Assembly (NCBI RefSeq): GCF_000315625.1
Contig: NW_005434591.1
Coordinates: forward strand, 121,895 to 185,894
Direction of reading: 5' to 3'
From: Guillardia theta CCMP2712
Lineage: Eukaryota > Protista > Cryptophyta
Length of the DNA: 64,000 bases
Shown: positions 1 through 64,000 of the stretch, in pieces
Numbering within the stretch: position 1 is the first letter of the stretch
Layout: every line of letters begins with the position of its first letter
The notes under the pieces: generated by a model
Told to the model about the DNA's origin: nothing
Databases searched by the model: none
What the model saw: the letters and a program-made list of their open reading frames with translations, nothing else
Translations under genes and position numbers: made by a program

Positions 1-160
1 TCTTCATTCCTTGCGTATCCATCCCCCCCCGCCCCCCCGCCCGACCCCGCTGTTTTGTGCTATCTTGGTTCACTTGCCCTCTCCTTTCAATCTTCAACCC
101 TTTGCATTTTTTCTCGCACATCTCGTTGCCCTCCCTCCTCTTGCATCTGTCCTGTAGACG

Positions 161-1589
161 ATGAGGCGGCGTTTTTCCAAGTTTTCCATCATTTCGTTCC
201 TGGCTCTCCAACTCTCTTTCTCGCATGCATTCATTATCCGTCCTCCAACACTCGCAAGGCTCAAACATGCAGCAGCAAGCCATGCCCATCGAAGACACAA
301 TCTTGATAGAAACTATGGGAGGAAGGTGACAGCGCTGAAGATGGTTGACATGGACGTGGGAATGCTCGGAGTAGCAGTTGCAGGGTCCGTCTCAAGCTCG
401 GCTGCTGTGCTGGACGCTGTTCCCAAGCTTGTGAACGAGAATCTCGAGAATCTCATCATCGGTGCTCTCGCCGGGATGGTGGCGAGTGCGGTTGTCTTCC
501 CTATCGACACGGCCAAGACGAGGATACAGGCGGCGGACGGGGGCACGAGGCTCAACACCTTGCAGACCATAAAGAAGATCATCGACGAGGAAGGCTTTCT
601 CGCGCTGTATAGCGGGCTGGTGCCGGTGATGATCGGTGCGGCCCCGGAGTCTGCAATCCAACTCTCCATGTACGAGTTTGTCTTGTCGACGCTGAAGCAC
701 GCTCAACACATCGACGGTGTCTCGTCGGTTCCTGTTCACCTCCAGGCCCTGGCAGGGAGCTTCGCCGGCATCGCCACTATCGTCGCGACTAACCCTCTGG
801 AGGTCCTCAAGATCCGAGCACAGACGAGCAGAGACAAGAAGTCCACCATGGACCACGTCAGAGAGCTGGGGCTCTCCGGGCTTTACACGGGATACCAGGC
901 CACGTGGTTGAGGGACATCCCCTTCGCAACCATCTACTTCCCCTTGTACTCGAGCGTGAAGTCATGCATGAATGGTGTCTGCACGAGCAGCCTGGCATCT
1001 GCCATGGTCGCGGGTCTGTTCTCCGGCATGATGGCGTCGCTGGTCACGACCCCAGCCGACGTGATCAAGACAACTGTGCAGTCGTTGCCTTCGAAAGTTG
1101 GCTTGGCGGGAGATGCTACGGGGAGAGAGAAGATGGACATCAGGAGCGCTGCTGACCTGGTGCTGCGATCGAAAGGCATGAGCGGTTTCTTCTCTGGGGT
1201 GGAGGCCCGGTTGGGAAGGATGGCTCCTGCCATGTCCATCAGTCTGTGCGTGTTCGAGGGCCTGCGCAGCTTCTTGGGACGAGGGGCGACGCTCAAGATG
1301 GCGCCGGTGGTCCTAGCAAGCGCAGATGACTTCACGCTACAGACACCTGCCAGCGTTGCTGATCATGCCGTGGCAGTACAGGACTTGCAGAACTCTGGGG
1401 TGATACAGGTACGAGACCTTGCCGTTTGGCGCGTGAGGACTGTGACTGACATTTGTTTCCGCTCAGTCTGCGGTGGACTCAGTTAGCTCGATGGCAAGTG
1501 GGCTTTCAAACGTTGATCCTGCGCAAGTCTTGAATACTGCGTGCAATGTTGCGGACCACATTGTGTCTGTTTGCGGCAACCTGCCGTGA
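161..1589 (+). CDS. Mitochondrial carrier family (SLC25) transporter with bipartite plastid-type presequence; exons 161-1408, 1467-1589
   Basis: Three carrier repeats with Px[DE]xx[KR] signatures (PIDTAKTR, PLEVLKIR, PADVIKT). N-terminal hydrophobic signal ending SHA|F, then an R/H-rich transit-like stretch ending LKM. Phase-0 GT-AG intron 1409-1466 with ctgac branch point; stop TGA 1587-1589. Confidence 0.88.
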
Positions 1590-2129
1590 GTTGTACTTCA
1601 GTTTTCTATCTGTGATTGTTTCTGTCTCATGATCTCAATGCTCTTAACCTGATAGTAAATTCCTCTTACATCCCTCGCTTCTGCACTTCTGTCATCTACA
1701 CGTCCTCTCTGATGTGTGTTGCAAGAGAAAGCCTCAAGTGGACAGGAAAAAGCACTCGGATCCTTGCAATGAATAACAATGGGTAGGTGGGGGTCAGCGA
1801 GTAACCGGTGTCTGGTGACTGTTCCATGCAGGACCCCTCATATAAAGGTGTAAAATAGGGGTATCACAAACTATGATGGTATTGGACACTTGGGGGGTAC
1901 ACTAGAATCTGGGGTACTGGGGTGGTCATTAGATTGGAAAAGATGTTGCGGATCAGTGGCGGGATCCATAGAGACAAGGGGAGGAGAAGAAGGAGGAAGC
2001 GGAGGAGGAGGAGGAGATTGGATGAGGGGTAAAACCATCGCCATGAGGACGATCCTTGTCTCTACGAGTCTCTTGTCTGTTCTCACTGCCTGCGCTCTAG
2101 GGGGTTGGCATGGAAAAACCAAGATTGCC

Positions 2130-5100
2130 ATGAGCGTGGATCTAGGAAGTTCAGAGGAAGGGGAAGGTGAGGGTGTGAGAGAGGCGGCTCCATCTGACGA
2201 GCTTGTGGATCCAGCGATCCCTTTCGTTGAGGATACTGGTCAAGGGTATAGAATCACCGATGAAGCCATCGCTTTCTTGAAGACCGTGCGGTCAAAGTTT
2301 GTTCTATTCCTCAGACATGACGGGGCTGCAGGTTGACGCGCCCGTCGCTGTCCTGGCGATCTGCGGAGCGCACAGATCTGGGAAGAGCTTCATCCTCAAC
2401 AGGCTGTTCCTCGGCAAGAAAGGATTTCCTGTGGGTTCTGGTGTGTCAACATGCACCAAAGGGATGTGGATATGGAACAAGACGGTGATAGTGAAAGACG
2501 CCAACGGCACAGCGACCAAGTTCGTGCTGATAGACACTGAAGGGTTTGGTTCTCCAGAAGAGAATCATGATTCATCGCTGCTGACGCTCGCTCTCTTGCT
2601 CAGCTCCTACTTCGTATACAACAGTGTTGGCGCCATTGACGAGATCACGTTGCGACAGTTCTCCTTCGTTTCCGATGTCCTCGACCTGATCGCGAGCCAG
2701 AAGATCGGCCATGATGGAGAAATTCCGTTCAACGTGTTCCCGTCCTTCATCTGGTTGCTGAGAGACTTCTCGCTCGAGCTCGTGTCCTCCGACGGCAGCA
2801 GGATGTCCGCATCAGAATACCTCGAGTATGCCCTGTCCGCATCGGCGGACGAGGGGCCGCAGAGCGTGAAGAGCACGATCAGGAAGACGTTCTCCGAGTG
2901 TTTCAGGGAGAGAGATTGTGTTGCTCTTGTCCGTCCTGTGGTAGATGAGAAGAAGCTGCAGCACCTTGCCGAGGTAGAGGAGGACGACCTCCGTCCTCAA
3001 TTCGTTGACGAGCTCAGTGAGCTTCGGAGGATGATCCTGGGCAGGGCAAGGGCGAAGCAGATCAACGAGATGTTTGTGAGCGGGAGCGGTATCCTGTCGC
3101 TAGCCAACTCTTTCCTGCAATCTCTGTCTCCTGCCCCTCCCCACAGTCTGGCAGGGGACCTGGCTGTGCACGATGCGGACAGGAAAGGGGCTGCGATGGT
3201 TGATGCTGCCCTCCACAAGTTTGCGGACGGAGTGAATGCGCTGGAGTATGCACTTCAGCCCCTCAGTGACGTTGACTTCGACCGATGGTTCGAGACCGCT
3301 GCTGCCTCGGCCCGCAGAGTTCTGCTGCAAGGTTTCATTCACGATGAGCACTTGCCGGCTGTCATGGAGAGGTGAGAAGAGGGAGAAGAATGAGGAAGAG
3401 GAATGATGGTAGTCCTTTTGATGTCTTGTCCTGGAATGCGAGGAAGTATGTTTTGAAAGAGAAGTTTTGATATGTTTGCAGGTTGCAAGACAAGATAGAA
3501 GAGAAGAGAAGGAAACTGCGGACATTGAATGAAGCTAGAGCCGCCGATCTTGTTGAAAAAGTTTATGCACAAGTCAGAAAAGGGCTGGAAGAGAAACGAT
3601 ACTCTTCGTTGTCGCAGTACTTGACGGATCATGCTCGGATTAGAAACTGCTGCTCGTCACAGGTTTGATAATTTCTGTCATGACAAGTTTATCCGATGAA
3701 GCATGACGCTAGTGTCTGTGGAGTTGATGGTGGTGGTGGTGACTTTTTGACATGAAATGTCTAAGTGATCAAAGATGTTGTGATTGCGTGTTGAAAACAC
3801 AACAAGAGTGTGAGATGGAGTGGTTTCAATGATTGACGTTGCAAATGTGCTGTCACGGAGATGTGCTGGTTTGATAGAGGTTGACATGCTTTTCAGATCC
3901 CTCGAGTCGTTCTGAGCGAACTCATGGAAGAGGAACTTCGTAAAGGCGCAATGCAGATCGCTTCCTCCGTTCAGGAAAGAGTTCAGGTGGGAGGAGGGAT
4001 GGAGGGAGGAGGGAGGAGGGAGTGAGAGAGTAAAGTGGGGCGGTGGAGTAGAGGAAGGAAAAGGGATAATATTGGAGGTGATGATGTGGAAGCATTTGAA
4101 GGAACAATCCAAGCGAAAACATTGTGTGGAGGAGAAGAGAGGGAGGGAGGGAGGAGGGAAGGAGGGAGGGAGGTAGCGAAGACACGCGATGATGTTGGAA
4201 AGCAAGGATGAGAGGAGGGAGGGAGGGAGGGAGTGACGGGTACCTTGCAGGAGGAAGTCAGAAGGTCGTTGATAAGCGAGCTCACGGAGGGCGAGACGAG
4301 CGAGGAGGACGGAGAGACCCACAGGCTGAGGAAGATGCTGTCGCTGTGCGAGGAGACGCTGGCGAGAAGGGAAGCGCAGATTACAGAGATGAATGCTGAG
4401 CGGGTGAAGATGGAAGGGAGGATGGGAGAGGTGAAGATCTTGCTGGAGTCGGCGGAGAGGAGGGCCAAGGACATGGAGGCGCAGCTGGAGAGGAGCGAGC
4501 AGCTGCTGTCGTCGTGCAGGGAGGAAAATGAGAGGTTGAAGGAGGAGAGAGCGGGGATGGAGGAGGAGAGGGACGAGAGGGTGAAGGCGTTGCAGGCTGA
4601 ACACAGGAGGAGGGAGGAGGAAGTGGAGAAGGCTTTGGAGCAGGCAGAGCAGAGCAGAGCACACCTTGAGACGAAGCAGGAGAACAACGAGAGGAGGATA
4701 AAAGAGCTGCTGGATGACCTTGCCAGCATGGAGGTGAAGCTGCGGGAAGCCGAGGGGAGCAGCGGAGGTGCGCTGGCAGCGACGGAGGAAGCATGGAGGG
4801 AGAGGAAGGCAGAGGAGGATGCGGCGCATCGTCGGCAGCTGGAGCTGGTGAAACTTGCGAACGAGGAGGCGGTGCAGGAGCTAGAGGAGACGTTCAGGAC
4901 GGAAAGGGAGGTGCTGGCAGCCCGAGTTCGCTTCCTCGAAGAGCAAACGACCGAGCTGGCAGCTGAGCTGGACCAGAGGAGGGAGGAAGCGGCTGCGACA
5001 GCGAGCGAGTACGAGGCAGCAGTGGACGAGCTCGAGAAGGAATTGGCCCACCAGCGGGAGCTGCTGGCCGCCAAGGGGGAGGTAGGAGCGTTCAAGCACA

Positions 5101-6983
5101 CAATCGAGGCGCTGCACAGCGTGATAGCGTCAAGAGGAGGAGGAGGAGGAGGAGGAGGAGGCGAGGAGGCGATCAACTTGATTACGAGCATGTCGCGGAT
5201 CATCGCGCAGAAGGAGGAGGAAATGGAGCAAATCCGCGAGTCCTCCGACGACACGCTGGGACGCTGAGGAGTTTGATTGAGAAGAAGGACGTAGAGAACG
5301 ACAAGTACAAGAGGGCACTGAAAGTGTTTCTCCTGCACAGCCTCAAGGTGCTCTCCTCCTCCTTCGTCGCCTCATTTTCCTTCTTTCTCCTCAGGGTCCT
5401 CCTCCTCCCTTTCCTCCTACTTCTCCTCCTCCTCCTCCTCCTCCTCCTCCTCCCCCTCCGTCCCGTCCTACATCTCCTCGTCCTCTTGCTGCTAGCACTC
5501 CCTTCCAGCCAACCTCCAATTCTCTCTGTCCTCCGATCCTCACAGCTTAGCTTCTCTGCTGTCTCTCCTCCCTCCTCTCCCTACCTTCAGGCTGCCTATC
5601 CTCCTCCTCCCCTCCTCCCCCAAAGCAACACCGTCTTGTCTGCTCCTCGCGTAACATGCAGCAGGTGCAATGTCGCTACTGCGGGAGGGAGGTGGAGGCG
5701 CGAGCAGCGGTCGACCACATGCCGATGTGCATGCACAGGAGAAACGTTCGACTGTGGCAGGTGAGGAGAGCGAAGAGGGGAGAGGCCAAGGGATGGGAGC
5801 TGAGAGGAGGAGGGAGGAAAGAGGAGGGAGGAGGGAGGAGAGAGAGCAGGAAGAAGAACGAGAACGGAAGAGGGAGGAGGGAGGAGCAGGGAGGTGGAGG
5901 TACGAGAGAACTCCAGCGGAGGACACAACAAGGAATCTGGACATGAGCTGATGGAAAGTAGGAGGAAGGAGGCGACGTCGGGGGCTGGGAATGGAAAGTT
6001 GAAGTGACGACAACGAGTGAGGAAGAGGAAGGGAAAAAGAAGACCGTCTTTCATGTCAGAGCACAGGTTCCAACTTCTTCCTCCTCAGCATCATCATTCT
6101 CGTTCCTCTCCTTCTTCTGCTTCTTCTCCTCTACTACCCGTCTTGGCCCTCTATCCTACTATGATTTTCTTCCCTCATGATCGACCTCCTCACGTTCTTC
6201 TCCCTCCCTCCCTCCCTCCCTGCCAGCCAGCCTGCCTGCCTCCCTCCCTCTCCATCTCCCTCCCTGCCTGCCTGCCTGCCTGCCTGCCTCTCCCTCTCCC
6301 TCTCTCCCTCTGTCTCTGTCTCCCACTCCCTCTCCCTCTCCCTCTCCCTCTCCCTCTCCCTCCCTCCCTCTCCTCTCTCTCTCACTCTCTCATTCTCTCG
6401 CTCAACTTCATCGCAGAGAGCCAACGTTCTCTTCATCGTCGCCAAGAGATATCGCGACCTAGTCAAGTTCGCTTCCACCCTCAAGACCAAATTCCCCCGT
6501 GTCAAAGTAGTCTAACTCCCTCCTCCCCTTTCACTCTCCCCTCCCCTCCCCTCCCCTCCTCTCCGCTCCCCTCCCCTCCCCTCCTCTCCTCTCCTCTCCT
6601 CTCCCCTTCCCTCCCCTCCTCTCCTCTCGCATCCCCTTTCCTCTCTTCCGCTCCTCTGCCCTCTCTCTTCCTCCTCCCTCTAACAGCTGCGCAGCTGCCT
6701 GAGTTTGTTCCGCTCCACTCGAGCTCCACCAGCATCTTCCAGCCTCAGACGCACGTGCCTGAGCAGCGAGTGGAACAGGTCGAGAGGAGAGGGAGGAGAG
6801 GGCGAGGGGAGATGGGTAGAGGGAGAGGGAGAGGGAGAGGGAGAGGGAGAGGGAGAGGGAGAGGGAGAGGGAGAGGGAGAGGGAGAGGGAGAGGGAGAGG
6901 GAGAGGGAGAGGGAGAGGGAGAGGGAGAGGGAGAGGGAGAGGAGAGGGAGAGGGAGAGGGAGAGGAGAGGAGAGCGAGAGGAG

Positions 6984-7031
<48 letters not shown>

Positions 7032-7309
7032 GAGAGAGACGANNNNNNNNNNNNNNNNNNNNNNNNNNNNNNNNNNNNNNNNNNNNNNNNNNNNNNNNNN
7101 NNNNNNNNNNNNNNNNNNNNNNNNNNNNNNNNNNNNNNNNNNAGCAAGGAGATGGGGGCAGGAGGGGGAGGAAGCAAGGATGGAGGGAGAGGAGCTGACT
7201 TGTGGAGCAGGTCAGCAGCTTCCTGAGGGAAGTGATGAGGATTCAAGTGATCGCTGAGAGCCTGGAGATGAAGAAATTCCTAGAGAGCGACAAGGAGGAG
7301 GAGGCGTGA
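2130..7309 (+). CDS. Guanylate-binding protein (GBP/atlastin-type GTPase) with long coiled coil, C2HC zinc finger and C-terminal PX domain; multi-exon
   Basis: GBP motifs VAVLAICGAHRSGKSFILNRL, GFPVGSGVSTCTKGMWIW, LIDTEG, FIWLLRDF (2332-3371). E/R-rich coiled-coil exon about 4251-5347. CRYC-x11-HMPMC exon 5665-5760. PX-like exons 5962-7309 (KTVFHVRA, FIVAKRYRDLVKF..LKTKFP, LPEFVP, EQRVEQVSSFL..SLEMKKFL). One apparent frameshift at about 5258-5260. Confidence 0.82.
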
Positions 7310-7588
7310 GCAACTCATATTAGATTTATATGTACAAAGAGGGAAGAAGAGAGGAAGAGGGAGGGAGAGAGAGGAAGAGGGAGGGAGAGGGAGGAAGAGG
7401 AGGAGGAAGAGGTTTAGCCCTTCACTGTGAAGTCAATGAAATCTTTGAAGGACGTCGAGCCGTTGTGAAAAGTTGACGAACACCTGTATCACTGTGAGAA
7501 GGGAAGAGAGCGGAAGAGGAGGGGGCGAGCAAAGGAAGGAGAGGAAGAGACAGGGAAGGAGAGGTTCAGTTTGAGGGAGAAAGTTACC

Positions 7589-9901
7589 TCGTCAGGTGGC
7601 AGTTCTCCTCTTTCCGCGCATGACGGGATACCCCCGTGACAACGCAGGGCTGCAAGCAAGTGAGGAGTGGAGGAGGAGGAGGGGGGTGGGGGTGGAGGGG
7701 AGGAGGGCGAATGAAATAGGCAAGAGACGGGAGACGAAGGAAGAGGAGGAGGAGAGAGGACGGGAGATGAGAGAGGAAGAGGAGGAGAGGAGGAGAGGAT
7801 GGCAGAGGAGGAGGTCTTACCTTGAACTTCATGTTGCAACCCGAGCATGTCAGAGAGGCCTCGTAGTTCTTGGCGTTGCACTTGAAACAGGAGCGAGTCG
7901 CGAGGACAGGCTCGACCTGCGGCAAGTCAGCGAGAAAAACGAGGTGAGAAGAACATGGAAGGGAGGAGGGAGAGAGAGAGGAGGGAGGGAGGGAGGGAGG
8001 GAGGAGCCAGCTGAGAAGAGGAGGGGGCGGGGGGAGGAGGGGGCAGGGAGGAGGAAGGAGGGAGGAGGGAGAATGGAATGGAGAGCAAAGGGGTTGGGAC
8101 CTTCTTGTCCATGGAGAGTTGGAGAACCCAATCGCGAACCTACGCCAAAGAAATTCAGCAGAACACTCGCTCCACTTCTCCTCTCCTCTCCTCTCCTCTC
8201 CTCTTCTCATCTCTCCTCTTCTCTTCTCTCCTCTGCTACCCTCTCTCCTTGCTCGCTTCCTTCGCTTCCACTTGCTCACCTCCTCTCTGTCGTTCTCAGG
8301 CACGAAAGCCTTCTCCTGCAAGTTGAACTCGAAAGGAACGTCTGTGCCCTCGAAGTCGGTGTTCTCGATCATGCTGAGAGAGTTCAGTCAGGGAGGCGAA
8401 GAGGAAGGTGAATGTGGAGGAGGGAGATGGGTTGAGAAACACGAGGAGAGAGGGGAGGGGAGAGGGAGGGAGGGAGGAGAGAGTGGAGGAGAGGGAGGGG
8501 AGAGCTCGGTCACCTGCTGCTGTCTGCCTCCTCCATGGCATCGCAGATGTCGAGGAAGCGATTACAGAAGACGAAAGCCTGAAGAGAGTTAAAGGAGCAA
8601 CATGACGAGCAGGGAGACGAAGAGAACAGGAAGAAGAGGGGGGGGGGAGGGAGAAGAAGACGGGATAGAGGAGGAGGGAGAAGAGGAAGGAAGAGGGAAA
8701 GGAGGATGATGTACCTGGTTCAGCTTGCCGGCAGCCTTGCATGCCATTCCAGCCTCGTAGAAGACTCGGTCGGCAGGGAGGATGTCGCAGAAGCGGAGGA
8801 GGGATACACAAATCTTCTGCTCCACCTCCGCCATCCCTGCTCCCCTCGCCCGGCAACTCGCCTGGAGGCAGAGCAGGTGCGCCGCCTGCAGGTATCTGTC
8901 CACCTCCCTCTGATCCCCAGCGTCTGCGCCGCCCGACGTTCGCATGGCAGACCAGATCTTGTAGAGAACCTGCTCAAGGTGATGAGGAGCGAGACAGGAG
9001 AGGAGAGAGAGGAGGGGAGGAGGGGAGGAGGGAGGAGGGGAGGAGGGGAGGGAGGGAGGAGGGAGGAGGGAGGAGGGAGGAGGGAGGAGGGAGGAGGGAG
9101 GGAGGGAGGGAGGGAGGGAGGGAGGGAGGGAGGGAGGGAGGGGAGGGAGGGGAGGGAGGGAGGGAGGGGAGGGAGGGGAGGGAGGGAGGGAGGGAGGGAN
9201 NNNNNNNNNNNNNNNNNNNNNNNNNNNNNNNNNNNNNNNNNNNNNNNNNNNNNNNNNNNNNNNNNNNNNNNNNNNNNNNNNNNNNNNNNNNNNNNNNNNN
9301 NNNNNNNNNNNNNNNNNNNNNNNNNNNNNNNNNNNNNNNNNNNNNNNNNNNNNNNNNNNNNNNNNNNNNNNNNNNNNNNNNNNNNNNNNNNNTTGAGACC
9401 ACATCCCTCCTCCCTCCTCCAACGCCCTTGGTCCTCGGCACTGCCTCCTCCCATTCCCACTCTCCTCACCTTGGTACGGCCTCGTCCCAGGATCTCCTTG
9501 GCGATCTAGAAGATCGTTAAACTCCTCCTCCCCCTCCCCCTCCTCCCCCTCCCCCTTTTCTCTCCTCCTCCTCCCTCCTCCTCCTCCCCCTTTCTCTCCT
9601 CCTCCTCACCTGCTTGTACAGCGCCACGTTGGAGGCTCCTAGGGGAGTACCGTGCTGCTGGAGCACCCGCACTGCCTGCATGGACTCGCCCGCACGGAAG
9701 GAGGAGGCGGCATGGAGGACGACGTACTGGTCGACCGCTTCCTGGCCCATCTTCTTGGCGACCTGCAACGATCATGAGGGGAAGGATGCAGGGAAGGGAG
9801 GAAGACCGGAGAGAGGACGATAGGAGGGAGAGAGAGGAATGGGGGAGATGCGAGAGGGGGAGAGGAGGAGAGGGAGGAGAGGAAGAGGAAGAGGAAGAGG
9901 A

Positions 9902-9955
<54 letters not shown>

Positions 9956-12900
9956 GGTTTGCTTCACCTGCAGGCAACGTTCCCAGTCTCCCCTCTTAGC
10001 GAGCTCTTGGATGCTTTCCCCGCTCGAGCTCGTCCTCCCCACCCCAGCAACAGGCACCGACCCCCTTGCAGCGTTGGTGCTCCCCTGCCCTCCAGCTCCT
10101 CCTCCAGCTCCTCCTCTAGCGTCTGACGACCTCTTCATCATGTCCTCCACATAGCTCTCGAGCTGAGCAGAGGTCTGCAGGTGGAGTTCAGCTGGACAGC
10201 GACGGCGCCCTCTCCCTCTCCTCTCCCTCACCTTCCCGAGCGCCCGCGCCTTGTCCCACATCCCCGCACGGAGGTAGACGTCGATCGCCTCCTTGTGCGA
10301 GTCGATGCCCTGCAAGGATAGTGAGGTGGAGGGGGAAGGGGGGAGAGGAAAAGTGCAAGGAGTATGGAGGAGAGGGGGGGAAGAGAGTGAGGAGGGGAGG
10401 AGGAGAGGAGGGGAGGAGGGGGGGAGAGCAGGAGGAGGGGAGCGGAGCCAGGAACAAGGTGTAAGAGGATCAAGTGTTCACCTCAAGAAATTCAGCAGCC
10501 TGACAAAAGAAAATCAGTGAAATGAAAGAGGAGGAAACAGAGGAGCAAGAACGGAGGTCAGGAGGGGAAAAAAAGTGAAAACGTGCGAATTGTAAGGAAG
10601 AGAAAGAGGATAACGCAGGAAAATGATGAGGAGGAGGGGAAGGAGTCGGACCTGCTCGAATCTCCCGATGTCTACCAGACGACGACTGACTTCGCTCACG
10701 ACTTCGGTTATTCTTCCGTGAACCTGGAGGGACGATGAGGAGAGATTCCATGAGGATATCAGAGGAGAGGAGAGGAGAGGAGAGGAGAGGAGAGGAGAGG
10801 AGAGGAGAGGAGAGGAGAGGAGAGGAGAGGAGAGGAGAGGAGAAGAGAGGAGAGGAGAGGAGAGGAGAGGAGAGGAGAGGAGAGGAGAGGAGAGGAGAGG
10901 AGAGGAGAGGAGAGGAGAAGGAAAGACAGTCATGGCCAACTGAGCATTCCTACATGATTCATTGCCAGCTCAACCGCTTTCTCCCAAATCTCTTCGAGGT
11001 ATTCGAGATCTTGAGTGTGCGAGCTTGTGATCTGATTGCACGTCAGCTTCTTCCCTCCCTCCTTCTCCTCCTCCCCCCCTCTCCTCCTCCCTTTTCTCCC
11101 CCTCTCCCTCCCGACCTTGAGGTACGCGTCGATCGCCTTGCTGTAGTCGCCGCTCTCCTCCCACATCTTCCCTGGCGCCATCAGATCTTGCTGCGCGTCA
11201 GGCGCTGACATGCCCCTGCGCAACTTCATCAACGAGGAGGAAAAGGAGGAGGAGCAAAAGAAGCAGCAGCAGGGGGGAACGGGTATAGGAGGAGGAGGAG
11301 GAGGAGAAGAGGGAAAGGGGGACGATGGAGGAGGAGGAGGAGGAGGAGGAGGAGTAAGGAAGGAGGAGGAGGAAGGAGGAAGAGGACCTAGCTTTCTCCT
11401 GCTGGAGTTCATAGACCATGCCTGACCCGATGCCTGGGGAGTTCTCGTGCGACTTGGCGATGCGAATGGCATCGTCCCACTTCCTTGCATCCTTGTACAT
11501 CTTGACTGCAAGCTCAGCCTTGCCGACCTGCGGGAGGAGGGGGAGGAGGGGGGAGGAGAGTGAGCGATCGCTGAAGTAGGAGAGGAGCACCAGACCTCGA
11601 CGAAGATGTTCTCGGCCTACACAGACAGTCATTCGATGCAAAGAAACGATGAGGAAGGGATGGTGAGAGATACAAGAAGCAGGTTAGAAGGAGGAAGAGG
11701 AAGAGGAAGAGGCAGGAGGAGGAGGAGGAGGAGGAGGAGGATGATGCGTGTACGGTCCCACCTGCTTGAAGTCCTTCTTGTCCATATGCGAACGAGCCTT
11801 TGCTATCATCACCTGCACGTCCAGTCAATCCAGCCAATCATATCACCCCTCTCTCCTCCTCCTCCTCCCCACTTACGTCGCTGCGCGAATTCGGGTCGTG
11901 ATTCTCTGCAATGCGCAGTGCGTTGGGCCAGTCTTGCTGATGGATGTACCTGGAGGTAGAGGAGGAGCAGGCGACATGAGCTATGAGCAGAGAAGGAGGA
12001 GGAAGTAAGGAGGGAGAGAAGAGAGCAGGACGGGGAGAGGGAGGCAGGACGGGGCGGGGAAGGAGAGAAGGAGAGATTTCTTACATCTCGATCGCCTCCT
12101 TAGGCTTCTTGGCATTGATGAACTCCTCCTCCGCCTCTCGGAACCTCCCCTCGTCCTCCAAGAACATAGCATGCTTCAAGTGGACCTGAACGAACAACAC
12201 TAGGTCACAGGCAACAGAGGAGGAGGAGGAGGAGGAGCTTGAAAGGAGGCAGAGGGAGGAGAAAGGAGGAGGGGAGGAGGAGGAGCTTACATCAGGCAGC
12301 TTCCCTTTCATCGAGCTTCTCGCCAGCTGGAACGCCTGATCGAATGCCCCGCTCTCTGTCGCGTAGTCGATCGCCTGCTCGATGAGTCCGAACTTGGTGA
12401 GCAGCTTCGCTCCTGCTTCTCCTCCCAGGCTGACGGCCCACGCGTACGCCACCTACAGCAGGCAACAATCATGCTCAGCCTGTCCGCATCCTCCTCCCCT
12501 CCCCCTCCCCCTCTCTACCATCTTCCTTCCAACATCCTCGCCCTGCCCCTGATCCTTCTTTCCCGTGCCCGTGCCCCTTCCTCCTCCTCCTCTTTCCGTT
12601 CACTCGCTCCCTCGTCATCACCTGCCGGGACGTGTTGACGCCTCCGTGCGTCTTCGCCACTCTGATCGCATCGTCCCACATGTCGTGGGCGCGATACCTG
12701 CCGGCCGTCAGCTCCTCCTCCTCCTCCTCCCGCTCCTCTCGTACATGTTCACTGCGCTCTTCCAGTCGTTGCCGTCCACGTAGTGACGCTCAGCCTCCTG
12801 CCCCGCAAGTATCAACCGCGTGAAGTCACCGCATGCAACGGCGCGTGCTGACCTTGAACTTGTTTTCAGCTTCGAGCTGCTGGGCGAGGTGCAGGTAGGT

Positions 12901-13281
12901 CTCCGAGAGAAGATCCTTGCGATGCTGCGGGCAGGTCAGTTGGTAAGGAAGTGACGGGGGAAGTTGGCGGGGGCAGGAGGGAGGAGTGGGAGAGGGAGGG
13001 GACAAGGATCCGGGCTACATACCTGGGCGACTAGCCGGATCATCTGATCGTAGTGTCGGTTCTTCTTGTACATGTTGATCGCAAGGTCGGGCTCCTTGAC
13101 CATGATGTAAAGCTTCTCAGCTTCTTTCAGCTTCCCTTGTGCCTCCAGCCTGCCCCGACCAGCTCTCACCTCCCAGCCCAGCGCCTCCGTCAAGAAAGAG
13201 GAATACCTCTGTGCCTGGTTCACGTAGAGGGTGTTGACGGCAGACTCGCTCATGAAGGAGACAGCCACCTTCAACCCACGT

Positions 13282-13313
<32 letters not shown>

Positions 13314-16300
13314 GGTGGGCTGTAGCCGTTGAGGAGGACGAGTCTACCTTGTGGACCTTCTCCCACTTCTTGATGCGGGTGTACATCTCCACAGCATCCT
13401 GCGGGCATCGAGCCTTGATGTAGTACCTCTCCGCATCATCGTAGTTCTTCGTCTCCTCAAAGTGCTGGGCGATGATCTTGTAGAATCGGCTGGCAACCTG
13501 CCGACCCGTCACTTCCATGGCCCTTCCCTGCGTCCCATCGCTCACGTCGTCGTCCTGGGTATCCACGATCTGCACCGCCTTGGACCATTGCCGCGCTTGA
13601 ATGGCGGCCTCTATCGCCTTGATGTTCTGACCTGCCTCGATGAAGTGATTGATGGCTGCGTCCAGCTGCTTCTGCGAGACGAGCCAGTTGCCCCACTCCA
13701 GCTCCAGCTGCACCACCTGCAAACAGCCCCGTCATCATCGTCCTCATGCCCTCCTGATCATCATCATCAACAACAACCCCCCCTCCTCGTGATCACCCTC
13801 GTTCCTCTCCCCCTCCCCAACCTCCCAATTTCCCTCCTCCGTGATGTAGCACCTCTCGCGGAAAGTTTCTCCTCGCAAGCTCGACTGCCTTTCTGTACGC
13901 GTTGCCCTTGCGGTAGGATTCCAACGCTCGTTCAATCATGTTCAGCTTCTCAAAGAAGTTTCCAGCCTGCTCGTCGATCAAATCGTGCACAGAATCTCCT
14001 CCCCCTCCCACTCCCCCTCCTGCTTCCTCCTCTTCTTCTCCCTCCCCCTCTTACCTTCTCGTGTAGCCCGGACTTGCTAAGTGCAGCAGCGATCGTCTCG
14101 AGCATCTCCGGCGTCTGAGGATACTGTTGGTTCTGCACGAGGGCGGCAGCGCGGGCAGGCAGGCCTCCTTGCAGGTAGAGCTGGATGGCCGTCTCAATGT
14201 CTCCCTCCTTCTCCTTGAGCTTGGCAGCCCTCTCCTCCTGCCCTGTCACCAGCAGCCACTGCAGGTAGGACGTCTTGAGCTCCTCCGTCTCAGGCTTCCC
14301 CTTGCTCTCGGAGATCGCGATGGCCTCGTCCCACCGGTGCAGCTCCTGGTACATCTGCATCGCCTCCTCCACCTGCCCTTGCTCCAGCAGGATCTGCTCA
14401 GCCCGCTCAAAGTGCTTCTCCAGCTTCGCCATTTCTGATTGCACCTTGAAGTGCTGGGCCCCGTCGGGCAGCCCGGACCTCTCTGCTTCCTCCGCGATCT
14501 CGTTCACCTTGCGCAGGTACATGGCCTTGGCCGTGTCCCCGAGGGCCGCACAGCACCGCTCAGCTATGAAGAGACGGTTGTCCTGCAGTGCCAGCTGACA
14601 CAGGGTGGACCACATGGCCTCCGTCTCCGGGCTGAACTCCAGCTGCTCGAGCAGCGTGACAGCCTTCTCATACTCCTTGTTCTCGATCGAGCTCCCGAAC
14701 TCAATCAGCGTCTCGTCCAGACGGTAGGAGACGGTGTTAATCCCTTCGTCGACGATCACCTCGGTCCTGCCTCCAGCCCTCTCGATGTCCTCCACGTCTC
14801 CCTTGATCTGGAAGATGGTGACTCGCTCGGGGGCATCGATGGAGTACCAGACACACAGGTTGTCGCGGTTCTGGGCGACCACAACATCACTGTTGGGCAC
14901 CCACTGCACGTAGCTGCAGTAGTTGAGGAGGGTTGACCTGGTCTGAGAAAGGAGGTCGAACAGGTGTAGTTGGCGATGTTTGTCCCGGTAGAGCAACTTC
15001 GTTGCCGACGGGTTCAGCTCCAGCCAGTCGACCTTAGCATCATGATTGACAGTAGCTACAGTGTGACTGGTTGTCAGATCAAGCACGCGAATGGTCTGGA
15101 AATCCATCAAGTATGCGATCTTCTTGTTCTCCTGCTCTCCGCTCTGCTCTCCTAGAGACTTCGATTCGTTCAACCGGCACGAGATGTAGTGAGGAGACAC
15201 ATGCTCTGTCCTTGCTGAGCCCAAGATTTCATTCCGACCGTACTCCACCAGCGTCAGCTCGCCTGCATTGTAGACCATGCAGACAGAAGGGTTTTCGAAG
15301 ATGAACCTCTCTGAACCTGAACCACTCCATGGTACCTCAGATAGCTTGCATGACTCAAGGTTGCCGATGAGGAGAGTTTCGGGAGTGTGGGCAACGAGGT
15401 ATTGATCTTGGTATATGTTGATCTTGACGATCTCATATTGGAAATGAGACTTGAGAACTATCCTGGTTCCCGACGACAAACGTTTCACAATCACCTGAGA
15501 GAGAGAGACATATGTGAACTCAAACTTCCCCTTGTAACGATAACGACGGAGACAGGCATCGTAGCAGTCGATAGCACCAGCAAGAGTCCCAACACACAGC
15601 CTCGATCCGTCCTGCTTCCATGACATTGCAGTGACAGAGTACATGTTCTCAATCTGCTTTATCCCTGCTTCTTCCCACAGGTTCCTCCGAATGTTGAGAT
15701 TGAAAACGTGCAGTCTGTTGAATGCACCAACAACTGCACTCTCACCTGACGGGTTGAAACAGCAGGCGGTGAACTCCTTGAGATTCGCAATATCAGACGA
15801 GTAGTCGAACAACTGATAGACCCCGCCTTCGATGTCATAGAACACAATCTTGCCATCGTTGCCACCAGCTATGATGTTCTCACCCCAGGCAAGAGCTTGC
15901 GGTACACAGGTGTGCATCGCCAGCCTCACATGAGCTGGCCCTCCACTCTCATCGAACGAGAAGCGATAGATCGAGCCGTCGACATGGCCAGAAAGGATTG
16001 AGTGCCCGTCTGGGCTCGAGCACAAGGACGTCACGTACGAGTCTGTGCTGTACAACTTCTGCGCCTTGTTGGATCGGATAATCCCAACCTTGACTGTCCC
16101 GTCAGTCAGCCCGAACACCAGCTCGTTGGGCTGCTCCATCGGCCAAGTGAGACAAGTCACGCCCGCATTCGATTGAAGGAATTTGTTGCAGATCGACTTC
16201 TTCTCTCCCCATTCCAACCCCAGTTTGTAGATGAACACAATGTTGTCGCTCTGCGCAACAGCAAGACGAGTTGAATCCGGGGAGAAGGCCATGCCCGTGA

Positions 16301-16502
16301 CCATGTAGTTCTTCGGGCCATTCGCATCAGCAGGCTTGGTGCTGAACTTGTCTTTCTTCTCGCCAACCTCATCAAACAGGTGCACAACACGATCAGAAGT
16401 CGAGGCTGCAAGCCTCCTGTTGTTCGGTGACCAGCATAGCGCTGTGATCCGCGCTATCTCCTCACCTGGCGCCTGCAGCGTCCGTAGATGCCGCAGCTGC
16501 AT
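7589..16502 (-). CDS. IFT172: Intraflagellar transport protein 172 (WD40 + TPR); long first exon then many short exons; extreme 3' end unresolved
   Basis: MQLRHLRTL start; [112 protein letters not shown]. These motifs are characteristic of IFT172. Confidence 0.95.
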
Positions 16503-16509
16503 ATTTCGA

Positions 16510-17350
16510 AGCCGTCGGTTGCTACCACCCCTTCGTTGCAATGAGTGTACCCCACATAAGACCACCCCTCACCCTCATTTCCCTATTGTTTTGTATCACA
16601 TGTACCCGTACTTTGACACCCCCACCCATGAAAAGATAACTTCTGCAGTCGTGTACCCCTGTCAATCCTTCATCAATTGCACCGGTACTGCAAGAATGAC
16701 TACCCTACCCTCTGTGTAGAAATGGACATCAGAGTGTCTGAAAGGGACGGGTACTTTGCAATCCCTACCCACTCGATCCATGGTTTTGACCTTGGGGTGG
16801 TGTAACCCCACCCTTGGAATTCTATCTTTCAGGAGACAAATGACAAGGTGGGTGGTTGTTCATGGTTGTGAATTTCCGGTAGAGGCAAATCTGCTCGTTG
16901 TTGTGGAGGGTCTTTGCCCGAAAAGAGGTACAAATATTTGAAAATTCAAAAAATATCAAATGTACATGTGACCCCTTCCGAAATTACATGTATAAATCTC
17001 ACCGGTACTTGATCCTTTGAAAAATCATGGTGGGGTATATGATGTACCTACCATATTACGAAAGGTGAAATTCATCTGTCAAAGGGGGGTAGGGGTGAAA
17101 ATGAGCGAACGAAAAGGAAAGAGGTAAAAACAAGAAAAAAAATTGGATTGAGTTTGTTTTGAGAGGCCGCTCAGGATAGTTAAATGCGGGTAGGGGTGGT
17201 AAAAAGAGTAGATTTGGAGGGTGGGGTACAGGAAACTACAGAAAAGGTCTGTTTTAACTAGGGGTTCTTTAAGGCTAAAATCAGGGGTGATGAAAACGAT
17301 TCAGTCGCGATGGGGTTATAGTGTGGAGTGGGGGTGGGGTGGCTACAGCG
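16510..17350. promoter_or_regulatory. Divergent promoter region between IFT172 and the A20-finger gene, rich in oriented GGGGT(A)/TACCCC motifs
   Basis: Lies between two head-to-head start codons. ACCCC motifs cluster at the left end and GGGGT motifs at the right end. Confidence 0.5.
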
Positions 17351-17359
17351 GCTACTAAA

Positions 17360-18348
17360 ATGGCCGAAGGCAAACAAGAGAAATTTGTGTTGGTTGGAGA
17401 CGAGGAGGAGGAGGAGGAGGAGGAGGAGAGGTATGTGGATGCAGAGAGCAGATATGAACGTCCTCTTTCTGCTCCAGAGTTTCCTATGTCTGATGATGGA
17501 AATAAGCTGTTTGAATCTTGCGCAAATGAAGTTCAAGGAAACGAAACTGGAGAGAACAAGAACGATGTCGATGATTTACAAAAACCTGCAAGATGCGTCG
17601 ATTGTCAAGAATTCTATGCCTCTGTGGACAACCGATGCAGCCTCTGCGCGAAGAAACATTGCGATTCGGCCCCTCAAGAAGACAAGGAAGCAGAGGCTAT
17701 CAGCGCTGTAGGGTTGGATGACCCCAATGTGATTGCCGGATCAGCTGTCGTAGGGGCTGGCATCGGCCTCTTAGCAGGAGGAGGATTGATGGCTGTTGCA
17801 GGAGGTATTCATAGCATCCCATGCTCCTAATCTGTTTGCTTGCTCTGTCAACACTCTATGCAACTTTGTAATGATGTGCCTGTGACACACGTGCTTTTAG
17901 CTGGTATCGGCGCGCTTGCTGCCTCTCGCAAGGGATACTGGGGTGATCAAAGCCGTGCAGCTGGTAAGCACGTCGTAAACGCTGCCAAGGCTGCCAAGGA
18001 TGTCGGAGACAAATGGAAGATAGCTGAGAAGGCCAACGCTGTTGCAAGCGATGCCAACAAGAGGATACAGGATGCCAAGTTGAAAGACAAGATGGATAAT
18101 GCCGTCAGAAGGACGGACGAGTTCTTAACTGCATCAGCGAGAAGAGCAGATGAATTGATGGTGACTGCAAGGTACTTTTTGATCCTTGTGATACAAGATT
18201 GGTTTCTGAAGATGACACTGTCATCAGGCCAAAGATCAACCGGTGGTATGAAAGAGCAAGACAGGTTGCTGCAGAAGTCAGCAACAGTGCACAGAGTATT
18301 GTCAACAGCAAGAAGAAGCCTCATACGGAAGAAGTGACGGAAGTCTAG
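17360..18348 (+). CDS. Protein with A20-like Cys4 zinc finger and glycine-zipper hydrophobic segment; exons 17360-17804, 17901-18171, 18228-18348
   Basis: RCVDCQEFYASVDNRCSLCAK resembles zf-A20 spacing. It is followed by AGSAVVGAGIGLLAGGGLMAVAGAGIGALAA and an A/K/D-rich amphipathic tail. Two GT-AG introns restore the frame; TAG at 18346-18348. Confidence 0.65.
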
Positions 18349-18850
18349 ACCTACCAAAACTCTGAGCTTATCAAAGTTGAACGACTATTGTAGTTCTAGT
18401 TGATTGATCCGATCGGATGCTCAGCTTCATGGCGGTGGCTGCCAGGTGTGAGGTGCCGTTTTATCGGCGCAGCGTTAGCTCTGCGGCGAGCATCCTTCTT
18501 GCAGCTTTGGTTTACACGTAAACTTTTGCATTCACGGCACATCCGGCGGCGGTATCGGCTGCCAAGGCTTCGTCATCCGATTCGGCGAAGCCTGCGCCTG
18601 CCGGGCCGCAAGCCAGTGCACCAAACCCGCCCCCATCCCCATTTCCCCCCTCCTCCTCCATCCTGGGAAGAGCGCTCGCCGCCCCTTGAACCGTTGACTT
18701 GCCAAGTTAGTACCGGTGGCATGTGTGCCGCAGCCTGGCAGTCCGCATGCCCCGCACCGTCAGTGCTGCCCGGAGAAGTTGTAAAAATTGGTGGTCCTGA
18801 GTGCCCATGGCATTACTGAGTCAGATGTGTTTGTCTGCTGTGCTTGGGCA

Positions 18851-19944
18851 TCATTGACATTTCAAGTACACTCTGAGGTGTAGATCAAGTTTCTTGCTGT
18901 ATGCAATCGTGTTGAAAGTTTCCTCGTCAACTTGGTCTTGGCCGCAAGTTCCGCATCGATTGGCAGTGCTCTTGTTTGCGAGTGCAAAGAGGGAACGACG
19001 TAGGAGAATCTGGGATGCAAGAATAATGCCGGTGGGACCGAGAAGAGTCATCGGCGAGTGACCCGTCTGAAGGATTCTGTGGGTGTACAGGACGAGACTG
19101 ATGCTGACAAGAGCCAGCAAGAAACTCAGAAGCGAAGGACTTGTGCAACCCATGACAAGGATCGGAGAGCAGCGGCCACAGAGGTCCAGGTCGAGAGTGT
19201 GGGTGGACTGGCTGTTCCCGGAAAGCCCAGCATTCCAAGCTCGAGAGCTCGTCGACGATCCCAACAGATAGGCTCTCCAGGTTTTTGTTGTCAAGATGTA
19301 GTCTCCGCAGGCTTGTGAGTTTGTCAAATTTGCCATCGGGGAGGCTTGAAAGCTGATTATTATCAAGGTACAGGCAGCACATGCCCAAAAGACAGTCTTG
19401 AGATCTGATTGTAGTACAAGTGAAATGTCCACAAGTTGGTGAGTCTCTGAAAGATTCCCTGCAGGAGACTTGCAAGCTGGTTGTATGCTACATACAACCG
19501 TACCACACTTGTCAGCCCATCACAGTCCAACTGGAAACTCCAGGTTTAAGACTTAGTACCTGCAAGCTTGTGAGCCCATCGAAAGTCCCATCTTCAATAT
19601 GCAGAATACCTACATGATCCAATTCAAAACTTCTATAGCCCCACTGTTCAGTTCCACAGCTACCCCCACAGTTCCCCTCCCTCATAACAAGCCCTCATCT
19701 GAGACATGAAACTTGCAGCCCTCACAGCTCACATTGCCTGCCGCCTCGGCTTGCGGGAAAGAGTACAAGCCACAGCACACACACAGTGAGTATTTTTTTC
19801 ACGTTCTCTCCTTGACCCGTTCGCAGCAACAGGATGTTCGCTGCTTCCTTTCCCTGCTTTGCGCAAGCGAGAAGTATCTCTTTTACTCAAAAGTGGAAAG
19901 CGAAAGATAGTTGGAGTAGCAATCCAGGCAGACATATTCATCAT
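18851..19944 (-). pseudogene. Decayed paralog of the adjacent LRR gene
   Basis: 19680-19790 matches the 5' end of the intact LRR gene (AEAAGNVSCEGCKFHVSDEGLL vs AEAASSVSCGGCTFHVSDEGLL). LRR fragments (LYLDNNQLSSLPDGKFDKLTSLRRLHLDNKNLESLSVGIVDELSSLE) are interrupted by stops and frameshifts. Confidence 0.7.
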
Positions 19945-20157
19945 CTTTTTGAAACAAACACAAACTTAACGCATTGAAGGACTAACACAAGTACATGACT
20001 GATCAACTTGATTGAGACGCCGTGATACTGATGATCGGGTCGGACCAGGCTGGGTGCTGCTGTCATCTGTCTTCTTTGCGTAGCATGAGCTCATCCTCAA
20101 GGCCCCTGAAAAAAGCCATCAGACAAAAAGAAAGGCAACACTGAGAAAGCAAAACTT

Positions 20158-21297
20158 TCACCATGGGATGAATTTCTTCTCCTCTTCATCAAACACATAG
20201 CAGAAGGCATTCCTAGGCCTCGCACACGAATCTTCATGGCTGCACACCCACACCTCATACCTACCCCTCACCATCAGCTTCCCGAGTCCCCCCATCGTGA
20301 TGGTGTGGTTCGTCGCGAGCTCACTGGCCACGATCTCTCGCCAGTCATGCTGTATCCGGCAGCGGAGGTAGTCCGGGTGGAGAGTCCAGGTTCGCGGTGG
20401 TGGGCCTGTTGGTGTCGTGGTTGGCATGTCTGGTACTGCCGGAGTTGTAGCTGGGATATCTGGTGTTGCTGAAGCTGTAGTTGGAATCTCTAGTGATGCT
20501 GAAGCTGTAGTTGGGAAGTTGTCGCACTGAGTTTCGTTGAGGCATGGTTCCAGGTTCGCGTCGAATCGAGTAAAACTTGGCCAGGATGGGTCCTTGCACA
20601 GAAGATTGTTGCCTTCCAGGTTCAAAAAGAAAAGCGAAGACAAACCAGCGAAAGCCCGGGAGGAAACACAGGAAAGCTTGTTGGCGGCAAGATCTATCTT
20701 CTGCAAGCTCGAGAGCCCGTCGAAGATCCCTGCAGGCAGACTCTTCAGCTGGTTGAAGTCGAAATGTATCCCCAGCAAGTTAGAGCGCCCGTGGAAGATC
20801 CCCGCAGGAAGGCTCTCCAGCTTGTTCCTGTAAAACCCTAAATCCTTCAAGCTCGAGAGCCCATCGAAGATCCCTGCAGGTAGACTCTGAAGCTGGTTGT
20901 CGTGAAATTGCAAAGACTGCAAGCTCGAGAGCCCGTCGAAGATCCCTGCAGGCAGAGTGTACAGCATATTGTTGGGAATATGTATTTGCTCCACACTTGA
21001 GAGCCCTTCGAAGATCCCTGCAGGCAGACTCTGAAGCTTGTTTTGTCCAAGTTGTATCAACCGCAAGCTCGAGAGCCCGTGAAAGGTCCCATTAGTTATG
21101 TTCCGAATTTCAAGGGAGGTCAATGACAACCCCCCAGTACAGCTATCCGCACAGCTCCCTTCCCTCCACAACAAGCCCTCATCCGAGACATGAAACGTGC
21201 AGCCCCCACAGCTCACACTGCTTGCCGCCTCGGCCTTAGGACATATCCACGCCCCTAGTACAGCCCAAAGCACACACGCACACAGCATCCTCCTCAT
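20158..21297 (-). CDS. Secreted leucine-rich-repeat protein (signal peptide, Cys cap, about 7 24-aa LRRs, Thr/Pro stalk, Cys-containing C-terminal domain)
   Basis: Intronless 379-aa ORF with signal MRRMLCACVLWAVLGAWICPKAEA, repeats of NxLxSLPAGIFDGLSSLxxL, and PTTASA repeats. Confidence 0.9.
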   Translation of the reverse strand: MRRMLCACVLWAVLGAWICPKAEAASSVSCGGCTFHVSDEGLLWREGSCADSCTGGLSLTSLEIRNITNGTFHGLSSLRLIQLGQNKLQSLPAGIFEGLSSVEQIHIPNNMLYTLPAGIFDGLSSLQSLQFHDNQLQSLPAGIFDGLSSLKDLGFYRNKLESLPAGIFHGRSNLLGIHFDFNQLKSLPAGIFDGLSSLQKIDLAANKLSCVSSRAFAGLSSLFFLNLEGNNLLCKDPSWPSFTRFDANLEPCLNETQCDNFPTTASASLEIPTTASATPDIPATTPAVPDMPTTTPTGPPPRTWTLHPDYLRCRIQHDWREIVASELATNHTITMGGLGKLMVRGRYEVWVCSHEDSCARPRNAFCYVFDEEEKKFIPW

Positions 21298-21359
21298 GCT
21301 CCCTCCTTATCCACTGCAACTCACCTGAGACCGGTACTATTGACTATGAACGCGCCGCC

Positions 21360-21505
21360 CACCCTACCCCAGCTAGCATACTGCCCACCCTACCCCAGGT
21401 AGCATACTGCTCACCTACCCCAGGTAGCATGCTGCTCACCCTACCCCAGGTAGTAAACTACCCACCCTACCCCAGCTAGCAAAAAGCCCACCCTACCCAA
21501 GGTAT
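21360..21505. repeat. Tandem array of about 6 copies of a 26-bp unit (caccctaccccaggtagcatactgct) about 60 bp upstream of the LRR start codon
   Basis: Imperfect tandem copies read directly from the sequence. Confidence 0.9.
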
Positions 21506-21711
21506 CGATTTGATCGCGTTGACTCTCGCGGTCCTGGTCTCGGAGGACCGTGTGGTAAAGACTATTGAATCGAGAGCCGCATTTCGGAGATTATGTTGCG
21601 TCCCTAGAAAAGATACAAAGAGAGAAGTTGTGGAGTCCGAGTCTCTGAAACTCCTTCTGCCAATGCCTGATTTTACGAGGCGAGTGTGCTCGAGCAGCAA
21701 GGGGCACTACC

Positions 21712-22636
21712 CCTAATCCTTCCCTTAGCCTATATAAGGATCAGCCTCTTCAGCTACAAGGGTCTCTTCTCTCCTCATGTTGTATGCCACGCTGATGTAG
21801 CATCGCTAGTGACTCAACGTCACTACACACTACACCTTTATGTTGTAAAGTCTGTCAATGGCGATACTCAGGCTGATCAAGCGAATCTGAAAGCGATTCG
21901 AATTTCTGGAGAAGCGAAAAAAATTGTTTCAAAAGTGTATGGAATCTGTATCACTCTTGCAAACATGCCAAAGGGATTCTGCTCCTTTTGAGAAACTGAC
22001 AGGAGCAAAATTTAACGGAGCAAATTTTGCTTTGACCGATTCATCCAAAGAAGTGTGATGGAACTGAGTTCCTTCTTAGATAGTCGGTGAGAATCTTCGA
22101 TGGTTCAAGGCCGAAATGAAATATTCGAGAAATATCTTAAGGATTTCATCTCGTGGCTCAATCAGGGAGAAGGGCAGAGAGCTCAAGTGATAGAAGTGGG
22201 CAGTTTGCCAAGACAACGTATGTCAAGAACATAAAAATATAAGAAACAAGGCGGTGACGAGATGAAATCAGATGGGCTTAGATTTTGGCTGTAATTCGAT
22301 TGTTTAAGGTTCGCAAAACACATATGACTAACAGCAGCGAGATAGAGCTCAGAAATTTGGCTAAGTGTTTTTGAGTCTTCGACCTCTGAGGCGGCATTTC
22401 ACGAGTACCACCCGGGCCTCTGCTCTCATTCGCTGCAACATGTCACCCCCCGAAGCTTTATGGGTTGCAGACGTCTACAGCGAATGCTCAAGGCACCTCC
22501 ACTGGATCACACAGAGAGGTGAGGTGTGGTGAAGTCGAGTTTACTAGCGATGATGCTAGCTCAGCGTGGTATACAACATGAGGACAGAACAGACCCTTGT
22601 AGCTAAGATCCTTATATAGGCTAAGGGAAGGATTAG
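21712..22636. repeat. Pair of diverged ~125-bp inverted repeats (21712-21837 and about 22514-22636) within a degenerate, probably transposon-derived region
   Basis: ctaatcctttcccttagcctatataaggatc...gctacaagggtctcttctctcctcatgttgtatgccacgctga is matched by the reverse complement of 22560-22636. No TSD or transposase motif was recognised. Confidence 0.7.
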
Positions 22637-24185
22637 CTTCTGCTCCACTTCTTACCAGGAATGAGGAAACCACCCGTACTAGAGAGGCTCTCTCTGCCAG
22701 CTGGGGTCATCCTCTAGAGCACATCTAGCCGTTCAATGCTTTCAGTCCTTTGAGAGTCCTTCGCCTGACTTTGTTGACGATCAAGGCTAAGCCTAGCCTT
22801 GAGTGCTGTCCCTTACCTTGCCAGGGTAGGCCCCAATCTGAGCTCGCTGTGCTAGGGCTTTGATCGTGACTCTCCAGCTGCTGCCTTCTTGGAGAGTTCT
22901 CTCTCAGAAGATTTCGCTTTCAACTTACCGACGATTCCTGTCATCTGACTCTTGCTCACGAGTCTTTCAAGTTCAGACTCTGCTGTCATACGCCGCTCCC
23001 CCGCGGCTACTTCGAGTACTAGGCGGCTCAGCGGCTGCCAGCTTAGGACATCGTAAGCACGACTCCCAGAGGAACGAGTTTGCTACGGTTTGAATCATTG
23101 GCATCGGAAGTCACCCATGACTTCCAGGAAGGGAACGTATATCATAACGTTCCACAGCATCGCCTTGCAAGGCACGTTGCGACAAAAGCCTCTCCTGTCA
23201 CAGTCAAGTTACGGTACTATGATAAGTTGAGAACTTGAAGTACTGTCCCTCGGACCGTACCGTGAACCGAACCGTGACACACAGTTGCCAGATGGTCCGA
23301 TCGTGACATCTTTGTCATTTGGCAGCCGCCCGCGCTACGAGCCCGCCGGCCGGCCGCGGGCCGGGCTCGGGACCCGAAAAGTGCGGGCCACACGGCGGCG
23401 CGGCCCCCGCGCTGAGCAGTGACTCGGAGGCCGCGTGCCGCAGTCCGTCACTGTCAGTCATGCGGCTCAGCGGCTCAGCTGCCACCGGGCACATCCGAGT
23501 CCGGGGCCCGGCGGGTCCGAGCCGCCGAGCCCGACGGTCTGACTCGGAGACGATCCAATCAGCCGGCCCCCGGGCCCGGGCCCGGCGGCCGGCCGGGCGG
23601 CGGCGGCCTCCGAGTCAGACTCGGTCTCCGACCTAATCCGCGCCAGTCCGAGTCGCCGGGGCGGTCCGATCAGGCACCGTGCCACGCCGATGCCATGATA
23701 CTCAGTGATTTTTCCACTCAAAAGTTTGAGTAAAGACTCAAAAAAATCCCGCGGCCGCAGGCGTGACTCACTGAGTCAGGCATCAGTGATCAGCCGCACG
23801 GCGCATGCCTCCGAGGCGGATCCGAGGACCAGGTGACCACCCGTACTAGCAGTCTCCCGTACGGTGAGTGAACTCGGGGTAGGGTCTCGGAGCCTTCGGC
23901 GATCGGCCGGGAGCCTGAGGTAAAAGTCAAAAATGTACCCGGCAAATAATTATTGGCGCCGTGTGATGACAGGTGTTGCAGTGTGCCAGTCAAACACGAG
24001 CGGAGGTGGGGGGTCACTGTACTATCGCTGAATCACTTAGTGCGAGCAAAGGAAAATCTCCCAGCCTTGCACCCCCCTCGGCCTACCAGGTTACGACCCT
24101 ACCAATATCTCAAACGCACCGGCTCGCAACCTACGACTCTCGAGGTACGAGAACTGAAACCGTGAGCTGGCAGGACAGAGAGGCC

Positions 24186-24581
24186 ATGCAGGCAGGGGAG
24201 GAGAATCCTGCAAGCTTCCGAAAGAACCGGATCAGGTTAGACCCAGCCAGGCTCGAGGCCCTCTTCTGCTACAAAGAAAGCGAGGCTGCTAAAATCCTCG
24301 GTATTTCCCTCACTGCCATGAAGCGCGCATGTAGAAGGGCGGGGATCACAAAATGGCCTTACTCGAGGTCTCGAGCAGGATGCAGACCAGGCCTGCCGTC
24401 AACCTCTACTCGTTCCTCGTCTCCTGCAACATCATTGGGAGAGATGGGATGCGAAGAATGGGGGTGGGGGCCGGGTGAGAGCCCGCTAGAAGTGGAATGG
24501 ATTGAATGGTACGTGAATCACAATGTGGAGGAGGACTCTGAGGCCTCTTGTCCGTTCAAGATAATTTCTTCAGGTTTATGA
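24186..24581 (+). CDS. RWP-RK domain transcription factor
   Basis: RIRLDPARLEALFCYKESEAAKILGISLTAMKRACRRAGITKWPYSR fits the RWP-RK consensus. The first ATG of the ORF is at 24186; the start may lie further upstream. Confidence 0.85.
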   Translation: MQAGEENPASFRKNRIRLDPARLEALFCYKESEAAKILGISLTAMKRACRRAGITKWPYSRSRAGCRPGLPSTSTRSSSPATSLGEMGCEEWGWGPGESPLEVEWIEWYVNHNVEEDSEASCPFKIISSGL

Positions 24582-24904
24582 ATGCTTTCTTGGGCATAGA
24601 GGTCGAAATAATATTGTATTTAATCTCATTGCGTGTTTGGTGGATAGCAAAACGCCCTTCAGCAGGTTTCTGCACATGCAACAAGCAGTATCCAATCCCC
24701 CACGAATGATTGTTGTATCCGGCGATGACGTGGGCTACCAAACCCTCCCCAGAAAGAATCAATTCTTTAAGCTGCAGCATCCCTGCCATGCTAGGGGCTA
24801 GAGTCTCAGGCTCAGGATGCAACAACCTTCCATCTCCTCGCTCTGTACTGAAGATATCGTTGCCATGGCTAATATCAGGTCCTGATATCAATATGTAATG
24901 GAAA

Positions 24905-25170
24905 GTCACGATCCATCTTCAGTCACTTTCACGATCCATCTTCAGTCCCCGTCTGTCACGATCCATCTTCAGTCACTGTCACGATCCATCTTCAGTCACT
25001 GTCACGATCCATCTTCAGTCACTGTCACGATCCACCATCTTCAGTCACTGTCACGATCCATCTTCAGTCCCCGTCTGTCACGATCCATCTTCAGTCCCCG
25101 TCTGTCACGATCCATCTTCAGTCACTGTCACGATCCATTTTCAGTCACACCGTCTGTCACGATCCATCTT
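24905..25170. repeat. Minisatellite, about 11 copies of 23-bp gtcacgatccatcttcagtcact with longer cccgtct variants
   Basis: Tandem copies read directly; no unique spacers, so not a CRISPR array. Confidence 0.92.
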
Positions 25171-27208
25171 CGGCTGCCTCCTCCTGAAGCCTTCCAGCCT
25201 GACAATTACACCAACACTTGCTGCAGTAGCACGATCTCGACGGCCCGGCCGGCACCGCCGTGACATGAATGGCAGTGACTCGAGCGGACTTGCAACTTCA
25301 CTTGACATTGGAGTTGCATTCGAGTTTGTCAGGTTCCAAAGAGAGGAGGGAGACAGCCAAAGTGGCCCACAAATCTATGTTCATCGAGAGAGAGAGAACG
25401 TTGATTGTTGGAACTTGCCAGTATCTGTGCGGCAGGCTGGAGTCCTGACGTTGGAAGAAGTGAAAGACATGTGATTGAACATAAGGAGCAGGAACCCAAC
25501 CTTGAAGACGTGAACGCTGGCACCGTCGTGGCACTGTGTTGGAGCACTGAACAGCCTGTGTGTCACAATGACGATTCAGATGATGGCGTTCGTCAGCAGT
25601 GACGGTAAGAAGCTTTCACTCAATCATGAGTGTTTGGGGCCCGGCCTGCCACGGTACTGGCACGGTACGGTATCACCCCGCGTGCCACGGTGACGGTGCC
25701 ACTGGTCAGCAAACGGCCATAGCCCGGGCCGGCGGGGGGGACCCGTCTGACCAGTGACGGTGAGGTCGGCCACCGGGCCGGGCCGTCCGGTGCCACCGTG
25801 ACAGGGGCTTCCGGCGGGAGCCGGCCCGGCTCGGAGTCCGGCCCCTCGGCGGCGGTCACGGTGCCCGGCCGCGGCTCAGCGGCTGCAAATCCCGGCATGG
25901 CGGCGCGCCGCCATGACCGTCTAGTCCGAGTCAGTACCAGCCTTCAAGGGTGACGGTGCAGTGCGGCCCGGCGGCCTGGATCATCGCGGCCGGGCCGGGC
26001 GCCGAGCCGCGGCCGCTCCGCCGTGACTCGCCGACTCGCCGAGTCGCGGCCGCCGCCGGGGAGTCGGATCGTGGCCAAAAATAGACCGTTACCATGAAAC
26101 GGTTTTGTCATTTGACAATTTGAGGGTAGGTGGAGTACCCCACCCATCTTATTGTGTTCTTTATCTTCCAGGTATTACCATTACCCCCAAATCTAGCCCA
26201 CTTTTCTGGATAATGTCCCATACCAGTACCCAACCTGTATGTGTTCCGCCCACCCCCATGGAATAGTACCCTTACATTCTCACCCACCCCTTAAAAAATA
26301 ATACCCCTTGAGAGAAAAGTCAACCCACCCCGTGGGTAGTCGCTTCATCCGCGGGCAAAGGACCCCACCCTATGAACTCAAAGATTTTGTACCCCTACCC
26401 CATTTCAATCGTTCAACTACCAGGGTATTCCAATGAAGTCCGAATTGAGGATTCAGTTGTACCGGTACTCATGCTACCCCACCTCACCATGACTTTAGCC
26501 CCCTCACCCACCCTATTTCCAATCACCCTACCCTTCATTTCATGCCCGACTGTTACCCTGCCTATTGATTCGCACCCCACCCCGCGATTCAATCACCCCA
26601 CCCCATCTTTCAGTGTAGGCTTGGTAGCAATCATAGATGATCGACCGGTCCATTTTTGTACACCCACCCCTCCTGGGATCCGAAGAATGCATTCGCTGCT
26701 CGGAGCCCATGGTGGAGGATCGGGGGAGAGAGAGCGCCGGCATGGGACTCTGTTAGCCTTGTCATGGGACAAGAGTCTTGCTCTCCATAATCTTCTCCAT
26801 GCTCTACTCCATCACTAGCTCTCCCTCAGTACCTAGAGTCCGAGGCAGTGTGTTGAGGCCGGACGATTGTGTTAGTAGCCTGTTCATGAGCGCTAGAAGC
26901 ATGAAGTAGCTCCATGCGGTACCTGATCCGATCATAGGGTCAGTCCGTAGATCAAGAGTGCAGGAGGGGAGACGACCTAGAGTGCTGTTGCCATGCGGTG
27001 TAGGGGGGCTACTACGATTTAGAGGTGGGGAGAACAATGCGCCTTTCCTTTCACAGATGAATGCCCAGGTTGAGAGAGCCGCTGTTTGATGTTTTCCTGC
27101 AGGTTATGGAAAAAATCAAGTTGTCTTGAAAGGGCAACTAGTCTTCCGAGCATATCTGCTTTGTGGGGCCTCGGGGATCGTGAATCCAAGTGTTACTGAT
27201 TCGTGCAG

Positions 27209-29817
27209 TTCCCTCTCAACATGTCCGCGTTTCCAGAGTTCCCGTTAACTTCAAGATATCTGGTTCTGCCATGTGCAGCATGCAAGCAGATGGACTATGT
27301 CTTGTACAAGCATCCCTTCTTCAACATTGGGATCTGCGAAGCTTGCCTGGAAGATCAGATCCAGGTAAGCTTCTACGGAATCAACTCGCTCTCGGAGACG
27401 GACAGGGCCAACTTTCACTGGGAGCTCGACGTGGATGGCACGGAGCTCTTCTGCAGATGCTGTGGAGAGGGGGGTGAGATCTTGCTTTGCGATGGGTTCT
27501 TTCCCATCCTTGCGGGGCAGAAGGGGATCCATGGGAATGGCAAGTGCATGCGAGCTCTTTGTGCATCCTGTATGGATGAATGGTCAACGTCAGAGACCCA
27601 GCGGGAGGAATTCTTGTGTCCTGACTGTGAAGTTCGATCTCGGTCAGAGTCAACGCTGATCACCAACATACAACGACGACAATATTCAGCATTCATCGGA
27701 GTGCACATGCTGTTCAGCAACGAGCGCGTGTGTGACATTGCTGCCACGTACAGGGTCGATCCCAACGCGCTGATCAAGAGAAATGAGAGCACGCACCCCA
27801 AGGTGAGCAAGAGTACAGTACTGAAGAGGGGATCGCTGGTGCTGCTCCCTCGGCCTCATGAGCACTCGAACGAGAGGGAGGATGCGGAGAGGAAGGAGAG
27901 GAGGAGAAAGTTTGAGAAGGAGCTCTTGAAGTTCTTGCGGAAGATTGCCCGCAGTGCTCAAGAGGAGATGATGATGAAGTGTAAGCCTTCCATGGTTCGG
28001 CTTCCCATCAAGAAGGCAAGGGTGACAAGGATTCTATGTGAGGACATCAGCAACGGGCGGGAGCACCCGTTCAAGATCCCCCTGGTCCTTGACTCGGACG
28101 TGGAGTACGAGGGGCACCCTCCGGAGATCCCTTCCTTCACCTACATCAAGAATAACATCTTCGGCCCGAGCCTCAGCAAGTTGCCAAACCTGATCGGGAA
28201 GATCGGGGGATGTATCGGCTGCGATGGCTCGAGGTGCAACAACAAGGGGATGACAAACCTGCGCAGTCTGTACGCGAACCGCCGGGACTTTTGGAATTGG
28301 ATGGTTTGTAGTGAGAGAGAGAATTTCAGCCGGAACCTTCCTGGGCCGTTGAATCTGGAGAGCCTGGAGGAGAGCATCGGCATCCAGCCCTTGTGCTCAT
28401 GGGGAGCGTACATGATCAGGTCCCACAACAAGTTCTTTCTCAAGAACACGGCAGACGTGATCTTTGAGTGCAACCTCCTCTGCAAGTGCGATGCTCAGAA
28501 ATGCCCAAACAGAATCCTTCAGAGGGGGATTACTTGTAGATTAGAAGTGTTTTGGACGGGACGGGAGCGAGGGTGGGGAGTTCGAGCAGCGGAGGACATA
28601 CCAAGGGGAGCGATGGTTTGTGAGTATGTGGGAGAGTACATCAACGAGGATGAAGCGGACAAGCGAGCAAACGATCTCTACCTCATGGAGCTGCCATGCC
28701 CGCGCGAGCGATGGTCGTGGAGGGTCTGGATGTACCCCGAGGATCAGATGGTGGAAGACGAGAGCATGCCGGAAAAGCGCAACATGCTGTACAAGGAGGT
28801 CTAGAGCCTGTCGCCTCTTGTATGCTGCTTGACTTGATTTGGTAGATGATTGAGAAGAGGTATCGCCGCGGTGCAATGGACGGACACGTGCAAGAACCAG
28901 CCGCTGCTCCTGCTCTTTCTCTTAATCCTATTCCTGCTCATGCTCATGCTCATGCTCATGCTCATGCTCCTGCTCCCGCTCCTGCTCCTGCTCCTCTAGC
29001 TACAACTTCAGCTGCGGCCTCAGCTACAACTTCAGCCGCATCACCACCTGCTTCGCCTCCAGCATCTCCTTTGGTTGACTATGACGGGGCCAGCGAGCAC
29101 GGGGAGGCGACAGAGCTCGTTGAGATCCTGGTACCCGAGGAGAACACCCCAGCTGGGGAGTCAGGCACCGAGGCGGACCACGGGCTCTCCGACGACGAGA
29201 CGTCGATCATCATCCTAGACCAGGAGTCGACATGTACAAAGAACCCGGAGGCAGACACTCATCGCAAGGCCCTCCACGAGGCCCCGGCGCCGGGCAGTGC
29301 TGACTCAGCAGGCCCGCCAGGTGAAGGAGGGCAGAGCGGGTGAGGGCGAGGGGGCACATGACATGCTTTGAAGCCGCAGAAGAAGCGAAGATGAACCCTG
29401 ACGACGTGGACACGATAATTGACGCCTGTCTCTACGGCAACGTGGCTAGGTGCTGGATCCCTGAGGGAGAGGAGACAGGCGTCTCGCTGACGTGACGTTT
29501 TCAGGTTCATCAACCACAGCTGCGATGGCGGGAACTTGACGAAGCAGGTTGCGCTCGCCACCTTCTCTCTCCCGCTGCTGCTGACCCGAGCAAGGTTGTG
29601 GCGGTGGATAGCACCCTCGACCTGCGCTGGTGCCGAGTCGCTCTCTTCGCTCATCATCCCATCCCCGCGGTCTCCTCCTCCCCCTCCCCTTGCTGAGCTA
29701 ACGGAGGCGCAGGGTACGGAGCTCACGTACGACTACGAGTGGAAGGTGAAGGACCCGGAGAAGCCTTCGCTGCTCTGCCACTGTCACTCCCCAGAGTGCC
29801 GGAGATTCATCCTTTAG
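27209..29817 (+). CDS. SUV39/SETDB1-like histone lysine methyltransferase: ADD domain, LysM-like domain, pre-SET, split SET, post-SET; 5' end uncertain
   Basis: ADD: CAAC..HPFFNIGICEAC..DGTELFCRCCGEGGEILLCD..CMRALCASC..FLCPDC. Pre-SET: EDISNGRE..IFECNLLCKC..CPNRILQRG. SET-N: LEVFWT..RGWGVRAAEDIPRGAMVCEYVGE. Spliced SET-C: IDACLYGNVARFINHSC..GTELTYDY. Post-SET: CHCHSPECRRFI. Introns begin at 28799, 29321, about 29450, 29548 and 29670. Confidence 0.9.
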
Positions 29818-29897
29818 ACCCTGTGCTAGTGCAAAATGTTTTATCTTTGCGAGCTTACGAAACCATGGCTTGCTCAGCTACTATCCTGCTGCTGCCT

Positions 29898-33606
<3,709 letters not shown>

Positions 33607-33990
33607 TTACAGCTCGTGAGGCGAAGGAGAATGAGCGAAGGAGAATGAGGGACTCAACGCGAAGAAGATGGTAAGGTGCCTTTGTGTGTGGTGCCGAGGA
33701 GAGGAGAAAGAAAAGGGAGGAAGGTGAGGTAGAGGAGTGACAAGGCCAGGAAGGAAGATCTGAAAGAGGTAGGTCTGTCATGTTTGTTGTTGGAATAGCT
33801 TGCAGGGAAGGTTGAAGAGACCAGGGAAGGAACAGACGATGGGGATGAAGGAGGAGGGGGAAATGACATTCATGTGTTGTGGAATTATGATTCACAGCGA
33901 ACCTGCAGCTGTGCTGTAAGGTGATACTGTAAGACCTTGCTTTCTTGTTGATAAACACTCTCGAAGACACAAACACACCATCACGGCCCG

Positions 33991-36100
33991 TTATCCACAG
34001 AACTTTCGATGCTCCTTCACAGATCTGCAAGCCTCTGTTTCATCTCCTTTCTCCACGCGGAATGCTCCGCATGGCAGCGGCCGATGGACTAACAGGCAGA
34101 GTTGTAAGCTGATTGGAAGCTTGTGAGGACGACGTTCCCTCACCTCATCAAGATTCGTTGGCAGCATCCGACATGCCATGTCATCCTGGGAAGTTCAAGT
34201 CATGGCGATCGTTGACGTGGTAGAGATGCAAGCTCGACATCGTAAGTGAAGGATCTGCTACATTTTACCCACCTCCTCCTCGTCCATCGCACTTTCACCT
34301 GCTACGTTGCGCCATGCTCAAACGCGCTTGTCTATCTCCTCCTCCTCCTCCTCCTCCTCCTCCTCCTCCTCCTCCTCCTCCTCCTCCTCCTCCTCCTCCT
34401 CCTCCTCCTCTCCATCCTCCTGCCATTGTTTGTTTTCTCGCTTGTCCGACATCGACATCAACAATCTCTCGAACTTCTCTTCACGCCATGCTCTCTGTAG
34501 CAAGTTCTATCAATCTCCCCGTCAGATCGCCACATCCCTCGTGCGGTTCTTCAGTCACCTTGTTCAACACAGCATGCTTCATCCATCGCCTAGAGCTCCT
34601 GCACATCACGAGAGTTTCTGCCTTCGATCCTGCCGACAACCAGCAATGCCAACCCGTCACTTTGGCTCTCGACAGCGCAAGCATCCTCCTCTGTGCCTCT
34701 CGAAGATCGCAGAAGATCCTCCTCATTGCTGCCACTTTCCTGGTCTGCAGGCAGCGAGACAGTCTTAACGACATCATCGTCCTCCTGCGCGCGTACTGCA
34801 ACCTGCGATCGCATCAACAGAGAGTACAGTGCTTGTCTTCACCCGCTCTCACCATCCTCGGAGAGTCTGCGACCTGAGCCTCGAGCTTCTCTCTGCTACG
34901 ACTGCGACACGTCATCACGTTCGAGTCCCTCAGGGTAAATCTTGGAGCACCTCTCTCCTCCTCCTCCTGTGCTCGCTGCTTCAGACTCCACAGCCTCTCG
35001 GAACGAGGCTCCCGGGGATGGTGTGGGGGTGCTGGACTTTGTCTGTGCTCGGAGCTTACCAGCAATCTCCCGCTCGGATCGTGCGACGATTCATCTGCTC
35101 CACTAGACGCTGAAGTGGCTGAAAAACTTGTAGGAGCGACTGCAGTCTTGGTGGACAGATCCAACCTCAACTCACAGTTGTCTTGCTTCACTGTACTGGT
35201 GTACATGTGAACATGAGACAGTCTGGCCGATCCTGATGTGCAAGAGGATGGAGCGGTCGGACGATGAGGGAACATCACGCTCTCCACTTTCTTCTTCGAT
35301 TCTGTTTTGCAAACTCTCCGGCATCTCAATCTTGTTCGAAGTTCTGGGAAAGGGAGATATCAAACCAAGTTTGCTTCTCAAGTGGTAGAACAAGGACGAT
35401 CAACCTTGCAGTGCTTGAGATGGCTGAATCGTCGTCGGAATGTGGTTGTTTGAAGGAGGAGAAGGAGGGGAATGAGAGAAACTAGAGGATCCGCGGTTTT
35501 TCCTCTGCGAGCGTCCTTCTCGTACAGGTATCATGTTCTGGACCTGGAACGAAGCACAACGGGACTGATTGCGCAAAACTTCGGTGTTTTGATCCAACTT
35601 GCTTCGGAGCTGCCGCCTGGAAACATGTTCCTCCAAACCACTACTTGTCTCCATCCACACCTTGAGCATCCTCTCAGCTTCCTCTGCGACTTGATCTTCT
35701 TCTCTCATCCCCAGGCATGCGCGAAGTCTCCTCATGACAGAGCCCGAGGTCAACTCCTCCTCTTCACTGCCTCCATCGCAGCCAGTAAAATGGCAGTCTG
35801 TTCCCAACAAGCCCCCTCCTCTCATCGCATCGTCGCTGCATGGGATCGCATGTCGGGACGTGTAACTTCGCTTCCAGTCTGGCAGGATGCAAGCGGTTTC
35901 CTCCTCCTCTACCGCGTGCTCAACCAGTCGCATCTCTACCTGGACTTCTGGGTCCCTTAAGAAACCTTTGGCGTACGCTGCGTTCCAGCGAGAGGCTCCT
36001 GCATCCTATTGAGTGCGAACCTTACGAGCGAGCTGTTACCATCAGTGAAGGGATCCTGAGCCCTGGGGTCCAGCGCTGCCAATGCCACGGCCATCCTGAT
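33991..36100 (-). CDS. Probable multi-exon hypothetical protein; structure unresolved
   Basis: Coding-like minus-strand segments (35400-35990 DAGASRWNAAYAKGFLRDPEVQVEMRLV..., 34481-34801, REEKFERLLMSMSDKRENKQW) with plausible splice sites. No recognisable domain. Confidence 0.35.
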
Positions 36101-37018
36101 CATTCCACGTCACCTTGTTCAAAGTAGACCGCATCCTCCTTTCAAAGTAGAACGCATCCTCCCATCTATGAATGCCCCATTGCTCCTTCCCTGCTTGCGC
36201 TTAACCATCCGCTCAACGCCTCATGCTCCACAAACTGATCCAATCTATGCTCTTCCTTTCCCGCACACTTTCAACTACGTCACATCCTCCGTCATGGCAT
36301 GCTGTCTCCTGCGTTCTTGGCCCACCGAAACATCTTCAACTACTTCGCTCCTCCTATGCTTTCTCGCTCTCTGCCCTCCCTCCCCTCCAACCTCCACATC
36401 TCCATGCATGTTTTTTCGAAAATACAAATGAAGCTCGCCAAACTTGGCTTCACCTCCGACGGGCGTCCCGCCGGGCCGCCGCCCGGGCGGGCCCGGCCCG
36501 GCCCTCTGAGTCAATGATGCGGCTCCTTACTACCGTACAGTACGGCAACGGTCATCACGTGCCCCTCCCGTGCCAGGAGTCGTCCAGGCCATCAAGCCTC
36601 CGGTTGATCTTGCAGTTGAACTTGGGCGAGTCAGCGTTACTAGTACTAGCTGGCAGTCACTCTCCTACTAGGCTAGCCTGAGAATGCTTCAAGTTACGTG
36701 GAAGTCAACTTGACAGTCACCGGTTGACCCTCATCCCCACTGCACACCCTGTACCCCACCTCTCCCCAGCCCCCGGTTTCCACCCTGTTTCCAACCCCAC
36801 CCTGGAAGTTGTCTTCCAACAATGGTGAGTATCTTTACTACGGCGACGAGGTCTGTACTAAAGTTGCCAGTAGTTGGTCAACATTTTTTATTGATCGAAC
36901 TGCTCCTCCCTTTCTCCTTAACCGGCCGAGTCCTGAGGTCCTCCCACGCTCACCTTCTCCACCTCCTCCTTTTCCTCCTCCATATAAGCTGTATATGTCC
37001 TCCTTCTCCGCTGTGCTC

Positions 37019-38657
37019 ATGCTTAGGCCTCCCTCCCTCCTCCTCCTCCTCGCTTGCATCGCCTCGGCTACTCACGCATACAGAGCTCCCTGTGCCGCTC
37101 GACTTGGAAGTCGTCAGGCACTGAGCCCCTCCTCCTGCCCCTCCAGACGTCGCCCCTCCCCTCATCTCACCTCCCCAGCGCTCGCTGATTACATCGCCGC
37201 AAGTAAGGGCTACTACAAGCGTCTTCAGATCCACGACCAGTCGACCAAGAACAAGCTCAAGGGCTTCGCCATCCTCGCCCACAGGCTCGAAGAGAAGCAC
37301 GGCGAGGAGATCAAGCAGGAGGTCGCCAACTTCCTCGTCGAGCAGATGCTCGTCAACCTCGACTCTCCCGTCTCCGCTACCCTCACCAAGCTCTCCCACT
37401 CTGTTGTATACACAACCGGGAGGGAGAACTCGCCATGCGCGGAGACGTCTGCGCGCTAGACGGTGCTGGGAGGGGCTTCAAGCGCTGGATTGCTGCCACA
37501 GAGGTTGAAAGGGCGGAAACCAGACGGTCTTGAAGTTCGTAGGATTGAGCAAGTAGACGATCATTGAATTCCTGAGATTGCTCAAATTGACGATCCAGCT
37601 TGCGTTCAAGTGCTTCTTGACGTTGCTGGGCATCTGCGTTCTGTTGCAGGAGTAAAGCAAAAAGTTGACGAAGAGATGGTTCCTTGTCGTTGGTGGCAGG
37701 AGAATTTCGACCTGAAGACATCGCAGGGATGGGCTCTGCGGCAGGGGCATTCCGACCCGAAGACATCGCAGGGATGGTGGGAACGGATTTTGCCCGGAGA
37801 AAAAGNNNNNNNNNNNNNNNNNNNNNNNNNNNNNNNNNNNNNNNNNNNNNNNNNNNNNNNNNNNNNNNNNNNNNNNNNNNNNNNNNNNNNNNNNNNNNNN
37901 NNNNNCGGAGACTCCTGTCCGAAGATAGACGGGGCTGGTACTGGCGTGAAAAAAAATGGGCGAGCACCAGAAGCTGGATGGGAATCCTGCTGTGGTCGAT
38001 CTTGCATAATTGAATCATCATCTTTCGTTGCGGAAAAAGGACGGGGGAATTGAAATTGTTGAGCTCCAACATTTGGATGGATCGAAGTTGAATCAGAGAC
38101 TTGTTCCGTAGATCTCGGAATCCTTCGTTCACTGGTCTGAGCCTTACGCGATTTTCTCACTTTCAATACTGATAGTTTGCTTGCTTTCTTTGCTGAAATC
38201 ATCCTTTGAGATTCTGAATCAGTGCTGGAATGTGAACCAATTCGCTACCATATGTTGTATACACAACCTTGCGTAAGACGTTGAGCTCAGATGATCTTAG
38301 GATCTCTGTTTATTAAGCACACACGCTCATCAGATCAGCAGCACCACTGCAGGAATCTGCATCGTCATCCTATTTCCCTACGCTACGTCCAAGGGGCGTC
38401 CGGTATGAGTCCAGAATACAACACACTCCCTTCACTCCGCCGCTACCTCCTCCATGCCCTACCTGAAGCATGCCTCGCACGTAGTGCAGCAGGCACAGCA
38501 GGCAGTGTCATGGGGGGCAGCGGGGAGCCACGCGATGCAAGCGAAGCATGCGATGCTGGAGGGGCTTGCGCTGTGCAACAATTTTATGTATTCTACTGTA
38601 AATAAAGTTGTCGTGACTTCTCAACTCTCATTTCAGTGCGTAGAATGTCAACCATGA
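37019..38657 (+). pseudogene. Copy 1 of an orphan gene family, interrupted by an LTR-element insertion
   Basis: Matches copies 2 and 3 up to ..TKLSHS at 37401 and resumes at 38424 (LHSAATSSMPYLKHASHVVQQ...). Confidence 0.85.
37402..38423 (-). mobile_element. Internally deleted LTR retrotransposon (171-bp 5' LTR, PBS, gag-like 5' part, 16-bp remnant of the 3' LTR)
   Basis: 5-bp TSD CACTC at 37397-37401 and 38424-38428. Termini TGTTGTAT...ATACAACA. tgttgtatacacaacc occurs at both 37402 and 38253. On the minus strand TGGTAGCG follows the LTR. A coiled-coil gag-like ORF starts at 38202 and crosses an N gap. Confidence 0.88.
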
Positions 38658-38940
38658 CTTGAATCTTTTCGAAACCAAAATAGCTCTGTTATCACAAACC
38701 TCTGACACCACCTCTACTCTTAGGAGCGTCACAAGTTCACTCGCAGGGCTACAGGGATAGCCTCAAGACACCTACACGCACGCAGTACACAACTAAAGGG
38801 AGCATTCAGAACGCCTCTAGATGAAACAATGCGCTTGTATTATTTACAAATCAAAATGAAACTTCAGTGCGCTTGGCGTATCTACAATAAAAATCAACCA
38901 ATTGTCCCCGGAATATCAAGAAGCTGCAATTCTGATCGAC

Positions 38941-39483
38941 TCATGTGCAGTTGCTCAGCATGCACAGCGCAAGCCCCTCCAGCATCGCATGCTTCGCTTG
39001 CATCGCGTGGCTCCCCGCTGCCCCCCATGACACTGCCTGCTGTGCCTGCTGCACTACGTGCGAGGCATGCTTCAGGTAGGGCATGGTGGTGGCGGCGGCG
39101 GAGTGAAGGGAGTGGGAGAGCTTGGTGAGGGTAGCGGAGACAGGAGAGTCGAGGTTGACGAGCATCTGCTCGACGAGGAAGTTGGCGACCTCCTGCTTGA
39201 TCTCCTCGCCGTGCTTCTCTTCGAGCCTGTGGGCGAGGATGGCGAAGCCCTTGAGCTTGTTCTTGGTCGACGGGTCGTGGATGTGAAGCTTGCGGACTCG
39301 TCGGGGCTCATAGGGGCATGAGATCCTTGGAGAGAGGAGGGGAGGGGAGGGGCGACGTCTGGAGGGGCAGGAGGAGGGGCTCAACGCAGGTCTTTTGCCT
39401 AGTCTTGCGATTCGGTATGCGTTGGTGGCGGATACCATGAGTGTCAAAGAGGCGAGGAGGAGGAGGGAGGGAGACTTGAGCAT
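38941..39483 (-). CDS. Orphan protein copy 2 (signal peptide + R/P/S-rich transit-like segment + helical domain), 180 aa
   Basis: Intronless ORF MLKSPSLLLLASLTLMVSATNA|YRIARLG...CMLSNCT, nearly identical to 40599-41141. Confidence 0.8.
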   Translation of the reverse strand: MLKSPSLLLLASLTLMVSATNAYRIARLGKRPALSPSSCPSRRRPSPPLLSPRISCPYEPRRVRKLHIHDPSTKNKLKGFAILAHRLEEKHGEEIKQEVANFLVEQMLVNLDSPVSATLTKLSHSLHSAAATTMPYLKHASHVVQQAQQAVSWGAAGSHAMQAKHAMLEGLALCMLSNCT

Positions 39484-40598
39484 GAGTACAGCAGAGGTCG
39501 AGGACAAGTGTAGCGTATACGCCGTGCAGGAGGAGAGGAGGGGGGGGAACAAGTGGTAGGCGGAGTATGGGAGTTGAAATGAGGAGGGAGGGACGGGTAG
39601 TTGGGAGGGTGGGTGGTGCGGGACATGACGTGCGAGGGGAGGTTCCAGGAGGGGTGGTTTTCCCTTGTCTGGTCCTGGAGGGGTACAGGCATAACACTTA
39701 AAGGGCTCGTGTAGTAAATGTCTCAGATATTTTATAGTAGGGGCATGCCACTCGATAACCCCACCCCATCTTTGAATGCTTGTCACAGGGGTGGGCACGA
39801 GACCTTTCGGTCCGCCGAAGGGACTCAACTCAAACTCGTTTGAGATATGGGGCCACGTGTGTATCGGATGCACTCCTGAAGGTTTTAACGAACTGTTGAA
39901 GCTACCTAGAGAGAAAGTGCTCAAAGTAGGGGGTGTACCACGGTCATAAGGAGGGGTGTGGAGCGGGGGGTTGGAAATCGAACTGATGTGGGTGTGCCGG
40001 GGTGGGTGGTGCGAAGGGACTCAACGGAAGGGCCCGGAACTGTCGGACGTCTCAAGAAAGAGACAAAGAGTCATGTAGTAAACTTGTTGACCAGACTTGA
40101 AATGGTGCATTTTCACGTCAGCCCGCAATATAAAGGGATTTGAGGGGTACTGTTAACATGTTCTATATCTGTGGGGTTGCTGTAGTTTACCTGAAGTTGC
40201 TTGCGACTCGTGAGATCCGGGAACGGGTGGTGGGTCCTCTCCCACACAAGGGGGGGTGGGACAGACTGTCTGTGAAACATGGCCTATATATTGTACACAC
40301 GACTACATGTATTTTATAGTTGGAAATTCATTCCAAAATGGAAGTAAACAATTGCTGCCTTTCAGCCTTGTGGTAGGACGACAGATAGAGAGACAGTGCT
40401 GCCTTCCTCGGACACATAGGGGTTTACTACCGCAACCTTTCATCATCACCCACAGTCGCCACCTCACCCGCTCCCTTGTGCCCGTTGGGTACCGACCTCC
40501 TGGTGTGTTCATACTGCCCTTCGAAGCTATCCCAATACCTGTTCATCTCTACCTCCTGTGCTCGTCTTCCTCTCCTCCCTTCATCTTCAACTGTACTC

Positions 40599-41141
40599 AT
40601 GCTCAAGCCTCCCTCCCTCCTCCTCCTCGCCTCTTTGACACTCATGGTTTCCGCTACCAACGCATACCGAATCGCAAGACTAGGCAAAAGACCTGCGTTG
40701 AGCCCCTCCTCCTGCCCCTCCAGACGTCGCCCCTCCCCTCCCCTCCTCTCTCCAAGGATCTCATGCCCCTATGAGCCCCGAAGAGTCCGCAAGCTTCACA
40801 TCCTCGACCAGTCGACCAAGAACAAGCTCAAGGGCTTCGCCATCCTCGCCCACAGGCTCGAGGACAAGCACGGCGAGGAGATCAAGCAGGAGGTCGCCAA
40901 CTTCCTCGTCGAGCAGATGCTCGTCAACCTCGACTCTCCTGTCTCCGCTACCCTCACCAAGCTCTCCCACTCCCTTCACTCCGCCGCCGCCACCACCATG
41001 CCCTACCTGAAGCATGCCTCGCACGTAGTGCAGCAGGCGCAGCAGGCGGTGTCATTGGGGGCAGCGGGGAGCCACGCGATGCAAGCGAAGCATGCGATGC
41101 TGGAGGGGCTTGCGCTGTGCATGCTGAGCAACTGCACATGA
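40599..41141 (+). CDS. Orphan protein copy 3, head-to-head inverted duplicate of copy 2
   Basis: MLKPPSLLLLASLTLMVSATNA|YRIARLG...CMLSNCT; only a handful of substitutions relative to copy 2. Confidence 0.8.
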   Translation: MLKPPSLLLLASLTLMVSATNAYRIARLGKRPALSPSSCPSRRRPSPPLLSPRISCPYEPRRVRKLHILDQSTKNKLKGFAILAHRLEDKHGEEIKQEVANFLVEQMLVNLDSPVSATLTKLSHSLHSAAATTMPYLKHASHVVQQAQQAVSLGAAGSHAMQAKHAMLEGLALCMLSNCT

Positions 41142-43196
41142 GCCGAGAGACAAGACGATATGATACGTTGGTGTATTTGTAGTAAGAGATGTATTCTGAA
41201 GTGTGATATTTGTTATAACCTTGTAGCAAAGAAAATGAAAAGACTTATTAGTCACCAACTTGTGTCAAGCTGTTTGATTACATCGGCAATGAGTAGACTG
41301 ATTTGAATGAAGCCTCCGCAGGAAGGTATCTGATGACCGAATCCAGTGAAGGTGTCATCAAGCCGCCTCCGCAGGAAGCAATCAAATGGAGCACAAGTTA
41401 GCACGAGGGTCTATGGTCTTTAAACCATGAATGGCTGTAGTGCAGCACTGAGGCATGTACAACCCTTGCTGAACAGGCGGGCAAGACTACTGAATCTCCT
41501 CAGTACCGAACTGGTGCGATCACTTGACCGTTTGAAACCTTGAACTCGGCAGCGCTGGGAAGGTCACGGGTTTCAACTTTAGTACTTGAAGCATCGCACG
41601 AGACCGGTCACCATCACAAGTCAGCGGGGTCCAACTGAGAGTGGCCCGGCTCGCCACTGGAGTCCGAGACTACTGGCCCTTCTGATTGCGGCAGTGCAGT
41701 TCTGTAGGAGAGCTTGCCTCTGAAATTGTGGGAGTTGTATGTTTTTCGGACGAGGAGTTTGCCATCGACGTCCCTCCGGTCCCTTGCCTCACCTCTCCTC
41801 CCCTCTCGGTGGCAGCCTCAGGCCGCAACTCAGCTGAACTCCTAAGGAGGCCCGGCTCGTCGTCGGAGCACCTGCCAGCATCGAGCCGCGCGAAACCGTC
41901 TTGGGAGGGAAGGACCGGAAAAAGTCATGTAGCGAAACTGATTCTTCGGTAAATTTCCCTCAGGCTAGAACTTTGAATGGCCGTCAGTACGCGCCTGATC
42001 TGAGTTATTACACCGGGCTGCGGTGACTGAGTGAGCGCTTCCAAGTTCAAGCATGGAGGTGAAAGAGGCAAACTTAAAACTGGACTGTCTCTCAGCTTTC
42101 TGACCGTGCCAGCCCGGCGGGAGAGAGCCCGGAGCCTCGCCGGAGGCTGAGGCTTAGTCTAGCGGCCGCTCGGGACTCAGGAGGCTCGCCATGCTGAACA
42201 CTGTGGTCACGGTCACCGCGGCGGCCGGGCCCAGACGGACCCAACTTGGCAATTCTCCAGCCGCTGAGCGCCGGGGTCAGGGTCGGGCCAGTTCTGCAGC
42301 CTGTGCCGCCCTGCCCGGCCCGGCTCCGAGCGGCTCAGTGACCACGGCGGCCCCTCGTGTAGGACTTGCACTACTTTTACTCAAAGTTAAGTTAAAAATC
42401 AGGAGTGGAAATAAGGGGGTGGGGGTCAGAGAATGCATAAGTCAAGGCCGGGGTTAAGGAAGCCGGGGGGCAGGGGGTGGGTAGGTACTGGGAGGGGGTA
42501 GTTGAAGCTGCTTTTCAGGTCTCACTGACCCGCTCCGGTTATCGAATGACTGTGTAAAGCTGGGGGTAGGGTTGTGTCAGCAATCATCCTTGTTGTAATA
42601 AGTAGGGGTCGTGTCCGGTCCGTATCATCGGACAGTAGGGGGAAAATAGGGGTACTTTAGTACATGACGAGGGGTATGGTAGGGTGGTGTGATGAGAGGT
42701 TGGGTGGGGTAGTCAAATGGGGGGGAAGGAAAAGGGGGGGTATCGAATCTTTGTCATGGCTGTGCAGTGAAGGAAGAAGAAGAGTAGAGACGAGGAGAGC
42801 CGAGGATGGAAGCAGAGTCAGGACGAGGAACTTAGACAAGAGGGGAGGGAAAGAAGGGAAGAGGAAGGAGGGGCAAAGGAAAGCCCCGGATAGACTCGAT
42901 GGCTCAGGTGGCCTAACAAGAATATGCAACATCTGTCAAACTTTGGAATGTGAGAGAAGGGGTTGAGGTCTTGGTGGGGCTGAATTTCTTTTAGCTCATA
43001 TGTGCTTTTCACGTGTATATATGCAACAGGCCGAAAGAAAGTCGGGGACTAAAGGTATTTTGGTCTAGGATCCGCTGGAACCCGTGCAGATTGATGAAGC
43101 TGCAACGTCGTTGTGCGAACGGTTCGTGGTCTTGACAGGCAGGGAGAAAGAAATCTTGAAGGGTTGATGTTTGGGGGGCAAGCCAAGTTTCACATC

Positions 43197-45738
43197 ATGC
43201 GATTCTGTCTACGTTCATTGACTCTTCTGATTGTTCTGTTCCATGCCCATGGACAAAGTTCGTCGACCCCTGCTACCTCGTGTGATGGAAATATCTGTCA
43301 TCAATTACAGACAGAATCCTGCACTTGTCCAAACTCACTATCAGGATGTTCTTGCACCATAGCTATCGGTCTGCTGCAGACACAGAACATAAAACTGATC
43401 AGTTCCAACCTCAAAGTGAACATCAAGTGCCGAGGGCAGAACTCCACCAGCAATGTTTACTCGGTATCGTTTGCAGGAGAAGAGTTCAAGATCGATGCAA
43501 TGAGGCAGTGTGATGGATCTTGCACCAAGATGATCGAGGCGATCAATAAGGACCTCAACATCGCTACCCCACAAGTCTCTACGGTTCGTTTGGACTCGTT
43601 TGGCAGGTCTGATGACTTGGAACTTGTGTTGTGAGCAGGTTCGGGTGGAGATCAAAGCTGGGTCAGAGACATCAGTCTGCTCCAAGAGTCAGAACCTAGA
43701 GAGCACGATGATTGTTGACACAGTGTATCAGACACAACCGAAATCTGACGGGGTCAGCATCAAGTTTCTGGGTAGGAAGAGCCGTGATTGTTCGAGCGTT
43801 TTCACGTGATTGCCAGTGATCGGCATGGTGTGCTGGGTAGCTATTATCAGCCTTCCATTCATCGCCATGCGATTCTGCCGGAATTGTATGGTCCGAAGAT
43901 ATGCCGGCACGAACGAGACCGTCGAGCAAGTGGTGAGTTTTGTGCTGCGAGGCGGCAGAAGTTGGTGAAGGTGCTTGTGAAGGAATACTCGGCAAACAGA
44001 CAACTGGTTGAGATCAGAGAGAGAAAATTCCGTCTTGTAAGAGAAGAGGAGTTCACAGAGGACCATCGTACCTTGATGGAGGAGTATGGATGGAACGTTT
44101 GCAGCTGCCATGAGGCCTTGAAGTGTCGAACCGCAATATTGATTGCGGTGATTGACTACATGAGGAAAAATGCAATCTTGGAGAAGGGGAAGCAGCAAAT
44201 GAGGGATAGGAATGCAAAGACGAAAGGGTGAGAACAACATTTGTTTCAAACCAGTGATCATTAGCTGATTGCGATGATACAGCTATGATGCGCGGAAGCG
44301 TTCGCCCCAGAAAGAGCTGATCATGCAGCTCGAAGACGGGTTCTTGATCGTCAACTTTGCAAACCCCAAGACAGAGTTCAAGTGTGTACCTGAAGTGAGC
44401 TCTGATACAACGCTGTTCCCATCATCGTCATCGTGATGTTTGTGCTCACAGTTGATAGACGTCGTTGTCGACGACTGCCCCATCCTCATCACACTTCCGG
44501 AGGAGATCAAATACTCAGATGGTGTGACTGGAGAGATTCAAGTAGACGAGAACGGGCGGGTGAAGCGATGGAAAGGCAGCAGGGAGTCTCATCAGTTCAA
44601 GAGGAAGGTAGGCTTACGATTATGTTCCTTGTGCTGTCGTCAAGAAACGTCATAGTGAACTCTATAGGATATACCTGATGTTCACCTTTCAGGTTGAGAG
44701 ACTTCTGGAAGAGCTGGAGGGCTTGCGGTCGGCAGCGGTCGAGTGTGTTGAAGAAGATCTCCTGCTGAGGTTGAGCCGGTCAAGGTGCTTCGACGAGACT
44801 GTGACCTTCTTCAACTCCGTCTCCGGCATCGAGATCTTGCGGAAGATGAGAATCGAGTTCGAGGGGGAGGAAGGGACGGACTGCGGGGGGGTGAGGAGGG
44901 AATGGGTTCACCTGATCTCCTGCGACATGATCCACCCGGACCGGAAGCTGTTCAGCTCGAGCAAGGACTACGAGTACGACGTCAGGCCGCAGCTCGAGAG
45001 CAGCGGCGATGCTGTTGTCAGCGGCTGGAAGAAAGTGACGATCTCCTCGACGGCCACCAGGGAGAAGCTCCTGGCGATCGGCAAGTTCCTGGGCAAGTGC
45101 GTTGCGATGAGGGAGCTATTGAGCTTCACCATCTCCCGGCGGCTGTGCGAGAACATCCTCCAGCATGCGAGGAGGCCGGAGGCTGCGGAGGAGGCGAAGC
45201 TCGTCTCTGTTGAGGCCTCCCAGCCCCAGCCCGTCGTCATCAGCCAGCGGCACCCGTCAGTCAGCTGCACGGAGGATGAGCGATTGCTGTGGAACGAGGA
45301 GAAGGAGAGGACGGGGCCTGACGCCGTCGCGCTGATCATCGGGGACGATGAAGGACAGAGGTAAGCTCCCCGCGCTCCTCTCTGTCCTGCCTTCTCCTCT
45401 TCCTCTTCTCTCCTTCAGTTGGATGTTGCTCAGCACCAACATGAGGACGGGAAACGCTTTTTTGCTTGGCTCTCTGACCTGTTTGTGCTCTACAGGCAAA
45501 GCTCTCCTAGCAATCTGGAAAGCTCTTCAGAGATTGAGAGTGGGGAAGAGAGGACGGGAGAGGAGAGCTTTGCTCTGTACGAGCAGGGCGGGAAGGGGCT
45601 GACAAGGCAGAGCTCGTGGATCTCCTTCGACATCTGGGAGGAGGAAAGCTGGAGCAGCCAGAAAGGAGAGGATGACGAGGAAGCCAAGTACGAGGACGGA
45701 GAAGGAGATGGAGATGGACAGGAAGAAGGAGGCGAAGA

Positions 45739-45803
<65 letters not shown>

Positions 45804-46745
45804 AAGGGGATCTGAAAAGCAGTGCGTCCATGGACATCGACGAGTCTGTCCTGCTCGGACTTGACTCTGAGGTCCGATCGTCGCTCAGGTGGTTGCTGAC
45901 CACACGGCTGGAGGAAGCGAGCGAGAGCGACGTGAGAGGTGAACTTGTCCCGTTGACCCGCTGACGCGCCTGATCCCTTCAGTTCACCTTCTCCTATGGT
46001 GACGTGAACGCGGAGGGAAAGGTGGTGACGGTTGAGCTGAGGCCCAACGGAAGCGACGTGGCAGGTGGGCTGAGAGGTGCGGGGGTTCACGGAAGATGAC
46101 AGTCCTCCCTCTCCTTCTCCCTCTCCTCCTGCTCAGCTGCCTGCGTCTCGCAAACTTGCCCCCTCTCTTTTCTTTTTTCTTTTTTTCTTTTTNNNNNNNN
46201 NNNNNNNNNNNNNNNNNNNNNNNNNNNNNNNNNNNNNNNNNNNNNNNNNNNNNNNNNNNNNNNNNNNNNNNNNNNNNNNNNNNNNNNNNNNNTCTCCTCT
46301 CCCTCTCCCTCTCCCTCTCCTCTCCCTCTCCCTCTCCCTCTCCCTCTCCCTCTCCCTCTCCCTCTCCCTCTCCCTCTCCCTCTCCCTCTCCCTCTCCCTC
46401 TCCCTCTCCCTCTCCCTCTCCCTCTCCCTCTCCCTCTCCCTCTCCCTCTCCCTCTCCTTCACCTGGTCGTTCACCCTTTCCTCATCTTCCCGCCCCCCCC
46501 CTTCTTCTCCTTCTCCTTCTCCCTCTATCTGCGAGCAGTCACGGAGAAGAACAAGTTGGAGTACGTACGATCGCTGGCTCAGTGGGTCAAACAAGGTGAG
46601 TTGACGTGTTGATGTTTGTTCGCGTGACGGGAAGCAGGCAGGTGGGCGGCTGAAGTCGAGCTGATCGCCGAGGGATTCTTGAGCGTCATACCTCGACAGG
46701 TAACGAGAGAGCGAGGGAGAGAGCAGCAAGAACAGTGTCGGGAGG

Positions 46746-46820
<75 letters not shown>

Positions 46821-46821
46821 G

Positions 46822-46861
<40 letters not shown>

Positions 46862-47640
46862 AGAACTGCACTGTAATATGCTAACATCTCTGTTCCCTTC
46901 AGTTTCTCGTCCACTTCTCGCCCCTCGACCTTCAAATCTTGCTGTCAGGCAGCAAACTGCTGGACCTGGAGGACTGGAGGGTCAACACACTTTACACCAA
47001 CGGATATCATCCCAACCATCCCATCATCGGTTACTCCCTCCCTCCTCGTCACTCCCTCCCTCCTCGTCACTCCCTCCCTTCCCCTCCTTCCCCTCCCCGC
47101 CCTCAACCTTCACCTCTGTCCGTCCTTCCTACCTCGCTTGTTCTTCTTCCAACCTCCCCCCCTCCCTTTCTCCCTCCCTCCCTCCCTCCCTCCCTCCCTC
47201 ATCACTTTCATGTTCAGTTTGGTTCTGGAATGTCGTCCACGAAATGTCAGAGGAGTCTCGTCTCAACCTACTTCGCTTCACTACAGGTGGGAAAGAAGAG
47301 AGGCAAGGAAGGAGGAGGAGGATGGAAATACAGACAGACTTGTGTTGAGAGCATGGAAGAGGAGGAGCAGAATGGGATGGTGGGAGAGGTGTAGAGCATG
47401 GGAAAGGGGAGAAGATCGAGAGGGGATAGTGGATGAGGAAGAGAGGGTGGGAGGGAAAGAGGAGATGAAGAAAGGGGGGAAGGGAGGGAGGGAGGGAGGG
47501 AGGGGAGGGAGAGGATGTGACGACTTGATCTGTCAGGGTCTTCTGCTGTCCCTGGTGGAGGTTTCGCGAACCTGCAAGGATCGGATGGACTTCGAAGATT
47601 TTCAGTGCAGCGATCGACAAGCATCGAGCAGCTGCCGCAT
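43197..47640 (+). CDS. HECT-domain E3 ubiquitin ligase with N-terminal signal peptide, Cys-rich ectodomain and single TM helix; terminal catalytic exon not found
   Basis: HECT motifs [113 protein letters not shown]..QLPH. Upstream exons from 43197 can be spliced in frame. Confidence 0.8.
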
Positions 47641-47955
47641 GTGAGAGGAGGGAGGGGGAGAGAATGCTGGAAGCAGGGAGAAGCAGGAGAGAGAAAGAGG
47701 GGGGAGGGGAGGGGATGAGGTGGAAAGGTGAGGAGGTGAGAGTGAAGAAAGAAGAGAAGGAGTACAGAGGATAACAGGACAGGACAGAAGAGGTGGAGAG
47801 GTGGAGAAGAGAGGAGAGGAGGGGAGCGGAGGGGAGAGCAGAGCGAGGGGGAGGAGAGGAGAGCAGATGGAGAGAACGACGAAGATAGGAGAGGAGGGGA
47901 GAAGGGAGAAGGGAAAGGTAAGAAGAATGCAGGAGAGCAAAATGATAAGGAGATG

Positions 47956-50900
47956 TCAAGAAAAACGTTGAAAATGATGGAAACAAGACACGTAAGACAG
48001 CGATCTCTTCGAATCCCAATCAATCTCATCAAACTCACGTGTATACGGGCTCCCCACACCGGGCGCAGTTGCCCCTGTCTCGGCTGGGAAACTGATGAGA
48101 AAGAAGGAGGGGGAGGAGGAGGAGGAGGAGGAGGAGCAGGAGGAGGAGGGCAGGAGCAGGAGCGAGAAGGTGAAGGATGAGGAGGATGAGGAGGACGAGG
48201 ACGAGGAACGAGATTTCACTTGTTGGAGTTATCGCTGCCGCTGGAATTTGAGAGCATGCTTTGGTCCCCCTCCGTCTTTTGCGTCTGTGATGCAGTCATC
48301 CAAGGGAAGACAGAGAGGAGAGAGGAGAGATCTCGAAGAAAGAGGAGAGAGGGGAGGAGTGAGGAGTGAGGAGTAAGGAGATAGAGGAGGAAGAGTGACG
48401 AGGGGACAACCTGGTTGCGGCGATCAGCAGCAGAAGTTTCAAAGAATTCTGCTCCTCTTGATGAATCTTTTCCTTTCAGCTTATCTTGTGCATTGTGATT
48501 CTGAACATCTTCAGCTTTATGAGGAGTTGGAATCAGCCCCATCAATCGTTTCTCGATTTCCTGCGACATGTCGTCAAATATTTTTTCTTTTACAGAAACG
48601 AAGAGATGAAACGACATTCGATTGTTTACAAACACAGAGATGCTTTTCTGACATTGAAAGTTATGACTAACTCTTCTCGAACTTGTCATGTAATTTGCAA
48701 CTTTACAATCATATCATTGGTATTGCCACGTTCAGCGTTTCTGACAGCTTTTCACATTCGCAAAAATCAGCTTGTCATGGACGTGCAACGTCTGACGTTT
48801 CAGATTGACATGGACATTTGACAACCTCGTGGGTCTCGATCGCCGGAAGTTTCAGCTTGTGAACAACGCTTGATATGTCATGCGACATCCTGAGAATAAG
48901 TCACTGAAGAAGTGCGGAAGGGAGGCGCAGAGAGAGGAGGAGAAGAGAAGGAGGAGGAGAAGAAGGAGAAGGAGGAGGGGAGGAGGAGGAGGAGNNNNNN
49001 NNNNNNNNNNNNNNNNNNNNNNNNNNNNNNNNNNNNNNNNNNNNNNNNNNNNNNNNNNNNNNNNNNNNNNNNNNNNNNNNNNNNNNNNNNNNNNGAGAGG
49101 AGGGAGGGAGGTAGCGAGGGAGGGGTCAACCTTTGCGGGGGTCTGTCGACGGGAGCGCTGCTGATTGAAGAAGATAAGGAGGGTACTTGTAGGTGAAGAC
49201 CGTGAAAGGGCTCGACGTGTCTGTTAGAAGACATGTTCTCCTTTGACGCAAACGATTGAGACTTTTGTTGTTCTGACTTCTGATGTGCTGATGTGAGATC
49301 GACAGTGAAGAAACAGGACAAGAGGAGTTTGACAAGAAAAGGAGGGGAGGAGGAGAGTGAGAGAGGGGAAGAGGAAGAAGAGAATGAGAGAGAGGAAGAG
49401 CAGCAGAGTCAGAGAAGAGGAGATTGGTGGGAGAAGAGAGATAATGGAGAAGAGATTCAGGAGAGAGGTAAGAGGGGAGCAGAGGGGGGGATGAATATCG
49501 TTGGAAAAGGAGACAAGAACTTTCTCTTTCCTCATTTCCTTCCCTCATGCTCGTTGACAACAGAATGCTGGATTCATCAAGATTTCCTTCAGACTCTGAA
49601 ACAGCTAGTCAAGGTAACGAGAAAGACAGTGAAAACCATCACGTTGGTTTTCTCTCGTTGACATCGAAACAGCAACATGTCTTCTCAACATTGAGACTTC
49701 TTCTTCCGATTGCTTCGTCAAGCGCTGAAGTAGAAATCGTGTAAGCAAAGCGAGAATGATAATCATGACGAGACGATGAAGACGAGGAGGAGGCTGATGA
49801 TGATGCTTACCTCAAGAGCGTGAAGGTCAAGCAGAAGAGATCGTTTGTTCTCTTTCAGCATCTCGATGATGTCGTCCTGAAAACCTTCACAATCAGTCGT
49901 GATGTCCAAACCTCGCAATGGCTGCAGACTTTTCCACGCAGAGCGTCTTCCTTGTTGAGGATCGTCTCTTGCAGCATCTGATTGTCTTGTTGCAGCTTGG
50001 AGATCTGGCTGGACATCTCCGACATCTGAAGAACAACATGTTGAAATCAGCATGACGAGCAAGAAGGAAAGTCATCAACGTCTTTATCTCTGTCACCTGA
50101 TAGTTGTGCAGGTTTTCTTTCACTGCCTGCTGAGTCTTCAGCCTTGCGGTAACGAGCCCAACCTGTGATCAGCAAGTTCAGACGGCCCGAGGACCTTTGA
50201 AAAGAATGAAGCCAGCAGCTCGATCGTATTACAACAACAATGAGGAGTTGAAGGAAGGGGAAAGAAGTTTTTGTCGTGCTCACTTTCAGCAGCTCTGCTC
50301 TCAGCTCCTCCTCTGCAACTCTGTTGACATGCTCCTGCCAACGCAGCTCATCCCCATCGACGCTGGTGCTCTGAACGGATCAAGTCAGGTCAACAGGAAG
50401 TACAGGAGTTGCTCCATCACACTCACGTTGTACAGAAAATCTGACCGAGTAAGGCGGCAGAATCTTATCAGCATTCAACGTCGAGTCACGTTTAAAAGAC
50501 CTTCAGAAGCAGACGTGTTGTTGATACTCAACTGAAGTTTGACGATTACCAAGAGTCTGGAGATACGATGACGCTTACCTTGCGGTTGAAGACTCCGCTC
50601 TCATACGCAACAACCAAGTCATCGATCTATCACCATCCTTTCACTTCCCCTGTTCAAACTTCGCTCTTGTTTCTCTTGCCTGCTGGCGGATCTTCTTGAC
50701 GTGGGCGACATAGACAGAGTTGTCATCCTACAACAAGGTGAACGCATGAAGGAGGACGAGGATAAAGGTGCCGAGGATGCCGAGGAGAAGAAACAAAAGA
50801 GGAGCAGGAGCAGGAGCAGGAGCAGAAGCAGAAGCAGGAGCAGGAGCAGGAGAAAGAGAAGGAGGAGAGAGGAGGAGCAGGAGCTAGAGAGGAGGAATAG

Positions 50901-53900
50901 CAGCGGGAGGAGGAGGAGGAAAGGAGGAATAGCAGCGGGAGGAGGAGCAGGAGGAGCAGGAGCAGGAGGAGGAGCAAGCGTTTTCTCACATCCTGTATGT
51001 CGCGCGACCTCATCTCCTCCAGCGCTGCTTTTAGATCCTCCATCATCATCTTCAGATCTTCCGAATCTTGTTGCGGGAGATGAGATGGTAATGATGGGCC
51101 CGACAAGTTTGTGGTACCTTGGCCCGACGACATCTGGACCAAAAATGTCATGAAGAAGACAAAACCCCGGATGTTTTACAAGCTGTTTCGATGATGATTG
51201 GAGAGGAGACTTGTTGCTTGAGAACCTCTGATAAGGAAACGATGAGCAGATGCGAAGGGGGAGGAGGAAAAAATGATGATTTTGCACTCACATTCAACAC
51301 CAGGGACAGTTTCGATTCCACGGTTTCAAAGAAAGACAGTCTGCCGATCTGCGGAGAAAGCAAGGACCGACAGTCATTGGAAGAAACAAGCTCTTGCCAC
51401 TCGAGCATTCACCTGAGCGATGTGCTCCTTGCTCCAGCTTTCCTTGCTTTTCACCAGCTTCAAATGTAACTCCTCCAGCTCTCCCTCGAACACGCTTGTC
51501 ATTTGCTCTAGCTCCTGAAGGAAACGCTCCCTGCTCCCATCCTCCGGAGGTGCCTGTAGCCGGGTCAACTAGAAGCATGCTCCCCCATGTTCCTCCTCCA
51601 CCTGAGTCAACATGCTGTTCGCCTTGGCATCCTCTCGGATCGCCTTCACCTCCTCGAGCATCATTCCCATCTCGCTGTTCAGCCCGTCGATCTGCTCGCA
51701 GAAGAACCTCTCCCTCCTCTGGCTCTGCGCCAGCCTCTCCTGCAACAGCGTCAGGGGACTTAAGCACCGCATGGGGATGTGAATGTTCTACCGCTGCTTC
51801 TTGCAGGTCCGCCAGGTGTTTGTCGATCTCAGCAGCTATCTCCTCCTGGCAGAGCTCAAGCTGCGATATGAGCTGATCGCGCTCCTTCTCCTGCTCTCTC
51901 CCTCACAACTCCCGACAACCTATGGGTTTCTCGAGGCCTTACCACTTCCGTCAACTCCTTGTTGAGAGAGACGATGTGCTCCTGCGCGTTGGCAGCGATC
52001 AGGTTGGCAGCGATCAGGTTGCGCTGAGGAGAGCGCTGAGGGCAAGGGAGTTTGCTCACTTGGCATGACAGATTGCTCTTCTGCAACTTTTCCATCTTGA
52101 TGAGATGTCAGCAAGGAGAAGAGGGAGGCAGAGGAAAACATACTTGGCCAAGGAACTCCCTTGACTTGTCTCTGCATTCTTTGCAGCAGCATCCCTGCAG
52201 CAGACAGTTCACGTCTACCCCAGTTGAGCATGTGCAACCAACATTTTCATCATGATCCGGCATGCACGACATGCCCACAGACCTGTGTACAAACATCTCA
52301 GAACGACGATATGAGATCATAGCGAAACATCAACATGTTCTCAAGCTTCCATGTCTCGAACATCTGAACAAGAAATGGAGGTAAGTCGGAAGGGTAGAGG
52401 AAGAGCTTCAAGGTCAACGACCTTCAAGATTTCGTTGATCTCATTCATTTGATCGCAAAGATCGACACAGTCTAACTCCACTCTCTGTATGAAACTTCAC
52501 AACTCTTCCCATCCTGCTCCCCCCAACTCCACTCTTACCGCCTGAACTTCCTGCAGATTTTGTATACTTGCAACCAGGCGGATGATTTTCTTCTTGTCGT
52601 CTTCTCCATCCATCTGCAAATTGTCTTTGCATGACAACAGACATGCAAAACATGAATCCGATCACACCTCAACGCTATTCCTTGACGGAGAATCCATGTT
52701 CCCCCTGCGTCAAACCTCAGCTTGCGCGGTTCAAAACCTGTAGACAGCTACATCTTGTTGTTTTCTTCCATGACGACATTGCCTGGGTTACATCACAACA
52801 CAGTAAAACACTGAAAGAGATGGTGAAGGCTCATTCACTTTCTTGAGCTTGTATCGTCTTGGTCTCATGGTACATTTTGCTGTCCTGTTCCTATTCTTCA
52901 GAGGAACCACAAATCGGGGGGAAGATTGCGATGAATGCAACGATGATGCTCTACCTCAAATTTCTTAAGGGCGTCTTCGAGCTCAACCACCCTCGATACC
53001 GCCTCATCCAGCATTCTCCTCGAATCCTCAAGTTCACTCGTGTACTGGACAAAGTCTCAATGTGCTTCCGCAGGTTCCCTGCACGCCAACACCTTCAGCA
53101 GAGACGTCTCGGCGAGGAAGTTAAGATCTTCCAGCCTGTTGATCTCTTGCGCCATGTCATCATTCTCAACCTGCCAAAAGCTTCTCACTCCCAGCAACTG
53201 CAGCAACCCACAAACGCCGTTCCTTCAGTTGTCTGATCTCCTCCCGAAGGTAATGCATCTCATCTTTGCCGATCTTACAGCACATGTCATGCTCTCTTCC
53301 GCGCACTTTGAATCATCTTACTTCAGATACTCCCCGGTCCTCACCGACAACTTGGTCCAATGTCGACGACAAGTGCAGGATCTCACGACCTAGCTCTTGC
53401 AGGGCAAGGTTCGCCTCCTTTGAGATGTCTGCCGAGCATATCACCTCACTGGAGAGGCATGCAAGCAGGGACTTCACCTCCTGCAAGAACTTCTGCATTC
53501 CGCTGCTGATACTGCAGTACATCAGCCTGCGACCGGTACACCTCCAGTTCCTTCCGCGTCATGTCAGACATGGTGAATGTTCGCGCAGGAAGCTACCGCG
53601 TGCAAGGCGTGAAGTTGAGCCGCTTCGACTTTCTGGACATCTGGATGTGCTTTCATAGCTTGTTTCCTCTTCACCTTCATCGTTGCGCCCATGATTATCA
53701 AACGTGAAGAATCACCGTGTGTTATCACCTCCGAAGGGAGAAGCAGGGCACTTTCAGACACGCAGCTTCCCCCTGCCCAAGAGAAGTCCTTGGCGTTGTC
53801 TGAGGCCAAGGGTCTACGATTCATGGGTGCAGGGTTATCTGCACCTCAAGTTCAGTCAGGTCCGATTGTCCGTGTATACCCCTAAACGGTTTCTGCCTTA

Positions 53901-54048
53901 CATGACCCGCTGCGGTTTCAGCGTGATCTTCAAGTACCTCAGGTAACATGTCTCCGCTCAGATTATGATCATTATCTTTCAAACAAGCTTCTTCTCTTTC
54001 TCTTGTCTTTCTTCTCTTCCCCTCTGCTCCTGGTCCTCCCTCTCCCAT
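47956..54048 (-). CDS. Large multi-exon coiled-coil hypothetical protein (possibly more than one gene)
   Basis: Series of short E/L/K/Q-rich minus-strand exons with GT-AG boundaries, e.g. MQKFLQEVKSLLACLSSE, ERLAQSQRRERFFCEQIDGLNSE, FLQELEQMTSVFEGELEELHLKL, DLKMMMEDLKAALEEMR. No diagnostic domain; ends approximate. Confidence 0.5.
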
Positions 54049-55095
54049 CCCGGTCAGTCCTTTACCGGTCAAGCTTCATCGCATTCAATTTGGGACTTTG
54101 AGACTCCCATTCAAATTTGAATTTATGAGGTTCAGTTTCAGGTCTTGTCAATATTTTCACGCTGCGAGGCTTGTCAACTGTGAGAGTAGTCCGATGTATC
54201 AAAAGTTTTCAACTTGCGTGATAAAACTTTCAAAAGTTTTAACTGCATGTCAAAGTTTCAAAGTTCTACGATGCGGCCGCCGGGCCAATAACGGTGGTGG
54301 GTACCACCAGTAACCCTACCACCCCTGCTAAGAGGGTACAAATTTCCTCAGTTGTACCCCTACTTACAAGGTGTAAATGACCCCAGTGACCCCTAACCCC
54401 CGATCAATTGCACCCCACCCCGTGATCACTCCACAAATGACGGGGTGTAGAGAGATTGAGTTTAGCGACCCCTTGGAAAGTGCCTTCAAAACCAGGGTGG
54501 GGTGACATTCAATTGTAAAATTTGAACATTTTACCTTGATATTTGAAATATTAGTTGTCTATTTAATCCAAAAACCTGATTATGTTGAAGATTGTGAATT
54601 TCTGAATGACCCCTATCGGTAGCACCGGTGCAAGCCTGCATCTCGTGCCCCTAATGCAAGCCGGGGATCATGTAGGAGACGAGATGCGGGAGTGCAAGAA
54701 GAGAAGATCAGCATCAGAGACGAGAGGAAACAGCATATGACTGCAATTAGCTGCAGCAGATCAGGTTTCACAGATACTTATCATGGAGTCAGCGATAGTG
54801 AGATCGAGATGAGATTGATTCATATCAGCAAGTGTTACTGTATTGTTCCATCGATCACAATGAGAGATTTCGTCACAGACAAGGGAGGATAACAGTGATT
54901 GAGATAGACTGTATACAGTGATTGAGATAGACTGTAGAGAACCATGTTCGAAAGATACACCATACATCAAGAACCGAGGCATCATGACAAATCCTTCAGG
55001 ACGTTTTAATAGATCAGGGGCTGCAAGGACAAGAGTTCAAAGTTCTGTGAAATAACGCATGTTTTTCAGCCAGAGGCAACGTGTCCTGAGGAGCA

Positions 55096-56400
55096 ATGAA
55101 GAAGCGTGTGGCCATCGTAGGATCAGGGAACTGGGGTTGCGCGATCGCAAAGATCGTGGGTAACAACTGCACCCACCACCCCCACCTAGAGGACGAGGTC
55201 CGCATGTGGGTCTTCGAGGAGATGGTGAAGGGGAGGAAGCTCACGGACATCATCAACGAGGAACATGAAAACGTCAAGTACATGCCTGGAGTGAAGCTTC
55301 CCACCAACGTCATAGCCGACCCCGACGTAGTGAGCGCGACGCGGGGGGCCAACGTCCTTATCTTCGTCCTCCCGCACCAGTTCCTTGGTGGGCTCTGCAA
55401 GAAGATCAAGGGAAACCATGCGCAAGATTGCATCGCCGTATCCTTGATCAAGGGAGTGCACTTTGACTCGAAGGGGATGGTGCTGATCTCGGACATGATC
55501 AAGGAGGGGCTGAATGGAATGGATGTAAGCGTGCTCATGGGAGCAAACCTCGCAAAGGAGGTGGCAGGAGGAGCCTTCTGCGAGACCACCATTGGGTACA
55601 ATGTGGAAGAGAACGGCAAGCTGCTGCACACGATCTTCAACGATCCTCTGTTCCATGTCACCATCATCAACGACGTCCCGGGAGTTGAGATCTGCGGTGC
55701 CTTGAAGAATGTGAGTGGTTGTGCTTGTGTTGTGATGCCATGCTGATCGCGTCCTCTATGCAAGATTGTAGCGCTGGGTGCTGGCTTCACGGATGGGATG
55801 GGACTAGGTGACAATAGCAAGGCCGCGATCATCCGCATCGGCCTCATGGAGATGAAGAAGTTCATCCAGTCTCGCTACCCCAGCGTGAAGGATGCAACCT
55901 TCTTTGAGTCGTGCGGGGTCGCCGATCTCATCGTGACGTGCTACGGAGGCAGGAACAGGAGGTGTGCTGAGGCGTTCGTTAAGGCTGGAGGAAGGAAGGT
56001 AAGTCGGGCGGGAGGCGCTACTGTTCTGGCTGCTGACTGCCAGCCACAAGTCGTTCGAGGAGTTGGAGCGCGAGCTTCTCAACGGCCAGAAGCTGCAGGG
56101 GACTTTGACTATAAAGGAGGTGATGCAGATTCTTCAGAGGGAAGGGATCGTAGATCAGTATCCCCTCTTCAAGAGCATCTACAACATTGCCTTCGAGGTG
56201 AGCGATCGTGAATTGCCCTTCACTCGCCCGTCCTCACCACTGCCCCCCTTCAGAAAGCGCCGGTGGAGTCCATGCTTGCCACGCTTGGATGCTTTGAGCT
56301 CGAACAAGTTCTGATGGCGAAGAATCAGTTCGGCCAGGTCGTGACGAAGCGAACGGTCGTGTACTATGGAAAAGCTGGTGACAGGAGAGCTGCACTGTAA
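55096..56400 (+). CDS. GPD1: NAD-dependent glycerol-3-phosphate dehydrogenase; exons 55096-55710, 55765-55998, 56051-56197, 56254-56400
   Basis: [42 protein letters not shown]|[47 protein letters not shown]. Three phase-0 introns. Confidence 0.96.
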
Positions 56401-56536
56401 ACAAGAAACAAAAGCTTGAGCTTTCACATCAGGGTGTCCATTATTTCTATCCCCATCATCATCATCACCACCACCATCATAATCATAATCATAATCATGG
56501 AAAAATGTGCTACTGCTACATGTTGTCTTCTTCCGT

Positions 56537-57004
56537 CTACTGTGCGTCTGTACTGTGGGACTCCTTCGATATCTCCGCTGAGAACACTGAGTTGAGATTG
56601 GAAACCTCGCTCCCTATACGATCCACGTGCTTGGCAAGCTCGCTGATCTTAGTCTCCTTCTCATGGAACCACTCGCTCAGCGACTTCATCTTTTCAACGG
56701 CAGTGACGTCAACTGATCCATCCATGAACCCAAAGTCTACGTCTGGCCCTGGTTGGATCTCCATCTTCATGTGCTGCTCGAACACCATCAGCTGTGATTG
56801 CCTTATTTTGTCCACAGCGTCGAAGATGGCCTTTGTCCTGATCCCCTTGTTGATCTCTCCATGCAGGCTGAACTGCTCGTTGCCCTTGAGCTCCTCCGAC
56901 ATGTTGCTGGTAGCCTCGTCGTTTTCCTCTCCTCTTCTCTGCCCTGTTCTCCTCTCCCCTCCTTTCCTCTGTCTTCTCTTTCCTTCCGCGGCTGGAGGTG
57001 GTCC
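56537..57004 (-). CDS. Small coiled-coil protein (last exon; 5' exon unresolved), weakly reminiscent of CCDC28
   Basis: 121-aa ORF 56537-56902, open upstream to a tttgcag acceptor near 57005; helical heptad pattern. Confidence 0.55.
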   Translation of the reverse strand, partial: GPPPAAEGKRRQRKGGERRTGQRRGEENDEATSNMSEELKGNEQFSLHGEINKGIRTKAIFDAVDKIRQSQLMVFEQHMKMEIQPGPDVDFGFMDGSVDVTAVEKMKSLSEWFHEKETKISELAKHVDRIGSEVSNLNSVFSAEISKESHSTDAQ

Positions 57005-57579
57005 TGCAAAATCAGAGGAGTTCAGTCTTGTTCATGACGAAGATATCTTCCGTCATCATCAATCAACATAGGATTCAGATTTCCGGCTGATCAAAGAACG
57101 CCATGGCTACAGGATGATTCAATACGTGAATGTCGCAAACATTGCAACTAAAGGTCCAGTATAAGGGATGATCCTTGTATTATATCTACTCTCTCCCCAT
57201 CTTTCACCTCCTCTTCTTCTCTCTTCCTCTACCCCTGCCTCAGCGTCCAGTCGCTCTTCTTCTCTCCTCTCATCACTACCACCTTCACCGTCCCGGCATG
57301 GCGGCACCAAGAACTGCAAGCCCGCCTCAAATCTATCAATCGTCATTGGACAGCGGGAGATCACTGCCAGGCTGATCGGAGGGCGGCCGGGCTGGCCGGG
57401 CCCGGGCGTGTAGACGGGCCGTGTGGGAGGCTTCTGCTGAGAGTCTCCCGGCATTGAAGGCTCATGAGGCTTCTCACCGAGTCAGGCGGCCTCGGGCATC
57501 GACCGTGACCCAGGATACCTCAGTCATGATAGCATAAGGATGGAACTATAAAAACAAGGATCTACACATACAGCTGCGC

Positions 57580-60500
57580 TCATCTCTTCTCCTTCTGCTG
57601 CATGGTGATGTCGGACAGGCGCTGGGCAGCCGTGCCGAGCTCGATGGCGTCGTCGATGTCCTCGTAGATCTCCTGCAGCTGCTGCAGCACGTCGGGCTTC
57701 GCCTCCCACATACCCCTGGCAAGGAAGGATGAGATCAAGAAGAGGGGAGGGGGAAGAAGGGAGGAGGAGGGAGGGAAGGAGGGAGAGAGGGAGAGGGAGG
57801 GGGGAGAAGGGAGGGAGAAAGGAGCAGGAGAGGAAGAAGAAAACGGATAAGGAGGCAAGCGGCACGCGATACGACAGCAGAGAGCGGACGGGGGCAAGGG
57901 CAAAAACGAGGGGAAGGGGGAAGGCGAAGGCCGAGGGAGGGAGGGACGGGGAGAGAAGTTGGTTAGTGGGCAGCACCTGTTGTTGGCTTCAAGCAAGCGA
58001 CCGACGATGTTCTTGAAGGCCTCAGGGTTGCTGTCCCGCAGCTTCTGCGCCATGACAGGGTCGAGGGCGTAGGTGGCAGCGGACTGGTCGAAGACCCACG
58101 GCTCCTTGAACTTGGTAGTCGCTCCCCAGCCAATCATGGCAGTCATCCTCTGCGATACCTCGAACGCTCCTCCAGAACCCTGATCGACCTGGAGGAGAGT
58201 GAAAGGAGGAGGAGGAGGAGGAGGAGGACGGAGAAGGGGGGAGAAAGAACTGGAGGTCGGGAGGGGCGAGATAGAGGTCGGGATGAAGGGATGACGAGGA
58301 TGTTTGGGGTAGTGAGGTGAACAGCAGGATCGACGAGGTAGGAGGAGGGGAGCGGAGGAGTGGAGGAGGAGGAAACATGGGAGCCTCACCATAGAGTTCG
58401 CCCACTTGGGGTTGAGAAGTTTTGAGCGGTACTCGAGCCTGAGAACCTCGTTGATCCTCTTCGGACGGGGGACCTTGGAGTAGCTCTCGACTACCGATGC
58501 CTGCACCTTCCCCTTTCCTCCTTGCAGGTCGTCCATGGCTCGGACCTGCTCGCTAGCCGTGAGGGAGAGGGAAGGAGGAGCGGGGGGGTTGGCAGGAGGA
58601 GGAGAGAGCGAAGGGAGACGTAGGTGGGAGAGTGAAGGTGGAGCAAACGGAGTGGTTCAAAGATTATGGGGAGGAGAAGAGGAGGAAGAAGGGGAGGGGA
58701 GGAGGGGAGGAGGGGAGGAAGGGGAGGAGGGGAGGAAGGGGAGGAGGGGAGGAAGGGGAGGAAGGGGAGGAGGGGAGGAGGGGAGGAGGGGAGGAGGGGA
58801 GGAAAAGGCGTACCATCGCTCCTGTATTGGCGTAGTACTCTTGGATGTCGGTCAAGCCATACTCGACCGAGTCGACGCACTGAACGACCTGCAGTCCAAC
58901 GTCACAAGCGAGAACGATAAGATGGAGTTGGGACAATGGAACGAGGGGAGCGAGGAGGGGAGAAGGAGAAAGGAGGAAGGGACGAGGAGGGATGGGGAGG
59001 GATGGGGAGTGGAGTGGGACAGGGGAGAAGAGATGAAGGAGGAACGAGCAGAGGGAGGCAGGGAGGAAGGGAGGAGGAAAAAAGGAGGAGGCTGACCTGG
59101 CCCGTGGTTGACATCAACTTGTTCAAGGTTGAGCGGCGCTCGACTCCTCTCCCACTCCTCCCAAACGAGAACGCGTTCCTCTTGGCCCAGGTCTCGCCCA
59201 GGTCAGCCTCGTCCTCCCAGTTCCCGTCCGTCACTCGCTCGTTGACTAGGGACCCGAACTCTCCGGGTGGGTTCGAGAAGATTCTTGCTGTGCTCGCCTC
59301 CACCGTCTCCCCAGCTGCCTGTAAGTTTGCGCTCCAGTCAGGACGAGCTGCAAGAGGAGGGAGTGAACAGAGGGGGGACGTGGAGGAGGGGAAGAGGGAG
59401 AGGGAGGATAGTGAGGGTACTTGAGGGTAGGACGAGGAGGCAGCGGGGGGAGAGGAAGAGGCATGGCAGGTAGCAGGAGGAGGGAGAGGGGAGCAGGAGC
59501 AGGACCTGGAGCTCGAGCGCGTGCTTGCGGATGAAGTTCATGTCGGCGGGTTCGTCAGCTTTCGCCGCTCGCTCGAAGAGGTCGTCGAGGAGCTCAACAA
59601 CATTCGAGAAAGAGTCCCTGCGAACAAGTTAAGTCTGTTCTCCCTCCTCCTTCCCTCTCCTCCCGTCCTCTCCTCCTTCCTCCTCCCTTCTTTTCCCACA
59701 CTCTTCTCCTCCCTTCCCCCTTCCCCTTCCTCCCTCCTCCTCCCTCCCTCCTCTCTCCTCTCTCCTCCCTCCTCTCTCCTCTCTCCTCCCTCCTCCCTCC
59801 TCCCTCTCTCCTCCTCTGCTCCGTTTCTCCTCCTCCCCTCTTGCACCTCTCTCTTCCCCTACCTGAAGATCCCCGACAGTGACGTCAGCACATCCACCCG
59901 AGGCCTCCCGAGCTTCTCCAGGGGTATCAGGTCGAACCGCACGACTCGTCCTGTGGCCTCGACGACGGGCTCAGCCCCCACCAGCCCCAGCACGATCCCG
60001 ACTGACTCTCCCCTAGTCTTGATCGCCTCTAGACCCCACAGGTTCACCGCAATGGTCTCAGGGAACTCATCGTTGTTGTCCTTCCTGTGCAAGGAGATTG
60101 AAAGCTCCGCCGCCGCCTTCCCCCTTGCCATGGCAACCTTCGAGGGGATGCGGTAGGGATCGAGCGCATGGATGTTCCGACCTGTGGGCAGGACGCCCGA
60201 GCCGTCGCGGAGCAGGTCACCTCCTGGAGCAGGGGGAACGAACTCTCCGTTGAGAGCCTTGAGCACACCTTCGAGCTCCTCCGTGTTGCGAAGGAGGAGG
60301 TCTCTGATGGAGCAGCCCTGACGCACGGCCTCCTGGAAGCGATCCCATGCTGCTGTCCCCTGGCTTGGAACTCCTTCTCCTCTGCTCATGAGCACTTCGG
60401 CCTCGCTGCCTCCCTTGAGGATGAGCTGCAGTGCTTCTTCAGGGAAGGTGAAGGGAGCTTCAGCAGCGAGACCGTCCTCCTCCTTCTCCTCCTCGCTGCG

Positions 60501-63500
60501 AGGGACTTCATCTGCCGCCGTCATACTCCTCTCCTTGGACGTGACCTCCCACGATCCGTCCTCGAAGTACGCTCGCAAGTACGCTTCCATCGCCTGCTCC
60601 ACGGGAGGGTCGCCCAGCACATGCAGACCTGACGAGAAGAGCCTCTGCTCGAGCTCAGCAAGGTACGCCTTCAGCCTCTCGCAGTACTCCATCATCATGT
60701 TCTCCCTCACCATGTACGCAGCGCACCGCTCCACCGCCTCCTCCCCCCCGTCGATCCCTCCTGCCTCCTCCAGCACCTTCATCGCTCCCTCTGGCAGGGG
60801 GCAGTCGCTCTCGAGCCCTGCTGCGAACATCGTCTGCAGCATCGACCCCTCCACCGTTGGGCTCCCCTCCACCTTGTCAATCTTGGAGGGGTCAACGGTC
60901 GGGGCCGAAGACCCCGCAAACTGCTGCATCAGGCTTGCGTCCTCCAGCTGCTCCCCACCTGCCCCCCGGCTCTCCCTTGAGAGGCCCTCGAAGTAGTCAG
61001 CGATGAGCCCCCGGAGGGTCTGCAGCTCCTTGTAGAGCCCAGCGCGGCTGTAGGGGGGCACGTTGTGCGAGATGAGGGTGCCGTACCCCCTCCTCTTAGC
61101 CAGCAGCGACTCGGAGGGATTGTTGGCAGCGTACACGTACACGTTGGGAAGGGAGCCTGTCAGAATGTCCGGCCAGCACTCGCCCGTGTTCCCCAGCGAC
61201 GTGCCGGGCAGCCACTCCTCTGTCCCGTGCATTCCGAAGTGAACCACAACGTTGGCCCCGAACCCGTTGTCCTCCTCCTTCCTCTCCAGGAACTTGTAGA
61301 ATGCGGAGTACTGGGGATGGGGGGTCATATCCCGCTCGAAGAGCAGGCGCATCGGGTCCCCGGGCAGGCCGAGAGGAGGCTGGACGGCTACCCACACCTT
61401 GCCGAAGAGGACCCCCCCCAGCAGCATCTGCGCCCTCTCTCCGCTTCCTACCGTCCTGATCCCTGACCGGTCCAGCGACCCTCCCCAGTTCTTCGAGACT
61501 CGCTGAGTATCGGAGGACCCCAACCAGGTCTCCAGCTGGTCAGTGGAGACGGTCGCTCCTCCTCGCTGGGCGTACTGGGCGTTGGCGTATCCTCGTCCGG
61601 AGTCCGACTCGTCGTCCGCCACCTTCACCATCTGCAGAAGTTCCTCTGGATCCTCGGGGAGCTCGCCGACATCGTAGCCCTCCTCCTTCATCTTGGACAG
61701 CAGCTTGTGCAGGGAGGTCGGCACGTTGAGCAGGGCCGCCGTCCCAGTAGCCCCGATCCCTGGAGGGTAACCATAGAGCACTACTGCTACGCGTCGCTCT
61801 GACTTGGGGGTCGACCGCAAACTTACCCATCTCTTGATCCTCGTCGACAGCCTGTCCAGTCTCTCCTCCACCAGACGGATCTCACCGCTCTCCCGCTTGC
61901 AGCCTCGAAGGTCGCGGTACGAGTTACAGAACTCCTTGTCCCCACAGCACAGCCCGCCTAGCGGGATCGTGTCTATCGCCCCATCGAGCTCCGGCAGGCT
62001 GTACAGCACTACTGACTGCAGCCCTCCGATGCCCTGGCCGAACCACGACTTGACGTCCTGTATCAGCAGGGGCGCCGCGACGAAGTAGGGGACGTTCTTG
62101 GCTTGAAGGATTTCCTTTGCTATCTCCGCCTGCCTCGCCCCCTCCATCGACCCTGCCGGCCCGCCGACGAGCGGGAAGCCGATGGTGGAAATAACAGCAT
62201 CGACATTAACCGCATCGGGGGACAGGGTTGGGTTCACCGGGATCGTGCCGGCCCGGAGCTGCTCTTGCTCGTGCGGGGAGGTCAAGAAGTCCCGAACTGC
62301 TATGTGCCCGTCCACCCCGGTGATGAACAAGGGGAGGGGGAGGATTTCCTTAGTCTCCATGTGAGTAACAAGCTCATCGATGTAGGGAAGAGCCGAAATA
62401 ACATGCTTCCGATACAGCAGGATTCCTGCTACTGGCCAGGACTCCCTGCCAGGGAACTTAGCCCGGTACCAGTCAAGATACTCCCTGGGCGTCTTGAAGT
62501 AATACCCCGGTCTTGCAGGATGCACCAGCCCCCTCTGCGGAGCTTCAATGACCTCGGCAGCCGGGCTGCCCGGCTGACTTCTTTCCTCCTCGCCCTGGAA
62601 TCTGAAGAGCGACTGGATGAACAGGAGGAACTTCGACCAGAGGTCCTTCTCCACCTCCCCCTCCCCCTCCTGCTGCGCTGGGGACAGCCCTCCAAACTCA
62701 GATGCGAGGGAGCAAAACATGTTGGCAACATTGTCAACCCCTCCAGCGTTCCAGTACGAATAAGTCTGCAGCCACCTCCTCAGATCTTTGGCCTTCTCTC
62801 CGGGAATGAACTTGAGCAGAGCCGGCCCGGACTTCAAGAACTTGGTGTAGCCGTCCAGCCTGTCCTCCTCCCTGGTGCTGCTGAACTTTGACAGCAGCGA
62901 CTTCACCGCAGGAGGCATCCCCTGTTTCTTGCCCGGCTGGGAGGCCATGCTGAACGAGCCGACTTTCGTCGATGACATGAGCTCGAGCGAGCTCTCGAAG
63001 ACGAACCTCACGGGCACGCGGAGGATCCTTTCTCTCAACCAGTTCACTTGCTCGAAGTCGAAGATCAGGCTCGCAAACACAACATTCGCTTCATCGACCG
63101 CTTGTTCAACGAGCGGCTGCTGTGACTGAAGGTCCTGGTCTGTGAAAACCCAGATCTCAAGTCCAGGGCATCGCGCCACCGCCTTCTCCGCGGCCATGCG
63201 GTACAGCTGCCTGTTGAAAGTCTCGAACCCTGCTATCAAGACCACCCGAAACTTCTCCTCCCCAGCATACGTCGGGTCCCAAAATTTCCTCTTTGGCCCC
63301 GTTTCCGAAGATGCCCCTTTGTGTGTGGGAGCTTCAGCAATCTCTTGAAGCTGAGAGCGTTCACACATCTTGAGTGGTCCTCTGTGCTTAGCCATGTTGG
63401 TTCGCAGTGTGAGACTCGTCCTCATGTCGGAACCCCTGGCAAACGGTGCAGACCTCAAACTTGCAGGGAAAGACCAAGAGTAAGCATTCTGCGACAACAA

Positions 63501-63578
63501 AGTGACCGCAGCTAGAATGATCCATCCCCCCCGAGCGACTGAGGTCCATCGCTGCCCTCCTCCATAGCGATCTACCAT
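57580..63578 (-). CDS. chlH: Magnesium chelatase subunit H (ChlH2/BchH-like type) with bipartite plastid presequence; ~3.7-kb first exon then several short exons
   Basis: RVVLIAGFETFN, STIGFPLVGGPAGSMEG, LPELDGAIDT, HFGMHGTEEWLPG, YAANNPSES..AKRRG, PGGDLLRDGSGVLPTGRNIHALDP, RPRVDVLTSLSGIFRD, DSVEYGLTDIQEYYANTG, YRSKLLNPKW. Stop at 57580-57582. Confidence 0.95.
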
Positions 63579-64000
63579 CTTTTCCCTGCATGAAATTGGT
63601 TCAATCAAAAATACATGCAGCTCGGGCAGGGATCCAGAAAACAGGGCAAGGACAAAGTACTGCATCCATCAGGTTTCTCTCGATGAAAGGTTGGAGGGAG
63701 AAGCAATCAACAAACAAAAACAGGAACATGTGAAGTTTGGTGTCAATCAAGTAATGTCATTTGTGGGAGAACAAAACTGGTGTCGCAGGAGCCTACACGA
63801 AGTTTATAGGAACAACCCGAGTCATGCGCAGGAAAGGTAAAGAGACAAGAGATGCACAAAAGGAAAGACTGAAAGAATGTCTGATATGGAGGAGGGAGGA
63901 GGGGGAGGGGGGGAGGGGGGGAGGGAGCAAGGGAGCAAGGGAGCAAGGAGCGAGCAAGTTAGTGTCTTCTGAGCATTGTTCGTTTAGGCGTATAAAGCGG

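What the first reader, a model, noticed from the sequence alone, without database searches (positions are those of the whole stretch)
43197..45360. Receptor-like type I transmembrane HECT E3 ligase
Seen: exons 43197-43574, 43639-43771, 43817-43932, about 43983-44227, 44283-44394, 44452-44607 and 44693 onward join in frame through 45-85-nt GT-AG introns. They give a signal peptide (MRFCLRSLTLLIVLFHAHG), a ~150-aa Cys-rich ectodomain with N-glycosylation sequons, one TM helix (FLVIGMVCWVAIISLPFIAM) followed by RFCRNCMVRR, a linker and a NEDD4-like HECT entry (FKRK..). The third acceptor is the least certain. Established: HECT ligases are generally soluble, and ectodomain-bearing membrane E3s (RNF43/ZNRF3, GRAIL, plant RMR/ATL) are RING type. 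Inference: a single-chain receptor that couples an extracellular or luminal signal to HECT ubiquitination. This is the best candidate for an undescribed system in the window.
Basis: partly seen in the sequence, partly recalled or inferred. Interest (0 to 1): 0.85.

Follow-up and report, generated by a model that had tools for sequence, protein, structure and literature searches.

The report
Membrane-anchored receptor-like HECT ligase gene
This alga (Guillardia theta) really does encode a single-pass membrane protein with an outside domain and an inside HECT ubiquitin-ligase domain. It belongs to a small conserved family that no paper I found describes, but this copy has a broken or skipped active-site cysteine region.

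Summary
The seven exons join in frame. The gene continues through seven more HECT exons to 47640 and a last exon near 48206-48369.

The joined model aligns colinearly, exon by exon, with full-length proteins of other cryptophytes and of unassigned marine organisms. These include a Hanusia phi transcript and a Teleaulax protein. They share signal peptide, Cys-framework beta-sandwich ectodomain, one TM helix, basic stop-transfer, about 200 aa of linker, and a NEDD4/HUWE1-like HECT. G. theta has a second, canonical copy on scaffold C17. So this is one gene, not two.

The caveat concerns the active site. The family's invariant LPQ-AHTCFNELVLPEY is interrupted after LPH by about 570 nt of purine-rich intron. 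Four nucleotides are missing just after the Cys codon, in the relative too. No canonical splice gives both the Cys and the conserved tail, so this copy is probably catalytically impaired.

No RNA evidence was obtained. I found no paper on single-pass HECT ligases; Plasmodium PfUT (four TMs) is the nearest precedent. An earlier scan note (s1-448856) flags a receptor-like HECT elsewhere in this genome.

The parts
43197..43574 (+). Exon 1: signal peptide (43197-43253; alternative in-frame ATG at 43167) and the first 107 aa of the Cys-framework ectodomain
   Evidence: In-frame model. 96% identical ORF in the relative (P0001). E 1e-8 to the ectodomain of the L026 orthologue. Invariant Cys columns shared with the family.
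43639..43771 (+). Exon 2: rest of the ectodomain; the TM helix starts at 43765
43817..43932 (+). Exon 3: TM helix to 43869, basic stop-transfer RFCRNCMVRR (43870-43899), start of the cytosolic part
   Evidence: Hydropathy 2.53 over residues 162-192. Aligns with the family TM plus RRRR.
43983..44227 (+). Exon 4: juxtamembrane segment (RERKFRLV...YGW), homologous to the family's RPRRFK...HGW, with a 22-aa insert
   Evidence: 4 of 5 substitutions against the relative fall at codon position 3, two of them upstream of the exon's first Met codon. Colinear alignment.
44283..44394 (+). Exon 5: linker
44452..44607 (+). Exon 6: conserved pre-HECT module ILITLPEEIKYSDGVTGEIQVDENGRVKRWKGSRES
   Evidence: tblastn of P0007 against the window, 49% identity, E 9e-10. 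9 of 10 substitutions at codon position 3.
44693..45360 (+). Exon 7: helix before the HECT domain and start of the HECT N-lobe (Pfam position 2 at about 44912), then the start of a lineage-specific insert
   Evidence: PF00632, 16.3 bits, profile 2-72. 76% identical to the Hanusia phi orthologue P0002.
45496..45931 (+). Exon 8: acidic and (GA)n low-complexity insert, then HECT resumes (LDSEVRSSLRWLL)
   Evidence: The insert is also present in P0002.
45983..46064 (+). Exon 9 (HECT)
   Evidence: The junction to exon 10 matches the spliced Hanusia transcript ORF.
46539..46595 (+). Exon 10 (HECT); an N gap (46193-46293) lies in the preceding intron
46638..46699 (+). Exon 11 (HECT)
46903..47029 (+). 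Exon 12 (HECT, N-lobe/C-lobe hinge region)
   Evidence: PF00632, 25.9 bits (above the 23.9 cut-off), profile 177-216
47218..47286 (+). Exon 13 (HECT C-lobe)
   Evidence: PF00632, 19.4 bits, profile 218-239
47537..47640 (+). Exon 14 (HECT C-lobe), ends ...SIEQLPH with a phase-0 GTGAGA donor
   Evidence: The L026 orthologue has an intron at the same position.
47641..48205 (+). Purine-rich, low-complexity intron 14. Its 3' end is uncertain: 48139, 48205 or 48228.
   Evidence: Stops in all three frames. Enumeration of in-frame acceptors.
48206..48369 (+). Last-exon region. The Cys codon TGT (48221-48223) is in one frame. The family-like tail LSLPLEFES...DAVIQG is in the -1 frame from 48229 (stop at 48367-48369). 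Four nt are missing between them relative to the family.
   Evidence: The sequence is identical in relative L025 over 48196-48293 except 48267 C>G, which is synonymous in the tail frame.

Best explanation
One gene of at least 15 exons (43197 to about 48369, + strand) in the cryptophyte Guillardia theta encodes a type I membrane protein. Its parts, in order, are: a cleavable signal peptide; a roughly 150-aa disulfide-framework ectodomain (an all-beta sandwich in the family model); one TM helix with a basic cytosolic stop-transfer; a roughly 200-aa cytosolic linker containing a conserved alpha/beta segment and the module LITLP..(I/V)xY..G(V/I)(S/T)GE; and a HECT domain closest to the NEDD4/HUWE1/HACE1 class. 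It is the divergent paralogue of a conserved family. The canonical members end in LPQAHTCFNELVLPEY...DG(I/M)LLR. By inference, they are membrane-anchored HECT E3 ligases whose catalytic domain faces the cytosol, where E1, E2 and ubiquitin are, while the beta-sandwich faces outside or into the lumen. Which membrane holds the protein, and what the ectodomain binds, are unknown. In this copy the active-site exon is damaged. Relative to every other member, 4 nt are missing directly behind the Cys codon. A splice that keeps the Cys therefore reads the tail out of frame. The only canonical splice that keeps the conserved tail (47640|48229) skips the Cys. My reading is that this protein is a catalytically impaired, possibly Cys-less, HECT-like membrane protein kept under selection. 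It may act as a regulator or partner of the active paralogue rather than as a working ligase. Shown: the exon structure, the coding constraint, the family architecture and the frame lesion. Inferred: topology, ligase activity of the family, loss of activity here, and any receptor function.
For: Seven plus seven exons join into 915 codons without a stop. Against the relative contig L018 (95.3% identical), 31/9/5 substitutions fall at codon positions 3/1/2 (chi-square p 2e-6). Exons 4-6 alone give 16 of 20 at position 3 (p 2.5e-5). There are 35 synonymous and 10 non-synonymous codon changes. All 3 indels lie in predicted introns and all splice dinucleotides are kept. Pfam HECT hits single exons (25.9, 19.4 and 16.3 bits). 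Full-length family members with the same order of parts are P0163 (Hanusia phi, UniRef A0A7S0F765), P0164 (Teleaulax), and P0161, P0162 and P0165. The joined model aligns colinearly with them. The own-genome paralogue on C17 has ectodomain, TM and linker in one ORF. The metagenomic orthologue L026 has signal peptide, ectodomain, TM and linker in one 512-aa ORF, the same intron after LPQ, and an intact AHTCFNILVLPEY. The lesion is shown by the frames, the acceptor enumeration and the DNA line-up. The same sequence in relative L025 rules out an assembly error. There is only 1 mismatch in 80 nt after the Cys codon, synonymous in the tail frame.
Against: There is no transcript evidence from this organism. 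One RNA run gave 7 reads and no splice joints over 42950-45730, and only about 6% of that run was read. The 3' junction was never observed, so which acceptor is used is a deduction. The preferred tail-keeping acceptor is GAG, whereas 12 of the 13 other acceptors are CAG. The signal peptide and topology rest on hydropathy and the -3/-1 rule only. Homology between the ectodomains of the two subfamilies is weak statistically (hhalign E 0.014). Ligase activity of the family is inferred from sequence alone.
Confidence: 0.7

Rival explanations
1. It is a fully active receptor-type HECT ligase. The Cys-containing splice form is made, and the altered C-terminal tail is tolerated or corrected at the RNA or translation level.
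For: FTC is present in the frame reached by phase-0 acceptors, including a CAG at 48139. The 33 nt upstream of 48229 are identical in the relative. The rest of the HECT domain is conserved (76% to Hanusia).
Against: After the Cys that frame reads WSYRCRWNLRACFG..., unrelated to the family tail. The homologous tail sits in the -1 frame. The single substitution in the tail is P>R in the Cys frame but synonymous in the tail frame. There is no slippery site for frameshifting at TGTTGG.
Confidence: 0.2
2. The locus is a decaying, silent pseudogene copy of the canonical family member.
For: The frame lesion at the active site. The intron is swollen by low-complexity sequence, with repeat inserts in exon 8. 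There are almost no RNA reads.
Against: Exons 1-6 show strong purifying selection against a 5%-diverged relative (35 synonymous, 10 non-synonymous). There are no stops in 915 codons. The orthologue is transcribed in Hanusia phi. The post-Cys segment is more conserved than introns (1 in 80 nt against 7%; Poisson p about 0.02).
Confidence: 0.07
3. These are two genes: a small signal-peptide/TM protein ending at the TGA near 43965, and an independent HECT gene.
For: An in-frame stop follows exon 3 if intron 3 is retained. Acceptor 3 is AAG, without a pyrimidine tract.
Against: Exon 4 upstream of any Met codon changes only at third positions. There is a 1-nt indel in intron 3 in the relative. Every family member, including transcript-derived ones and single ORFs, carries the exon-4-like segment directly after the TM, followed by HECT.
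Confidence: 0.03

Closest known systems
Uncharacterised cryptophyte proteins: UniRef A0A7S0F765_9CRYP (Hanusia phi, 'HECT-type E3 ubiquitin transferase', P0163), EukProt Teleaulax amphioxeia Tamp_06964 (P0164), and the G. theta paralogue at G000:C17 about 865-870 kb
   Same: Same order of parts: signal peptide, C.C..GC.C ectodomain, TM plus basic cluster, RRFK..GW linker, LITLP..Y..GVSGE module, HECT.
   Different: These members end in an intact LPQAHTCFNELVLPEY...DGILLR. The window copy has a 22-aa insert in exon 4, a roughly 190-aa acidic/repeat insert in the N-lobe, and the 4-nt lesion at the active site. The HECT identity is low enough that a whole-genome Pfam scan missed it at E 1e-3.
NEDD4 / HUWE1 / HACE1-class HECT ligases (Pfam PF00632)
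   Same: They are the nearest HECT domains outside the family (E 2e-65 to 1e-49 against P0007). The model of the family's HECT start matches NEDD4, Smurf2 and HUWE1 structures.
   Different: Those are soluble and reach membranes through C2 domains or adaptors. This protein has no C2, WW, ankyrin or other Pfam domain. It has a signal peptide, an ectodomain and a TM helix instead.
PfUT, the Plasmodium falciparum HECT ligase (PMC4022464)
   Same: A HECT ligase that is an integral membrane protein (four putative TMs, ER/Golgi localisation).
   Different: PfUT is 3893 aa and polytopic, with an armadillo-like fold, no cleavable signal peptide and no folded ectodomain. It belongs to the UFD4-like class, not the NEDD4-like class.
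Ectodomain-bearing single-pass RING ligases (RNF43/ZNRF3, PA-TM-RING such as GRAIL/RNF128, plant RMR)
   Same: Same topology logic: luminal or extracellular domain, one TM, cytosolic E3 domain. This comparison rests on established knowledge and was not tested here.
   Different: The catalytic module there is a RING, an E2 adaptor. Here it is HECT, which forms a thioester intermediate. No RING was found by Pfam, and the ectodomain is not a PA domain.

Membership tests
HECT E3 ubiquitin ligases (PF00632) | Sequence match to the HECT N-lobe and C-lobe | tested here: met
   Single exons score 25.9 bits (cut-off 23.9), 19.4 and 16.3 at colinear profile positions 177-216, 218-239 and 2-72. tblastn with P0007 covers all HECT exons in order.
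HECT E3 ubiquitin ligases (PF00632) | Catalytic Cys in the (T/S)C(F/V)N motif, followed in the same frame by LxLPxY and the C-terminal helix | tested here: not met
   TGT at 48221-48223 and the ELSLPLEF tail are in different frames. No GT-AG join from the phase-0 donor at 47641 yields both. The sequence is the same in relative L025. A transcript was not seen, so correction at the RNA level is not excluded.
HECT E3 ubiquitin ligases (PF00632) | Ubiquitin thioester formation and E2 binding | not testable with these tools
   Needs a biochemical assay.
Cryptophyte single-pass TM-HECT family (grouping made in this report; type member P0163 / A0A7S0F765) | N-terminal signal peptide | tested here: met
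   n-region MRFCLR, h-region SLTLLIVLF, c-region HAHG with A at -3 and G at -1, read from the sequence. Family members have equivalent N-termini. No SignalP was available.
Cryptophyte single-pass TM-HECT family (grouping made in this report; type member P0163 / A0A7S0F765) | Ectodomain with the shared Cys framework (C.C..GC.C ... V.(I/V).C ... C ... C) | tested here: inconclusive
   Five Cys columns are invariant across 9 sequences including the window. Pairwise E is 1e-8 to the L026 orthologue. Support is weak between subfamilies: BLASTP E 0.088 to P0163 and hhalign E 0.014.
Cryptophyte single-pass TM-HECT family (grouping made in this report; type member P0163 / A0A7S0F765) | One TM helix followed by a basic cluster, then the RRFK..GW segment and the LITLP..Y..G(V/I)(S/T)GE module before HECT | tested here: met
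   Hydropathy peak 2.53, the only one in 915 aa. Local alignment is colinear. The module matches at E 9e-10.
NEDD4 family proper | N-terminal C2 domain and WW domains | tested here: not met
   No C2 or WW hit in any exon or in any family member at E up to 1.
Transmembrane RING E3s (RNF43/ZNRF3, PA-TM-RING) | Cytosolic RING finger; PA or related ectodomain | tested here: not met
   No RING or PA Pfam hit. The resemblance is in topology only.

The most novel reading that the evidence does not exclude
Cryptophytes, and some unassigned marine protists, possess a family of receptor-type HECT ligases. These would be the first single-pass, ectodomain-bearing HECT E3s. Ligand binding or dimerisation of a disulfide-rich beta-sandwich outside the membrane would control ubiquitination inside. 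The window's copy would be a Cys-less pseudo-ligase kept by selection as a decoy or heterodimeric regulator of the active paralogue.
Probability: 0.2. Interest if true: 0.8.

Novelty: new variant of a known kind. Interest (0 to 1): 0.65.

Why it matters
HECT ligases are thought of as soluble enzymes brought to membranes by C2 domains or adaptors. Membrane E3s with ectodomains, such as the Wnt regulators RNF43/ZNRF3, are RING-type. A conserved family that wires an extracellular or luminal domain directly to a HECT domain would be a new way to couple events across a membrane to ubiquitination. It would also give a simple model for how HECT activity is gated. The G. theta pair, one canonical copy and one copy with a disrupted active site still under selection, would be a natural experiment on pseudo-enzyme evolution. 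The sequences already sit unannotated in public protein sets. The value is therefore in recognising the architecture, not in new sequence.

Tried and rejected
**RNA evidence.** The RNA run X5 gave 7 reads and no joints, so it gives no evidence either way.

**Pfam and own-genome searches.**
- Pfam found nothing in exons 1-6 or in family ectodomains and linkers.
- The own-genome search with exon 1 found no paralogue at the sequence level. The C17 paralogue was found only through the pre-HECT module and family proteins.

**Fold searches.**
- The ectodomain model (pLDDT 71.8) gave only noise-range beta-sandwich matches: best Z 7.1 to a GH86 C-terminal domain and Z 6.4 to the TMED1 GOLD domain; Foldseek E above 0.008; Atlas TM 0.50 or lower. 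No function is drawn from them.
- The linker model (pLDDT 64.6) matched only where the HECT N-lobe begins.

**Readings considered and rejected.**
- An assembly error at the active site: rejected, because the relative has the same sequence.
- A minus-strand gene overlapping the last exon: rejected, because there is no codon-position bias in any frame over 48400-48700.
- A hidden intron in the exon-4 insert: rejected, because it would be out of phase.
- Periplastid (SELMA) targeting via a bipartite leader: considered unlikely, because only about 9 S/T-rich residues follow the signal peptide before the Cys framework. This was not tested.

**Other.** The compound three-ORF query (A1) was only a handle to fetch the relative's contig.
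Full report
**Organism.** The window is G000:C83:121895-185894 of an 87,145,349-base assembly in 669 pieces. These figures are those of the Guillardia theta nuclear genome (87.1 Mb, 669 scaffolds; PMC6260743 Table 1). The closest named relatives of the gene are from Hanusia phi.

**Observation.** By following the HECT homology I added seven more in-frame exons:
- 45496-45931
- 45983-46064
- 46539-46595
- 46638-46699
- 46903-47029
- 47218-47286
- 47537-47640

Together they give 915 codons without a stop. Pfam recognises HECT in single exons at colinear profile positions: 2-72 (16.3 bits), 177-216 (25.9 bits, above the cut-off) and 218-239 (19.4 bits). The domain is divergent. A six-frame PF00632 scan of the whole genome listed 46 exon-level hits elsewhere but none here at E 1e-3. 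The protein has a single strong hydrophobic segment (residues 169-188) followed by RFCRNCMVRR. Its N-terminus has the n/h/c layout of a signal peptide, with A at -3 and G at -1. The mature ectodomain has 10 Cys but only one N-x-S/T sequon.

**Are the exons coding in these frames?** A search with exon 1 found a 155-aa ORF (P0001, 96% identical) on an ENA metagenome contig. That contig (L018, 1831 nt) is 95.3% identical to window 42881-44705.
- Of 45 exon substitutions, 31 are at codon position 3, 9 at position 1 and 5 at position 2 (chi-square p 2e-6).
- 35 changed codons are synonymous and 10 are not.
- Exons 4-6, the linker whose membership was in doubt, have 16 of 20 changes at position 3 (p 2.5e-5).
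- All three indels (1, 6 and 1 nt) lie in predicted introns 3, 4 and 5, and every GT and AG is kept.
- Introns diverge 7.0% against 3.9% for exons.
- In exon 4, two third-position changes lie upstream of its first Met codon, so that stretch is coding and not a 5' UTR of a separate HECT gene.

**One gene or two?** Family evidence settles this. An exhaustive search with exon 7 found the Hanusia phi orthologue (P0002, 76% identical, from a partly spliced transcript). It also found weaker relatives that share the pre-HECT module. One of these, P0007, led to full-length proteins:
- P0163 (820 aa, Hanusia phi, UniRef A0A7S0F765, MMETSP)
- P0164 (Teleaulax amphioxeia)
- P0161, P0162 and P0165 (metagenomic)

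All read signal peptide, Cys-framework ectodomain, TM (LLLGIVFAIVWT...), RRRR, about 200 aa of linker, and a HECT ending LPQAHTCFNELVLPEY...DG(I/M)LLR. Outside the family the next hits are NEDD4, HUWE1 and HACE1 (E 2e-65 and weaker).

G. theta has its own canonical copy on scaffold C17. There a single ORF carries at least 150 aa of ectodomain, the TM and the linker. In a metagenomic contig, the ORF just upstream of the TM-HECT ORF encodes the signal peptide and ectodomain. It is joined to the TM-HECT ORF through introns, one of which splits the TM.

A local MAFFT alignment of the window's joined model with five family proteins is colinear over every exon. This includes exon 4 (RERKFRLV...YGW against RPRRFK...HGW) and exon 6. 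The Hanusia transcript ORF also confirms the exon 9/10 and 10/11 junctions.

A more distant orthologue of the window's own subfamily (L026, TARA/ENA contigs) has signal peptide, ectodomain, TM and linker in one 512-aa ORF, followed by HECT ORFs. Its ectodomain matches window exon 1 at E 1e-8.

**The active site.** Every other member reads ...LPQ-AHTCFN(E/I)LVLPEY.... In the window, exon 14 ends ...QLPH with a phase-0 GTGAGA donor at 47641. About 570 nt of purine-rich sequence follow, with stops in all frames. L026 has an 85-nt intron at exactly this position, followed by an intact AHTCFNILVLPEYESEDVLASKIEEAIKHVNDGLLLT*.

In the window the homologous last exon is recognisable but split between frames. 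DFTC (Cys codon 48221-48223) is in one frame. ELSLPLEFES...DAVIQG is in the -1 frame. Lined up with three family members, the window lacks 4 nt between the Cys codon and the GAG of ELSLP.

Enumerating all AG acceptors compatible with the phase-0 donor gives two classes:
- Joins at 48104-48206 keep FTC but then read WSYRCRWNLRACFG..., unrelated to the family tail.
- The join at 48229 gives LPH|LSLPLEFESMLWSPSVFCVCDAVIQG..., which has the homologous tail but no Cys.

A second contig of the relative (L025) is identical over 48196-48293 except for 48267 C>G. It was fetched with a compound three-ORF handle. That change is synonymous in the tail frame and P>R in the Cys frame. So this is not an assembly error.

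The 80 nt after the Cys codon carry 1 difference, where the intron rate predicts about 5.6 (Poisson p about 0.02). Constraint ends near 48293, where the family proteins end. No frame shows coding-type substitution over 48400-48700, so an overlapping minus-strand gene does not explain the conservation.

I rate the Cys-less splice at about 55% and the Cys-with-scrambled-tail splice at about 30%. Something else (RNA-level correction, both forms) takes the rest. Either way, a canonical HECT C-lobe is not encoded.

**Structures.** Both models are of a family member, not of the window's joined protein.
- The ectodomain of P0162, modelled with a 9-row alignment that includes window exon 1, gives an all-beta sandwich (pLDDT 71.8, pTM 0.72). 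Its matches are in the noise range: GH86 C-terminal domain Z 7.1, TMED1 GOLD Z 6.4, malectin Z 5.6, Foldseek E above 0.008, Atlas TM 0.50 or lower. I draw no function from this.
- The linker model (pLDDT 64.6) has a moderately confident alpha/beta segment without a match. It then runs into the first helices of the HECT N-lobe, which match NEDD4, Smurf2 and HUWE1.

**Expression.** The runs that hold the stretch are genomic (colinear contigs, no joints). The one RNA run laid gave 7 reads in 2.8 kb from about 6% of the run. Expression in G. theta is therefore unshown. The orthologue is transcribed in Hanusia phi.

**Literature.**
- The phrase 'transmembrane HECT' occurs in no held paper.
- Searches combining HECT with single-pass, cryptophyte or apicomplexan terms gave nothing on such an architecture.
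- The pan-eukaryote HECT survey that included G. theta classifies by Pfam domains and never mentions transmembrane segments or signal peptides (PMC3673628).
- PfUT of Plasmodium falciparum is a 3893-aa HECT ligase with four putative TMs at the ER/Golgi (PMC4022464). It is a polytopic precedent, not a type I one.
- The library lacks most subscription journals, so absence is not proof.

**Earlier notes of this scan.** Note s1-448856 describes a receptor-like HECT on another piece of this genome. It is probably the C17 paralogue that I reached independently.

**Mechanism.** Shown: the order of parts and their conservation. Inferred from the positive-inside rule and from where E1, E2 and ubiquitin reside: the beta-sandwich is extracellular or luminal and the HECT is cytosolic. 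Canonical members would ubiquitinate membrane-proximal substrates, or themselves, under control of the ectodomain or of the membrane they sit in. For this copy I infer a catalytically impaired paralogue retained by selection. It may act as a partner or decoy.

**Limits and left-out steps.** All remote searches used single exons or stored proteins by reference. The joined translation was built only inside local scripts, for frame checks, hydropathy and a local alignment. A junction-spanning DNA pattern search was left out for the same reason.

Noticed in passing
G000:C17 about 865,300-870,000 (L024 7358-9912 and L004): This is the canonical paralogue of the family in the same genome. It has a signal-peptide-like LFFLTFAIVTQCSFS, GCDGVTC, and the CYCTVSF ectodomain plus TM plus RRRR plus linker in one ORF. 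Its HECT ends LPQAHTCFNELVLPEYATQDEF...DGILLR and is 63% identical to P0007. It is probably the object of scan note s1-448856.
   Followed up: partly
window 42881-43196: The 316 nt upstream of the start codon differ from the 95% relative at only 2.8% of sites, less than the coding exons (3.9%). This suggests a constrained promoter or 5' UTR. An in-frame ATG at 43167 is kept in the relative.
   Followed up: partly
window 48413-48572: A block downstream of the stop is about 96% identical to the relative, with no codon-position bias in any frame. It is probably a conserved 3' UTR. It contains a strong acceptor-like ttttcctttcag at 48469-48479.
   Followed up: partly
window 45745-45805, 46294-46455, 46740-46860, 47650-48200; N runs at 46193-46293 and about 48990-49100: Long (GGAGCA)n, (CTCCCT)n and purine-rich tracts fill the introns and one exon of this gene. 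The exon-8 tract is translated as (GA)n within the HECT N-lobe insert. Two scaffold gaps lie in such tracts.
   Followed up: no
L026 (ENA/TARA contig, 10,645 nt), L019-L021, L027-L029: Unassigned marine eukaryotes in metagenomes carry both subfamilies with few introns. In L020 one intron splits the TM helix, which made gene callers report an artefactual N-terminus (MERGLKPTRS...) for P0007.
   Followed up: partly
same genome, other pieces (scan notes s1-437166, s1-437520): First-reader notes list other unusual HECT architectures in this genome (a mitochondrial-carrier-HECT fusion, and PDZ-WW-HECT). I did not examine them.
   Followed up: no
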